From: Patescibacteria group bacterium
GTDB lineage: Bacteria; Patescibacteriota; Patescibacteriia; Patescibacteriales; UBA12465
NCBI GenBank assembly: GCA_049318005.1
Contig: JBMOHE010000006.1
Coordinates: 1 to 51,985 of the forward strand
Direction of reading: 5' to 3'
DNA length: 51,985 nt
Shown here: piece after piece, positions 1 to 51,985 of the stretch
Layout of the letters: the number at the start of each line of letters is the position of its first letter
Numbering within the stretch: the first letter of the stretch is position 1
Notes under the pieces: generated by a model
Databases searched by the model: none
What the model saw: only the letters and a program-made list of their open reading frames with translations
Told to the model about the DNA's origin: nothing
Made by a program: the position numbers and the translations under genes

Positions 1-117
1 AACAAGAAGAGTGAGGAAGTAGAATCTCTTAACCTCAACTTGAACAAGAAGAGTGAGGAAGTAGAATCTCTTAACCTCAACTTGAACAAGAAGAGTGCGG
101 AAGTAGAATCTCTTAAC
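1..117 (+). repeat. 42-bp tandem repeat (at least 2.8 copies) encoding NKKSEEVESLNLNL
   Basis: Units 1-42 and 43-84 are identical; partial unit 85-117 has one substitution. Confidence 0.97.
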
Positions 118-2166
118 AGATCATTTGAATTAAAAAATAGAGAGTTATTATTTGTTACCACATCACTTAGTTGGCGAATCATTAATTTTATAAAAAAAAT
201 AATAAAAATAATCATTCCTGATTCTAGTTTGGGAAATAAAATAGCACTTTCTGTCTTTAGATTTTTTAGAAAAATATTTCGTAATTGCATTAAATATTTT
301 TTAATAATTTTAAATTTAAGTTTGTTAATAAAAGCATTTTTATTTAGCGTTGCGGAGGGAAAAATTAAGTATAAAAGCGTCCCCAATCTTTTTAAGCAAA
401 CAGTTTGGAATATTTTTAATAATGGGTTAGCGCAAACTATCATTATCATAAAAGAATTTAATAAAAAAAATAATGAAACTGATCGCTATAATAATAACTA
501 TTATCGCTGGATAAGGGGAATTGAAGCACCATTTATAAAAAACTTAAAAAAACAAAAAGAGCGGCTAATCTCAGGTTTTGAATATAAGCCAAAAATATCA
601 ATTTTAGTACCAGTTTATAATAGTGATGAAATATTTTTTAGGAAAGCAGTATTTTCAGTAATCAATCAGTGGTATCAAAACTGGGAACTTTGTATTGTTG
701 ATGATAAATCGAAAAACTTATCAATGAAAATAATTCTCGATGAATTAAGGGATAGAAAGGATGATAGGATAAAAATTGACGTAAGAGAAACTAATGGTGG
801 AATATCTAAGGCCACAAATCAAGCCGCAAAAATGGCAAGCGGCGATTTTTTAGCTTTTTTAGATCATGATGATGAGCTTGAGCCTCAAGCGTTATTATTA
901 TTTGTTTTAGAATTACAAAAAAATAAAAATATAGATATTTCTTACTCTGATAGTGATAAAATTGACACCAACGGCTACCGATATAACCCCGAGTTCAAAC
1001 CAGACTGGAGTCCGGAGCTATTACTCTCAGTTGCTTATACGTCTCACTTTAGAATAATTAGAAAAGAACTGTTTAACCTGGTTGGTGGTTTACGTAAAGA
1101 GTTTGACGGATCGCAGGACTATGATTTAATGCTTAGAATAACTGAAAAAACAGATAAAGTTTTGCATATACCCTGGGTTTTGTATCATTGGCGAGCCGTA
1201 AAGGGCTCTTTGGCCTTATCGGCGGAAGCTAAGCCATTCGCTCAAAAAGCGGGGTTAAGGGCTTTACAAGAAGCTCTTGAGCGGCGAAAAATACCAGGTA
1301 GGGCTGTTATTAAAAAAGGGGTTGGAACAAGCGGTCTTTTCAAAATTGAGTTTGATCAGAATTTAATTAAAGACAAAATAAGTATTATTATTCCAACCAA
1401 GGACGCCTTGCCAGTTCTTAAAAAATGTATTACTAGTATAAAAAAATTAACAAGCTACCCTAATTATGAGATTGTTGTTATAAACAACAATAGCGAAAAA
1501 GAAGAAACTCTTAAATATTTAGAATCTGCCGACATAAAAGTTTTAAATATTCCAACCAAGAGATTTAATTTTTCTTATATAAATAACAAAGCGGTTGAAA
1601 TGGTCGATTCTGAATATGTTGTTTTTTTGAATAATGACACAGAAATAATAAACCCTAAATGGTTGCTGGAGCTTATTGGCACCATGAAAATAAGGGACTC
1701 GATTGGTGCCGTTGGCGGTAAGCTTCTATATCAAGACAATACCGTGCAACAAGCAGGCAATATTATTGATTTAGATCATAAACTTGTCGCCTATTACGTT
1801 CAAGACAATAATAAAAAATATATTTATTCTGATTTATTATGTAATTACTCGGCGGTTGGAGCTGCCTGCATGATAGTTAAAAAAAGTTTTTTTCAAAAAA
1901 TTGGCGGTTTTAATGAGATTGAATTGCCAGCTTCTTATGATGATGTTGATCTTTGTATTAGGTTTTTACTAGCTAATCATGTTTGTGTCTATAACCCAGA
2001 GGTTTTACTGTATCATCATGAGAGTTTTACTAGAAAGACCGGCTATATTGCCGCAGAAAATAATTATATAATAAATAATTATAAAAAATATTTTCCAAGC
2101 GGCGATCCTTACTTTAATAGGCATTTTGAAACTTTTAATAATGATTTTACTCTGAAAGAAAAATAA
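1..2166 (+). CDS. Multidomain glycosyltransferase (coiled-coil repeats plus two GT2 domains), 5'-truncated by the window
   Basis: Frame is open from base 1. GT2 motifs KISILVPVYN..VDDKS..FLDHDD and KISIIIPTKD..FLNNDTE; SLSWRI segment after the repeats. Confidence 0.9.
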   Translation, partial: NKKSEEVESLNLNLNKKSEEVESLNLNLNKKSAEVESLNRSFELKNRELLFVTTSLSWRIINFIKKIIKIIIPDSSLGNKIALSVFRFFRKIFRNCIKYFLIILNLSLLIKAFLFSVAEGKIKYKSVPNLFKQTVWNIFNNGLAQTIIIIKEFNKKNNETDRYNNNYYRWIRGIEAPFIKNLKKQKERLISGFEYKPKISILVPVYNSDEIFFRKAVFSVINQWYQNWELCIVDDKSKNLSMKIILDELRDRKDDRIKIDVRETNGGISKATNQAAKMASGDFLAFLDHDDELEPQALLLFVLELQKNKNIDISYSDSDKIDTNGYRYNPEFKPDWSPELLLSVAYTSHFRIIRKELFNLVGGLRKEFDGSQDYDLMLRITEKTDKVLHIPWVLYHWRAVKGSLALSAEAKPFAQKAGLRALQEALERRKIPGRAVIKKGVGTSGLFKIEFDQNLIKDKISIIIPTKDALPVLKKCITSIKKLTSYPNYEIVVINNNSEKEETLKYLESADIKVLNIPTKRFNFSYINNKAVEMVDSEYVVFLNNDTEIINPKWLLELIGTMKIRDSIGAVGGKLLYQDNTVQQAGNIIDLDHKLVAYYVQDNNKKYIYSDLLCNYSAVGAACMIVKKSFFQKIGGFNEIELPASYDDVDLCIRFLLANHVCVYNPEVLLYHHESFTRKTGYIAAENNYIINNYKKYFPSGDPYFNRHFETFNNDFTLKEK

Positions 2167-2170
2167 AAAT

Positions 2171-3250
2171 ATGGCTTTAAAAAAAATTTTATTTATATCT
2201 CATGACTTTGATCCCCAGGGAGCGCAAAGAGCTTTGTTTAATGCCGCCACTTTATTAAAAGAGGATTACAATATCTCTGTCGCCGGTTTAAGAGAGGGAG
2301 AGCTTCAACGGGAATATAAAAAAAATGGAATAAACACCTTTATTATTTCAACTTCTTATAAGCAATCTAGCCTAGAAGCCTTTGATTATATTTTTATAAA
2401 TACAATTGTTCTGTATCCGCTTTTTTCAAAATACGAACAATCTTTTTTAAGAAAAAAGTGTATTCTCTGGATTCATGAGTCAGAAAGAGATGTTTATGAA
2501 GATATTTTTAAATTTGACGTTAATGTTTTTAAATCACTAAGGAATATTCTATTTGTTTCGGAGGCCAGTTTAAGAATGTATTCAGATCTTATAAGAGCTG
2601 AGGCTTCGTCGGCGATTGTTTATCCGCTTAATCTAAAAATTAAGAAAAATCTTAAACAAAATTATAAGAATCGGGGAAAATATTTCATACCAAAAAATGT
2701 CATTCTTATATCTACTGTCGGAGTTGTTGTTAAAAGAAAAGGGCAGGATGACTTTATAAAATCAATAATACCTGTTTTAGAGATGAATAAAAATGTTTAC
2801 GCAGCAATTATTGGTTTTAATGGTGTCGATTTAGAGTTTGAAAATCATATCCGCTATTTAGTTGGAGAAAGCGGGTATAGTGATAGAATTTTGCTCGTTG
2901 ATCAAACTGATGACGTAGACAAATGGTATGAGATGTCTGATATTTTTGCTTTTTGTCCATATATTGAATCAAAGCCTGTGGTTATATTTGAGGCAATGCT
3001 ACATGCGTTACCAATTGTCTCAACTTCAATTTATGGAATACCAGAGCAAATAACCGATAACGAAACCGGAATTTTAGTTCCGGCTGGTGACACCCTTGCC
3101 TTTAGTGAGGCAATTAATTTTATGATCATAAATAAAGATCTCGCTAAAAAAATGGGCGAGAAGGCGAAAGAAGTTGCCCTTAAAATAACTTCTCCTGAAT
3201 TATTTAAAAAAAGATTTATTGATATTATTGAAAAAAATTATGAATCTTAA
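2171..3250 (+). CDS. GT4 family glycosyltransferase
   Basis: KKILFISH N-terminus, RKGQ, ESKPVVIFEAM (EX7E-type) motif. Confidence 0.9.
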   Translation: MALKKILFISHDFDPQGAQRALFNAATLLKEDYNISVAGLREGELQREYKKNGINTFIISTSYKQSSLEAFDYIFINTIVLYPLFSKYEQSFLRKKCILWIHESERDVYEDIFKFDVNVFKSLRNILFVSEASLRMYSDLIRAEASSAIVYPLNLKIKKNLKQNYKNRGKYFIPKNVILISTVGVVVKRKGQDDFIKSIIPVLEMNKNVYAAIIGFNGVDLEFENHIRYLVGESGYSDRILLVDQTDDVDKWYEMSDIFAFCPYIESKPVVIFEAMLHALPIVSTSIYGIPEQITDNETGILVPAGDTLAFSEAINFMIINKDLAKKMGEKAKEVALKITSPELFKKRFIDIIEKNYES

Positions 3251-4133
3251 TAAAATTTCCAAGCATTGGGGAAAACAATTTAAAAGAATGCGCGCTGACA
3301 ATCACTACTGGTTAAATAACGAGATAATTAATCAACATGTTCAGGTTTTAATGACTGGTGAAAAAAGACATTGGCTTGAATGGCTTTTAAATTCATATTT
3401 TAAAAATAAAAAATTTAAAAGCTCTTTAAGTATCTGTTGCGGTGACGGCGATCACGAAAAAGTTCTTTCTAGTAGCGGAAAGATAGATTTTGTACATGGG
3501 GTCGACATTTCAAGCGCCGCCTTAGAAATTGCTAATAATAAATTTAAAACAGAAAAAACCAACGAATCATCTTATTTATTTGAAGTTATGGATGTAAATA
3601 AAATTAATCCTGAATGTTTTTCTAGAAAATATGATTTAGTATTTTCAATTGGCTCTCTTCACCACATCGAAAGTCTTGAAAATGTTATAGAGACAATTAA
3701 AGAAGTTTTAGATAAAGATGCTTATTTTATTATAGTTGAATATATTGGACCAAAAAAATTTCAATGGGAAGATGGACAACTAGAAGTAATAAACAATATT
3801 CTGAAAGTTTTAAGTTTTAAGTATAAAAAAAATTTCGCCCCCAGTGTACTAGAAAGACCAACGCTAGAAGAAATGGACCGAATTGATCCATCTGAGGCGG
3901 TAAGGTCTAACGAGATTTATGAGATGCTAAAAAATAACTTTGACGTTGAATACGAAAGAATGTTTAATGGCACAATAATTCACCGATTATTCCCCTTTCT
4001 TAATTTAAAAAAATCTAAGCAGCAATATTTAGAGTTAATTATAAACATGGCCATAGCTTTAGAAAGTGATTTAATCTTAAACAAAAAATTAAAATCTGAT
4101 TTTGTTTTTATGATACTAAAAAATAAAATCTAA
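3240..4133 (+). CDS. Class I SAM-dependent methyltransferase (start probably ATG 3240)
   Basis: SICCGDG, GVDIS, YDLVFSIGSLHH motifs. Confidence 0.85.
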   Translation: MNLNKISKHWGKQFKRMRADNHYWLNNEIINQHVQVLMTGEKRHWLEWLLNSYFKNKKFKSSLSICCGDGDHEKVLSSSGKIDFVHGVDISSAALEIANNKFKTEKTNESSYLFEVMDVNKINPECFSRKYDLVFSIGSLHHIESLENVIETIKEVLDKDAYFIIVEYIGPKKFQWEDGQLEVINNILKVLSFKYKKNFAPSVLERPTLEEMDRIDPSEAVRSNEIYEMLKNNFDVEYERMFNGTIIHRLFPFLNLKKSKQQYLELIINMAIALESDLILNKKLKSDFVFMILKNKI

Positions 4134-5014
4134 ATAATTTTTAATTTAGGAAAAAATGATAGAATTAAAAAAACTACAGACTTAATTCTTTGTTCAAATA
4201 AAACATTATAAGAAAAAATATTTTTAAAGAAGTAAATTCTAGCCTTTTTGTAATCTTGTTTGCAAAAATAATAATGACCAATCGCCTTTAAGTTAAATTT
4301 TAAGAAAGTGTCAAAATGTTTTTCATAAATTAAAATATAATCATCATTTTCTAGTTTATTTTTTTTGTTTAAATTAGAGTTTAATTCATGTGAAATATAA
4401 CTTGTTAAATTAATTGGAACAAAATTAAAATTATAACCAGCCTCGGCTATTTTAAGCCACATATCCCAATCATCTTTTATTTTTAAATCTGTATCAAAGA
4501 AGCCAACCTCTTTTATTACCTTTGCTTTAATAAGCGCGCAACTAGAAGTTAAAATAAAGCAATCAAGTGTTATATATTTGAGAACATCACCGCTATAACT
4601 TTTTTTGTGCTTAGATAATAATCTAAAATTACTACCCCTTATATCAATATAAGAATAGACTAGGGCCGTCTTATCTTCACCTAGCTTGTTAAAAACGTTC
4701 AACTGCTCTTCTAGTTTATTTTCCAACCAACAGTCGTCATGGTCCAGAAAAGCTATATATTCACCGTCCGCCTTAGCTAGGGCAATATTTTTAGGACGCG
4801 CGGGACCACCAGAATTTTCAATTGTTTTATAAAGCCTGATTCTTTTATCTTTCTTTATAAAATCATTAATTATCTCAGTGGTATTGTCAGTAGAGGAGTC
4901 ATCAACTATTAAATATTCCCAATCTTGATAAGTTTGATTTAAAACGCTATTAATAGTTCGTTTAATAAATTTATCGCTATTATAAGTTGGGGTTATTATT
5001 GATATTTTTGGCAT
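4130..5014 (-). CDS. GT2 family glycosyltransferase (start probably ATG 5014)
   Basis: MPKISIITPTYN, VDDSSTD, FLDHDD motifs. Confidence 0.9.
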   Translation of the reverse strand: MPKISIITPTYNSDKFIKRTINSVLNQTYQDWEYLIVDDSSTDNTTEIINDFIKKDKRIRLYKTIENSGGPARPKNIALAKADGEYIAFLDHDDCWLENKLEEQLNVFNKLGEDKTALVYSYIDIRGSNFRLLSKHKKSYSGDVLKYITLDCFILTSSCALIKAKVIKEVGFFDTDLKIKDDWDMWLKIAEAGYNFNFVPINLTSYISHELNSNLNKKNKLENDDYILIYEKHFDTFLKFNLKAIGHYYFCKQDYKKARIYFFKNIFSYNVLFEQRIKSVVFLILSFFPKLKII

Positions 5015-5140
5015 ATTGTAATTAAAACACACAAACTATAAAATGTAAAAATAATTTTTTAGTTAAAACTTTTTTGTCGACATAAAACTAAAGTGATATA
5101 ATTCAAGATATATTGCTTCTATTTTAAAAAATAAAAACTT

Positions 5141-5827
5141 ATGAAAAATAAAATAATTATTACTGAGGATAAAATGAGAAAATTAATGGCTGAGCTGTTT
5201 ATCGCCGGGCAAGGAGTTGAAATAGGAGCGCTTCATAACCCCCTCGATGTTTCATTAGGTGTAAAAGTAAAGTATGTTGATAGGCTTTCTGTTGGCGATT
5301 TAAGAAAGCAGTATCCAGAATTGAACAATCTTAAATTAGTCAGTGTTGATATAATTTGTGATGGCGAAAAACTAGAAAAAATCCCTGATGATTCTCAGGA
5401 TTTTGTTATAGCCAATCATTTCCTGGAGCACTGCGAGGACCCAATAAAAGCGATAAAAAACATGCTAAGAGTAATAAATAGTGGTGGGTTTGTTTATTTG
5501 GCAATTCCTAACAAAGAACACTCCTTTGATATCGATCGGCCGGTGACAACATTTAATCATTTAGAGAGAGACTATGCCCGCGGGCCACTGTCTTCCAGAA
5601 AAAAACACTTTGAAGAGTGGGTCAAACTTGTTAACAAGACCCAAGGCCGCGACGAAATAGAGCAAGCAGTGAACTCGTTAATGAAAAACCAATACAGCAT
5701 TCACTTTCATGTCTGGGATACAAATGAATTATTAAGTTTTTTTGTTAAGATACAAAAATACTTTTCTTTTGAGATCATGGCATTTATTAAAAATGGTAGC
5801 GAAATAATAGTTATTTTATCTAAGTAG
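5141..5827 (+). CDS. Methyltransferase domain protein
   Basis: GVEIGAL, DFVIANHFLEH motifs. Confidence 0.8.
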   Translation: MKNKIIITEDKMRKLMAELFIAGQGVEIGALHNPLDVSLGVKVKYVDRLSVGDLRKQYPELNNLKLVSVDIICDGEKLEKIPDDSQDFVIANHFLEHCEDPIKAIKNMLRVINSGGFVYLAIPNKEHSFDIDRPVTTFNHLERDYARGPLSSRKKHFEEWVKLVNKTQGRDEIEQAVNSLMKNQYSIHFHVWDTNELLSFFVKIQKYFSFEIMAFIKNGSEIIVILSK

Positions 5828-5861
5828 GCCCGTATTTATTTTTGGCATAGTGTATCCAAAA

Positions 5862-7610
5862 CTAAATTTCTAACTTCAGTAACTGATCAGAGAATCTCTC
5901 AACAAATTCAACTATAACAATATCTGGGTTTTCTTTGCTAATCAAATTATAGTTAATGTTTAATTGATCATAATTATGGACATAGAATCCTTGGTAAACT
6001 GACTCGGACAGGTATTGTACTATAGCTGCAGAAAAAGAATCTCCAAATAGAACAATCTTTCCTGTAGCATTCTTGTTAAGACTTGTTTTATAACCACAAG
6101 AAACGGGGCTCGCTATAGTGTTAACAAAAACATTTTTATTAATGTTTGGCACAAAATTATATTCATTTTTATAATTATAAAAATTAATCATTCTGGCGAG
6201 GTCTGGCCACACGACCGTTGTGGGAACGCTCATCTTTATGATTTCAGGCTTAATTATTTCATTAACAGGATTTATTTCATGTCTATAAGCAGAAATGATG
6301 TTCATTATTCTGTTAGATACTAGAAAGCCGCTTAAATCATTCCAATGAGTGTCACCTTTGTAATATAAAGGTTGTACATAATCTTTTTTTGCCGCAAGTA
6401 GAAGCGGCCTAGTGTCAACGTAAATAAGCCCAATTTCTTTTGAAATTTGATTTATTTGGTCAGCTTTACTTGTTACCCCCCTCTTACTAAGAATGTTATC
6501 TGGTAAATATTCGCTATAAATTGACTCCTTATTCGCGGCCATAACTAAAACTAGACCAATATTTTTTTCTTTTAGTTTATTTTTTAAATTAAGTAAATTC
6601 TTCTTAATTATAGCTAACTCATTTTTATTATATAAACTTTTTCCATAAAAACTTGAAAAACCAATGTCGCCCTTTACGCGGGAATCATAAAAAAGCCATC
6701 CGTCTTTTCCTATAACAACATCCTCTATTAAATTTATATTAAAATATTTTAAATTTAGTAATAAATTAGCATTAATCATTGTACTTCTAAACCCATAATT
6801 ATCTTCAAAAAATAGCTGCACTGATTTCAAATAATTATGCCAATTGTTTATGCTATAAAGCAACTCTAATCTCGGAAAAACGGCTAATGATCGCCCCTCT
6901 CTTAGTTCTTTTTCTGGTAAAAATTTTAAAATCATCTGAGACATTGGGACGCACAGCAATAAAAAAAATAATATTACAAAATAATAGTTTTCAACTCTAA
7001 TAAAATTAATTTTTTTAAATTTTCTTATAAAAATTGGTCCAGAAAGAGCTATTAGAGTAATTAGTAGAGCTAGTATTGTTAGTAGTAATATATTTTTTAA
7101 AAAAATATTGTCATCTAAATAACTATTTCTAAAAAATTCACCATTATAAAATATTTGAGGGTCATTTCCTGATAAAGTTAAGCTCAAGAAACCATCTTCC
7201 ATTTTCTTCTCAATCACATCGCGACTAAAAAGAAAATTCTTATTTATTATCTCTGGAGAAAATTTAAGCTCTTGTTTTTTTGTTTTTAAAGTTATTTGTT
7301 TAATTTTTATTTCTTTATTTTCACTTCCCGGGTCTAGGCGTAGGCCCTTTAAATCTCTATAGGGAACATTTAGAGTAAAAATTAAAGTTTGTTCTTTATT
7401 CTTTTCAATTTTGGCATTTATTATTTCTTCGCTGTTAAAGCCCCTGCCGGTATCGTAAAATAATTGGAAGGTATCTTCTGTTTGCGCCATTGCATCGACT
7501 AAAAGATTAACGGTTTGTTTTTTTTCTAAAAAATATAAATAAACAAGGCAAATCGCCAGTAGCGCAAGGATATTTAAAATAATTATAATTTTTTTATTAA
7601 ATATTTTCAT
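5862..7610 (-). CDS. AlgJ/AlgX-like (SGNH-like) O-acetyltransferase with extra N-terminal extracytoplasmic domain
   Basis: GKDGWLF, DTHWN and LFGDSF motifs; directly downstream of the MBOAT gene. Confidence 0.8.
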   Translation of the reverse strand: MKIFNKKIIIILNILALLAICLVYLYFLEKKQTVNLLVDAMAQTEDTFQLFYDTGRGFNSEEIINAKIEKNKEQTLIFTLNVPYRDLKGLRLDPGSENKEIKIKQITLKTKKQELKFSPEIINKNFLFSRDVIEKKMEDGFLSLTLSGNDPQIFYNGEFFRNSYLDDNIFLKNILLLTILALLITLIALSGPIFIRKFKKINFIRVENYYFVILFFLLLCVPMSQMILKFLPEKELREGRSLAVFPRLELLYSINNWHNYLKSVQLFFEDNYGFRSTMINANLLLNLKYFNINLIEDVVIGKDGWLFYDSRVKGDIGFSSFYGKSLYNKNELAIIKKNLLNLKNKLKEKNIGLVLVMAANKESIYSEYLPDNILSKRGVTSKADQINQISKEIGLIYVDTRPLLLAAKKDYVQPLYYKGDTHWNDLSGFLVSNRIMNIISAYRHEINPVNEIIKPEIIKMSVPTTVVWPDLARMINFYNYKNEYNFVPNINKNVFVNTIASPVSCGYKTSLNKNATGKIVLFGDSFSAAIVQYLSESVYQGFYVHNYDQLNINYNLISKENPDIVIVEFVERFSDQLLKLEI

Positions 7611-7616
7611 ATAAAA

Positions 7617-9086
7617 CTAAAAATGAAAATAAATAAAAGGATTGTAGGTGCTATCAGAGATTGAGATTGAGCAAAGAACAAAAAGTAAAAGCAAAAAAAT
7701 AGAATAGCTCGCATTTAGTAATGATTTAATTCTTATGCCATTAAAAAATCTAAAGTTTTTAATTATATTTTTTATAAAAATAAAGATTGGTGTAGAAAAT
7801 AATACACCAATAACTAAAGCTAGCAATTGTTTATTATTAACATAATCAGATAGGCCGCTAATCTTTAGACCATTAAAGCCAAATAGATTTTTAATAATAT
7901 CTAACGCCTGAGAAACGTTTTCAGCTCTAAATAAAACCCAGCCAATTAAAATTATCAGTAAAACATAAATATGCTGAAAGATTGAGGGCGCTTTGGACAG
8001 CATCTTTCCAAAAGATGTTCGTTCGAGAACAAGAAACAGTCCATGCCAGCAGCCCCAAATAATAAATAACCAACTAGCGCCGTGCCATAAACCGCAAAGG
8101 AAAAAGACAATAAATAAATTAAAATATCCTCTGGCTACGCCAACTTTATTTCCGCCGAGCGGGATATATAAATAATCACGAAACCAGGTCGATAGAGAAA
8201 TGTGCCAACGGCGCCAAAAATCTCTAATACTTTTAGAAATATAGGGGTAATTAAAGTTTTCTAAAAAATTAAAACCAATCATTTTTCCTAAACCAATCGC
8301 CATATCTGAATAACCTGAAAAATCAAAAAATATTTGTAAGGCATAACAAACAGCGCCCAACCAAGAAAGTCCGAAAGATAATTCATTCGACGGGAGAGAG
8401 AAAATTTTGTCGGCTACCGCTCCGACGTTATTAGCGATTATTACCTTTTTTGCTAAACCGATAATAAATCTTTTAACCCCAGTGGATAGATATTCGTAAT
8501 TTATTTTTCTTGATATTAACTCTTTAGAAACATCTATATATCTAACAATTGGCCCAGCAACAAGCTGAGGGAACAATGTCACAAAACATAAATAATCAAT
8601 TACGCTCTTACAGGCAGGGACCCGCTTTCTGTAAACATCAATCGTATAACTCATTGACTGAAAGGTGTAGAAGCTTATTCCTAGTGGCAGTATTATTTTA
8701 GTAAAATATAGCAAAGATGATCCGCTAAAACCAAATATTTGTAATAGTGAGTTGAATTGATCTATGCCAAAATTAAAATACTTATAAAAACCTAAAATAC
8801 TTAAATTACCGATGATAGAAATTACAAGAATTGATTTTGAAATTTTGTCTTTTTTTTGATCAGAAAAATTTTCTCGTGATCTTATAAAAGCAAACATCAG
8901 GCCACAGGAATAATCTAACAAGGCAACGGCTAGCATGAGCAAGACGTATGCGCCTTCGCCCCAAAAATAAAACAAAAGACTGGCTAAAAGAATAAAGAAG
9001 TTTTTATATTTTTTGCCAAGACTAAAATAAATAATCAAAAATATTGGTAAAAATAAATATATGAAGATAATCGAGCTAAAGACCAT
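7617..9086 (-). CDS. algI: MBOAT O-acetyltransferase, AlgI/PatA family
   Basis: LPLGISFYTFQSMSY, FPQLVAGPI, DFSGYSDMAIG, FWRRWHISLS, GLWHGA; ends NPFIYFHF. Confidence 0.92.
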   Translation of the reverse strand: MVFSSIIFIYLFLPIFLIIYFSLGKKYKNFFILLASLLFYFWGEGAYVLLMLAVALLDYSCGLMFAFIRSRENFSDQKKDKISKSILVISIIGNLSILGFYKYFNFGIDQFNSLLQIFGFSGSSLLYFTKIILPLGISFYTFQSMSYTIDVYRKRVPACKSVIDYLCFVTLFPQLVAGPIVRYIDVSKELISRKINYEYLSTGVKRFIIGLAKKVIIANNVGAVADKIFSLPSNELSFGLSWLGAVCYALQIFFDFSGYSDMAIGLGKMIGFNFLENFNYPYISKSIRDFWRRWHISLSTWFRDYLYIPLGGNKVGVARGYFNLFIVFFLCGLWHGASWLFIIWGCWHGLFLVLERTSFGKMLSKAPSIFQHIYVLLIILIGWVLFRAENVSQALDIIKNLFGFNGLKISGLSDYVNNKQLLALVIGVLFSTPIFIFIKNIIKNFRFFNGIRIKSLLNASYSIFLLLLFVLCSISISDSTYNPFIYFHF

Positions 9087-9093
9087 AGTGTTT

Positions 9094-9867
9094 TTATTTT
9101 TTAGGAATTCCGTCTGTGCTTAGTTTTTCATACTCACCCACAACCTCTTCTGGTTTGCCGATTATTTTAATTTTACCGTCAAGCAAGAACATGGCTCTAT
9201 CGCAATATTGTCTAACAATATCCATATTATGAGTTACCAGGACTATCGTTTTATTTTCCTCTCTATATTTTAAAAATTCTTTAAGACACTTTGATTGAAA
9301 ATTAATATCACCAACAGCCAAAACCTCGTCCATTAAGAGAATGTCTCGATTAGCGTTTATAGAAACAGAAAAAGCTAGTCTGGCCCGCATTCCTGAAGAG
9401 TAATTTTTTATTTTTTGGTCTATAAATCTCGATAATTCAGAAAATTCTACAATCTTATCAAATTTTTCGTTAATCTGCTTTTTAGTTAGCCCTAAAACAG
9501 CCGCATTTAAATAGATATTATCTCGACCAGAGAGTTCAGGATTAAAGCCAAGGCCTAGCTCAAGAAAGGGCGATATTTGCCCGTCTATTTTAACGGAACC
9601 CTTATCGGCGCTATAAATACCGGCCAAAATTTTAAGTAAGGTCGATTTTCCGCAGCCATTATATCCAAGAATGCCAAAAAATTCGCCTCGCCTTACTTCA
9701 AAAGAAATATCATTCAAAACATCAAAAGCTTCGTAATTATTTTTTCTAAAAATATTTATAAAGCCATTTTTAATAGTATCAATTTTTTCGTGCGGAATGA
9801 GAAATCTTTTAGAAATATTTTTAACCTCAATCGCAACCTCTCTTTTATCGTTTTCTTCTTTAATCAT
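9094..9867 (-). CDS. wzt: Polysaccharide ABC transporter ATP-binding subunit
   Basis: Walker A GYNGCGKST, YSSGM signature, DEVLAVGD; 257 aa with no C-terminal binding module. Confidence 0.9.
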   Translation of the reverse strand: MIKEENDKREVAIEVKNISKRFLIPHEKIDTIKNGFINIFRKNNYEAFDVLNDISFEVRRGEFFGILGYNGCGKSTLLKILAGIYSADKGSVKIDGQISPFLELGLGFNPELSGRDNIYLNAAVLGLTKKQINEKFDKIVEFSELSRFIDQKIKNYSSGMRARLAFSVSINANRDILLMDEVLAVGDINFQSKCLKEFLKYREENKTIVLVTHNMDIVRQYCDRAMFLLDGKIKIIGKPEEVVGEYEKLSTDGIPKK

Positions 9868-10643
9868 ATAAATTCAGCTACATTTTTCTCTAGTTTTTTA
9901 AATACTAAGAGTGATATTATTAAAATAAATATTATACAGACTACTAAATATATAAAACTACCCAGATCTGCGAATCTATTCGAAATTAAAGCCTCTTTAG
10001 AAAAGTTAATTATAAAAGCGATTGGATTCATTAATATAATTTTTCTGGTATTTTCAGGCATCATTGAGAGAGGATAAACTACAGGCGAAATATACATTAA
10101 AATTGATAAAAGTATTTCCAGGACAGTAGAAACATCCCTAAACCGAACATAAATAGCGGCCGAAAAGAAAGAAAAAGCTATGATTAGGAGGTATAAAAGA
10201 AATGAATAGACAAAAAACACAACAATGCCTTCAAGTGAAGGAATTTTATTGTATATAACAAAGAATAAGGCCAGAACTAATAAGTTCATGCAAAAAACAA
10301 ACAAAGAGTTTGTGGTTGAGCCCAAAACAATTATCCAACGAGGAATATAAATTTTTGTCACTAGCTGAGCTCTGGCTATAAGTGAGGTCGCTCCATTCAT
10401 AACGCCCTCAGAAAAAAATTGAAATATTAAAAGGGCTGTTAAGAGTTCTAGGGGGTAGCTTGGGTTGCTAGAATTTTTAAAATTGAAAATTGAAGAAAAG
10501 ACAAAGTTCAGAACTGTAAACATTAAAAGAGGCTTTAAAATAACCCAAATATACCCAAGAAAGCTTTCGTGGTATCGAAGTTTAAAATCAGTTTTTGCTA
10601 GACTTATTACTAGTTCCAGGTAATTATTTTTCTTTTTTAACAT
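9864..10643 (-). CDS. wzm: Polysaccharide ABC transporter permease
   Basis: DFKLRY..SFLGYIW, about 6 TM segments, RFRD, SPVVYP; 4-nt overlap with wzt. Confidence 0.9.
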   Translation of the reverse strand: MLKKKNNYLELVISLAKTDFKLRYHESFLGYIWVILKPLLMFTVLNFVFSSIFNFKNSSNPSYPLELLTALLIFQFFSEGVMNGATSLIARAQLVTKIYIPRWIIVLGSTTNSLFVFCMNLLVLALFFVIYNKIPSLEGIVVFFVYSFLLYLLIIAFSFFSAAIYVRFRDVSTVLEILLSILMYISPVVYPLSMMPENTRKIILMNPIAFIINFSKEALISNRFADLGSFIYLVVCIIFILIISLLVFKKLEKNVAEFI

Positions 10644-10711
10644 AAATTAAATAATTCTTTAAAATTAATGTTTTTTTGATAATTTCTTCTTATTGTTATA
10701 TAATAAAGACT

Positions 10712-12478
10712 ATGATACTTAGTTTGTTTGGATTAATTTTGCTTGCAATCCCATTTTTATTGGTTTTTAGATTTATAAATCGTTATTTTGGGTTTGCCTT
10801 TATGCTCGGAACAAGTATCGCCCTACATTCGGCGATTGCTTTTTTTACGCAATTTTTTCATGTTTTTAATTATTCTCTTTTAATTACTCTTTATTCCGTT
10901 ATTTCCTTGATAATTTTGTATGTAAGTGTTTTTAAGTCAAATAAGATATCTTTTAAAATTAAACCCAGTCTGCTCGTTTTAGCTGCGTTTATTATTATAA
11001 TTTTTCAATTTTGGTCAGTCCACTCTTTTTATACCGGAGCTATAAGTAATTTTAATGGGCACGAGGATGTTTATCAGAGCGCTTACCCTTACCCATATTA
11101 TTCTGATGAATGGATAGGCGTGGCCTATTCTAATTATATTATTGATAATAATACTTTGCCAACCGCCAACCCCCTTATAGACATTAGTGATAATAATTTT
11201 CCTAATATATTCTTATTCTTTTTCTCTTTAATAGCCGAACTGTTCTTGATTTTAAATATTACTCCGTTAATTGGGTATTCTTTATTTTCTATGGCGGCCT
11301 GGGTGCTTGTTTGTTTATTGGTTTTTGTTATTTTGAGAACGCATAAAGTTAGCTTATGGAGCTCATCTTTAGCCATTCTAATTATACCATATATAGCTAA
11401 TGGGGCTAACTTGCCTGGCGTTTGGTATTTATTACCTTGTGTAGGCGGATTAATACTATTTTTAATCAGTTTGATTGGCCTATTAAATAATAAAACCTGG
11501 TTTGCCGTTTTTATGGCGTTTTTGTCTCTTCTTTTGTACCCACCGATAATTGCCTTTACTTTGCCAACCATCTTTGTTTATATTTTGGCCACCAAAGAAA
11601 TAAAAAATAAAAATAAGATAAAATTATTTCTATTTAGTTTGTTAGGAGTTTTTCTGGCCGCAGTGTCTGTTTTTTTGTCTCAAATTAATAATAAAGATTA
11701 TTTGATAGACACTCTCGTTAATGGGGTTATAAGAGTAAGTCTTGATAATGGCATCCCTTCTTTTGAAATATGGAATATTATTCCAATTATAATTATGCCA
11801 TTTATTGTTTTAGGTGTAATAAAGCTATTTAAAACTAAAAATTTCATTATTTTAATACCTCTTGTTACTGGCCTATTATTTTGGTTTTTTTATACCTTTT
11901 CTTTTTTATATTTTATAATAGATTATGCTCGAGTCGTTATTATAACTTCCATTTTTCTAATTATTTCGCTTGGGTTTGGTTTTGATTACAACTTTAACTA
12001 TCTATTAAATAAGTATAACTTTGATAATAAAAAAATATTATTACTTTTAAAAATAGTAGTAATAAGTTTTTTTATTTTCAGTTCCTTTTTTTACACTAAT
12101 AACTTGCGCTGGAAAGAATTAAAACTTAATATTAATTATTCTGGAACTAATTTTTTAATTGCCCCCAATCCGCCGGCTAATCATTATTTAAAAAATGAAG
12201 ATATCTCTCTTTTTGGTGATTTTTCTAAAGAAAGATTTATTTCCCCGCCATGGAAGGGTTTAGTTATTGGAGTTGCAACTAATAATTATCCAATGGATTC
12301 AAAGAACTCTATTATTAGTAATACATTTTTAAATTATAATGAATTTATCGAGAAGAATTGCGAAGGCAAGGTGCTAGACATGAACTGGCTTAGCATAAAA
12401 TATGTTTACTCTGAAAAATTTAGCTGTGACAATTTTTTACTTATTGGCGAAAGTGAGGGGGGGGTTGTTCTTATATGA
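10712..12478 (+). CDS. Multi-pass membrane protein, GT-C-like (start probably ATG 10712)
   Basis: More than 10 hydrophobic segments, YSDEW acidic loop motif, C-terminal soluble domain; next to a polyprenol-P GT2. Confidence 0.55.
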   Translation: MILSLFGLILLAIPFLLVFRFINRYFGFAFMLGTSIALHSAIAFFTQFFHVFNYSLLITLYSVISLIILYVSVFKSNKISFKIKPSLLVLAAFIIIIFQFWSVHSFYTGAISNFNGHEDVYQSAYPYPYYSDEWIGVAYSNYIIDNNTLPTANPLIDISDNNFPNIFLFFFSLIAELFLILNITPLIGYSLFSMAAWVLVCLLVFVILRTHKVSLWSSSLAILIIPYIANGANLPGVWYLLPCVGGLILFLISLIGLLNNKTWFAVFMAFLSLLLYPPIIAFTLPTIFVYILATKEIKNKNKIKLFLFSLLGVFLAAVSVFLSQINNKDYLIDTLVNGVIRVSLDNGIPSFEIWNIIPIIIMPFIVLGVIKLFKTKNFIILIPLVTGLLFWFFYTFSFLYFIIDYARVVIITSIFLIISLGFGFDYNFNYLLNKYNFDNKKILLLLKIVVISFFIFSSFFYTNNLRWKELKLNINYSGTNFLIAPNPPANHYLKNEDISLFGDFSKERFISPPWKGLVIGVATNNYPMDSKNSIISNTFLNYNEFIEKNCEGKVLDMNWLSIKYVYSEKFSCDNFLLIGESEGGVVLI

Positions 12479-12493
12479 ATATAAAAAATAAAT

Positions 12494-13645
12494 ATGACCA
12501 ATAAACCATACATAAGCGTTGTCTTGCCTTGCCTTAATGAGGAGTTAGCCATAACTTCTTGTTTAGATGAGATAAAAAGAACAGAGCTTGAGTATAAATT
12601 AAATCTTGAAATTATTGTAGTTAATAATAATTCTACTGATAATACCGCCGATATTGTAATTAATTACGCGAAGTCTGCCGCTAATTTATTTTTTGTAAAT
12701 GAGGATAGAAATGGTTATGGATTTGCTTATTTAAGGGGTTTGTCGGCGACTAATGGTAAATACATATTTATGGCCGACGCCGATGGCACTTATAACTTTG
12801 CTCAAATTCCTGAGTTTATAAAAAAACTTGAAGAGGGGAATGATTTGGTCGTTGGTAACAGATTCGCTAAAAAAATTGCCAGTAAATCAATGCCCTGGTT
12901 GCATAAATATGTCGGCAACCCCGTCTTGTCTGGTTTGGTTCGTTTGCTTTTTGGAATAAAAATTCATGACATTCATTGCGGCGCTAGGGCAATATCTGGT
13001 CAAGCTTTGAAGCGCTTAAACTTATATACGGGCGGCATGGAGTTTGCCTCAGAAATGATAATTGCCGCTAATAAAGAAAAATTAAAGATAGCCGAGATTC
13101 CGGTTGATTATAGGGATAGATTAGGGAAATCTAAATTAAATTCCTGGGTTGATGGTTGGCGGCATTTAAGATTTATTTTGTTATATTCGCCCTTGGTTTT
13201 ATTTTTTTTCCCAGGCTTAATATTCTTTTTATTGGGCGCCTTTTTTATGTTTCTGTTTTATTTATATCAACCAGCTTTTTTTGGTATTCAGTTTTATAAT
13301 TATCCGATGTTTCTTTTTTCCCTAATGATTATCCTTGGATATCAATTAATTCAGTTTAGTTTATTTTCTAAAATATACGCTATTAACCATTTAGGGGACA
13401 AAAACAAATACATTGAATCGGTTTTTAATAAAATTACGATTGAAAAAACAATTATCATTGGCTTAGCTATTGCCCTAGTTGGCGGCGTTATTTATATTTC
13501 AATTTTTAAAGAATGGGTAAATTCTGGCTTTGGATCTTTAATGGCTTTTAAGAAGTCTGTGGTTGGTCTTACTTTAATATTTTTAGGCATGCAAACATTT
13601 TTTTCTTCTTTTATATTTAGTATTTTGGGAATAAAAAAATTATGA
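12494..13645 (+). CDS. GT2 polyprenol-phosphate glycosyltransferase (DPM1-like) with C-terminal TM helices
   Basis: VVLPCLNEE, DADGTY, VVGNRF, FASEM, R.G.SKL motifs. Confidence 0.88.
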   Translation: MTNKPYISVVLPCLNEELAITSCLDEIKRTELEYKLNLEIIVVNNNSTDNTADIVINYAKSAANLFFVNEDRNGYGFAYLRGLSATNGKYIFMADADGTYNFAQIPEFIKKLEEGNDLVVGNRFAKKIASKSMPWLHKYVGNPVLSGLVRLLFGIKIHDIHCGARAISGQALKRLNLYTGGMEFASEMIIAANKEKLKIAEIPVDYRDRLGKSKLNSWVDGWRHLRFILLYSPLVLFFFPGLIFFLLGAFFMFLFYLYQPAFFGIQFYNYPMFLFSLMIILGYQLIQFSLFSKIYAINHLGDKNKYIESVFNKITIEKTIIIGLAIALVGGVIYISIFKEWVNSGFGSLMAFKKSVVGLTLIFLGMQTFFSSFIFSILGIKKL

Positions 13646-14760
13646 AAATAGCAGTTTTTCATAATTTTATGGATAACATTGGGGGCGCAGAAATTGTGAC
13701 CCTAACTTTAGCCAGGGAGCTTAAAGCTGATTTATATACAACTAATATCGATGTTGAAAAAATTAAAAAAATGGGATTTGAAGATGTTTTAAATAGAGTT
13801 TTCTCTATTGGAAAAGTTTCTAAAAAATCACCGTTTAGACAGCAGGCAGCTTTTACAAAATTTAGAAAACTTAATTTATCAGGAAGCTATGATTTTTTCA
13901 TCATATCTGGAGATTGGGCTATGTCTGGTGCGTTCAATAATCATCCAAATATTTGGTATGCACACAGCCCTTTAAATGAACTTTGGGCATTAAGAGGGCG
14001 GGTAAAAAGAGAAATTCTAAAAGTTTGGCAAAAACCAATATATGACATTTGGGTTTTAATAAATAGGTGCTTATCTTTAAAGTATTCAAAGCGGGTCGAT
14101 ATCTTTGTTTGTAATTCAAAAAACACAAAGAATAGAATAAAAAAATATTATCAGAGAAATGCAATAATAATTAACCCTCCGGTTTATACTTCAAATTATT
14201 ATAATAATTTAAGTAAAGATTATTGGCTTTCGGTAAATAGGTTAACAAAAAACAAGCGGATAGAACTTCAGCTTAAGGCCTTTTCTCTGTTGCCAAGTCA
14301 AAAGCTTGTTATAGTTGGCAGTTATGAGCAAGGTTCAGATCAATTTGAAACTTATAAAAAGTATCTTTGTGAACTAAAGCCTAGTAATGTTGAGATTATC
14401 CATTGGGAAGATACAAAAAAAATTATAGAGTTATACGCAAATTGTAAGGGTTTTATTACAAGTTCTCGCGATGAGGATTTTGGAATGACCCCGATTGAAG
14501 CCATGGCGTCGGGTAAGCCAGTAATCGCCCCTAATGAGAGTGGCTATAAAGAAACTCTAATTAATAAAGTAACCGGGGTTTTGATTGATGATATTGATGA
14601 GGGAAAATTAGCACAAGCTATTTTAGAAGTAGATAAAAATTTAAATAAGAACCCAAATATGTACAAAGAGGTCTGCATTAAGCAAGCTAAACATTTTAAT
14701 TCTAGTAATTTTATAAAAAAAATAAATTTATTAATAAATAATAAAAAGCAATCTATATAA
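13642..14760 (+). CDS. GT4 family glycosyltransferase
   Basis: GGAE, EDFGMTPIEAMASGKPVI. Confidence 0.92.
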   Translation: MKIAVFHNFMDNIGGAEIVTLTLARELKADLYTTNIDVEKIKKMGFEDVLNRVFSIGKVSKKSPFRQQAAFTKFRKLNLSGSYDFFIISGDWAMSGAFNNHPNIWYAHSPLNELWALRGRVKREILKVWQKPIYDIWVLINRCLSLKYSKRVDIFVCNSKNTKNRIKKYYQRNAIIINPPVYTSNYYNNLSKDYWLSVNRLTKNKRIELQLKAFSLLPSQKLVIVGSYEQGSDQFETYKKYLCELKPSNVEIIHWEDTKKIIELYANCKGFITSSRDEDFGMTPIEAMASGKPVIAPNESGYKETLINKVTGVLIDDIDEGKLAQAILEVDKNLNKNPNMYKEVCIKQAKHFNSSNFIKKINLLINNKKQSI

Positions 14761-14764
14761 ACCA

Positions 14765-14794
14765 TTGACACCCCATGGGGGTGTATGATATCAT
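14765..14794 (+). promoter_or_regulatory. Sigma70 promoter containing a CsoR/RcnR-type operator
   Basis: TTGACA 14765-70, TGnTATCAT 14786-94; inverted repeat ACACCCC-atg-GGGGTGT 14768-84. Confidence 0.8.
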
Positions 14795-14802
14795 ATTAAA
14801 AT

Positions 14803-15045
14803 ATGAAAACAGCTGAACAAAGAATTAATAACATTATCGGCCAGTTAGAAGGGGCAAAAAAAATGCTTGTCAGTAGTGAGCGTGATTGTTTTTCTCTGAT
14901 TATTCAGTTGAAAGCAATCAGGTCCGCGACTTCGTCCTTAATGGAATCAATTATTAGTGATGAATTCAGTAACTGTCTACTTGATAAAAAAATAAAAAAC
15001 AAGGAAAATATAAGTAGATTTTTTAAAGAAATAATAAACAAATAA
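14803..15045 (+). CDS. CsoR/RcnR family transcriptional repressor
   Basis: RINNIIGQLEG..KM...RDC...IQLKAIRSA pattern, 80 aa. Confidence 0.88.
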   Translation: MKTAEQRINNIIGQLEGAKKMLVSSERDCFSLIIQLKAIRSATSSLMESIISDEFSNCLLDKKIKNKENISRFFKEIINK

Positions 15046-15060
15046 TAAACAAATAATTTT

Positions 15061-15390
15061 ATGTCAAAAGCACAAGAAGTAACAAAAAGCAGTTTTCAAG
15101 CGGATGTTTTAAATAGTGATATCCCGGTTTTAGTAGATTTCTGGGCACCTTGGTGCATGCCTTGTAAGATGATGGCGCCTATTTTAGATGAGGTAGCAAT
15201 CGAGATGGCGGGCAAAGTTAAGATAGCCAAGGTTAATACCGAAGAAGGAGAGAACCAGGATTTAGCCATGGAATATCAAATTCAAAGCATCCCTAATATG
15301 AAACTTTTTAAGGGAGGTAAAATTATTGGAGAATTTATTGGTTTAAGAAACAAAGAAACACTTAAAGGAGAGATTGAAGGATTAATCTAA
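15061..15390 (+). CDS. trxA: Thioredoxin (WCMPC active site)
   Basis: PVLVDFWAPWCMPCK, IQSIP. Confidence 0.95.
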   Translation: MSKAQEVTKSSFQADVLNSDIPVLVDFWAPWCMPCKMMAPILDEVAIEMAGKVKIAKVNTEEGENQDLAMEYQIQSIPNMKLFKGGKIIGEFIGLRNKETLKGEIEGLI

Positions 15391-15414
15391 AAACTAAGTT
15401 TTTCAAATATTAAC

Positions 15415-15444
15415 AAAAAAGACCCGAACAATCGGGTCTTTTTT
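15415..15444. terminator. Bidirectional intrinsic terminator
   Basis: AAAAAAGACCCGA-acaa-TCGGGTCTTTTTT between convergent genes. Confidence 0.9.
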
Positions 15445-15464
15445 ATAGTTAAACTTTTTATTTT

Positions 15465-16517
15465 TTATTGACCACAACCAGCGGCAGGGGCAGAACCAGC
15501 AGCGGCAGCGGCTGTACCAAATCCGGCAGCAGGAGAGGCGCTAGAAAGCTTGGTTGAACATTCCTTTGGAGGATTGTTAAAAGCGCTACAGATAGCAGCT
15601 AATAATGAAGCTGAATCACGACCTGATTGAATATCTTCGCCATTAATAATTAAAGTTGGGGATCCGCCAACGCTATATTTAGCATTGTCAGCTTTGTAGA
15701 TATCAAATCCAGGGTAGCTCCCTTGGTAACCAACTTTATTAGTATAGTTATCCATTACTTTGAAAGCAGAATCAGTTTTGCTTACGCAAGTATTAAGAGA
15801 TGAAGAGTCAATTCCAGTTTTAGTTAAGCAAGAAGCGCCATCGCCAGCTTCTAAGAAACATTTTAGATAGGCGTTAAACTTAGAGCCCTGTTCTTTCATG
15901 ATACAGTATTGAGCTAGCTGTTCTTTTAATTCTTTTTCACCATGCATGGCATAGTTACAGAATTTTAATTGGAAATCAATTTTATTTCCTAAAGTTTCAA
16001 CTACAGGTAGCATCCCTTTTTCAATTTGAGTTCCGTATGGGCAATGGCTCATGACGAAAAGTTCAATAACGGGTTTATCACTTTTTTTAGAAACGGTGGC
16101 GGCTGGAGTTGAAGCAGCCGGAGTTGTAGCGCCAGCGGCACCATCTTTAGCATTACTTACTTCATCAATATTTAAAGCTTGAGGGAAAAAGAATTTTCCA
16201 TCTTTAGTTAAATAAGATTCTACTACGTCACTAGTAATATCAATCTTTAATTTATAAAGACCATATTCGCTAGTTATTTCTTTAATAGTAGCCTTGCTTC
16301 CGCCCTGCATTAAAAATTTATTAATAAATTCCTCGGCTTTAGTTTTTGCAGTTTCGGTACTTAAGGTTTTACCGGGTTTATTAACGGTTAATGTTTTATC
16401 ATCTCCTTTACGAAGGGATGAGGCTGTGATTAATCCTAAAACAATTAAAACGGCCACAATAACTAAGAGAGTGGTCCAGGTCTTTTTTTGTTTTAAAATA
16501 GAAGTTAGATTCTTCAT
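15465..16517 (-). CDS. Membrane-anchored thioredoxin-fold (DsbA/GILT-like) Cys-rich protein
   Basis: N-terminal TM, ELFVMSHCPYG, MHGEKE, GSPTLIING cis-Pro loop. Confidence 0.7.
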   Translation of the reverse strand: MKNLTSILKQKKTWTTLLVIVAVLIVLGLITASSLRKGDDKTLTVNKPGKTLSTETAKTKAEEFINKFLMQGGSKATIKEITSEYGLYKLKIDITSDVVESYLTKDGKFFFPQALNIDEVSNAKDGAAGATTPAASTPAATVSKKSDKPVIELFVMSHCPYGTQIEKGMLPVVETLGNKIDFQLKFCNYAMHGEKELKEQLAQYCIMKEQGSKFNAYLKCFLEAGDGASCLTKTGIDSSSLNTCVSKTDSAFKVMDNYTNKVGYQGSYPGFDIYKADNAKYSVGGSPTLIINGEDIQSGRDSASLLAAICSAFNNPPKECSTKLSSASPAAGFGTAAAAAGSAPAAGCGQ

Positions 16518-16611
16518 ATTTTTTGTTTACTCCGCCCGAGGCGGGTGTTTTTATTATTAGTTTTTTTAATAACTTTCTTAATTATAATCGAAATTTATTC
16601 AATCGTCAAAG

Positions 16612-17382
16612 CTACTTTAGATTTTTTATGAAATCATTTAAAGCCTCTGGCATTTCTAAAGAAAAGTCCTGAGTTTCTCCATCTAAATCTTTAAAACTTA
16701 GTTTATTGGCATATAGAAAAATTCTTCCGAAATTTACCTTTTTATTTTGTACTTTTGATTTTTTATTAAAATACAAATTATCACCAAGGAGTGGATGACC
16801 GAGGGCATAAAAATGAACTCGGATTTGGTGGGTTCTCCCAGTTTTAATTTTTACTTGGAGCAAAGTATAGTTTATAAATCTTTTTAAGACTGAATACTGA
16901 GTGATTGCATCGCGTGATTTAAAAAGACCTTCTAAATTTCCTTGATCTCTATCGGTTGGTTTACGACGACTTAATAGATCGGATGTGTTAAGAGGCATGG
17001 CAGCCATTTTATAACCGTCACTTGATCGTTTAATTGGGAAGTTTATTTCGCCTGATTCATTAATCATTTTTCCATGCACAAGAGCAGTATATTCTTTATT
17101 TATATCCCTATCTTTAAATTGGTTTTTTAAATGTAAAAAAGCTTTATTGTTTTTTGCAATTACCATTAACCCACTCACTTCTTTATCAAGGCGATGAACT
17201 AGGCCTGGTCTAATTGGATCGTCGCCAACGTCTTTTATTTCTGGATAGCGTTCTAGCAATAGATCGGCAAGAGTTTCCTCTTTAATATTTCCTCCGCCAT
17301 GCACAGCTAAACCAGCTGGTTTATTAATAACCAGATAGTCGCTTGTCTCAAAAATTATTTCAGGAAAAGTTAATGTAGTCAT
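16612..17382 (-). CDS. RluA/RluD family pseudouridine synthase
   Basis: INKPAGL.VH, VHRLDKEVSG, TGRTHQIRVH. Confidence 0.95.
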   Translation of the reverse strand: MTTLTFPEIIFETSDYLVINKPAGLAVHGGGNIKEETLADLLLERYPEIKDVGDDPIRPGLVHRLDKEVSGLMVIAKNNKAFLHLKNQFKDRDINKEYTALVHGKMINESGEINFPIKRSSDGYKMAAMPLNTSDLLSRRKPTDRDQGNLEGLFKSRDAITQYSVLKRFINYTLLQVKIKTGRTHQIRVHFYALGHPLLGDNLYFNKKSKVQNKKVNFGRIFLYANKLSFKDLDGETQDFSLEMPEALNDFIKNLK

Positions 17383-17384
17383 AT

Positions 17385-18863
17385 TTAGAAATTAGTTCCC
17401 GGGTCATAAGTTTGCCCGCCGCCTTTTGTCTGTTTTTTTAAGATTGATTTTATTTCGTCAGCTTTTATTCCTTTTAGTAAATAAAGAAAAAGGAAATAGA
17501 TTAAAATTGCCAAAGCCAAAACCATGATTAAACCACTAAGTTTAGAATAATAAGTAGATGGCAAAATATAGATGAAGCCGCCCATTACTAAGCTAGCGAT
17601 AAGTGATTTTAGAAAAACTCCTAGTTTTGGGAAGAAGCTACTATACTTAAAGATACAGTAAGCAGAGAAAATAGCAATCAATACTTCGCTATAAATAGTT
17701 ACGGCGGCTGCGCCTAGGTAGGAATAGCGAGGAATTAACAAAAGATAGGCCAGCAAGGAACTGATACTAGTAAATACGTAAAAGATGATCATTTTCTTTT
17801 GTTTGTTGATTGCTATAACAGCATGAGAGAACATTGTCCCTAAAAATATGGCAGCGACGGAGAAAATTAATATTTTTAAAATGCTGCCAGCCATAATAAA
17901 GTCTTTGCCGGCAATAAAGACCATTAATGGTTCAGCTAAAAGCTGGGCCCCTATTACCAGAGGGATAGCAATTATGGCCATAAAATCAAAAGATCTCTGG
18001 AGAACGTTTTTAAATGAGTCATGGTTATTTTCTAGCCAAGCAGCACTTAAAATTGGCAATATCAGACCAGCGAACATAAAAGGAACCGAGGTTAGAACAT
18101 CGATTATTCGATAAGCGGCTCCATAGAGCCCAACTATTTCCGGTCCGCGGAATAAAGAGAGAATTAAGGTATCGGCTCTTAGATAGATTAAATTTAAAAC
18201 AATGGTTAATGCCAAGGGCCAAGAACGACTAATAATTTTTTTCCATAAAGACAAGTCAAATTCAAATTTGACGGTCGCGTATTTAAGGGCGAAAAGGTAA
18301 TGAAGCAAAAAGCTAACTGCACCGGAGGCAACCGTGCTAATTAAAATACCGCTTAAGCCAAAATTTAATTTTTGACTTAAGACTATTCCGATTAATAAAA
18401 CAACTCGACTAATAACCTCAGCCAAGGAAGATCTGTCCATGTTTAACTTTTTTTGAAACAAACCAATCAGAACCTGATTTAACGCCGGGAAGATAAAAGC
18501 AAGCGCAGTAATTAACACGCCAATTTTTACACTCGTGCTATAAGGGAAAAATATAACAGTTAGCGGGGCGAGACCAATAAAAAATAAAGCAGAGATTAAA
18601 CGTAAGCTAAATAAATTATTTAAAATCTTGTTCTCATCTTTATTTTCACCACTAATCATCTGGACAGTAATAAGAGTCAGTCCTAGATCGGCAATCACCG
18701 CAAAGAAAGTTAAGAAGGTGGTAATAGTAGTATATTCGCCAAAGCCAGATTGGCCTAAGTATCTAGTAATTAAGGCAAGCGAAAAGAGCCCAATGAAAGT
18801 AGATAAAACTTTTCCGGCTATTTGAATTATTGTATTATGAGCAATCTTTTTAGCTAGACTCAT
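17385..18863 (-). CDS. Wzx/MOP-family flippase
   Basis: RYLG..GFG.Y, ADLGL, D.LILS....VGLYGAAYR; 12-14 TM. Confidence 0.9.
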   Translation of the reverse strand: MSLAKKIAHNTIIQIAGKVLSTFIGLFSLALITRYLGQSGFGEYTTITTFLTFFAVIADLGLTLITVQMISGENKDENKILNNLFSLRLISALFFIGLAPLTVIFFPYSTSVKIGVLITALAFIFPALNQVLIGLFQKKLNMDRSSLAEVISRVVLLIGIVLSQKLNFGLSGILISTVASGAVSFLLHYLFALKYATVKFEFDLSLWKKIISRSWPLALTIVLNLIYLRADTLILSLFRGPEIVGLYGAAYRIIDVLTSVPFMFAGLILPILSAAWLENNHDSFKNVLQRSFDFMAIIAIPLVIGAQLLAEPLMVFIAGKDFIMAGSILKILIFSVAAIFLGTMFSHAVIAINKQKKMIIFYVFTSISSLLAYLLLIPRYSYLGAAAVTIYSEVLIAIFSAYCIFKYSSFFPKLGVFLKSLIASLVMGGFIYILPSTYYSKLSGLIMVLALAILIYFLFLYLLKGIKADEIKSILKKQTKGGGQTYDPGTNF

Positions 18864-18957
18864 TTTCTTGTATTTTTAGGTTTAATTTAATATAATAAGA
18901 ATAGAGCTTTGTTTTTACAAAGACAAGTAATGCGATTAATATAATTATATCATACTT

Positions 18958-19398
18958 ATGATAATCACCAGAAAGCACGTTCTCTCATTCATTTTTCTGT
19001 CTATTTTTAGCATAATTCAGTTTCTTGGTTTGTCTATTTTTGCTAAGCCAGCCTTAGCTGATGACGCTCTATTTAATAATCAGATTGGTATAAACGAAAT
19101 TGGTAGTGCTTATGGTAAAGCGCCTGGAAGTAAGCCGGCCGATATTAGACTTATTGTTTTAAACATTGTTCAAATTGCCTTAGGCTTTTTAGCGGCTATC
19201 TTTTTAGTGCTTACAGTTTTTGCTGGTTATCGCTATATGACAGCCGCCGGCAATGAAGACCAAACTAAAAAGGCAATTGCTCAAATTACTAATGCGGCGA
19301 TTGGCTTATTTATAATTCTGGCTTCCTGGGTTTTAACATCATCAATCATTAGGTATTTAGCGAGGGCGGTTAATGATTCCGTTCAAATGTTCCCCTAG
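18958..19398 (+). CDS. TrbC/VirB2-like pilin of the type common in CPR
   Basis: Signal peptide ending PALA, then TM-GYRYMTAAGNEDQTKKA-TM. Confidence 0.8.
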   Translation: MIITRKHVLSFIFLSIFSIIQFLGLSIFAKPALADDALFNNQIGINEIGSAYGKAPGSKPADIRLIVLNIVQIALGFLAAIFLVLTVFAGYRYMTAAGNEDQTKKAIAQITNAAIGLFIILASWVLTSSIIRYLARAVNDSVQMFP

Positions 19399-19407
19399 TT
19401 AAATCTT

Positions 19408-19435
19408 TTGACAAAAATCTCAAATATGGTATCCT
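19408..19435 (+). promoter_or_regulatory. nusA promoter
   Basis: TTGACA-16-TATCCT with TG extension. Confidence 0.65.
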
Positions 19436-19496
19436 TATATATAGAAAGCTAGTTGTTATTACAATTAGCTTTTTCTCTTAAAAATAATATAAAAAT

Positions 19497-20909
19497 ATGT
19501 CTGACATTAGTGTCGCAATTAAACAATTGTGTGACGAAAAAAATCTTGATTACGCTTCTGTAATTGCCGCGATTGAGCTTGCGTTAGCCGCAGCTTATCG
19601 TAAAGATTACGGTGAACGTAATCAAAACATCCGCGTTAAATTTGATCCGAATTTAGGAACTTCGGAAATTTTTGATGTGAAATCAGTGGTTGATAATTTA
19701 CCCGAGCAGGAAGAAGCAGAAATGCTTCAAAATTTATACAACCCGGTTAAAGAAACTAAAAAGGAAGAATTCAGAGAAGATACTCGCAGTTTTCATGTTG
19801 TCGAGGAACCGATTAGTGAAGAAGATAAAAAGAAATTTAATCCAAAAACAGATATCCAAATAAAAGAAGCTTCTATTTTAAAACATGATGTAAAGATTGG
19901 TGACGAGCTTGTAACTGATTTACCTATTCCTGAGAGCTATGGACGTATGGCCGCTCAAACAGCCAAGCAGGTTATCATCCAAAAATTGAGAGAGATGGAA
20001 AGAGACATGATCTTTAGTGAATTTAAGGGCAAGGAGAAGGAAGTTGTATCGGGAATTGTTCAACGTCGCGAAGGTCGTTTCGTTTTTGTTGATTTAGGCA
20101 AAGCGATTGGTCTTTTACCAGCCGAAGAACAGATTTTTAATGAAAGTTATAATCCTAACGACAGAGTTAAGGTTTATATTAAGGAAGTATGCGAGGGCCA
20201 TAAAGGTCCAGAAATTATTCTATCTCGTCGCAGTGAAGAAATTTTAAAGAAAGTATTTTATTTAGAAATTCCAGAAGTTGCTAATGGATTAGTCGAAATT
20301 AAAGAAGTTGCTCGTGAGGCTGGTTCTCGTTCTAAGGTTGCTATTTGGACAGAAGCAGAGAACGTTGATCCAGTTGGTTCATGTGTTGGTCAACGTGGTA
20401 GCCGTATTCAAACTATTATTAGCGAGTTAGGCGGAGAAAAAATTGATATTATCGAATATAGTGAAGACGCCGCTAAATTTATTGCTAACGCCTTAGCTCC
20501 AGCTAAAGTTATTTCAATTGAGTTAATTGAAGAAGAACACAAGGCTGTCGTTAAGGTAGCCTCTGATAAACTATCGCTTGCAATTGGTAAAAATGGGCAA
20601 AATGTTCGCTTAGCAGCTCGTTTAACTGGCTGGAAGATTGATATTATTGAAGCGACTGAAGATGGTGAGAAAAAAGTTTTAGCTAGTGATGGCGAAACTA
20701 TGGAGATATTAGAAGATAACCAAGTTTTAGAAGAAGCGGGCGACAAGACTCCTAGCGAAGAACCATTAGAAGTTATTCCAGCTGAAGAATTTGAAGAAAT
20801 GGTTGAAAGTGAAATAAAAGAAGAGGCAAAAGAAAAAAAACCTAAAAAAGAAAAAGTAGTTAAAGAAGTAAAAGAAAAAGATTCTAAAAAAACTAAAAAA
20901 ATTAAATAA
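19497..20909 (+). CDS. nusA: Transcription factor NusA
   Basis: YGRMAAQTAKQVIIQ, AREAGSRSKVA, LAIGKNGQNVRLAARLTGWKIDI. Confidence 0.98.
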   Translation: MSDISVAIKQLCDEKNLDYASVIAAIELALAAAYRKDYGERNQNIRVKFDPNLGTSEIFDVKSVVDNLPEQEEAEMLQNLYNPVKETKKEEFREDTRSFHVVEEPISEEDKKKFNPKTDIQIKEASILKHDVKIGDELVTDLPIPESYGRMAAQTAKQVIIQKLREMERDMIFSEFKGKEKEVVSGIVQRREGRFVFVDLGKAIGLLPAEEQIFNESYNPNDRVKVYIKEVCEGHKGPEIILSRRSEEILKKVFYLEIPEVANGLVEIKEVAREAGSRSKVAIWTEAENVDPVGSCVGQRGSRIQTIISELGGEKIDIIEYSEDAAKFIANALAPAKVISIELIEEEHKAVVKVASDKLSLAIGKNGQNVRLAARLTGWKIDIIEATEDGEKKVLASDGETMEILEDNQVLEEAGDKTPSEEPLEVIPAEEFEEMVESEIKEEAKEKKPKKEKVVKEVKEKDSKKTKKIK

Positions 20910-20946
20910 AGTATAAATCATCCGCCAGAGGCGGACAAACAAACTT

Positions 20947-22956
20947 ATGATGATGACATTATTCATTCTCGGATGTGCACTAGTCGCCATTGTTTATGGC
21001 GGTATTGTAATCGCATCTATCTTACGTATGCCTGAGGGTAACGATAAGATGAAAGAAATCGCAAAAGCAATTCAAGACGGCGCTAACGCTTTCTTAAATC
21101 GCCAATATAAATCCGTAGCGATTGTTGCTGCAGTTTTATTTTTAATCATTGGTTTTATTCCAGAATTAGGCTGGAAAACCGCCTTGGCTTTTATAATCGG
21201 TGCTGGTTTATCAGCTTTAACCGGTTATATTGGCATGTTTGTTAGTGTTCGAGCTAATGTTCGCACGACTGAAGCAGCTCGTGGCGGTTTAGCAAAAGCT
21301 TTGAATGTTGCTGTTAAGGGCGGAAGCGTAACCGGCATGTTAGTAGTTGGCTTAGCTTTAATGGGTACAGCAGGTTTTTATTTTATAACTAAAGATTTAC
21401 ACGCTTTAATCGGTTTTGCTTTTGGTGGATCTTTAATTTCAATTTTTGCTCGTTTAGGCGGTGGTATTTATACTAAGGCTGCTGACGTTGGTGCTGATTT
21501 AGTTGGTAAGGTCGAAGCTTCTATTCCAGAAGATGATCCACGTAACCCAGCTGTTATTGCTGATAATGTTGGTGATAACGTTGGCGATTGTGCTGGTATG
21601 GCCGCTGATTTATTTGAAACTTATGCAGTTACTTTAATTGCTGCCATGGTTTTAGGTTCATTAACTTTTGTTGGTAATGAAAATATTTTATTATTCCCAT
21701 TAGTTCTTGGTGCAGTTTCTATTATTGTTTCTATCATCGGTATTTTCTTTATCCGTCTTGGAAAAAAGAATAATATTATGGCCGCCCTATATAAAGGTTT
21801 AATTGCCGCTGGCGTTTTAGCTGCGATCGCCTTTTACCCAATCACTAAATACATGATTGTCGGTGGCATGAGTTTAAAAATTTATTTAGCTTCTTTAATT
21901 GGTTTAGCAGTAACTGGTTTACTAGTAGTTATTACTGAATACTATACTTCAACTGATTATGCTCCGGTTAAAGAAATCGCTGAAGCCTCAAAGACTGGTC
22001 ACGGTACAAACGTGATTGCTGGTTTAGCAGTTTCAATGAAGTCAACCGCTCTTCCAGTTTTTGTTATTTGTTTGGCTATTTTAGGCGCATTTTCCTTGGC
22101 TGGTTTATACGGTGTCGCAATCGCAGCTATGGCCATGTTATCAATGGCGGGCATTATCGTTACTATTGATGCCTACGGTCCTATTACTGACAACGCTGGT
22201 GGTATTGCAGAAATGGCAGAGCTAGGCGAAGACGTTAGAAATATCACTGATCCATTAGACGCGGTTGGTAATACTACTAAAGCGGTTACTAAGGGATACG
22301 CTATCGGTTCTGCCGCTCTAGCTGCTTTAGTATTATTTGCTGATTTTACTTATAAGATTAAAGCGTCAGGAGGCAGTGCTCAATTTTTAATTGATAACCC
22401 ATACGTTTTAATTGGTTTATTTATTGGTGGCTTACTTCCATATTTATTTGGCGCTATGGCTATGAAAGCGGTTGGTAAAACAGCTGGTTCAGTAGTTGAA
22501 GATGTTCGCGCTCAATTTAAAGAAAAACCAGGGATCATGACTAACACTGAAAAACCTGACTATGGTCGCACAGTTGATATCGTTACAAAAGCAGCTATCA
22601 AAGAAATGATTGTTCCTGCTTTAATTCCAGTTGTCGTCCCAATTATCGTTGGCTTCGGATTTAATATGATTGCTCCAGGTCGTGGTTTAGAAGTTTTAGG
22701 TGGCTTATTAGTTGGTTCAATTATCACTGGTATTTTTGTAGCAGTTTCTATGACTTCAGGTGGAGGCGCATGGGACAATGCTAAGAAATATATTGAGTCA
22801 GGCCACTTTGGCGGTAAAGGTTCTGACGCTCACAAGGCAGCAGTTACTGGAGATACGGTTGGTGATCCTTATAAGGATACTGCTGGTCCAGCTATTAACC
22901 CAATGATTAAAGTTCTAAATATTGTTGCATTACTTATTGTTGGATTACTACTCTAA
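20947..22956 (+). CDS. hppA: Membrane-bound H+-translocating pyrophosphatase, K+-independent type
   Basis: [26 protein letters not shown] (Lys at the K+-dependence position), [10 protein letters not shown]. Confidence 0.95.
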
Positions 22957-22976
22957 AGAATATTTTAAACAAATAA

Positions 22977-23011
22977 AAAACGCCGCTACCTATAAAAAGT
23001 AGTGGCGTTTT
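22977..23011. terminator. Bidirectional terminator
   Basis: AAAACGCCGCTAC-loop-GTAGTGGCGTTTT between convergent genes. Confidence 0.8.
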
Positions 23012-23033
23012 GCTTTGCGAGTGAAAAGTTTCT

Positions 23034-23570
23034 TTACTTTTCAGTTTCCTTTTCTTGTTCTTTTTCCCTTTGAGTCTTCATGGCCGCATTTCTTAATCCA
23101 ACTAAATAGCCAAAACCAAACAGCATAAACGCCATTAAAGCAATTAATACAACCGTAAAAATCCTGGCGCTCTTTGTCTCCTGATTAATCACCGGTTTAG
23201 CACATTCAATAACTGGGGGGTACTGTAGATTGTAAATTTTATTATGCAGCTGTTTGTTTTCTACTTCGTAGCTATCATAATAACCATCTTCATGGCCGAC
23301 AATCATATCGACGGCTTCTTCGGGAACTTCATTCTCTAAATCAATTAACGTCGTCCGTTTTGGATTACGCAATTTATCAACAACGATTTTGCCTTCGTAA
23401 GGCAAATTGCCGTAGGGTGGTGTGTCAAAATGATAAATTGTGACGTTGTTGCCTACCTTAAATATAACACAAGCGGTGTGTTCTTCAATTTCTTTAACGA
23501 CTTTGGCGTTAAGATTTGAACTCAAAAATACAGAAAACAGGATTACTAAAATAAAACTAAGTTTTTTCAT
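23034..23570 (-). CDS. Hypothetical exported protein with C-terminal TM anchor
   Basis: Signal peptide, C-terminal hydrophobic helix, charged tail; has its own promoter. Confidence 0.75.
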   Translation of the reverse strand: MKKLSFILVILFSVFLSSNLNAKVVKEIEEHTACVIFKVGNNVTIYHFDTPPYGNLPYEGKIVVDKLRNPKRTTLIDLENEVPEEAVDMIVGHEDGYYDSYEVENKQLHNKIYNLQYPPVIECAKPVINQETKSARIFTVVLIALMAFMLFGFGYLVGLRNAAMKTQREKEQEKETEK

Positions 23571-23640
23571 TTTTTCGTTTGTTTGTGTTTCTTTCGGAAA
23601 CGGTTTATATTGATTTATTAATGTCCTAAACTAATCCTAA

Positions 23641-23716
23641 ATAATAGCATGTTATTATAACTTTGTCAAGGGAGAAGGGGTTTACTATTGACAAAATGTT
23701 GAAAAAGGGCTATAAT
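23641..23716. promoter_or_regulatory. Back-to-back sigma70 promoters
   Basis: Minus strand TTGACA(23669-64)-17-TATTAT(23646-41); plus strand TTGACA(23688-93)-17-TATAAT(23711-16). Confidence 0.85.
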
Positions 23717-23806
23717 TATCTTTCCTGGGTTGAATTAGTTGATTTTCAGGAAAACGTTATTTTAAAATTTAATAGTATAAACATAAACAAAAAAATTAGT
23801 GTAATC

Positions 23807-24556
23807 ATGGGAAAAAAAGAATTATCATTAAAAAAAGAGTTAATTTATTTGGCTATCACTATCATCGCTTGTATTGCGACAGTAATGTATGTAAATTCAC
23901 CAGCGTTCAAATATTTTGGTAAAAAAATGTACAAAGTTGCGGAAATTGAATCTTTAAAAATTGAACTGTCAAAGTCTTTAAGCGAAAATGCCGACTTGCG
24001 CCAAGCGCTCACCGCAAAAATGGAATCGCTTTGTGATACTATGAGCGTCGATCAAAAACTTGCTCAAGCGAAACTGGATGATTACTCAATTCGTATGTAT
24101 GAAATCAAAGATGCTCAGGAAATGAAAGCATATAAACAAAAAGAAGATGCTGGAATGAAAGCATATAAGCAAAAAGAAAGCGCTGATTTGAAAGCCTTTA
24201 TTGTTTATCAGCAGAAAGAAGCTAAACTTTTGAATGAGCTTGAAAAGAAAGACCCTAAAGTTTTTCTTGAATATGCAATAATTAGTTTTAGATTAGATAA
24301 GCATAATGGTTCCTACAACGCTAGTCGAATGATTTCGCAACAACAAGAAAAAATTGAGAAAATTCCTTCGGTAGCCGATTTTGTTAAAGGCAATAAAGAG
24401 GCTTGGAATATTAGAATGGAGATAAATAAAAAGCTTGAGCAGGAATATTCTAAAAATAATGCCAGCCTTGAGCTTGAATATCAAAAAAAACTAAAAATTA
24501 TCGGCGAGAACTTTGAAATGAAAATCGCTGATAAAAAAGTTGAACTAGGCTTATAA
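23807..24556 (+). CDS. Hypothetical TM-anchored coiled-coil protein (start probably ATG 23807)
   Basis: The upstream TTG start would overlap the promoter; N-terminal TM; internal 33-bp duplication. Confidence 0.75.
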   Translation: MGKKELSLKKELIYLAITIIACIATVMYVNSPAFKYFGKKMYKVAEIESLKIELSKSLSENADLRQALTAKMESLCDTMSVDQKLAQAKLDDYSIRMYEIKDAQEMKAYKQKEDAGMKAYKQKESADLKAFIVYQQKEAKLLNELEKKDPKVFLEYAIISFRLDKHNGSYNASRMISQQQEKIEKIPSVADFVKGNKEAWNIRMEINKKLEQEYSKNNASLELEYQKKLKIIGENFEMKIADKKVELGL

Positions 24557-24576
24557 AAAAAGCCTATAAATACCGC

Positions 24577-24607
24577 AAACCGTGTGTCTTGGTGCCACGG
24601 TTTTTTT
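24577..24607 (+). terminator. Intrinsic terminator
   Basis: AAACCGTG..CACGGTTT plus T run. Confidence 0.75.
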
Positions 24608-24702
24608 ATTGACTTTTTGCGCCCTATGAGCTTAAATAATATGAACAATAGTTTTTTAAGAGATGCACATTCACAATTTAATAACCATAAAAAATAGAAG
24701 CC

Positions 24703-25722
24703 ATGTTAAAGATTTTTTATAACCCCGATAATTTAGAATTGATTTTCTCTATTTCTGTCGCTCTTCTAAATACCGAAGGAGAATACTTAAATGGAACATA
24801 TGATCTATTTCCAAAAAAGGCCATTGATTTGTGCAAGGGAGAAAAAGAAGCTACGGACAAAATAATAAATGATGTCTGTGAAATTCTCGGAGAAGATTAT
24901 ATTGAAGAAATAGTTTCTGGTGAAAAGGACTATTATATGCTGTTTGGAATATATCCAAAGAATGAAGAAGAAAATAAAAAAATTTTTGAATTTTTTGACA
25001 AGAAAGAAAAAGAAATATTGCTTTGGATTGACTGGCACGAATGGCCAGAGGGTTTGCTTAATTTTCTTAAGAGTCAATCGGATAAAATTCATATTGTAAA
25101 AAATATGACGCCGGTTCAAATTTTAGAGAAAATTGGTTATGTGCTTTTTGATGAAGCACTCGAAGCTGAGAAGGCTGTTATTGAAATCAATATGAATAAT
25201 CAACTGGCGAGTCGTTATATAAAAACTTCTTTGTCGGCGAGATCGCTAGGCTTCAATAATAATAGACTGGACAGCTTCTCCTATTTTTCTTTTGTGGCTC
25301 CGGTGTCGGAGCTAGTAACTAATTCTGAAAGCGATGTGGTTAATCAGTTGGTAGATTCGTTTGACGAAATGGCGGCTGAATCAATCGAGCTTGAAGAAAA
25401 TTTTAGAGAAGATATTCCCGAATTTGAAGGAGCAAAAAGGGCCGGGAAAACGGTTGGATGCCTTATTCTTGGTGAGGTTGCTGAAAATTTTTTTATTGAA
25501 AGAATTTTATTTCAAGGGGTTCAAAAGTATCCCTGGCTGTGTGTAGTTATCTTTACTTACAACGGAACGAAAATGATTAATTGTGCTTCTGAAAAAATTC
25601 CTATTTCGGAAATACTTAATTATCATGCTCCTAATGTAAAGACGATTGAAGAGCTTCTGAGTATTCTTAACAGTGAGGTTATTGGATGTTCAGAACAGAA
25701 AAAAAATAGTACTAACCCATAA
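24703..25722 (+). CDS. Hypothetical acidic protein, paralog A (possibly degenerate DHH fold)
   Basis: Shares LFGIYPK, LWIDWHEWPE and PWLCVV with the next ORF. Confidence 0.8.
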   Translation: MLKIFYNPDNLELIFSISVALLNTEGEYLNGTYDLFPKKAIDLCKGEKEATDKIINDVCEILGEDYIEEIVSGEKDYYMLFGIYPKNEEENKKIFEFFDKKEKEILLWIDWHEWPEGLLNFLKSQSDKIHIVKNMTPVQILEKIGYVLFDEALEAEKAVIEINMNNQLASRYIKTSLSARSLGFNNNRLDSFSYFSFVAPVSELVTNSESDVVNQLVDSFDEMAAESIELEENFREDIPEFEGAKRAGKTVGCLILGEVAENFFIERILFQGVQKYPWLCVVIFTYNGTKMINCASEKIPISEILNYHAPNVKTIEELLSILNSEVIGCSEQKKNSTNP

Positions 25723-25733
25723 AATCTAAGATC

Positions 25734-26753
25734 ATGATAAACATTTTGTTTAACGCCGAACATCCGGCTCCGGTTTTTGCCATGGCTGCCTTCATAATGA
25801 ATTTAGAAGAAAAATACAATAATGATATTATCGATTTTATTCCTATTAAGGCCAGGGATTTATTAAGAACACTTTCAGATCTAGTCGAGATTATTGATGA
25901 CGATATTGATAAACTTGAAAGTACTGGCGAAGAAGACGATTCTATCGAAGATGAGCCAGACAATGAAGATTATGAGCCAGTTAAGTATGCTCTTTTTGGA
26001 ATATATCCAAAAACTAAAGCCGACGAGAAAGCGATTGCTTCATTTTTCTACGATAACTCTGAAAGAATAATGCTTTGGATAGACTGGCATGAGTGGCCAG
26101 AAAATCTCGCTAGCTATGTTAAACTACCTGAGAATATATTCTTTAATAGAATAAAAACTTGTTTAGAGGTTTTATCTGATGAGGGGTATATTTTCCCGCA
26201 AGCCTGGTCGAAATCGGAAAAGGCTATGTTGAGCCATAATTTAGAAGACCCCCTGGCGGCACGCTATTGGAAAGCCTTCTTGGTTTCGAAATCGGTTGGG
26301 TTTAATAACTTTGCCAATAAAGGAGCGGACTTTCTGTTGTTTTCTTCAATTATTGAGGAGCTTATTCTTAATAAAGAAAACGAAATAATTACTAATATCG
26401 AACAAAGCTTTGATTTAATGGAGTCGGAAAAAGAGGAATTAGTCGCTAGAATTTCTGACGATAATCCCTTATTTAAAGAAGCTAAAGAAATCGGCCGATC
26501 GGTTGGGTATTTATTTCTTGAGGATGTCCCCGAATATTTTGATGCGCGAGATATTTTAAAGCGGGGAACTGAAAAATTTCCCTGGTTATGTGTAGTGCGT
26601 TATTTAATCAATGGTTTAGAGTATGTTCACTTTGAATCAGAAAAATTTCCGGTTGACGAAATTATGCGTAGTCATGAACCGCTTCCAAGCGAAAACGAGA
26701 ATGTTCTGAAAATAATAAAAGCAGAATTACTTTGTTTTAAGGAAGTGAAGTAA
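25734..26753 (+). CDS. Hypothetical acidic protein, paralog B
   Basis: Same motifs, also 339 aa. Confidence 0.8.
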   Translation: MINILFNAEHPAPVFAMAAFIMNLEEKYNNDIIDFIPIKARDLLRTLSDLVEIIDDDIDKLESTGEEDDSIEDEPDNEDYEPVKYALFGIYPKTKADEKAIASFFYDNSERIMLWIDWHEWPENLASYVKLPENIFFNRIKTCLEVLSDEGYIFPQAWSKSEKAMLSHNLEDPLAARYWKAFLVSKSVGFNNFANKGADFLLFSSIIEELILNKENEIITNIEQSFDLMESEKEELVARISDDNPLFKEAKEIGRSVGYLFLEDVPEYFDARDILKRGTEKFPWLCVVRYLINGLEYVHFESEKFPVDEIMRSHEPLPSENENVLKIIKAELLCFKEVK

Positions 26754-26775
26754 AAATCGTTTGAATTATTTAGTT

Positions 26776-26799
26776 AAGCAACCCCCGGGTTGCTTTTTT
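26776..26799 (+). terminator. Intrinsic terminator
   Basis: AAGCAACC-cccg-GGTTGCTT plus T run. Confidence 0.85.
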
Positions 26800-26896
26800 A
26801 TTTGCCTTGATTTTTCCTAAAAAACTGCTAAGATAAAGATAATTAATAAAGACTGCAAAGCGGGTAAAAGCCCGCTTCTACTAACAAAAGACAAAT

Positions 26897-28207
26897 ATGC
26901 AAGTAAATAAAAAAGACTTAGAAAAATCACAAATTGAGTTAACGGTTGAATTAAGTGCCGAAGAATTTGCTCCTTATATTGAAAAGGGTGCCCAGAAAGT
27001 TGCCGAAGAGGTAAAAATTGAAGGCTTTAGAAAAGGAAAAGTTCCAATGGAAATCTTAAAGCAAAAAATTGGCGAAATGACTATTTTAGAAGAAGCCGCT
27101 AATATTGCGATTCATAAAACAATTGATAATGCGGTTGAAGAACATACCATGGAACGCCAAGCAATCGGCCAACCCCAAGTTAATATTACTAAACTTGCTC
27201 CTGGCAACCCTTTTGAATATAAAGTTATTGTTTCCATTTTACCAACTATCGCACTTGGTAAATATAAAGATTTGAATTTGAAAGTTGAAGACGCGAAAAT
27301 TGATGATAAAGAAGTTGAAAAAGCTTTGAGTGAACTTCAAGAAATGCGCGCGCAAGAAATTTTAGTCGAACGTGAAGCAAGGGATAAAGATAAGGTAACG
27401 GTTGATGTTAATATGTCGCTTGATAAAGTTCCGCTTGAAGATGGAAGTCATAAAGAATTAGCGATTATTTTAGGAAAGAATTTTTTTGTGCCCGGTTTTG
27501 ATAGTAATATTATTGGGGCTAAAGCTGGCGAGGAAAGAGAATTTAAATTAGCTTATCCTGATGATCATCACCAAAAAAATATTGCCGGAAAAATGGTTGA
27601 ATTTAAAGTAAATATAAAAAACGTTTACGAAAGACAGGCCCCAGAATTAAATGATGAGTTTGCCGCTTTTTTCCAACTAAAAGACATGGAAGAGTTAAAG
27701 AAGAATTTAAAAGAAAGTTTATTACATGAGAAAAAACATAGCGTTGATTTAAGAAATGAATCAGAACTCATTAGTAAGATTGTTGATGATACTAAATTTG
27801 GTGATTTACCAAGCGTGATTATTGAGAGTGAAAGCCGAAATATGTTAATGGAGCTAGAGCAGAATGTTACTCGCCAAGGAGGAAAGTTTGAAGATTATTT
27901 GTCTCATGTTAAAAAAACAAAAGAACAATTAATTTTAGACTTACTACCGAACGCAGTTAAAAGAGTTAAGTCAGCTCTAGTAATTAGAGAGATCGCAGTA
28001 ATAGAAAAAATTGAAGTTACTCATGAAGATATCCATGATAAAATTGATGAACTAGAGAAACAGTATGCCGGTAATCAAGAAATTCTAAAAATGCTTCACG
28101 AAGAAGGGTATCATACATATTTAAGTAATATTTTAACTAACGAGAAAATAATCGCAAAATTAAAGGAATGGAATTATGCCCCAACTAGCGATAAACAAAA
28201 AAGCTAA
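26897..28207 (+). CDS. tig: Trigger factor
   Basis: IEGFRKGKVP ribosome-binding motif, FKBP-like middle domain. Confidence 0.97.
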   Translation: MQVNKKDLEKSQIELTVELSAEEFAPYIEKGAQKVAEEVKIEGFRKGKVPMEILKQKIGEMTILEEAANIAIHKTIDNAVEEHTMERQAIGQPQVNITKLAPGNPFEYKVIVSILPTIALGKYKDLNLKVEDAKIDDKEVEKALSELQEMRAQEILVEREARDKDKVTVDVNMSLDKVPLEDGSHKELAIILGKNFFVPGFDSNIIGAKAGEEREFKLAYPDDHHQKNIAGKMVEFKVNIKNVYERQAPELNDEFAAFFQLKDMEELKKNLKESLLHEKKHSVDLRNESELISKIVDDTKFGDLPSVIIESESRNMLMELEQNVTRQGGKFEDYLSHVKKTKEQLILDLLPNAVKRVKSALVIREIAVIEKIEVTHEDIHDKIDELEKQYAGNQEILKMLHEEGYHTYLSNILTNEKIIAKLKEWNYAPTSDKQKS

Positions 28208-28634
28208 CTTTGATTACGAGCTCCAAGACAAATATGAGGCGGGGCTGGTTTTGTTTGGCCATGAAGTTAAAGCTGTCAGGGCTGGTCAGATTAGTTTGAA
28301 GGGCGCCTTTATCACTATTAGAACAAAAAATGGAAAGTCGGAGTTATTTTTAGTTAATGCTCAGATATCGCCCTATAAAAGTGCTGGCGATATGCCCGAG
28401 TATAACCAGTTTAGAGAGCGCAAATTGCTCTTAAAACACGAAGAAATTAGCCATTTATTAGGTAAGAAGCTAACAGAGGGCTTGACACTAATCCCTCTAA
28501 AAATATATACTAATCATAGTTTTTTGAAGCTGGAATTCGCAGTTGCAAAAGGCAAAAAAAAGTACGACAAGCGTGAAACGATAAAGAAGAGAGATATAGA
28601 TAGACGCTTGCGATCGTTAACAAAAAGAAGTTAA
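28176..28634 (+). CDS. smpB: SsrA-binding protein
   Basis: NKKANFDY..YEAGLVL.G.EVK, RKLLL, KGKKKYDKRE. Confidence 0.97.
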   Translation: MPQLAINKKANFDYELQDKYEAGLVLFGHEVKAVRAGQISLKGAFITIRTKNGKSELFLVNAQISPYKSAGDMPEYNQFRERKLLLKHEEISHLLGKKLTEGLTLIPLKIYTNHSFLKLEFAVAKGKKKYDKRETIKKRDIDRRLRSLTKRS

Positions 28635-28652
28635 TTAGAATAAGGTTGACTA

Positions 28653-29030
28653 GGGGATGCAAGGCATCGACAGTCGGATCTTTTTCTGAATATTCAAGGC
28701 GTGCTTAGTTACTCACGTTAAACTGACTAAAAAATACAATTGTCAAAACGGCAAGAGCTTTCACTTGGGCAACCCCAAGTTATGCTCCAGTTTTAGCCTA
28801 AAGGTTAAAACCATCAGCGGGCTGTGAGTCTTCATAGCGGTCAACTGGTGTTATAATCATGAAGATAGAAATTATTTGCTCTTAACGAATAGTTTCGAAA
28901 CAAAATTAAGATCGCCTCAACCGCTTTTGTTCGGTTTCTGATGGTTGGAGCTAAAAAAATAAATCGAACTACTCTTGTAAATGTATTTAGGAAAACCGGT
29001 TGGACATGGGTTCAACTCCCATCATCTCCA
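28653..29030 (+). ncRNA. ssrA: tmRNA
   Basis: 5' GGGGATG pairs with 3' CATCTCC-A (G3.U alanine identity); T-arm GGTTCAACTCC; tag frame 28742-28801 ending ..PVLA*; adjacent to smpB. Confidence 0.95.
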
Positions 29031-29033
29031 CAT

Positions 29034-29117
29034 GCCGCGGTGGCGGAACTGGTAGACGCGCTGGACTTAAAATCCAGTTGTAGCGATACAGTGCGGGTTC
29101 GATTCCCGCCCGCGGCA
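29034..29117 (+). tRNA. tRNA-Leu(TAA)
   Basis: GCCGCGG acceptor stem, CTGGA-ct-TAA-aa-TCCAG anticodon arm, long variable arm, GGTTCGATTCC. Confidence 0.97.
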
Positions 29118-29147
29118 CTTTAGTAGTTTAAGGAATCAAAACGATAC

Positions 29148-29219
29148 GCGGGTATCGTATAGTGGTTATTATGCGACCTTGCCAAGGTCGAGAGACGGGT
29201 TCGATTCCCGTTACCCGCT
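29148..29219 (+). tRNA. tRNA-Gly(GCC)
   Basis: GCGGGTA/TACCCGC acceptor stem, CGACC-tt-GCC-aa-GGTCG, U discriminator. Confidence 0.97.
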
Positions 29220-29224
29220 CAGAT

Positions 29225-29256
29225 AAAAAACACAGAATATAATTCTGTGTTTTTTT
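29225..29256 (+). terminator. Intrinsic terminator of the tig-smpB-ssrA-tRNA unit
   Basis: AAAAAACACAGAAT-loop-ATTCTGTGTTTTTT. Confidence 0.85.
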
Positions 29257-29280
29257 ATTGGCGTATAGTATAATAGAAAT

Positions 29281-29964
29281 ATGATATTAAATCGTCGACT
29301 AAAATATTTGCAAATTGCCTTTAATCGGTCTCTTTTAGAGGTAGAGATGATGATTTCCTTATTGCCGCCAACCGATCGAATTTTAATTGAAGCGGGTACG
29401 CCGTTTATTAAAAGATATGGCGCTAGTGGCATCTCTTCACTCGTTTCTATTTGGGAGTCACGTTTGGGTCACAAAGGCTACGTTGTAGCTGATTTGAAGT
29501 GCATGGATAGAGGCTCTACTGAGGTTAAGGCGGCGGCAGAAGCTGGGGCATCAGCCGCTACTTGTTTGGGCTGGGCTCCGATTGAAACTATTAATGATTT
29601 TATTAGAAGTTGCCAGGAATATAAAATTGACTCCATGATAGACATGATGAACGTTCAGTTTCCGTTTGAGATTCTTCAGAAATTAAAAAAACTACCAGAT
29701 ATTATTGTTTTACATCGTGGCGTTGACGAGGGTTTAAATAAGGATAAGACTATTCCTCATCATGATATTAATAGAATCAAGGGGGCTTATAATGTGATAA
29801 TTTCTGTCGCGGGCGGCGAAAGTGAGAAGGACGTCGCTCGTACATATTTTAATGGAGCTGATATTGCTGTTGTTTGGCGTTCATTCTTTGATGAGCCAAG
29901 GCAGGTTGGTAAAATTGCTGAAAACTTTTTAACTAAAATCAGAGGATATGCCCAAGGAAAGTAA
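29281..29964 (+). CDS. OMPDC/HPS superfamily barrel, archaeal hexulose-6-P synthase-like, copy 1
   Basis: YLQIAFN, IEAGTPFIKRYG, VADLKCMD, DMMNV, LHRGVDE, VAGG. Confidence 0.85.
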   Translation: MILNRRLKYLQIAFNRSLLEVEMMISLLPPTDRILIEAGTPFIKRYGASGISSLVSIWESRLGHKGYVVADLKCMDRGSTEVKAAAEAGASAATCLGWAPIETINDFIRSCQEYKIDSMIDMMNVQFPFEILQKLKKLPDIIVLHRGVDEGLNKDKTIPHHDINRIKGAYNVIISVAGGESEKDVARTYFNGADIAVVWRSFFDEPRQVGKIAENFLTKIRGYAQGK

Positions 29965-30745
29965 TACAAATCAATCATTTGGTAATAAATTAGTTGATCT
30001 GCTCGAAAGCAGCCTTATTAATTATGCTAACCAATTAACTTTAGAGAATCTTCAAGCCGTCTCAGGACAACCAACGGCACTTAATAACAGATCCTTACTA
30101 AAACCCCGCACCAAGTATTTGCAAATTGCTCTAAATAATAATTTAAGTGAAGCGAGAGAAATTATAAGACAGTTGCCTCAATCCGAAAAAATTATTATTG
30201 AAGCCGGCACGCCATTAATTAAAATTTATGGTTTAAATGCTGTTAGAGAAATAAAATCAGCTTCGCCGCTATCATACATAATTGCTGATGCAAAAATATC
30301 TGACTTAGCTCGGCGTGAAGTTGAAATGTTCGCCGGAGCTGGAGCGAATGCGGTTACCTGTTTAGGGGTTGCTCCGCTTGAAACAATTGAAGAGTTTATT
30401 GATGCCTGCGAAAATTATCAAGTTGACTCAATGCTAGACATGATGAACGTTGATAGTGCAATTTCAGTCTTAAAGAAATTAAAAAAACTGCCTAAAGTTG
30501 TTATTCTCCATCGAGGCGTTGATGAAACAGAACTTTCAAAGGAAAAAACAATTCCTTATTACCAAATAAAACAAATAAAAGGTTCATTTGATTTAATAGT
30601 CGCGGTTGCTGGCGGAGATACTCCGCTAGAAATTAAGAGTGCCTTTTTTAATGATGCCGATATTGTTGTGGTTTGGAAAAATTTTATGAACGCTGATGAA
30701 AATATTGGCGAATTAGCAAAAAGTTTTTTGAAAGAAATTAGATAA
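29948..30745 (+). CDS. OMPDC/HPS superfamily barrel, copy 2
   Basis: YLQIALN, IEAGTPLIK, IADAKISD, DMMNV, LHRGVDE, VAGG. Confidence 0.85.
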   Translation: MPKESNTNQSFGNKLVDLLESSLINYANQLTLENLQAVSGQPTALNNRSLLKPRTKYLQIALNNNLSEAREIIRQLPQSEKIIIEAGTPLIKIYGLNAVREIKSASPLSYIIADAKISDLARREVEMFAGAGANAVTCLGVAPLETIEEFIDACENYQVDSMLDMMNVDSAISVLKKLKKLPKVVILHRGVDETELSKEKTIPYYQIKQIKGSFDLIVAVAGGDTPLEIKSAFFNDADIVVVWKNFMNADENIGELAKSFLKEIR

Positions 30746-30781
30746 TTTTAAATATTAGATTAAATTAATAATCAAAAAAGT

Positions 30782-31552
30782 ATGACATTCATTTTCACAA
30801 TCATTGTCCCTTTATTACTATTTTTAGTCATAACGGGGCTTAGAGTAATCGACCAATTTGAGCGCGGAGTAATTTTAACTTTAGGAAAATATACTTCAAC
30901 GGCGACTCCTGGATTAATTTGGATTTTTCCTGGTATTCAAAAAATGACTAAAGTTGATATGCGTATTAGAACGATTGATATCCCGCAGCAAGAGGCGATT
31001 ACAAAAGATAATGTGCCGGTTGGTATTAATGGTGTTGTTTATTTTAGAGTAGAGAAGGCCGAAACTGCAGTTTTAGAAATCCAAAATTATTCAACAGCTG
31101 TTTCTCAATATTCACAAGCAGCTTTGCGTGATGTTATTGGGAGCGTTGAGCTAGACGCCTTGTTAGCTGAAAGAGATCAAATCGCAGAAGAGATTAAAAA
31201 AACAGTTGATGCAGAAACAGCTACCTGGGGAATTAGTGTAAATAATATTAAAATTCAAGATATTGAATTACCGGCTGATATGAAGCGTGTCATGGCCAAA
31301 CAAGCGGAATCAGAAAGAGAAAGACGTGCGGTTATTATTCGTGCTCAAGGCGAACTCAAGGCCTCGGAAGATTTAAGTGCGGCGGCCAGAAATTTATCAT
31401 CCGTTCCAGGCGGGTTATCACTAAGAACTTTAAAAACAATTGAAAGTATAAATCCTGATCCATCAAAAACAGTAATCTTTGCTCTACCGGTTGAGATTCT
31501 TGATGGATTTAAATCAATCGCTCAGGCGATTACTCCGGGAGTTAAGAAATAA
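30782..31552 (+). CDS. SPFH/stomatin (slipin) family protein
   Basis: ERGV..TLG, PQQEAITKDNV, LRDVIG, MAKQAESERERRA. Confidence 0.95.
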   Translation: MTFIFTIIVPLLLFLVITGLRVIDQFERGVILTLGKYTSTATPGLIWIFPGIQKMTKVDMRIRTIDIPQQEAITKDNVPVGINGVVYFRVEKAETAVLEIQNYSTAVSQYSQAALRDVIGSVELDALLAERDQIAEEIKKTVDAETATWGISVNNIKIQDIELPADMKRVMAKQAESERERRAVIIRAQGELKASEDLSAAARNLSSVPGGLSLRTLKTIESINPDPSKTVIFALPVEILDGFKSIAQAITPGVKK

Positions 31553-31563
31553 TTATAAATCAT

Positions 31564-31599
31564 AAAAAAGGCTCCAATTAAAATTGGAGTCTTTTTTTT
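31564..31599 (+). terminator. Intrinsic terminator
   Basis: AAAAAGGCTCCAATT..AATTGGAGTCTTTTTTTT. Confidence 0.85.
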
Positions 31600-31647
31600 G
31601 TTGACACAGTCGGGGCTACTTGATAACATAAAATGATTCTTTAAAAA

Positions 31648-32073
31648 ATGAATAATAATTTAAAACAAGAAACGATGGATTTATTTAATTCTTTCAGAAG
31701 AAATGAAACTGCACAAATTATTGGCGGCGTCATAACGGCTATATTTTTATTAAGCTTGGCTGTTACTGGATTTAGTTTTCTCTATGCATTATTGGTAATT
31801 TTGCTATTCGCAGTCGTAATTTTAATTGGTGCTTTAAATGAACTTTTTGGTAGTATCGTTATTTGCTTTTTATTAAAAATTCTTTTGCCGGAAATAAAGC
31901 AGTTAACAGTGATTTGGTTTACTAGTCCAAAGATTAATCAAATGTTTGGTTACATTGAGAATATCAGTTATGCAAAGTTAATTCTAATTATTTTTTTAGC
32001 GATTTTTACTCTTAGCTTTGTTACTAAATCAATTAAGCTATTTCACGTTAACGCAGGAAATATGAAAAACTAG
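31648..32073 (+). CDS. Hypothetical membrane protein (start may be ATG 31675)
   Basis: Hydrophobic ORF; promoter TTGACA(31601)-17-TAACAT. Confidence 0.7.
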   Translation: MNNNLKQETMDLFNSFRRNETAQIIGGVITAIFLLSLAVTGFSFLYALLVILLFAVVILIGALNELFGSIVICFLLKILLPEIKQLTVIWFTSPKINQMFGYIENISYAKLILIIFLAIFTLSFVTKSIKLFHVNAGNMKN

Positions 32074-32077
32074 AGCC

Positions 32078-32386
32078 ATGGAAGTTTCAGTTGAGCGCAT
32101 TGTAACAATAATTGCTCTTATGTACGGCAAGCAAGCCGAGCTAGTAGTTTATCACTCTCAAGAAAAGTGTTACTTATTTTTTGACGGGCGCCCTCAAGAT
32201 TTAGAGATATATTATGAAGAAGTTAACTGCCTGGTTGATAATGAAATAATAGAGCTTGATGGTGGTTGCGCTGAAGAAGGGCACGAAACGAGTGTTTATA
32301 TACTCACCTCAATCGCCAATCAAAGAATAAGTGATATTGTTAAGAATAATAAATTACTTATTTTGAAAAATCACGAAAGGAGCTAG
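32078..32386 (+). CDS. Hypothetical protein
   Basis: 102-aa ORF 4 nt after the previous stop; terminator-like hairpin overlaps its stop. Confidence 0.7.
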   Translation: MEVSVERIVTIIALMYGKQAELVVYHSQEKCYLFFDGRPQDLEIYYEEVNCLVDNEIIELDGGCAEEGHETSVYILTSIANQRISDIVKNNKLLILKNHERS

Positions 32387-32567
32387 AAAATAGCTTCTTT
32401 TTTATTTTATTTAACCCTTGCTTGGCTAGTTGTAATTGCAGCCACGGTTTTTAGTATTTTAGCGATTTTATAATATTGTTGACTTTTCCTCGTATTTATA
32501 TTAAATTAGTCTATTGTTATTTAAAAAATTAATTTCCAAATATTCACCAAGAAAAACAAAGAAAAAA

Positions 32568-34043
32568 ATGAAAAAAATGAAAAAACTGATTATTGCTTTC
32601 GATGGATTAAAGTATCCATTGGATTTATTGGACAAACTTGAAGAGACTATGTCCGATCCGATTGAAATGGTCGACTATGTAAGCCATTTCAAATTTAATG
32701 ATGCCCTGCACATGTCTGGGGCAAAAAAAATGATTGAAACTATAGTGGCTGATTATCCTGAAACATCGATTTTTTGGGATTTGAAATTAACCGACACAAA
32801 TGGCACGGATAAAAACATTTTATCTCACTATTTATCGTTTATGCGCCCTGGCGACATTGTGACTGTAAGTAGTATTTGCTCTCTGAGAGCTTTTCGGGAT
32901 ATTGGTAGTGTTTTGCCTGAAGGAGTTAAAATTGCTATTGTATCTGTCCTAACGGATACAGATAAAGCTGAATGCCAGGCTAGACGTGGTATGAGCCTTG
33001 GCATGGCAATACTGAACGATGCTTTAAACATATTGGATTTAGAGCCTAATGCTTTTGATGCTGTTATATGTTCTCATAATGAACTTAAATTATTGAAAAA
33101 TAATTTGCCGGCAAATATTGAGTATTTCGTGCCCGGAGTTCGCGACCAGTGGATGGACGTTGGGCAGCAATCAAAAGATCGTATCTCGGGCATTAAAAAT
33201 GTTATTGACGATGGTGCTAGCGGTGGGGTTTTAGGTGCGCAATTAATGAAAGGAAATCCGGACAATAATATAACTCCCGCAAAAAGTAGGCGTTTGACGA
33301 TTGAACAATTGAAATCATCAAATACCAACCTTTGCACAAGCGAACCATTGGATGTTTTAAAAAGGTTTGCTGCTTATTATATTAGCCCAAAGGACGAAGC
33401 CGGAAATTTTGTTGGCCCACTCGTTGCGTATGCGGGCGATTATTTTTTTGCCCCAGGGCAAGCAGCGCATAATTATGTTGGGTTTGAATATTTTAATTTT
33501 GCTAAAGTTGAAAGTCGCGCCGATTCGAGGAATTATTTTGCTTCAAAAATTATTGCCGAACTATATGCAGTCGGTTTGGAGGAATACAGTGAAGTATTTT
33601 TAGGAGCACCAATGGGTGGTATAATGTTGGCCACGGAGATTGGGGGTATTCTTAATAAGAAAACAATTTTTGCAGAAAAGAAAGTCGTTGTCGCCGCCAG
33701 TGGTAGTCAAAAAGAAGTGAGCGAACAAGTTATCAAGCGTCACGATCTTAATTCTGAAGACCGGGTGGTGATTGTCGAGGACGTATGTAATAATTTCTCC
33801 ACAACAGCAAAGTTGAAAGTTGAAATTGAAAAACATGGTGGATTTTTAAAGGCGATCGTCTGCGCGATTAATCGTTCTGGCGTAAATGAGTGGAACGGAA
33901 TTCCAGTTATTTCAGCTTTATTTATACCAACGCAACAGTTTACGCAAGAAGCTAATGAGGTGGTTGAATTTATTTCAAGAGGTGAAATTAGTTGGAATCC
34001 GAAACAGGATTGGGAAAGCTTAATCGCCATTTCAGGAGTCTAA
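32568..34043 (+). CDS. pyrF-pyrE: Fused OMP decarboxylase (N-terminal) and orotate phosphoribosyltransferase-like domain (C-terminal)
   Basis: LIIAFD, DLKLTDTNGT, VSVLT, VPGVR, then GAPMGG, FAEK, RVVIVEDV; convergent with pyrD. Confidence 0.82.
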   Translation: MKKMKKLIIAFDGLKYPLDLLDKLEETMSDPIEMVDYVSHFKFNDALHMSGAKKMIETIVADYPETSIFWDLKLTDTNGTDKNILSHYLSFMRPGDIVTVSSICSLRAFRDIGSVLPEGVKIAIVSVLTDTDKAECQARRGMSLGMAILNDALNILDLEPNAFDAVICSHNELKLLKNNLPANIEYFVPGVRDQWMDVGQQSKDRISGIKNVIDDGASGGVLGAQLMKGNPDNNITPAKSRRLTIEQLKSSNTNLCTSEPLDVLKRFAAYYISPKDEAGNFVGPLVAYAGDYFFAPGQAAHNYVGFEYFNFAKVESRADSRNYFASKIIAELYAVGLEEYSEVFLGAPMGGIMLATEIGGILNKKTIFAEKKVVVAASGSQKEVSEQVIKRHDLNSEDRVVIVEDVCNNFSTTAKLKVEIEKHGGFLKAIVCAINRSGVNEWNGIPVISALFIPTQQFTQEANEVVEFISRGEISWNPKQDWESLIAISGV

Positions 34044-34052
34044 ATTTTTTTG

Positions 34053-34139
34053 AGACAGGCCTAAAAACCTGTCTTTTTAATTATTTAATTTAGATTTTAC
34101 AAATAAAAAACCGTACTAGGTACGGTTTAATTTGTAAAA
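34053..34139. terminator. Two terminators between convergent pyr genes
   Basis: AGACAGG..CCTGTCTTTTT (+) and AAAAAACCGTAC-tag-GTACGGTTT (-). Confidence 0.75.
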
Positions 34140-34148
34140 CAAGCTTGC

Positions 34149-35117
34149 TTAAAATATTTCTTGTGCTCGTTTTATGATCCATTTAATTCTCCAGGGCCTT
34201 AGCATTGCGACCGTTGCAAATTCAATGGCGTTAGCGCCAGCCAGTTTCATGCGATTAACATCATGAGCACGCATAATTCCACCGCCACCCTTAATTGGCA
34301 ACTGTATACCGGCAGAGCGAATTTGTTTAATTCTCCTAAGAACGATTGGTAGAATTGCTTGTCCCGATAAACCACCTCCACCATATTTTTGTAGAGGAGA
34401 TTCTCCTTTTGGGAATAAGCTCATCCAGTCAATTTCTTCAGCTCCATGTCCAAAGGGGATGGTGTTCGATACGGTTATTACGTCGCATAATAATGCCTGT
34501 TCAAGCTTCCATAACAACCTAATACTGAAAAACACATTCACCTTTAAATCTATTGGCACGTTTAGCTTTGAAAATTCCTCTAAGATAGAGAAAGTTTCAG
34601 ATTCAAGCTCGGTATCCTCAGTCGAATCAATTTTTCGCTCAGTGTTTGGGCAAGATAGATTTACCTGAATTCCTACCGGAGCTTTAAATTTATATAATTC
34701 TTCCTTACAGAGTTCTACAAATCTTTTTACTTCTTCAAGTCTGGCAATTCCGTTTACAGCAACAGGCATAAAAGAAATAAAAAATGGTTTTTCTATTTTT
34801 TGCCATATGCCAGCCGCAAATAACTTTTTCGCACCTGGACCACTTAACCCAACGGCATTTAAAACTATTCCTTTAAGGGGGTAAAGTTTAATACAGTTTG
34901 GTAAAAGTTCTTTTGGTTGTAAGTTTTCTTTTAATGGCATGTTGCCTGCTCGCGGAGAAAGCGTCGTCGTTTTTGAAATGAAAGTGCATTTTTTGATTTC
35001 TTTAAATCCAGGAAATAATAGTTTGTACCAAAAATGGTACCACCACCCATTTCCAAAAAAGTTTAATGATCCTGACGCGGCAAAAACATTGCCGAAATTA
35101 ATTCCTCTAAGTTCCAT
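34149..35117 (-). CDS. pyrD: Dihydroorotate dehydrogenase, class 1-like, divergent
   Basis: AASG, KTTT..PRAGN, NAVGL, NLSCPN, SNTI, GGLSG, GGGGI. Confidence 0.88.
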   Translation of the reverse strand: MELRGINFGNVFAASGSLNFFGNGWWYHFWYKLLFPGFKEIKKCTFISKTTTLSPRAGNMPLKENLQPKELLPNCIKLYPLKGIVLNAVGLSGPGAKKLFAAGIWQKIEKPFFISFMPVAVNGIARLEEVKRFVELCKEELYKFKAPVGIQVNLSCPNTERKIDSTEDTELESETFSILEEFSKLNVPIDLKVNVFFSIRLLWKLEQALLCDVITVSNTIPFGHGAEEIDWMSLFPKGESPLQKYGGGGLSGQAILPIVLRRIKQIRSAGIQLPIKGGGGIMRAHDVNRMKLAGANAIEFATVAMLRPWRIKWIIKRAQEIF

Positions 35118-35316
35118 GGCCTTTGTTTGTTTTTTTTGGTTAGTATTTATTAGTTTTTAATTTACAATTAATAGTAAATTTTATGGCATAAACAGTATTT
35201 TGTCAAAGCTTGGCTAATTATTTAATGATTTTGCCAGGTTAATGATGGAAATCAAATAGTGCTTAGAAAAGACATTTTTGTGGTATAATAGTATAAAATT
35301 AAAAAAATATAAATAT

Positions 35317-35952
35317 ATGACCCCTAAAATATTTCTAACCTCAAGCGTTAACTGTGTCGCCAAAGACATCGCCAAAAAACTTGGTGGTGTTAAGAAAAAA
35401 AATATTCTTTATATCTATACTGCCTGCGAACAAAAACGTGGATCAGCCTGGCAAATTGCTAATAGAGAGTCTTTGGTTAAAATTGGTTTTAAAGTTACTG
35501 ATTATACTGTTACTGGCAAGTCTGTCTCTACAATAAAAAAAGATTTTAGAAATACTGACGCCCTTTATGTCGAAGGAGGAAGCTCTCTATATTTATTACA
35601 GCAAATACAACTTACAAAATCAGCGCCTATTATTAAGCAAGCCGTTAAAGATGGGAAAATTTATATTGGAACTAGTGCCGGCTCGATGGTGGCTGGAGCC
35701 AGCGTTAATCCGTCCTATATTCCCAATAAAATTAAAACCGCCCCAAAACTTAAAGGATGCAAGGGGCTGGGATTGGTTGATGCTTGCATACTGCCTCATT
35801 GGGGTAGCGAAAAACATAAGGAAGAATATTTTAATGAGAAGTTAATCCACAATTACAATACTAAAAATAAATTAATCATTTTAAATGATTATCAGTACAT
35901 AGAGACAAAAGATGATTGGTATAGAATAGTTGAAGTAAGTCATAAAGCATAG
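35317..35952 (+). CDS. Peptidase S51 / peptidase E-like protein (start probably ATG 35317)
   Basis: LYVEGG, YIGTSAGS nucleophile elbow, LPH. Confidence 0.88.
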   Translation: MTPKIFLTSSVNCVAKDIAKKLGGVKKKNILYIYTACEQKRGSAWQIANRESLVKIGFKVTDYTVTGKSVSTIKKDFRNTDALYVEGGSSLYLLQQIQLTKSAPIIKQAVKDGKIYIGTSAGSMVAGASVNPSYIPNKIKTAPKLKGCKGLGLVDACILPHWGSEKHKEEYFNEKLIHNYNTKNKLIILNDYQYIETKDDWYRIVEVSHKA

Positions 35953-35959
35953 TATTAGC

Positions 35960-36400
35960 ATGGAAAAGATTAAATTACAAAGGGCGACGCTTAAGGACTT
36001 TAATGAAGTTTTTTTATTAGAGAAAAGTTTTCGTTCAAAAACATACATGTCGGCTACGACTAAAAAGGAGAACCTCGAATATTTTAAGGATAGCCAGATA
36101 TTTTTAATTAAAAAAGATTCGATAACTATTGGCCTAACATCTTTTAAGAAGAAGCTTAAAGATAGAGCGCACGTTAATGGGTTAATAATTAAGCCCAGAT
36201 TTAGGGGACAAGGATTTGCTAGACAAACGATGTTGCTTTTACTTAAAAAAATGTCGGGGTCGGGTTATGTTTACTTAGAAGTTCATCCGCACAACTCTCC
36301 CGCCATAACTCTTTATTTATCACTAGGCTTTGTGATTGATTCTTGGGTCGAAAATCGTTTTGGTGATGGTGAGCCGAGGTTAATAATGGTAAAAAAATAA
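35960..36400 (+). CDS. GNAT N-acetyltransferase (RimI-like)
   Basis: PRFRGQGFAR, N..AI.LY.SLGF. Confidence 0.92.
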   Translation: MEKIKLQRATLKDFNEVFLLEKSFRSKTYMSATTKKENLEYFKDSQIFLIKKDSITIGLTSFKKKLKDRAHVNGLIIKPRFRGQGFARQTMLLLLKKMSGSGYVYLEVHPHNSPAITLYLSLGFVIDSWVENRFGDGEPRLIMVKK

Positions 36401-36404
36401 ATAT

Positions 36405-36788
36405 ATGAAAGCAAAACTCACTGAACTAATCAAAACATTACTTAATATCCATAAAGCTTTGCTTGATTTAGAAAAGGCTAGTTATGAAGCTAAGAATGGG
36501 TCAATCTCTAATAATCAAGAATATTTTAATTTAGTTATTAACCACGAAGATTTTAAATGGTTACGAGTCTTATCGGAAGTAATCGCCTTAATTGATGAGG
36601 AGTCAGAACAAGAGCCGATAGCCACTAAAAAGGTACAGGAATTATTAGTTAATTTAAAAAACCTTCTTGAAGAAAATAATGATAATGAATTTTCACTTCG
36701 TTATTATAATTCTTTAAATAGTCATAAAAATATTTTTGATCTTAATAATGAAATCGTTTCTGAAATAGAAAATATTTTAAATAATTAA
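36405..36788 (+). CDS. Hypothetical helical protein
   Basis: 127-aa ORF in an operon; followed by hairpin 36790-36811. Confidence 0.75.
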   Translation: MKAKLTELIKTLLNIHKALLDLEKASYEAKNGSISNNQEYFNLVINHEDFKWLRVLSEVIALIDEESEQEPIATKKVQELLVNLKNLLEENNDNEFSLRYYNSLNSHKNIFDLNNEIVSEIENILNN

Positions 36789-36817
36789 AAAGGGATACCT
36801 GGGTATCCCTTAAATTT

Positions 36818-37585
36818 CTATACACTCTTAAACATTAAATAAGCGTGAGCTTTTATGCTTTGAAGTCGATTGATTTCGGCTTCACATTCTGCAATCTCCT
36901 CCTGTTGCCGAGCTACTAAGCCTATCTTATAGGTGCTGGCGCTGTTTGGTAAATTTTTTTGTTCGGCCTTGCAGGCTTCGAAAAAAGTAGTAGCAGCAGA
37001 AAACCTTTCATTTTTTGATTTCTGTAAAGTTTCGGTTACTATCTTAAGAGGCTCATACAAACTACACTCCTGACCAACGGCTGCATATTGAACAGATAAT
37101 TGATTATAATTTTCGATAATCGTTCTTAACGATATTTCGTAGTTACTATCAACGTTCTGCATAAGCTTTACCGATTCACTAAAAGTTTTTTGTAAACTTT
37201 TGGTAATTTCTGGGTACGGACTAATTGTTAAGGCGTCGCGATTTAAAAAATTATCTCTTTTTTGTTTGTGAGAGTGAATTTTTCTCTGCCAAGCGTCCAT
37301 CTGATCATATAGATCAAAAATAAACTTCTCAAATTGAAATCTCTTTCCAACAATATGGGGGCTGAAATAATAAAAGAGGATTAATAAAAGAAATACTATT
37401 ACGCCGCTAATGAGAGAAAGGGTTTTTATTTTTTGATTATCAGCGAGAAAAACAATAAGTGTTGGAGTTACAATAGATAAAAGTGGTAAAAAGAGAGTTT
37501 TGGCGGCGACATAAATTCTAGTTAGGCTCGCCATGCTCAGTTTGATTTGCTGGGTAAGTTCGGGGTTTTCGAGAGTTTTTTCCAT
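36818..37585 (-). CDS. Hypothetical protein, 2 TM plus coiled coil
   Basis: 255 aa; promoter TTGACT(37671-66)-17-CATTAT. Confidence 0.75.
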   Translation of the reverse strand: MEKTLENPELTQQIKLSMASLTRIYVAAKTLFLPLLSIVTPTLIVFLADNQKIKTLSLISGVIVFLLLILFYYFSPHIVGKRFQFEKFIFDLYDQMDAWQRKIHSHKQKRDNFLNRDALTISPYPEITKSLQKTFSESVKLMQNVDSNYEISLRTIIENYNQLSVQYAAVGQECSLYEPLKIVTETLQKSKNERFSAATTFFEACKAEQKNLPNSASTYKIGLVARQQEEIAECEAEINRLQSIKAHAYLMFKSV

Positions 37586-37769
37586 TTCGGTAAAATTTAA
37601 TTATTTAGTTTATAATATTTTTAAATGAACACTAGATTAAGGATAATGACATATATTAATAATAAAGTCAACAATTAAATGAATTTAAGTCCCTTGACAA
37701 TATTTAGATTATATTATAAAGTCTTTAGATTCTTTTAAAATTTAATATTAACCCTAATACAGAGAGACC

Positions 37770-38039
37770 ATGCCAACAAAAAATGCATTAAAGCCGGGTG
37801 ATCGATTTTCGCATAAAGATGGTTACGGATACGTAATTAACGAGAAACAGGCCATTCTTATGGAGCCTAAAACTGGTGGTTCAAGAAAATTTGTTTATGT
37901 TGACGATATTCCAGAAGGAGCCAGATTTGTTTCTGATTGCCCAAAAGTATTTTCTTTAGCGATGGATGCAATCGATTGCTTACGCGAACTTAATTCGAAA
38001 GAAGTAAAAATTGAAAATTCTGAAAACCAATCAACTTAA
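37770..38039 (+). CDS. Hypothetical protein
   Basis: 89 aa; promoter TTGACA(37694)-17-TAAAGT. Confidence 0.7.
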   Translation: MPTKNALKPGDRFSHKDGYGYVINEKQAILMEPKTGGSRKFVYVDDIPEGARFVSDCPKVFSLAMDAIDCLRELNSKEVKIENSENQST

Positions 38040-38043
38040 AGCC

Positions 38044-38457
38044 ATGGGAAAAGGAAAAGGAAAAGGATCGACTGAAAAAAATGTCGTGCCTGATATTATG
38101 CCAAAAGGAGCGGTAATGAAAGAAGTTGAAGATGAGATAGCTATTTTAACTCAGAAAGAAAACTCTCGTCGAGAAAAAAGAATAAATATTTCAAAAAATT
38201 TATTCATCGCTGCTATTGTTACGGCTTCATCACTTACTATCGTCTGGTTATCCGGAGGACTTATATTTTCTCCAGCTAAGGCAGGCGAACCAAGACTCTG
38301 GATTTCATTAATCGGATTAGCAAGCTCATTTGTTTTGTATAAATTATTTAAACTTTATGCCGAACGAGGGAGTTGGAAAAATAGAAGAAAGAGGGGAATT
38401 CTATCGTGGCTAATAGTTATATTTGCCGCCCTAGCAATGATCTCTTGCATTCTATAA
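38044..38457 (+). CDS. Hypothetical 3-TM protein (start probably ATG 38044)
   Basis: Hydrophobic segments; terminator 38478-38504. Confidence 0.7.
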   Translation: MGKGKGKGSTEKNVVPDIMPKGAVMKEVEDEIAILTQKENSRREKRINISKNLFIAAIVTASSLTIVWLSGGLIFSPAKAGEPRLWISLIGLASSFVLYKLFKLYAERGSWKNRRKRGILSWLIVIFAALAMISCIL

Positions 38458-38539
38458 AAACACATTACATTTCATTTAACCGTTACACTCGTAACGGTTT
38501 TTTTATAAAAAAAAGACTATTGCATGAATAGTCTTGGGG

Positions 38540-39211
38540 TTAATTTACTGCTGATAAAAAGAGGCAAGAGTATTTATTGTGTCCTTTTTTAGACTCATAA
38601 ATTACGGTGGTCTTTTTATTCTCGTAGCTAACCAGTTTTAGAGGGAAATTGATTATAGGAATTAATTTAAAATCTAATTTTTTAAATGCCCCTACTTTTT
38701 TAACAATTTTTTTGGCGTAATCGTTTTTAACCGACGATTTAAAGGCTATTAAGCAATAGAATTCTTTATCATTAATTGAAATTTCGATAAAGTACCTATT
38801 TGCTAAATCAGCAGAGTTTATTATTCCGACTTTTTTTATGTAAGGCGGCGCATATATTAATATCCCTAGTGATTCCCAAAAATAGCTGAAGTTAAACTGC
38901 GCCTTATTCTTCTTTATCTTGCTGAAGTCGGCAAAAATTGCACAGTTTGCTCGACCGAGATATTTCTTTTCAGCAAATGAAGAAATGTTCTCCTCGATAC
39001 TTACAAAAGCACTAGAGTCGCTTTCTTCGGAATAAAATTTGAAGTTTTTCATTGGATCAATTAAGCAAAGTGTGGCCAATTCTTCATTGTTTTGTCTTAT
39101 GCTATAAATGATAAAGCTTTTGTTTTTGTCGAATTTTTCGACAATTTCATATTCTTCGGCGGCGTATAGTCGACCAAAGAAAAGTAGTAATAGGATCAGT
39201 ATTATTTTCAT
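38540..39211 (-). CDS. Hypothetical exported protein
   Basis: Signal peptide MKIILILLLLFFGRLYA; own promoter and terminator. Confidence 0.7.
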   Translation of the reverse strand: MKIILILLLLFFGRLYAAEEYEIVEKFDKNKSFIIYSIRQNNEELATLCLIDPMKNFKFYSEESDSSAFVSIEENISSFAEKKYLGRANCAIFADFSKIKKNKAQFNFSYFWESLGILIYAPPYIKKVGIINSADLANRYFIEISINDKEFYCLIAFKSSVKNDYAKKIVKKVGAFKKLDFKLIPIINFPLKLVSYENKKTTVIYESKKGHNKYSCLFLSAVN

Positions 39212-39380
39212 GATTTAGGTTTTTAAGTTACTAAGCAAAGATTAGCAACTTGAAATGATAATTGTCAAGAAACTAGTAGTAGTTATTCAAATTGACATTT
39301 ATATCAAAAAGAGATTTAATTTTAATAATCGAACTTTAAAATGAAAAATACAAATAAAAATTAGAAATTAGGAGGCGAAA

Positions 39381-39956
39381 ATGAAAGATTTAGAAAAAAA
39401 GATTGGTAGAATATCCCGTATTTTAGGTGTTCCAACATGGTTAGTTAAAGAGTCAATTGGCATTCCACTGGAATCGCTCTCAGATTATTCATATCAGGCA
39501 GTAAAAACTGCGTATATAGATTCTGACGAGGGGAGCGAAGAACAGAGGGCTTCTCTTGAGAGATTGATCTCAATGTTAGCAACTGAATTAAAGTCATCAT
39601 CCCTGCTTCGGACTAAAGAAATTTATGATTTAGCGCTAGAGTTTCATATTAATGAAATAAAAGTTGAAGCTTTTCATAGATGGGATGATTTATCTTTAGA
39701 AGAGGTTGTGGAGGCCAGGGATTATAAGGAATTAAGAATTGCTTATGACAGAACACATATTAGTGGTAGTGCAAGAAGAGCTGCTATTGAGAAAAGAGCT
39801 CAGTGGGCAAAACAGGAATTTTTAAAAGCCCATACTTTTGACAAACTCTCTAAGGCGTGCAAACACGCCCCAGAAGAAAGTGATATCCAACGTGAAATTA
39901 TTAAAGCAATTTATGAACTCTATTTTAAAGATGGCGGCGGTCCGACCCTTGAGTAA
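39381..39956 (+). CDS. Hypothetical helical protein
   Basis: 191 aa; AGGAGG upstream; terminator overlaps the stop. Confidence 0.75.
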   Translation: MKDLEKKIGRISRILGVPTWLVKESIGIPLESLSDYSYQAVKTAYIDSDEGSEEQRASLERLISMLATELKSSSLLRTKEIYDLALEFHINEIKVEAFHRWDDLSLEEVVEARDYKELRIAYDRTHISGSARRAAIEKRAQWAKQEFLKAHTFDKLSKACKHAPEESDIQREIIKAIYELYFKDGGGPTLE

Positions 39957-40031
39957 AATCAAGGGTTTTTAATTTTTTGACCATAAGCCAGTCTTTAAGA
40001 TATAATTTAAATAGCTATTAAAATTATCAGC

Positions 40032-41558
40032 ATGTTTTTACTGGGCAAAATAATAGAGAGAATTTATTTTAAAAGACGTTTAGAAAGAATAGAAATTTTT
40101 AAGCGCCAGCCTTTTGAAGTTCAAGCGAAAAACTTTTCCTTTCTTATTAAGAGCGCTAAAAATACTGTCTGGGGCAAAGAGCATGATTATAGTAAGATAG
40201 CTAGTGAAACGAATTTCAGTGAAGCTTGTAAATTATTTCAGAGTCAAGTGCCTGTATCTTCTTATGATGATATTAAACCCTGGATTACTAGAACTAGATA
40301 TGGTGAAAAAAATATTTTATGGCCGGGTAGGGTAAAATGGTTTTCTAAATCATCGGGAACCACAAGCGATAAAAGTAAATATATTCCTGTCACTAAAACA
40401 TCCTTAAATAATTGTCATTATGCCGGTGGTAAGGACGCCTTCGCTTTATATTTTAAAGATAATCCCCAATCAAAAGTTTTAAATGGTAAGACTTTAAGTC
40501 TCGGTGGATCAAAAAGATGTGATGAGTTAAATAGAAAAAATTCCTGCGGAGATATGTCGGCAATAATTGTGGGCAATCTGCCTTGTTGGGCGCAGTTAGC
40601 TCGTGTACCGAAAAAAGAGATTGCTTTAATGGAGGAATGGGAAGAGAAACTTAAAGCAATTACGACGGATACTAAAAACCAAAATGTTGCCGCTCTCGCT
40701 GGCGTTCCGTCTTGGGTGTTAGTTTTGCTTCGGAAAGTTGAAGCGGAAACAGGAAAGACAATAAAAGAGTTGTGGCCAAACTTAGAATTATTTATGCATG
40801 GAGGAGTAGCCTTCCCGCCTTATCGCGAGCAATATAAAAAACTGCTAGGAGAGAACGTTAATTATGTAGAAATATATAGTTCGGCCGAAGGATTTTTTGG
40901 AATTGGTGAAGATAGTTCGAGGGGCGACATGATGCTGCTCTTGGATCATGAAGTTTTTTATGAATTTATTCCGCTTGAAGAGTTAGGTAAAAAATTTCCT
41001 AAAGCCTATTTAGTGAGTGAAGTTGAATTGAATAAAAATTACGCAATTATTATTTCAACTAGTGGTGGATTATGGCGATACTTAGTTGGTGATACTGTTA
41101 AGTTCACCAGCCTGAAGCCTTGTCGTTTTATTATTACGGGAAGAATAAAAAGTTTTATTAATGTTTTTGGGGAGGAATTAATGGTTGATAATGCTGATAG
41201 AGCGATTACTATTGCCTGTGAGCAAACAGGAGCGCTAATTAGGGAATATAGCGCAGCTCCGGTCTTTATGGAGGAAGGAACTAAGGGTTGCCATGAGTGG
41301 TTGATTGAGTTTGAAAAATCACCTGAGAATTTAAAAATATTTACCGAGATTCTTGATAAAACTTTACAGAGTCTCAATTCGGACTATGAGGCTAAGCGAT
41401 ATAAGGACATTACTCTTGGAGAATTAAGTATAACCACCGCGCGCACCGGTCTTTTCGCCGATTGGCTAGCTTCTAAAAATAAGCTTGGCGGACAAAATAA
41501 AATACCACGTTTATCTAATAATAGAGAAAATTTTGAAGAAATGCTTAGGCTTAATTAG
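40032..41558 (+). CDS. GH3 auxin-responsive-promoter family (acyl-adenylate-forming) protein
   Basis: SSGTT..SKYIP, YSSAEG, WRYLVGD, GGQNKIPRL. Confidence 0.92.
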   Translation: MFLLGKIIERIYFKRRLERIEIFKRQPFEVQAKNFSFLIKSAKNTVWGKEHDYSKIASETNFSEACKLFQSQVPVSSYDDIKPWITRTRYGEKNILWPGRVKWFSKSSGTTSDKSKYIPVTKTSLNNCHYAGGKDAFALYFKDNPQSKVLNGKTLSLGGSKRCDELNRKNSCGDMSAIIVGNLPCWAQLARVPKKEIALMEEWEEKLKAITTDTKNQNVAALAGVPSWVLVLLRKVEAETGKTIKELWPNLELFMHGGVAFPPYREQYKKLLGENVNYVEIYSSAEGFFGIGEDSSRGDMMLLLDHEVFYEFIPLEELGKKFPKAYLVSEVELNKNYAIIISTSGGLWRYLVGDTVKFTSLKPCRFIITGRIKSFINVFGEELMVDNADRAITIACEQTGALIREYSAAPVFMEEGTKGCHEWLIEFEKSPENLKIFTEILDKTLQSLNSDYEAKRYKDITLGELSITTARTGLFADWLASKNKLGGQNKIPRLSNNRENFEEMLRLN

Positions 41559-41573
41559 CTCAGGTTTGTTATC

Positions 41574-41602
41574 TTGACAATTATGATAATTTATGATATA
41601 AT
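41574..41602 (+). promoter_or_regulatory. Consensus sigma70 promoter
   Basis: TTGACA-17-TATAAT with TG extension. Confidence 0.85.
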
Positions 41603-41684
41603 AATTCTATAATTATTCAATAAAAAATTAGACATAAGAGGTTTTATTTACTATTATATATAGAGATATTAACTATCAAAAAAT

Positions 41685-42548
41685 ATGAAAAAAGAGATTT
41701 TAAACGATCAAGAAGTTCCAGGAACAGAAGTTAGCCCTGGACCATCTGAAAAACTTAAAAATTATCCTTTTGTTGGCACTGAAGACCATGAAGAGGTAAA
41801 AGCTCAGGTTATTCAAGAAGAGGCTATTAATGATCAAAAATACGAAGAAATCTTAACCGAGACTAAGAACATGGAAGCCACTGGTCAAAGTCCAGAGGAA
41901 ATTAATGATAAGATCCAAGCTTTACAAAAAAGTATTGATACTCGGTCTAAAGATTACAAAGATTTATTTTTTAGGTATAGCCATGATACACCGGGCATTA
42001 ATTCATCATACGACGCTTCGTCCGTTGAGATTCTTGCTAAAAAATATCCTAGCTTAGAACAGATTGGTAATTTATTATCACTTGCTAAGAAAAAAAATAC
42101 TCCTCAAAAATCGGATGAAATAAAGGATGGTTTGATGGGTAAATTATTTGGTGCTCGCAAGGTTAATCCAGCTGAAATGAGTGATGGTGATTATGGTAAA
42201 ATTAAAAGAGCTTTAACTTCTGGCTCAGCTGCTTTAAATGGAACTATAAATGATTTTATACCAGCAGTAGATTTCTTAGCTGCTAATGCGCCCGATTTAT
42301 TAAAGACCCAAGCTTATCAAGAAGTTATTAATAAAATCGGCAGCACTGATAAAGACTTTATGGAAAAACATAAAAATTTATTAGTTAGTGACGAAGAATT
42401 AAATAATAAACCAGTTTCCGCTAAACACGCTATTCAGTTTTTAAACTGGGAGGATGAAGACAAAATCAAGGCCCTTGAAAATAAAAAAGCAGGGATTGAA
42501 AATAAATCGATTAATCCTTTAGAAAGTAAATCTCAAATGGCTGGCTAA
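41685..42548 (+). CDS. Hypothetical charged protein
   Basis: 287-aa ORF with own promoter and terminator. Confidence 0.8.
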   Translation: MKKEILNDQEVPGTEVSPGPSEKLKNYPFVGTEDHEEVKAQVIQEEAINDQKYEEILTETKNMEATGQSPEEINDKIQALQKSIDTRSKDYKDLFFRYSHDTPGINSSYDASSVEILAKKYPSLEQIGNLLSLAKKKNTPQKSDEIKDGLMGKLFGARKVNPAEMSDGDYGKIKRALTSGSAALNGTINDFIPAVDFLAANAPDLLKTQAYQEVINKIGSTDKDFMEKHKNLLVSDEELNNKPVSAKHAIQFLNWEDEDKIKALENKKAGIENKSINPLESKSQMAG

Positions 42549-42554
42549 ATAAAA

Positions 42555-42590
42555 ATATAAATATAAATATAAATATAAATATAAATATAA
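42555..42590. repeat. (ATATAA)6 microsatellite
   Basis: Six perfect copies directly before the terminator hairpin at about 42589-42618. Confidence 0.95.
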
Positions 42591-42643
42591 AAACGAGCTC
42601 ATTTAGGGCTCGTTTTTTGTTAGAACTTTACCGGAACACATTA

Positions 42644-42672
42644 TTGACAAAAACTGAAATAAGCCATATACT
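42644..42672 (+). promoter_or_regulatory. rpsA promoter
   Basis: TTGACA-17-TATACT. Confidence 0.8.
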
Positions 42673-42806
42673 AGAGGTAATCAAATTTAATAATCACCTA
42701 TAAGAAATTTTTTGGATTTTAGGACATTTAGTCCAGGTGGCCAAAAAACTCAATCGCAAGATTGGGATTAATAAAATTTTTTTATTTTAAAAAAGTTTTA
42801 AATAAT

Positions 42807-44033
42807 ATGGAAGATAAAAAAATCGAAGAAATGAGCGAGTTTGGTGCCTTGCTTGAGAAGGACGATATTAAAGTTCCTCAGGTTGGCGATATCGTTAAGG
42901 GCCGTGTTGTAGCTGCTTCTAAATCAGAAGTTATGCTTGATATCGACGGTATTTTAATGGGTATTGTTCGTGGCCCTGAGCTTTATAATGAAGTTGAGGA
43001 ATTTTCGACCTTAAAACCGGGCGACGAAATTGAAGCTGCGGTTATTGACGAGGAAAATGAAAACGGCGAACTTGAATTATCATTTCGTTTAGTTGGTCAA
43101 GAAAAAGCTTGGAATAAATTACGCCAAGCATTCAAAGATAAAACAACTGTTAAAGTTAAAATTGCTGACGCTAATAAGGGTGGTTTATTAAGCCGTTATT
43201 GTCAGATTGATGGTTTCTTACCAGTTTCACAGTTAGCTCCAGAAAATTATCCAAGAATCTCTGGTGGTGATAAGAGCAAAATTTTAGAAAAATTAAAATC
43301 ATTTGTTGGTTCTGAATTTGAAGTTACTGTTATCACTTTGAGCGAAGAAGATAATAAAGTTATTTTCAGCGAAAAGGATGTTTGGAACAAAAAACAAAAA
43401 CCAGCTCTTGATAAATATAAAGTTGGCTTACAAGTTGAAGGTAAAATTACTGCCATTACTAATTTCGGAGTATTTGTTACTTTCGGTGAAAACATTGAAG
43501 GCTTAGTTCATATTTCTGAACTTGCTTGGCAGAGAATTGACTCACCAAGTGAGATGTATAAAGTAGGTGATAAAATAAAGGCTGAAATTATTACTATCGA
43601 CGGCGCTAAAGTTTTCTTAAGTGCTAAGAAATTAATGATAGACCCATGGTTAGAAGCTAGCGCTAAATATAAAGCCGGCCAAATCGTTTCCGGAATAATT
43701 TTGAAAGTTAATCCATTTGGTTTGTTTGTTAAACTTGATGAAGAAATTCATGGTTTAGCTCACGTAAGCTTATTAAACATTGCTGCTAAGGATAAAATTA
43801 CTGATTTATATCAAGCTAATGAAGTTAGAAATTTTGAAGTAGTTAGCATTTCTCCATCTGAGCATCGCTTAGGTTTAAAATTAGCGGGCGAGGAAAAAGG
43901 CGCTGCTAAAGCAAAAACTTCTAAGACTAAAAAAACTGAAGATAAGGAAGATGTAAAAGAAGAAACAGAAGTTAAGGAAGAAAAAGAAGAAAAGAAAGAA
44001 AAGAAAGCTAAGGCTGAAAAGAAGGCAAAATAA
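42807..44033 (+). CDS. rpsA: 30S ribosomal protein S1, four-domain form (start probably ATG 42807)
   Basis: NKGGL, GFLPVSQL, FGVFV..EGLVHISEL, FGLFV..GLAHVS; K/E-rich tail. Confidence 0.92.
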   Translation: MEDKKIEEMSEFGALLEKDDIKVPQVGDIVKGRVVAASKSEVMLDIDGILMGIVRGPELYNEVEEFSTLKPGDEIEAAVIDEENENGELELSFRLVGQEKAWNKLRQAFKDKTTVKVKIADANKGGLLSRYCQIDGFLPVSQLAPENYPRISGGDKSKILEKLKSFVGSEFEVTVITLSEEDNKVIFSEKDVWNKKQKPALDKYKVGLQVEGKITAITNFGVFVTFGENIEGLVHISELAWQRIDSPSEMYKVGDKIKAEIITIDGAKVFLSAKKLMIDPWLEASAKYKAGQIVSGIILKVNPFGLFVKLDEEIHGLAHVSLLNIAAKDKITDLYQANEVRNFEVVSISPSEHRLGLKLAGEEKGAAKAKTSKTKKTEDKEDVKEETEVKEEKEEKKEKKAKAEKKAK

Positions 44034-44052
44034 TATTTTTGTTTGAACTCAT

Positions 44053-44082
44053 AAAGAAGCCCGAATTATTCGGGCTTCTTTT
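44053..44082 (+). terminator. Intrinsic terminator
   Basis: AAAGAAGCCCGAA-tta-TTCGGGCTTCTTTT. Confidence 0.9.
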
Positions 44083-44180
44083 GTGAAGGATGAGAAGTTT
44101 TAATTTTTTGAGCAAATTGCCAAAATCCCCTTTATAACCTATAATAAAAATACTTAAACATAAAAATTAATCCTAATATA

Positions 44181-46007
44181 ATGAAAAAATTAATTAAAAA
44201 TTTTTTGGTTTTCTTTGCAGTTTTTTTATTGATTGCGGCGGTTTTTAGTTCTTTTTCAGGAAATACTGGTAAGAGCGCGACAGTTGGCGTCGAGACTTTA
44301 ATTAATCAAATAAATACTGATAAAGTTTCGGAGATTGTTGTTAGCGGTAATCAACTTTTGATTACTCTAAAAGATAATTCTAAAGAAACGGTTAGAAAAG
44401 AGGCTAATGACTCTTTATCGACTTTATTAAATAATTATAAAGTTGATCCAAACAAATCAACGGCGATAAAGATTTCCGTTAAAGACGAGAGCGGCTGGGA
44501 TTATTTTCTTTTAAACATTGCTCCATTCTTATTTCCATTTTTACTTGTAGGAGTTTTTATTTTCTTTATGCTTCGTGGTGTTCAGGGAGCGAATTCGAAA
44601 GCAATGAGTTTTGGTCAATCAACAGCTAAAGACTTTAAACCGGACGAAAAAAATAAAACTACTTTTAAGGACGTAGCTGGCGCTAAAGAAGCTAAAGAAG
44701 AATTAAAAGAAATAGTTGAGTTTTTAAAATTTCCAAAAAAGTTTCACGACCTTGGTGCGAAAATTCCACGCGGCGTTTTATTATTAGGTGCCCCTGGAAC
44801 AGGAAAAACATTACTTGCTCGCTCAGTTGCTGGTGAAGCTCAGGTTCCATTCTTTCATATGTCTGGTTCAGAGTTTGTTGAAATGTTTGTTGGTGTCGGC
44901 GCGTCTCGGGTTAGATCATTATTTGATAAGGCTAAAAAAAATGCACCATGTATTTTATTTATTGATGAGATAGATGCAGTCGGTCGTCGTCGTGGTTCTG
45001 GTTTAGGTGGATCACATGATGAAAGAGAACAAACCTTAAATCAAATTTTAGTTGAGATGGATGGCTTTGAACCAACTCAAAATATTATTGTTATCGCGGC
45101 CACAAATAGACCTGATGTTTTAGATCCTGCCTTACTTCGTCCAGGTCGCTTCGATAGACGCGTAACTATTGATTTACCTGACTTAAAAGATAGAGAAGAA
45201 GTTTTGCTTGTTCATTCTCGAACTAAACCCTTGGCTAAAGATGTTGATTTAAAAAAGATCGCCCAACGTACAGCTGGTTTTTCAGGAGCTGAACTCGCCA
45301 ATGTTTTAAATGAAGGGGCAATTCTCGCTGCTCGTGAAGATAGAAAAGAAATTATCAATGAAAATTTATTTGAGGCGATTGAAAAAGTAATGATAGGTCC
45401 TGAGAGAAAGAGCCGCGTGATTAGTGATAAGGAGAAAAAAATTACCGCCTATCACGAAGCGGGTCATGCTTTAGTTTCTCACTTTTTGCCAGATACAGAT
45501 CCAGTTCATAAAATTTCGATTATTTCTCGTGGCTCAGCTGGTGGTTATACTTTAAAAGCACCATCAGAAGATAGACACATGCATCCTAAATCAGAATTCA
45601 TTTCTGAGATTGCAATTTTACTAGCCGGGCATTTAGTTGAAAAAACTATTTATGGCGAAGTAACAACTGGCGCGACCTCTGATTTAAGAAGGGCAACTAC
45701 TTTAGCCAGAAGTTTGGTAACTGATTACGGTATGAGCGATAATCTTGGCCCAAGAACATATGGCGAAAAAGAAGAAATGATTTTCCTTGGTCGTGAAATT
45801 CACGAGCAAAGAAATTATAGCGAAAAAGCGGCTGAGAAGATTGATGAAGAAATTACGAGCTTTATTAAACAAGGTGAAGTTAAAGCTCAAAAAATCATTG
45901 ATGCTCATAAAGAAAATTTAGAAAAAATTGTTAATTTACTACTTGAGAAGGAAACAATTGAGAAAGATGAGTTCGAGCTTATTATGGGTCCAAAGCCAAT
46001 AAATTAA
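44181..46007 (+). CDS. ftsH: ATP-dependent zinc metalloprotease FtsH
   Basis: 2 [33 protein letters not shown]. Confidence 0.98.
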
Positions 46008-46085
46008 GCTAAATAAATAATAATACAATTTGACTAATACCGTCTTTACGTTATACTAAAAAGGTAAACATTAATTTTTTATTTT

Positions 46086-46319
46086 ATGGCAAATCCAAAG
46101 AAACAAAAAACACATGCAGCGACACATAAGGGACGTGCTCATTTAGCTTTGAAAAAAGTTACTTTAACCAAATGTCCAAAATGTGGAAAGATGCGTAAAC
46201 CGCACACAGTTTGCACTTTTTGTGGAACTTATAAAGGACGTGAAGTTCTAAAAATAAAAGTAGCTAAGACTGCAAAAACAGCTGCTACTAAAACTACTAA
46301 AACCGCTAAGAAAAAATAA
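46086..46319 (+). CDS. rpmF: 50S ribosomal protein L32, zinc-ribbon form
   Basis: [24 protein letters not shown]. Confidence 0.95.
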
Positions 46320-46324
46320 TATTT

Positions 46325-46837
46325 ATGTCTAATCGACATTTAGCGAGAACTATCGCTTTGCAAACTTTGTTTGCTTGGGATTTTAATGGAAAAAAAGATA
46401 GCATTTTAGACAGTGTCATTGCTGATAATTTTGCTAATTTTGCGCCAAATTTTGATGATGGCGGCTTTGTTAAAGACTTGGTAAAGGGGGTCGCGGCTGA
46501 TTATTCTAAACTTGATGCGCATATTATTAAATATGCGACTGAATGGCCGCTTGATCAAATAACAGCCATAGATAGAAATATTTTGAGACTCGGTATTTAT
46601 GAACTTTTATATACCCCTGTTCCTCCACGCGTAGTTATCAATGAAGCGATTGAGGTTGCTAAGAGTTTTGGGGGAGATGCTTCGGGTAAGTTTGTTAATG
46701 GTGTTTTGGGAGCTCTATATAATGATGAGCCAGAAATTCAGAAACGCGATAATAAGGAAGAGGCTGAAGCAGCTAAGGCTGAGGAAGAAAAAAATAAAAA
46801 GGAAGAAGAAAAAACTAAAGAGACGCTAGAATCCTAA
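46325..46837 (+). CDS. nusB: Antitermination factor NusB
   Basis: [34 protein letters not shown]. Confidence 0.97.
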
Positions 46838-46869
46838 GCGTCTTTTGTTTATTATTTATAAATTGATTT

Positions 46870-47568
46870 ATGACCGCGACCGAAATAGCTAGACTACAAA
46901 GAAAAATAGGTGTTAATTTTAAAAATGAAAGTCTAATTAAACAGGCGCTTGTTCATCGATCTTATCTGAACGAACATCCGGATTTTAAAATTGGTCATAA
47001 TGAACGACTAGAATTTTTAGGCGATGCGGTTTTAGAAATTGTAGTAACTGAGTATTTATATTTAAATTTTGCAACTACTCCGGAAGGAGACTTAACTAAT
47101 TGGCGCGCCTCTTTAGTTAACGCAAAGATGCTCTATGAGATTGCGGCCGAACTAGGGGTAGAAGAATATTTATATTTATCAAAAGGAGAATCAAAAGATA
47201 AAAATAAAAAATCACGCCAATTTATTTTAGCCAATTCAATTGAAGCAATCATTGGTGCGATATATTTAGACCAAGGAATGGAGGCGGCCAAGCCATTTAT
47301 TTTAAAGAATGTTGTTTCTAAGCTAGATAATATTTTAAAGAATCAAACTTATCTTGATCCAAAATCTCGATTTCAAGAAAAGGCTCAAGAAGATCGAGCA
47401 GTTACGCCGCATTACCAGATTATTGATGAAGTAGGCCCGGATCATGCAAAAATTTTTACAGTTGGTTTATATCTCGGCGAAGAATTAATCACTACCGGAA
47501 AGGGATCCTCTAAACAAGAGGCACAGGTTGAGGCAGCCGCTGATGGTCTTAAAAAAATGAATTGGTAA
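46870..47568 (+). CDS. rnc: Ribonuclease III
   Basis: NERLEFLGDAVL, EAIIGAIYLD, dsRBD GPDH..G.GSSKQEA. Confidence 0.98.
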   Translation: MTATEIARLQRKIGVNFKNESLIKQALVHRSYLNEHPDFKIGHNERLEFLGDAVLEIVVTEYLYLNFATTPEGDLTNWRASLVNAKMLYEIAAELGVEEYLYLSKGESKDKNKKSRQFILANSIEAIIGAIYLDQGMEAAKPFILKNVVSKLDNILKNQTYLDPKSRFQEKAQEDRAVTPHYQIIDEVGPDHAKIFTVGLYLGEELITTGKGSSKQEAQVEAAADGLKKMNW

Positions 47569-47571
47569 TCT

Positions 47572-48630
47572 ATGGATATTAATAAGATTTTTAAATTGGC
47601 CGCCGAAAAGAGGGCCTCTGATATTCATTTACTTTATGGTCAGCCACCAATTTTTAGAATTGATGGTCAGTTAATTGATATTAATGAAGTTGTTACTGAT
47701 GGAAACTTTTTACAATTAACAGAAGTTAATTTAGAAAGTTTTTTAAATGCCATTTTAACTAAAGAACAAAAAACTCGTTTTTATGATAAGCGTGATCTAG
47801 ATTTAGGTTATCAAATAGAAGATTATAGATACCGCGTTAATTGCTCATTTGAAAAAAATAATGTTGTTATTGTGGCTCGTGTGATTGATGAGCGCAAACC
47901 AACGCTTAAAGATTTAGGCATGCCAGCTGTTATAGAAGAATTATTAGATTTACCACAGGGCTTTATTTTAATTACTGGTCCGACGGGTTGCGGTAAATCA
48001 ACTACCCTCGCCGCCATGGTTAACCATATTAATGATCATCGTCGCTGTAATATTGTTACTTTAGAAGATCCGATTGAATATATTTTTAAACCAAATAAAA
48101 GCATTGTTGTTCAAAGACAGTTGGGTAGTGATATGTTAACCTTTGCTTCTGGCTTGAAACATGTTTTACGCCAAGATCCAAATGTTATCATGCTTGGAGA
48201 AATGCGTGATCCCGAAACAATCGCAACCGCCGTTACACTAGCTGAAACCGGACACCTTGTTTTAGCGACTCTTCATACATACAGCGCCGCTCAAACTATT
48301 GATCGTATTATTGACGTTTTTCCTCCTTACCAACAGGGTCAAATTAAATCCCAGTTATCATCAGTTTTATCAGCGGTTATCTCTCAGCGTTTATTAGTTA
48401 GAAAATCTGGCGGTAGAATTGCTGCCCGAGAAATTCTTTTGAATAATGGCGCGGTTTCTAATTTAATTAGAGAGGGTAAGATGGCTCAAATTAAAAGTAC
48501 GATAGAAACAAACTCCTCAATTGGGATGATTACTTTAGACAGACATATTAAACAATTGTTCCAAGCTGATGAAATTAGTCGCGAAGATGCTATCCGCCAA
48601 ATGGAAGATCCAAATTCGCTAGAAGACTAG
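47572..48630 (+). CDS. pilT: Type IV pilus retraction ATPase, PilT/PilU family
   Basis: ASDIHL, GPTGCGKST, EDPIEY, LRQDPNVI, TGHLV..TLHT, AVSNLIRE. Confidence 0.93.
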   Translation: MDINKIFKLAAEKRASDIHLLYGQPPIFRIDGQLIDINEVVTDGNFLQLTEVNLESFLNAILTKEQKTRFYDKRDLDLGYQIEDYRYRVNCSFEKNNVVIVARVIDERKPTLKDLGMPAVIEELLDLPQGFILITGPTGCGKSTTLAAMVNHINDHRRCNIVTLEDPIEYIFKPNKSIVVQRQLGSDMLTFASGLKHVLRQDPNVIMLGEMRDPETIATAVTLAETGHLVLATLHTYSAAQTIDRIIDVFPPYQQGQIKSQLSSVLSAVISQRLLVRKSGGRIAAREILLNNGAVSNLIREGKMAQIKSTIETNSSIGMITLDRHIKQLFQADEISREDAIRQMEDPNSLED

Positions 48631-48716
48631 AACTGTTAAAAGTTTATTTATATTTTACTAATTTTTTGCTTGTTAATAAGGTGTTAATAGAATAAATGAG
48701 TAGATAATTTTCCTTT

Positions 48717-48745
48717 AAAAATGGCCCAAATTTAGGCCATTTTTT
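48717..48745 (+). terminator. Terminator after pilT
   Basis: AAAAATGGCC-caaattta-GGCCATTTTTT. Confidence 0.8.
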
Positions 48746-48761
48746 GTTAATCAGTCAGGGC

Positions 48762-48789
48762 TTGACATTATTTTTAAAACAGCTATAAT
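48762..48789 (+). promoter_or_regulatory. Putative rRNA promoter
   Basis: TTGACA-16-TATAAT; perfect hexamers with the 16-bp spacer typical of E. coli rrn promoters. Confidence 0.85.
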
Positions 48790-48829
48790 TGTACTCAGTT
48801 AAAACAGGGCTATAAAAGCCGTAAATAAT

Positions 48830-48871
48830 ATGCAAAAACAGTTAAGAAATTATGTTAATAAGCGATTCTAA
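48830..48871 (+). other. Candidate 13-aa leader peptide MQKQLRNYVNKRF
   Basis: ATG in aaataatATG context like other starts in this window; stop TAA 48869-71. Confidence 0.4.
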
Positions 48872-48896
48872 TAATCCGCTATTTTGCGATTAATAG

Positions 48897-48918
48897 AACC
48901 GCCGAAAGCGGTTTTTTT
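48897..48918 (+). terminator. Terminator-like hairpin in the 23S leader
   Basis: AACCGC-cgaaa-GCGGTT plus T run. Confidence 0.65.
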
Positions 48919-48927
48919 GCGCCCCTG

Positions 48928-48940
48928 AGTTCGTTAACAA
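48928..48940 (+). promoter_or_regulatory. boxA-like antitermination site
   Basis: AGTTCGTTAACAA versus consensus TGCTCTTTAACAA; located in the rRNA leader. Confidence 0.6.
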
Positions 48941-49084
48941 TTCATGTTAGAGTAAAGATACAAAAATATAGAGTAAGTATATATAGATGTCTTATTCCCT
49001 TGTCTCAAATTTTTCGTCCGAGATAAAGGGGCTGTAATAAGATCATCAAAACAGATTTTAACGTTTTTAAAGATAAAAGCGTGG

Positions 49085-51985
<2,901 letters not shown>

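Follow-up and report, generated by a model that had tools for sequence, protein, structure and literature searches.

A conserved short open reading frame and terminator-like hairpin in the 23S rRNA leader of Patescibacteria: a candidate ribosome-mediated transcription attenuator

Introduction

Why would the leader of an rRNA gene hold a short open reading frame (ORF) followed by a terminator-like hairpin? The question is raised by a 51,985-nt contig from a member of the Patescibacteria, which was analysed as a whole (the window) and the final 2.9 kb of which is a 23S rRNA gene. To our knowledge, the rrn leaders of model organisms are untranslated and lack a leader ORF. The matching of rRNA synthesis to ribosome need is a classic question, and a translated frame that flips a terminator in an rRNA leader would physically link translation capacity to rRNA transcription. 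An initial annotation, made from the sequence alone, had described a perfect promoter, a 13-codon ORF, a hairpin with a T run, a boxA-like site and the 23S gene, in this order, and all five were found at the positions it had given.

Leader-peptide transcription attenuators control amino-acid operons in enterobacteria (trpL, hisL, leuL, pheL, thrL and ilvL), while in the pyrBI/pyrE and ampC attenuators of E. coli a ribosome reaching the terminator prevents it, and translation raises read-through. Leaders of rrn operons are associated with antitermination at boxA by NusB/NusE and other Nus factors (SuhB paper, PMC4807359). A feedback of ribosomes on rRNA synthesis was modelled by Nomura and co-workers, and according to PMC2320978 the feedback proposed for E. 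coli was never shown to be direct. Short leader ORFs that sense translation stress are described for toiL-topAI (PMC12121999), bmrB-bmrCD (PMC4191407) and vmlR (PMC9226507), and some of these leaders act by transcription attenuation. Full-text searches, with most subscription journals outside their scope, returned no account of an rRNA leader that contains an attenuator or a short ORF of this kind.

A separate 23S-5S transcription unit

The 23S rRNA gene occupies positions 49085-51985 of the forward (+) strand, on which all features described here lie. It was recognized by the Rfam model LSU_rRNA_bacteria with 2363.6 bits over model positions 1-2800 of 2925, and is cut by the contig end. Another contig of the same assembly, C15, opens with positions 2746-2925 of the 23S model and continues into a 5S rRNA gene, which follows the 23S 3' end so that the two genes form one unit. 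The reverse complement of window positions 49066-49092 was matched by DNA search to C15:154-180, and a duplex could be drawn in which the segment 49064-49092, the 5' strand of a 23S processing stem, pairs with the 23S 3' end and its trailer on C15. The genes located 5' of the unit are nusB (46325-46837; PF01029, 2.7e-36), rnc and, directly before the leader, a T2SSE/PilT-like gene. A terminator-like hairpin with a T run, read from the sequence at 48716-48745, ends this pilT-like gene and is predicted to separate the 23S unit from upstream transcription. No 16S gene is present in this assembly. Three genus relatives with complete or near-complete genomes have their 16S gene some 75-79 kb away from the 23S leader, which makes the rRNA genes unlinked and means that the 23S gene needs a promoter of its own.

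Such a promoter, of the sigma-70 type, is located at 48762-48789 (TTGACA at 48762-48767, a 16-nt spacer and TATAAT at 48784-48789), and its 12 of 12 consensus matches confirm the initial description of it as perfect. The interval 47500-49400 contains three promoter-like sites, as against 6.9 in shuffled sequences. From promoter geometry, transcription would start at 48797-48798, 7-8 nt past the -10 element, and all 29 aligned genus sequences have AGTT at 48797-48800. The predicted 5' untranslated region is about 33 nt long and the predicted terminated transcript about 121 nt. A small 5' hairpin (P0, 48807-48821) with a GGCU/AGCC core and a fold energy of -5.3 kcal/mol ends 9 nt before the ATG of the ORF; judged by eye from the alignments, its pairing is kept in genus relatives despite differing stem sequences.

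Downstream of the ORF and hairpin, the boxA-like element GTTCGTTAACAAT spans 48929-48941 and resembles the E. coli rrn boxA, of which it is a candidate counterpart. The core (TTAACAA or TTGACAA) is kept in the genus 23S leaders and is also found in 23S leaders of other families, at a variable distance from the terminator. It is followed by a block (48945-48968) that is nearly invariant in the genus alignments and that holds no -35/-10 pair at proper spacing, and then by a long hairpin in the spacer (48986-49047; -19.6 kcal/mol), which is swapped for shorter hairpins in some genus relatives. A separate promoter driving 23S from downstream of the terminator-like hairpin had been considered in the initial annotation, and none comparable to the one at 48762-48789 was detected before the 23S gene: none of 69 loci scores at least 11 of 12 between the T run and 23S. 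Promoter-like matches of 10 of 12 do occur there in nine of the 69 loci, mostly by way of a TTGACA inside the boxA-like site. As a second promoter, this TTAACA/TTGACA was rejected for want of a conserved -10 at the right spacing.

A leader conserved across the order

A DNA search of 61 related genomes retrieved the leader from a further 26 genus members. For 15 of them the homology begins only at 48761, one base ahead of the -35 element and past the hairpin at 48716-48745, and continues through the leader into 23S. Alignments of 29-30 genus leaders show next to no variation in the promoter, the start codon, the final two codons plus stop, the segment that leads to the hairpin, the stems of the hairpin, its T run or the core of the boxA-like site. 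For more distant relatives a covariance model (R1) was built from 24 diverse copies, and 74 of its matches, 73 of them distinct, were aligned. R1 matches 116 of the 151 sampled genomes of the order (94 of 114 among the high-quality ones). These fall in 67 of the 83 genera and 21 of the 26 families sampled, and one family has 0 of 9. Eleven of 150 other genomes sampled from the phylum are also matched. The uORF and terminator are thus kept across the order and beyond in the alignment of relatives that the initial annotation had proposed.

Most genomes have one match. Second matches occur in five genomes, and one of them is a genuine 23S leader, from a bin with a genus-like copy as well. The other four, at the 5' ends of protein genes, were considered as extra copies before such genes and rejected as weak false positives. 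In the 30 best order loci the 23S gene starts 145-415 nt downstream in 28, while two reach the contig end; the ORF has 13 codons in 29 and 14 in one, and the promoter was found by pattern in 29. The phylum loci have 23S 57-424 nt downstream in nine of 11 and an ORF of 13-15 codons in ten of 11. A promoter with 12 of 12 matches lies at most 90 nt upstream of the ORF in 62 of the 73 distinct relatives, and one with at least 10 of 12 in 72. The leader region 48790-49084 matched no Rfam family at the gathering score; in a permissive scan the best E-value was 0.034, and no match came near its gathering score.

A reading frame kept open and constant in length

The leader ORF (48830-48871) runs from an ATG at 48830 to a TAA at 48869-48871 and encodes 13 codons, MQKQLRNYVNKRF. 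The ORF that opens at the aligned ATG is 13 codons long in 29 of 30 genus loci; the remaining one, with a 1-nt deletion, has 14. No stop interrupts this frame in 28 unique genus sequences, while the two alternative frames contain 43 stops (in 22 of the 28) and 33 stops (in 25 of the 28). When the 27-nt variable part was shuffled, an in-frame stop was expected in 16.6 of 27 sequences, and the minimum across 20,000 shuffles was six. The coding part is free of indels in 28 of 29 genus sequences, and its flanks do carry indels. The same pattern holds for the 73 distinct copies, although their counts overstate independence, since the sequences are related and R1 contains the ATG and the helix: the ATG is present in 73 of 73, and an in-frame stop precedes the switch in one copy, versus 66 and 62 in the alternative frames and a mean of 46.1 (minimum 31) in shuffles. 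ORF lengths in these copies are 13 codons in 57, 14 in 11, 12 in two, 15 in two and 10 in one, and the stop codon falls 5-13 nt past the core G in 72 of 73. Given its conservation in relatives and these frame statistics, the layout goes beyond what chance would produce.

The peptide is a different matter. In the genus alignments the nine codons after the ATG drift freely in sequence at a fixed length, and the encoded peptides differ widely, with entropies of 1.21, 0.87 and 1.17 at codon positions 1, 2 and 3. No codon or residue is both enriched and conserved in the variable part of the ORF, and no arrest motif is conserved, only the last two residues being so. The third positions of these last two sense codons are invariant, and the third base of the stop codon alternates between A and G only, both of which pair in the antiterminator helix described below; the RNA helix fixes the codons of the two residues. 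The peptide itself is weakly constrained; it is the openness of the frame and its length that are kept.

The start of the ORF has no Shine-Dalgarno sequence. Only 15 of the genome's 636 long ORFs have a GGAG or GAGG at -18 to -4 (shuffles, about 1%); the context of the real starts is rich in A, 71% of them have T at -1, and AAA is frequent as the second codon. The A-rich leader ORF start, with T at -1 (in 69 of 73 copies), has the context of the genome's own genes. As the genome rarely uses Shine-Dalgarno sequences, their absence here is normal, and the start looks native.

Two mutually exclusive hairpins

The predicted intrinsic terminator (48895-48918) consists of an 8-bp stem (48895-48902/48908-48915), a CGAAA loop and a T7 run at 48912-48918, and is of modest stability (-9.4 kcal/mol). 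Its positions are paired in 95.3% of alignment cells across the 73 distinct sequences, compared with 25-70% when the pairing is slid; loops vary while stems stay, and two-sided changes occur in three of seven pairs. A consensus terminator scan of 47500-49400 listed nothing, though two clear sites with hairpin and T run are seen by eye in that interval. In our reading, the scan probably extends the stem into the T run and leaves too few T.

A competing antiterminator hairpin (48862-48902) is both the minimum free energy (MFE) fold and the RNAalifold consensus of 29 genus sequences. Its 5' arm (48862-48879) consists of the last two sense codons, the stop codon and 8 further nt, and its 3' arm (48886-48902) includes the 5' arm of the terminator, 48895-48902 being common to both. 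The antiterminator is the more stable of the two in this sequence (-14.8 versus -9.4 kcal/mol), in the medians of the 73 copies (-15.6 versus -9.5 kcal/mol) and in 72 of the 73 copies individually, and in 72 of 73 the stop codon lies inside or just 3' of its 5' arm. Mutually exclusive folds had been proposed in the initial annotation, and the exclusivity stands. The particular fold given there does not: the pairing of AGCGATT (48861-48867) with AATCCGCT (48873-48880), and of CCGCT with AGCGG, can be drawn here, but CCGCT is found at this place in only one of 29 aligned genus sequences, and the conserved competitor is the hairpin at 48862-48902. In other families the ORF ends in AGC GGT plus stop, copying the terminator 3' arm, and this end pairs with the same terminator 5' arm through family-specific sequences, the pairing often extending across the stop codon and further downstream.

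In the structure-fitted alignment of the 73 distinct copies (A3), 83.2% of antiterminator cells are paired versus 27-44% when slid, and two-sided changes are found in eight of ten pairs (65 cells), a level reached by none of 500 shuffles, but the fitting of A3 to the antiterminator favours that hairpin. Without such fitting, a MAFFT alignment of 24 sequences (A2) gives a similar 82.1% versus 24-44%, while its four pairs with two-sided changes are no better than shuffles (351 of 500). Taken across the alignments, the conservation of both helices is strongly supported and their covariation moderately; the helix cores are nearly invariant, and much of the support is thus conservation and not covariation.

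The 73 copies were folded with and without the uORF masked, as suggested initially. When the leader is cut before the terminator 3' arm, the antiterminator folds in all 73 copies, and at full length the MFE structure is the antiterminator in 50 and the terminator in 22. When everything from the start codon through the tenth nt after the stop is kept unpaired as if covered by a terminating ribosome, a mask sized to a typical ribosome footprint, the fold shifts to the terminator in 71 of the 73 copies; the terminator 5' arm lies outside the mask in every case. The RNAalifold consensus of 29 genus sequences contains no upstream segment that would sequester the antiterminator arm.

16S leaders and cellular context

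None of three genus 16S loci is matched by R1. Eight 16S leaders (three of the genus and five of 18 from other families, the other 13 having no promoter by the search pattern) carry a terminator-like hairpin with T run and then a boxA-like site, and the conserved ORF is absent from all eight. The idea that the same device operates on 16S was rejected, given the lack of an R1 match and of the conserved ORF in the 16S leaders examined. A terminator-like hairpin with T run followed by a boxA-like site recurs in the 23S leader (L040) of a family that lacks the ORF. Hairpins in leaders that lack the ORF imply that the 23S hairpin may act without translation, or be passed in another way.

A RelA_SpoT protein and a DksA-type zinc finger protein are encoded in the genome. 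Loss of the stringent response was rejected as a rationale for the leader on this ground, and conventional promoter control may coexist with it. The Rho RNA-binding domain (Rho_RNA_bind) has no match in this 98.68%-complete genome, while nine of 14 control genomes do match; Rho-dependent leader-peptide control of the tna type was discarded, as no such domain was detected. Contigs from four metatranscriptome runs cover the locus only from about 49096, that is the mature 23S, and stem mostly from other organisms, which makes their zero cover on the leader uninformative either way.

Discussion

The most probable reading of this leader, at a probability of roughly 0.65, is that of a ribosome-mediated (leader-peptide) transcription attenuator gating a stand-alone 23S-5S operon. 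What the sequences show directly is the layout of the leader and its conservation, an ORF that stays open at a fixed length, and two folds that exclude each other. From these features we infer that the ORF is translated and the hairpin terminates, as well as the direction and physiological meaning of the control. Transcription would begin at about 48797 at the consensus promoter. In the nascent leader the last two codons and stop of the ORF would serve as the 5' arm of the 48862-48902 antiterminator, and the 3' arm of this hairpin would take up the 5' arm of the terminator (48895-48918). If the ORF is free of ribosomes, the antiterminator, folding first and being more stable, would block the terminator, and RNA polymerase would continue over the boxA-like site into 23S and 5S. 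If initiation is prompt, a ribosome that occupies the end of the ORF (its last codons or its stop) as the polymerase arrives at the T run would hide the antiterminator 5' arm; the terminator would then fold, and a leader RNA of about 121 nt would be released. A higher translation-initiation capacity would thereby give less read-through, and functional ribosomes would exert a direct negative feedback on the synthesis of large-subunit rRNA. The initial proposal that ribosome occupancy of the ORF sets read-through, as a ribosome feedback, is supported as to its structural premises (conserved start, frame, length and competing arm), while the function itself has the standing of a prediction. The design also predicts more read-through when elongation slows down in starvation, which is counter-intuitive.

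The leader has the features that would assign it to the leader-peptide attenuators: a usable ORF, a terminator, an exclusive antiterminator and an ORF overlapping the switching strand. As in trp-type attenuators, a short ORF lies between promoter and intrinsic terminator and the antiterminator shares a terminator strand; as in the 'excess' state of trp, a ribosome at the ORF end would hide the antiterminator strand and let the terminator form. Regulatory codons and the 1:2-type upstream pairing of that class are absent, the product is 23S-5S rRNA and not an mRNA, and the sensed quantity would be translation itself. Since there is no upstream pairing, the untranslated state would give read-through and not super-attenuation. 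By this comparison the leader is best viewed as a trp-type layout minus regulatory codons and upstream pairing, placed in an rRNA leader by a boxA-like site.

One alternative is that the same device responds to translation stress, such as antibiotics or other ribosome poisons in the surroundings: ribosomes stalled early in the ORF, or failing to initiate, would leave the antiterminator free, and 23S-5S transcription would rise as compensation. The structure called for is identical to that of the attenuator described above, from which this alternative is indistinguishable by sequence, and general translation-stress-sensing uORFs are known in bacteria, as reported in PMC12121999 and, for bmrCD, PMC4191407. 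The toiL, bmrB and vmlR leaders resemble the 23S leader in that a short ORF reports the state of translation and not one amino acid; they differ in having resistance or toxin-antitoxin targets that are switched on by stalled ribosomes, whereas the target here is rRNA and an arrest motif is not evident. With no arrest motif conserved and no resistance gene downstream, we regard this alternative as unlikely, though it is the best placed of those considered.

Two further explanations appear improbable, to the same degree. The promoter, ORF and terminator might constitute an independent small gene, for a 13-residue peptide or an RNA of about 120 nt, with 23S transcribed by unregulated leak-through or from an unrecognised downstream promoter. 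The unit does have its own promoter and terminator, and the 10-of-12 promoter-like matches before 23S in nine of 69 loci point in this direction, but they lack a conserved -10 after the boxA-like TTGACA. Moreover, the ORF end always forms one arm of a helix competing with the terminator, for which an ordinary small gene has no need; the peptide sequence drifts while length and frame are fixed; and the unit is found only in front of 23S. Alternatively, the ORF might be untranslated and the choice of hairpin be made by a protein, a ligand or NTP levels. The similar hairpins without ORF in the 16S leaders examined indicate that a non-translational passage may exist, yet a switch of this kind leaves unexplained why the ATG is invariant (73 of 73) in a native start context and why 13 codons are kept without in-frame stops in AT-rich sequence, and the leader matches no Rfam family.

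An amino-acid attenuator of the trp/his type, sensing the charging of one tRNA, shares the general order of ORF, antiterminator and terminator and is disfavoured as very improbable, given the lack of an enriched conserved codon or residue in the variable part, the lack of a sequestering upstream segment (the antiterminator forms in 73 of 73 shortened folds) and the fact that the regulated genes are rRNAs. An attenuator of the pyrBI/pyrE type, in which the ribosome melts the terminator, was rejected: these systems and ampC have in common with the 23S leader that termination depends on ribosome-polymerase closeness or ribosome availability, but here the ORF, from its conserved start, ends 25-30 nt before the terminator 5' arm, and translation should therefore favour termination.

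The attenuator reading can also be set against what is known of rRNA control. The 23S leader resembles the boxA/Nus leaders in having a boxA-like site between promoter and rRNA gene, nusB just upstream and a long stem flanking 23S. It differs in that the boxA-like site is downstream of an intrinsic terminator, and consequently cannot protect against that terminator. With the Nomura model it would share the logic that functional, translating ribosomes lower rRNA transcription, while the wiring would be direct, cis-acting and confined to the 23S-5S unit.

If the attenuator reading is true, the leader would represent the kind of ribosome feedback that has long been looked for in E. coli, here direct and acting in cis. 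The element is small and has a consensus promoter and a plain intrinsic terminator, which makes it testable in vitro or in a surrogate host. A part of the rRNA precursor would probably be translated, which annotation pipelines never consider. The group concerned is very large, with mostly uncultured bacteria and unlinked rRNA genes, and Rho is undetected in the genome analysed here. As 16S and 23S are unlinked and the ORF is found only on the 23S leader, the device may balance the output of the two ribosomal subunits. We put it at about even odds that in many Patescibacteria the ribosome is its own sensor, the translation of 13 codons deciding between termination and continuation of 23S-5S transcription and perhaps keeping the subunits in balance.

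Leaders of the 23S and 16S rRNA genes

RNAalifold predicts a further, long-range GGG:CCC pairing in the 23S leader of the window, in which positions 48807-48809, belonging to the 5' hairpin region, would pair with 48921-48924, the bases immediately following the T run. The block at 48945-48968, 3' of boxA, is almost invariant.

In the family of genome G043, none of the nine genomes sampled (0/9) gave a match to R1, the covariance model of the 23S leader. The 23S leader of G043 (L040) has a promoter and, upstream of boxA, a hairpin with a T run, while an ATG-started leader ORF is missing; the hairpin is thus retained where the ORF is missing. The 16S leaders compared comprised three loci of the window's genus (L031-L033, from G007, G005 and G028, respectively) and five of 18 further loci (L096, L104, L106, L111 and L115). 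These have a promoter of their own; next come an AU-rich hairpin and its run of T6-7, and then a boxA-like site (CCTTAAAAA / CCTTAACAA). Among these eight leaders no conserved ORF was found, and no antiterminator is visible beside the terminator-like hairpin.

Two full leaders are present in bin G109 (its contigs C6:24198-24296 and C5:17200-17301), one being of a type almost identical to that of the window's genus, and the bin is filed under another family. As its contamination amounts to 5%, G109 is probably a mixed bin.

Genomic context of the 23S unit

The window ends (51985) at position 2800 of the 23S model, and contig C15 of the same genome (G000) starts at model position 2746 (C15:1-165), which indicates that the two contigs probably adjoin. 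C15 carries a canonical terminator 3' of the 5S gene and a consensus promoter (C15:510-538). Perfect promoters (TTGACA-16..18-TATAAT) number 26 in the 1.05 Mb of the whole genome. Shine-Dalgarno motifs are nearly missing genome-wide (15/636 long ORFs); the sequence upstream of starts is A-rich, with T at -1 in 71%. Elsewhere in the window (28653-29220), a tmRNA gene (tag VKTARAFTWATPSYAPVLA) is directly followed by tRNA-Leu(TAA) and tRNA-Gly(GCC).

A Rho RNA-binding domain was not found in G000, which is 98.68% complete. The genome does encode a zinc-finger protein of the DksA/TraR type (C8:38392-38493), as well as a homologue of RelA/SpoT (C3:42528-42857). The genes immediately 5' of the 23S unit are nusB, rnc (RNase III) and one for a pilT-like ATPase (window 46325-48630), so that two genes of rRNA transcription and processing, nusB and rnc, adjoin the rRNA gene that they serve.
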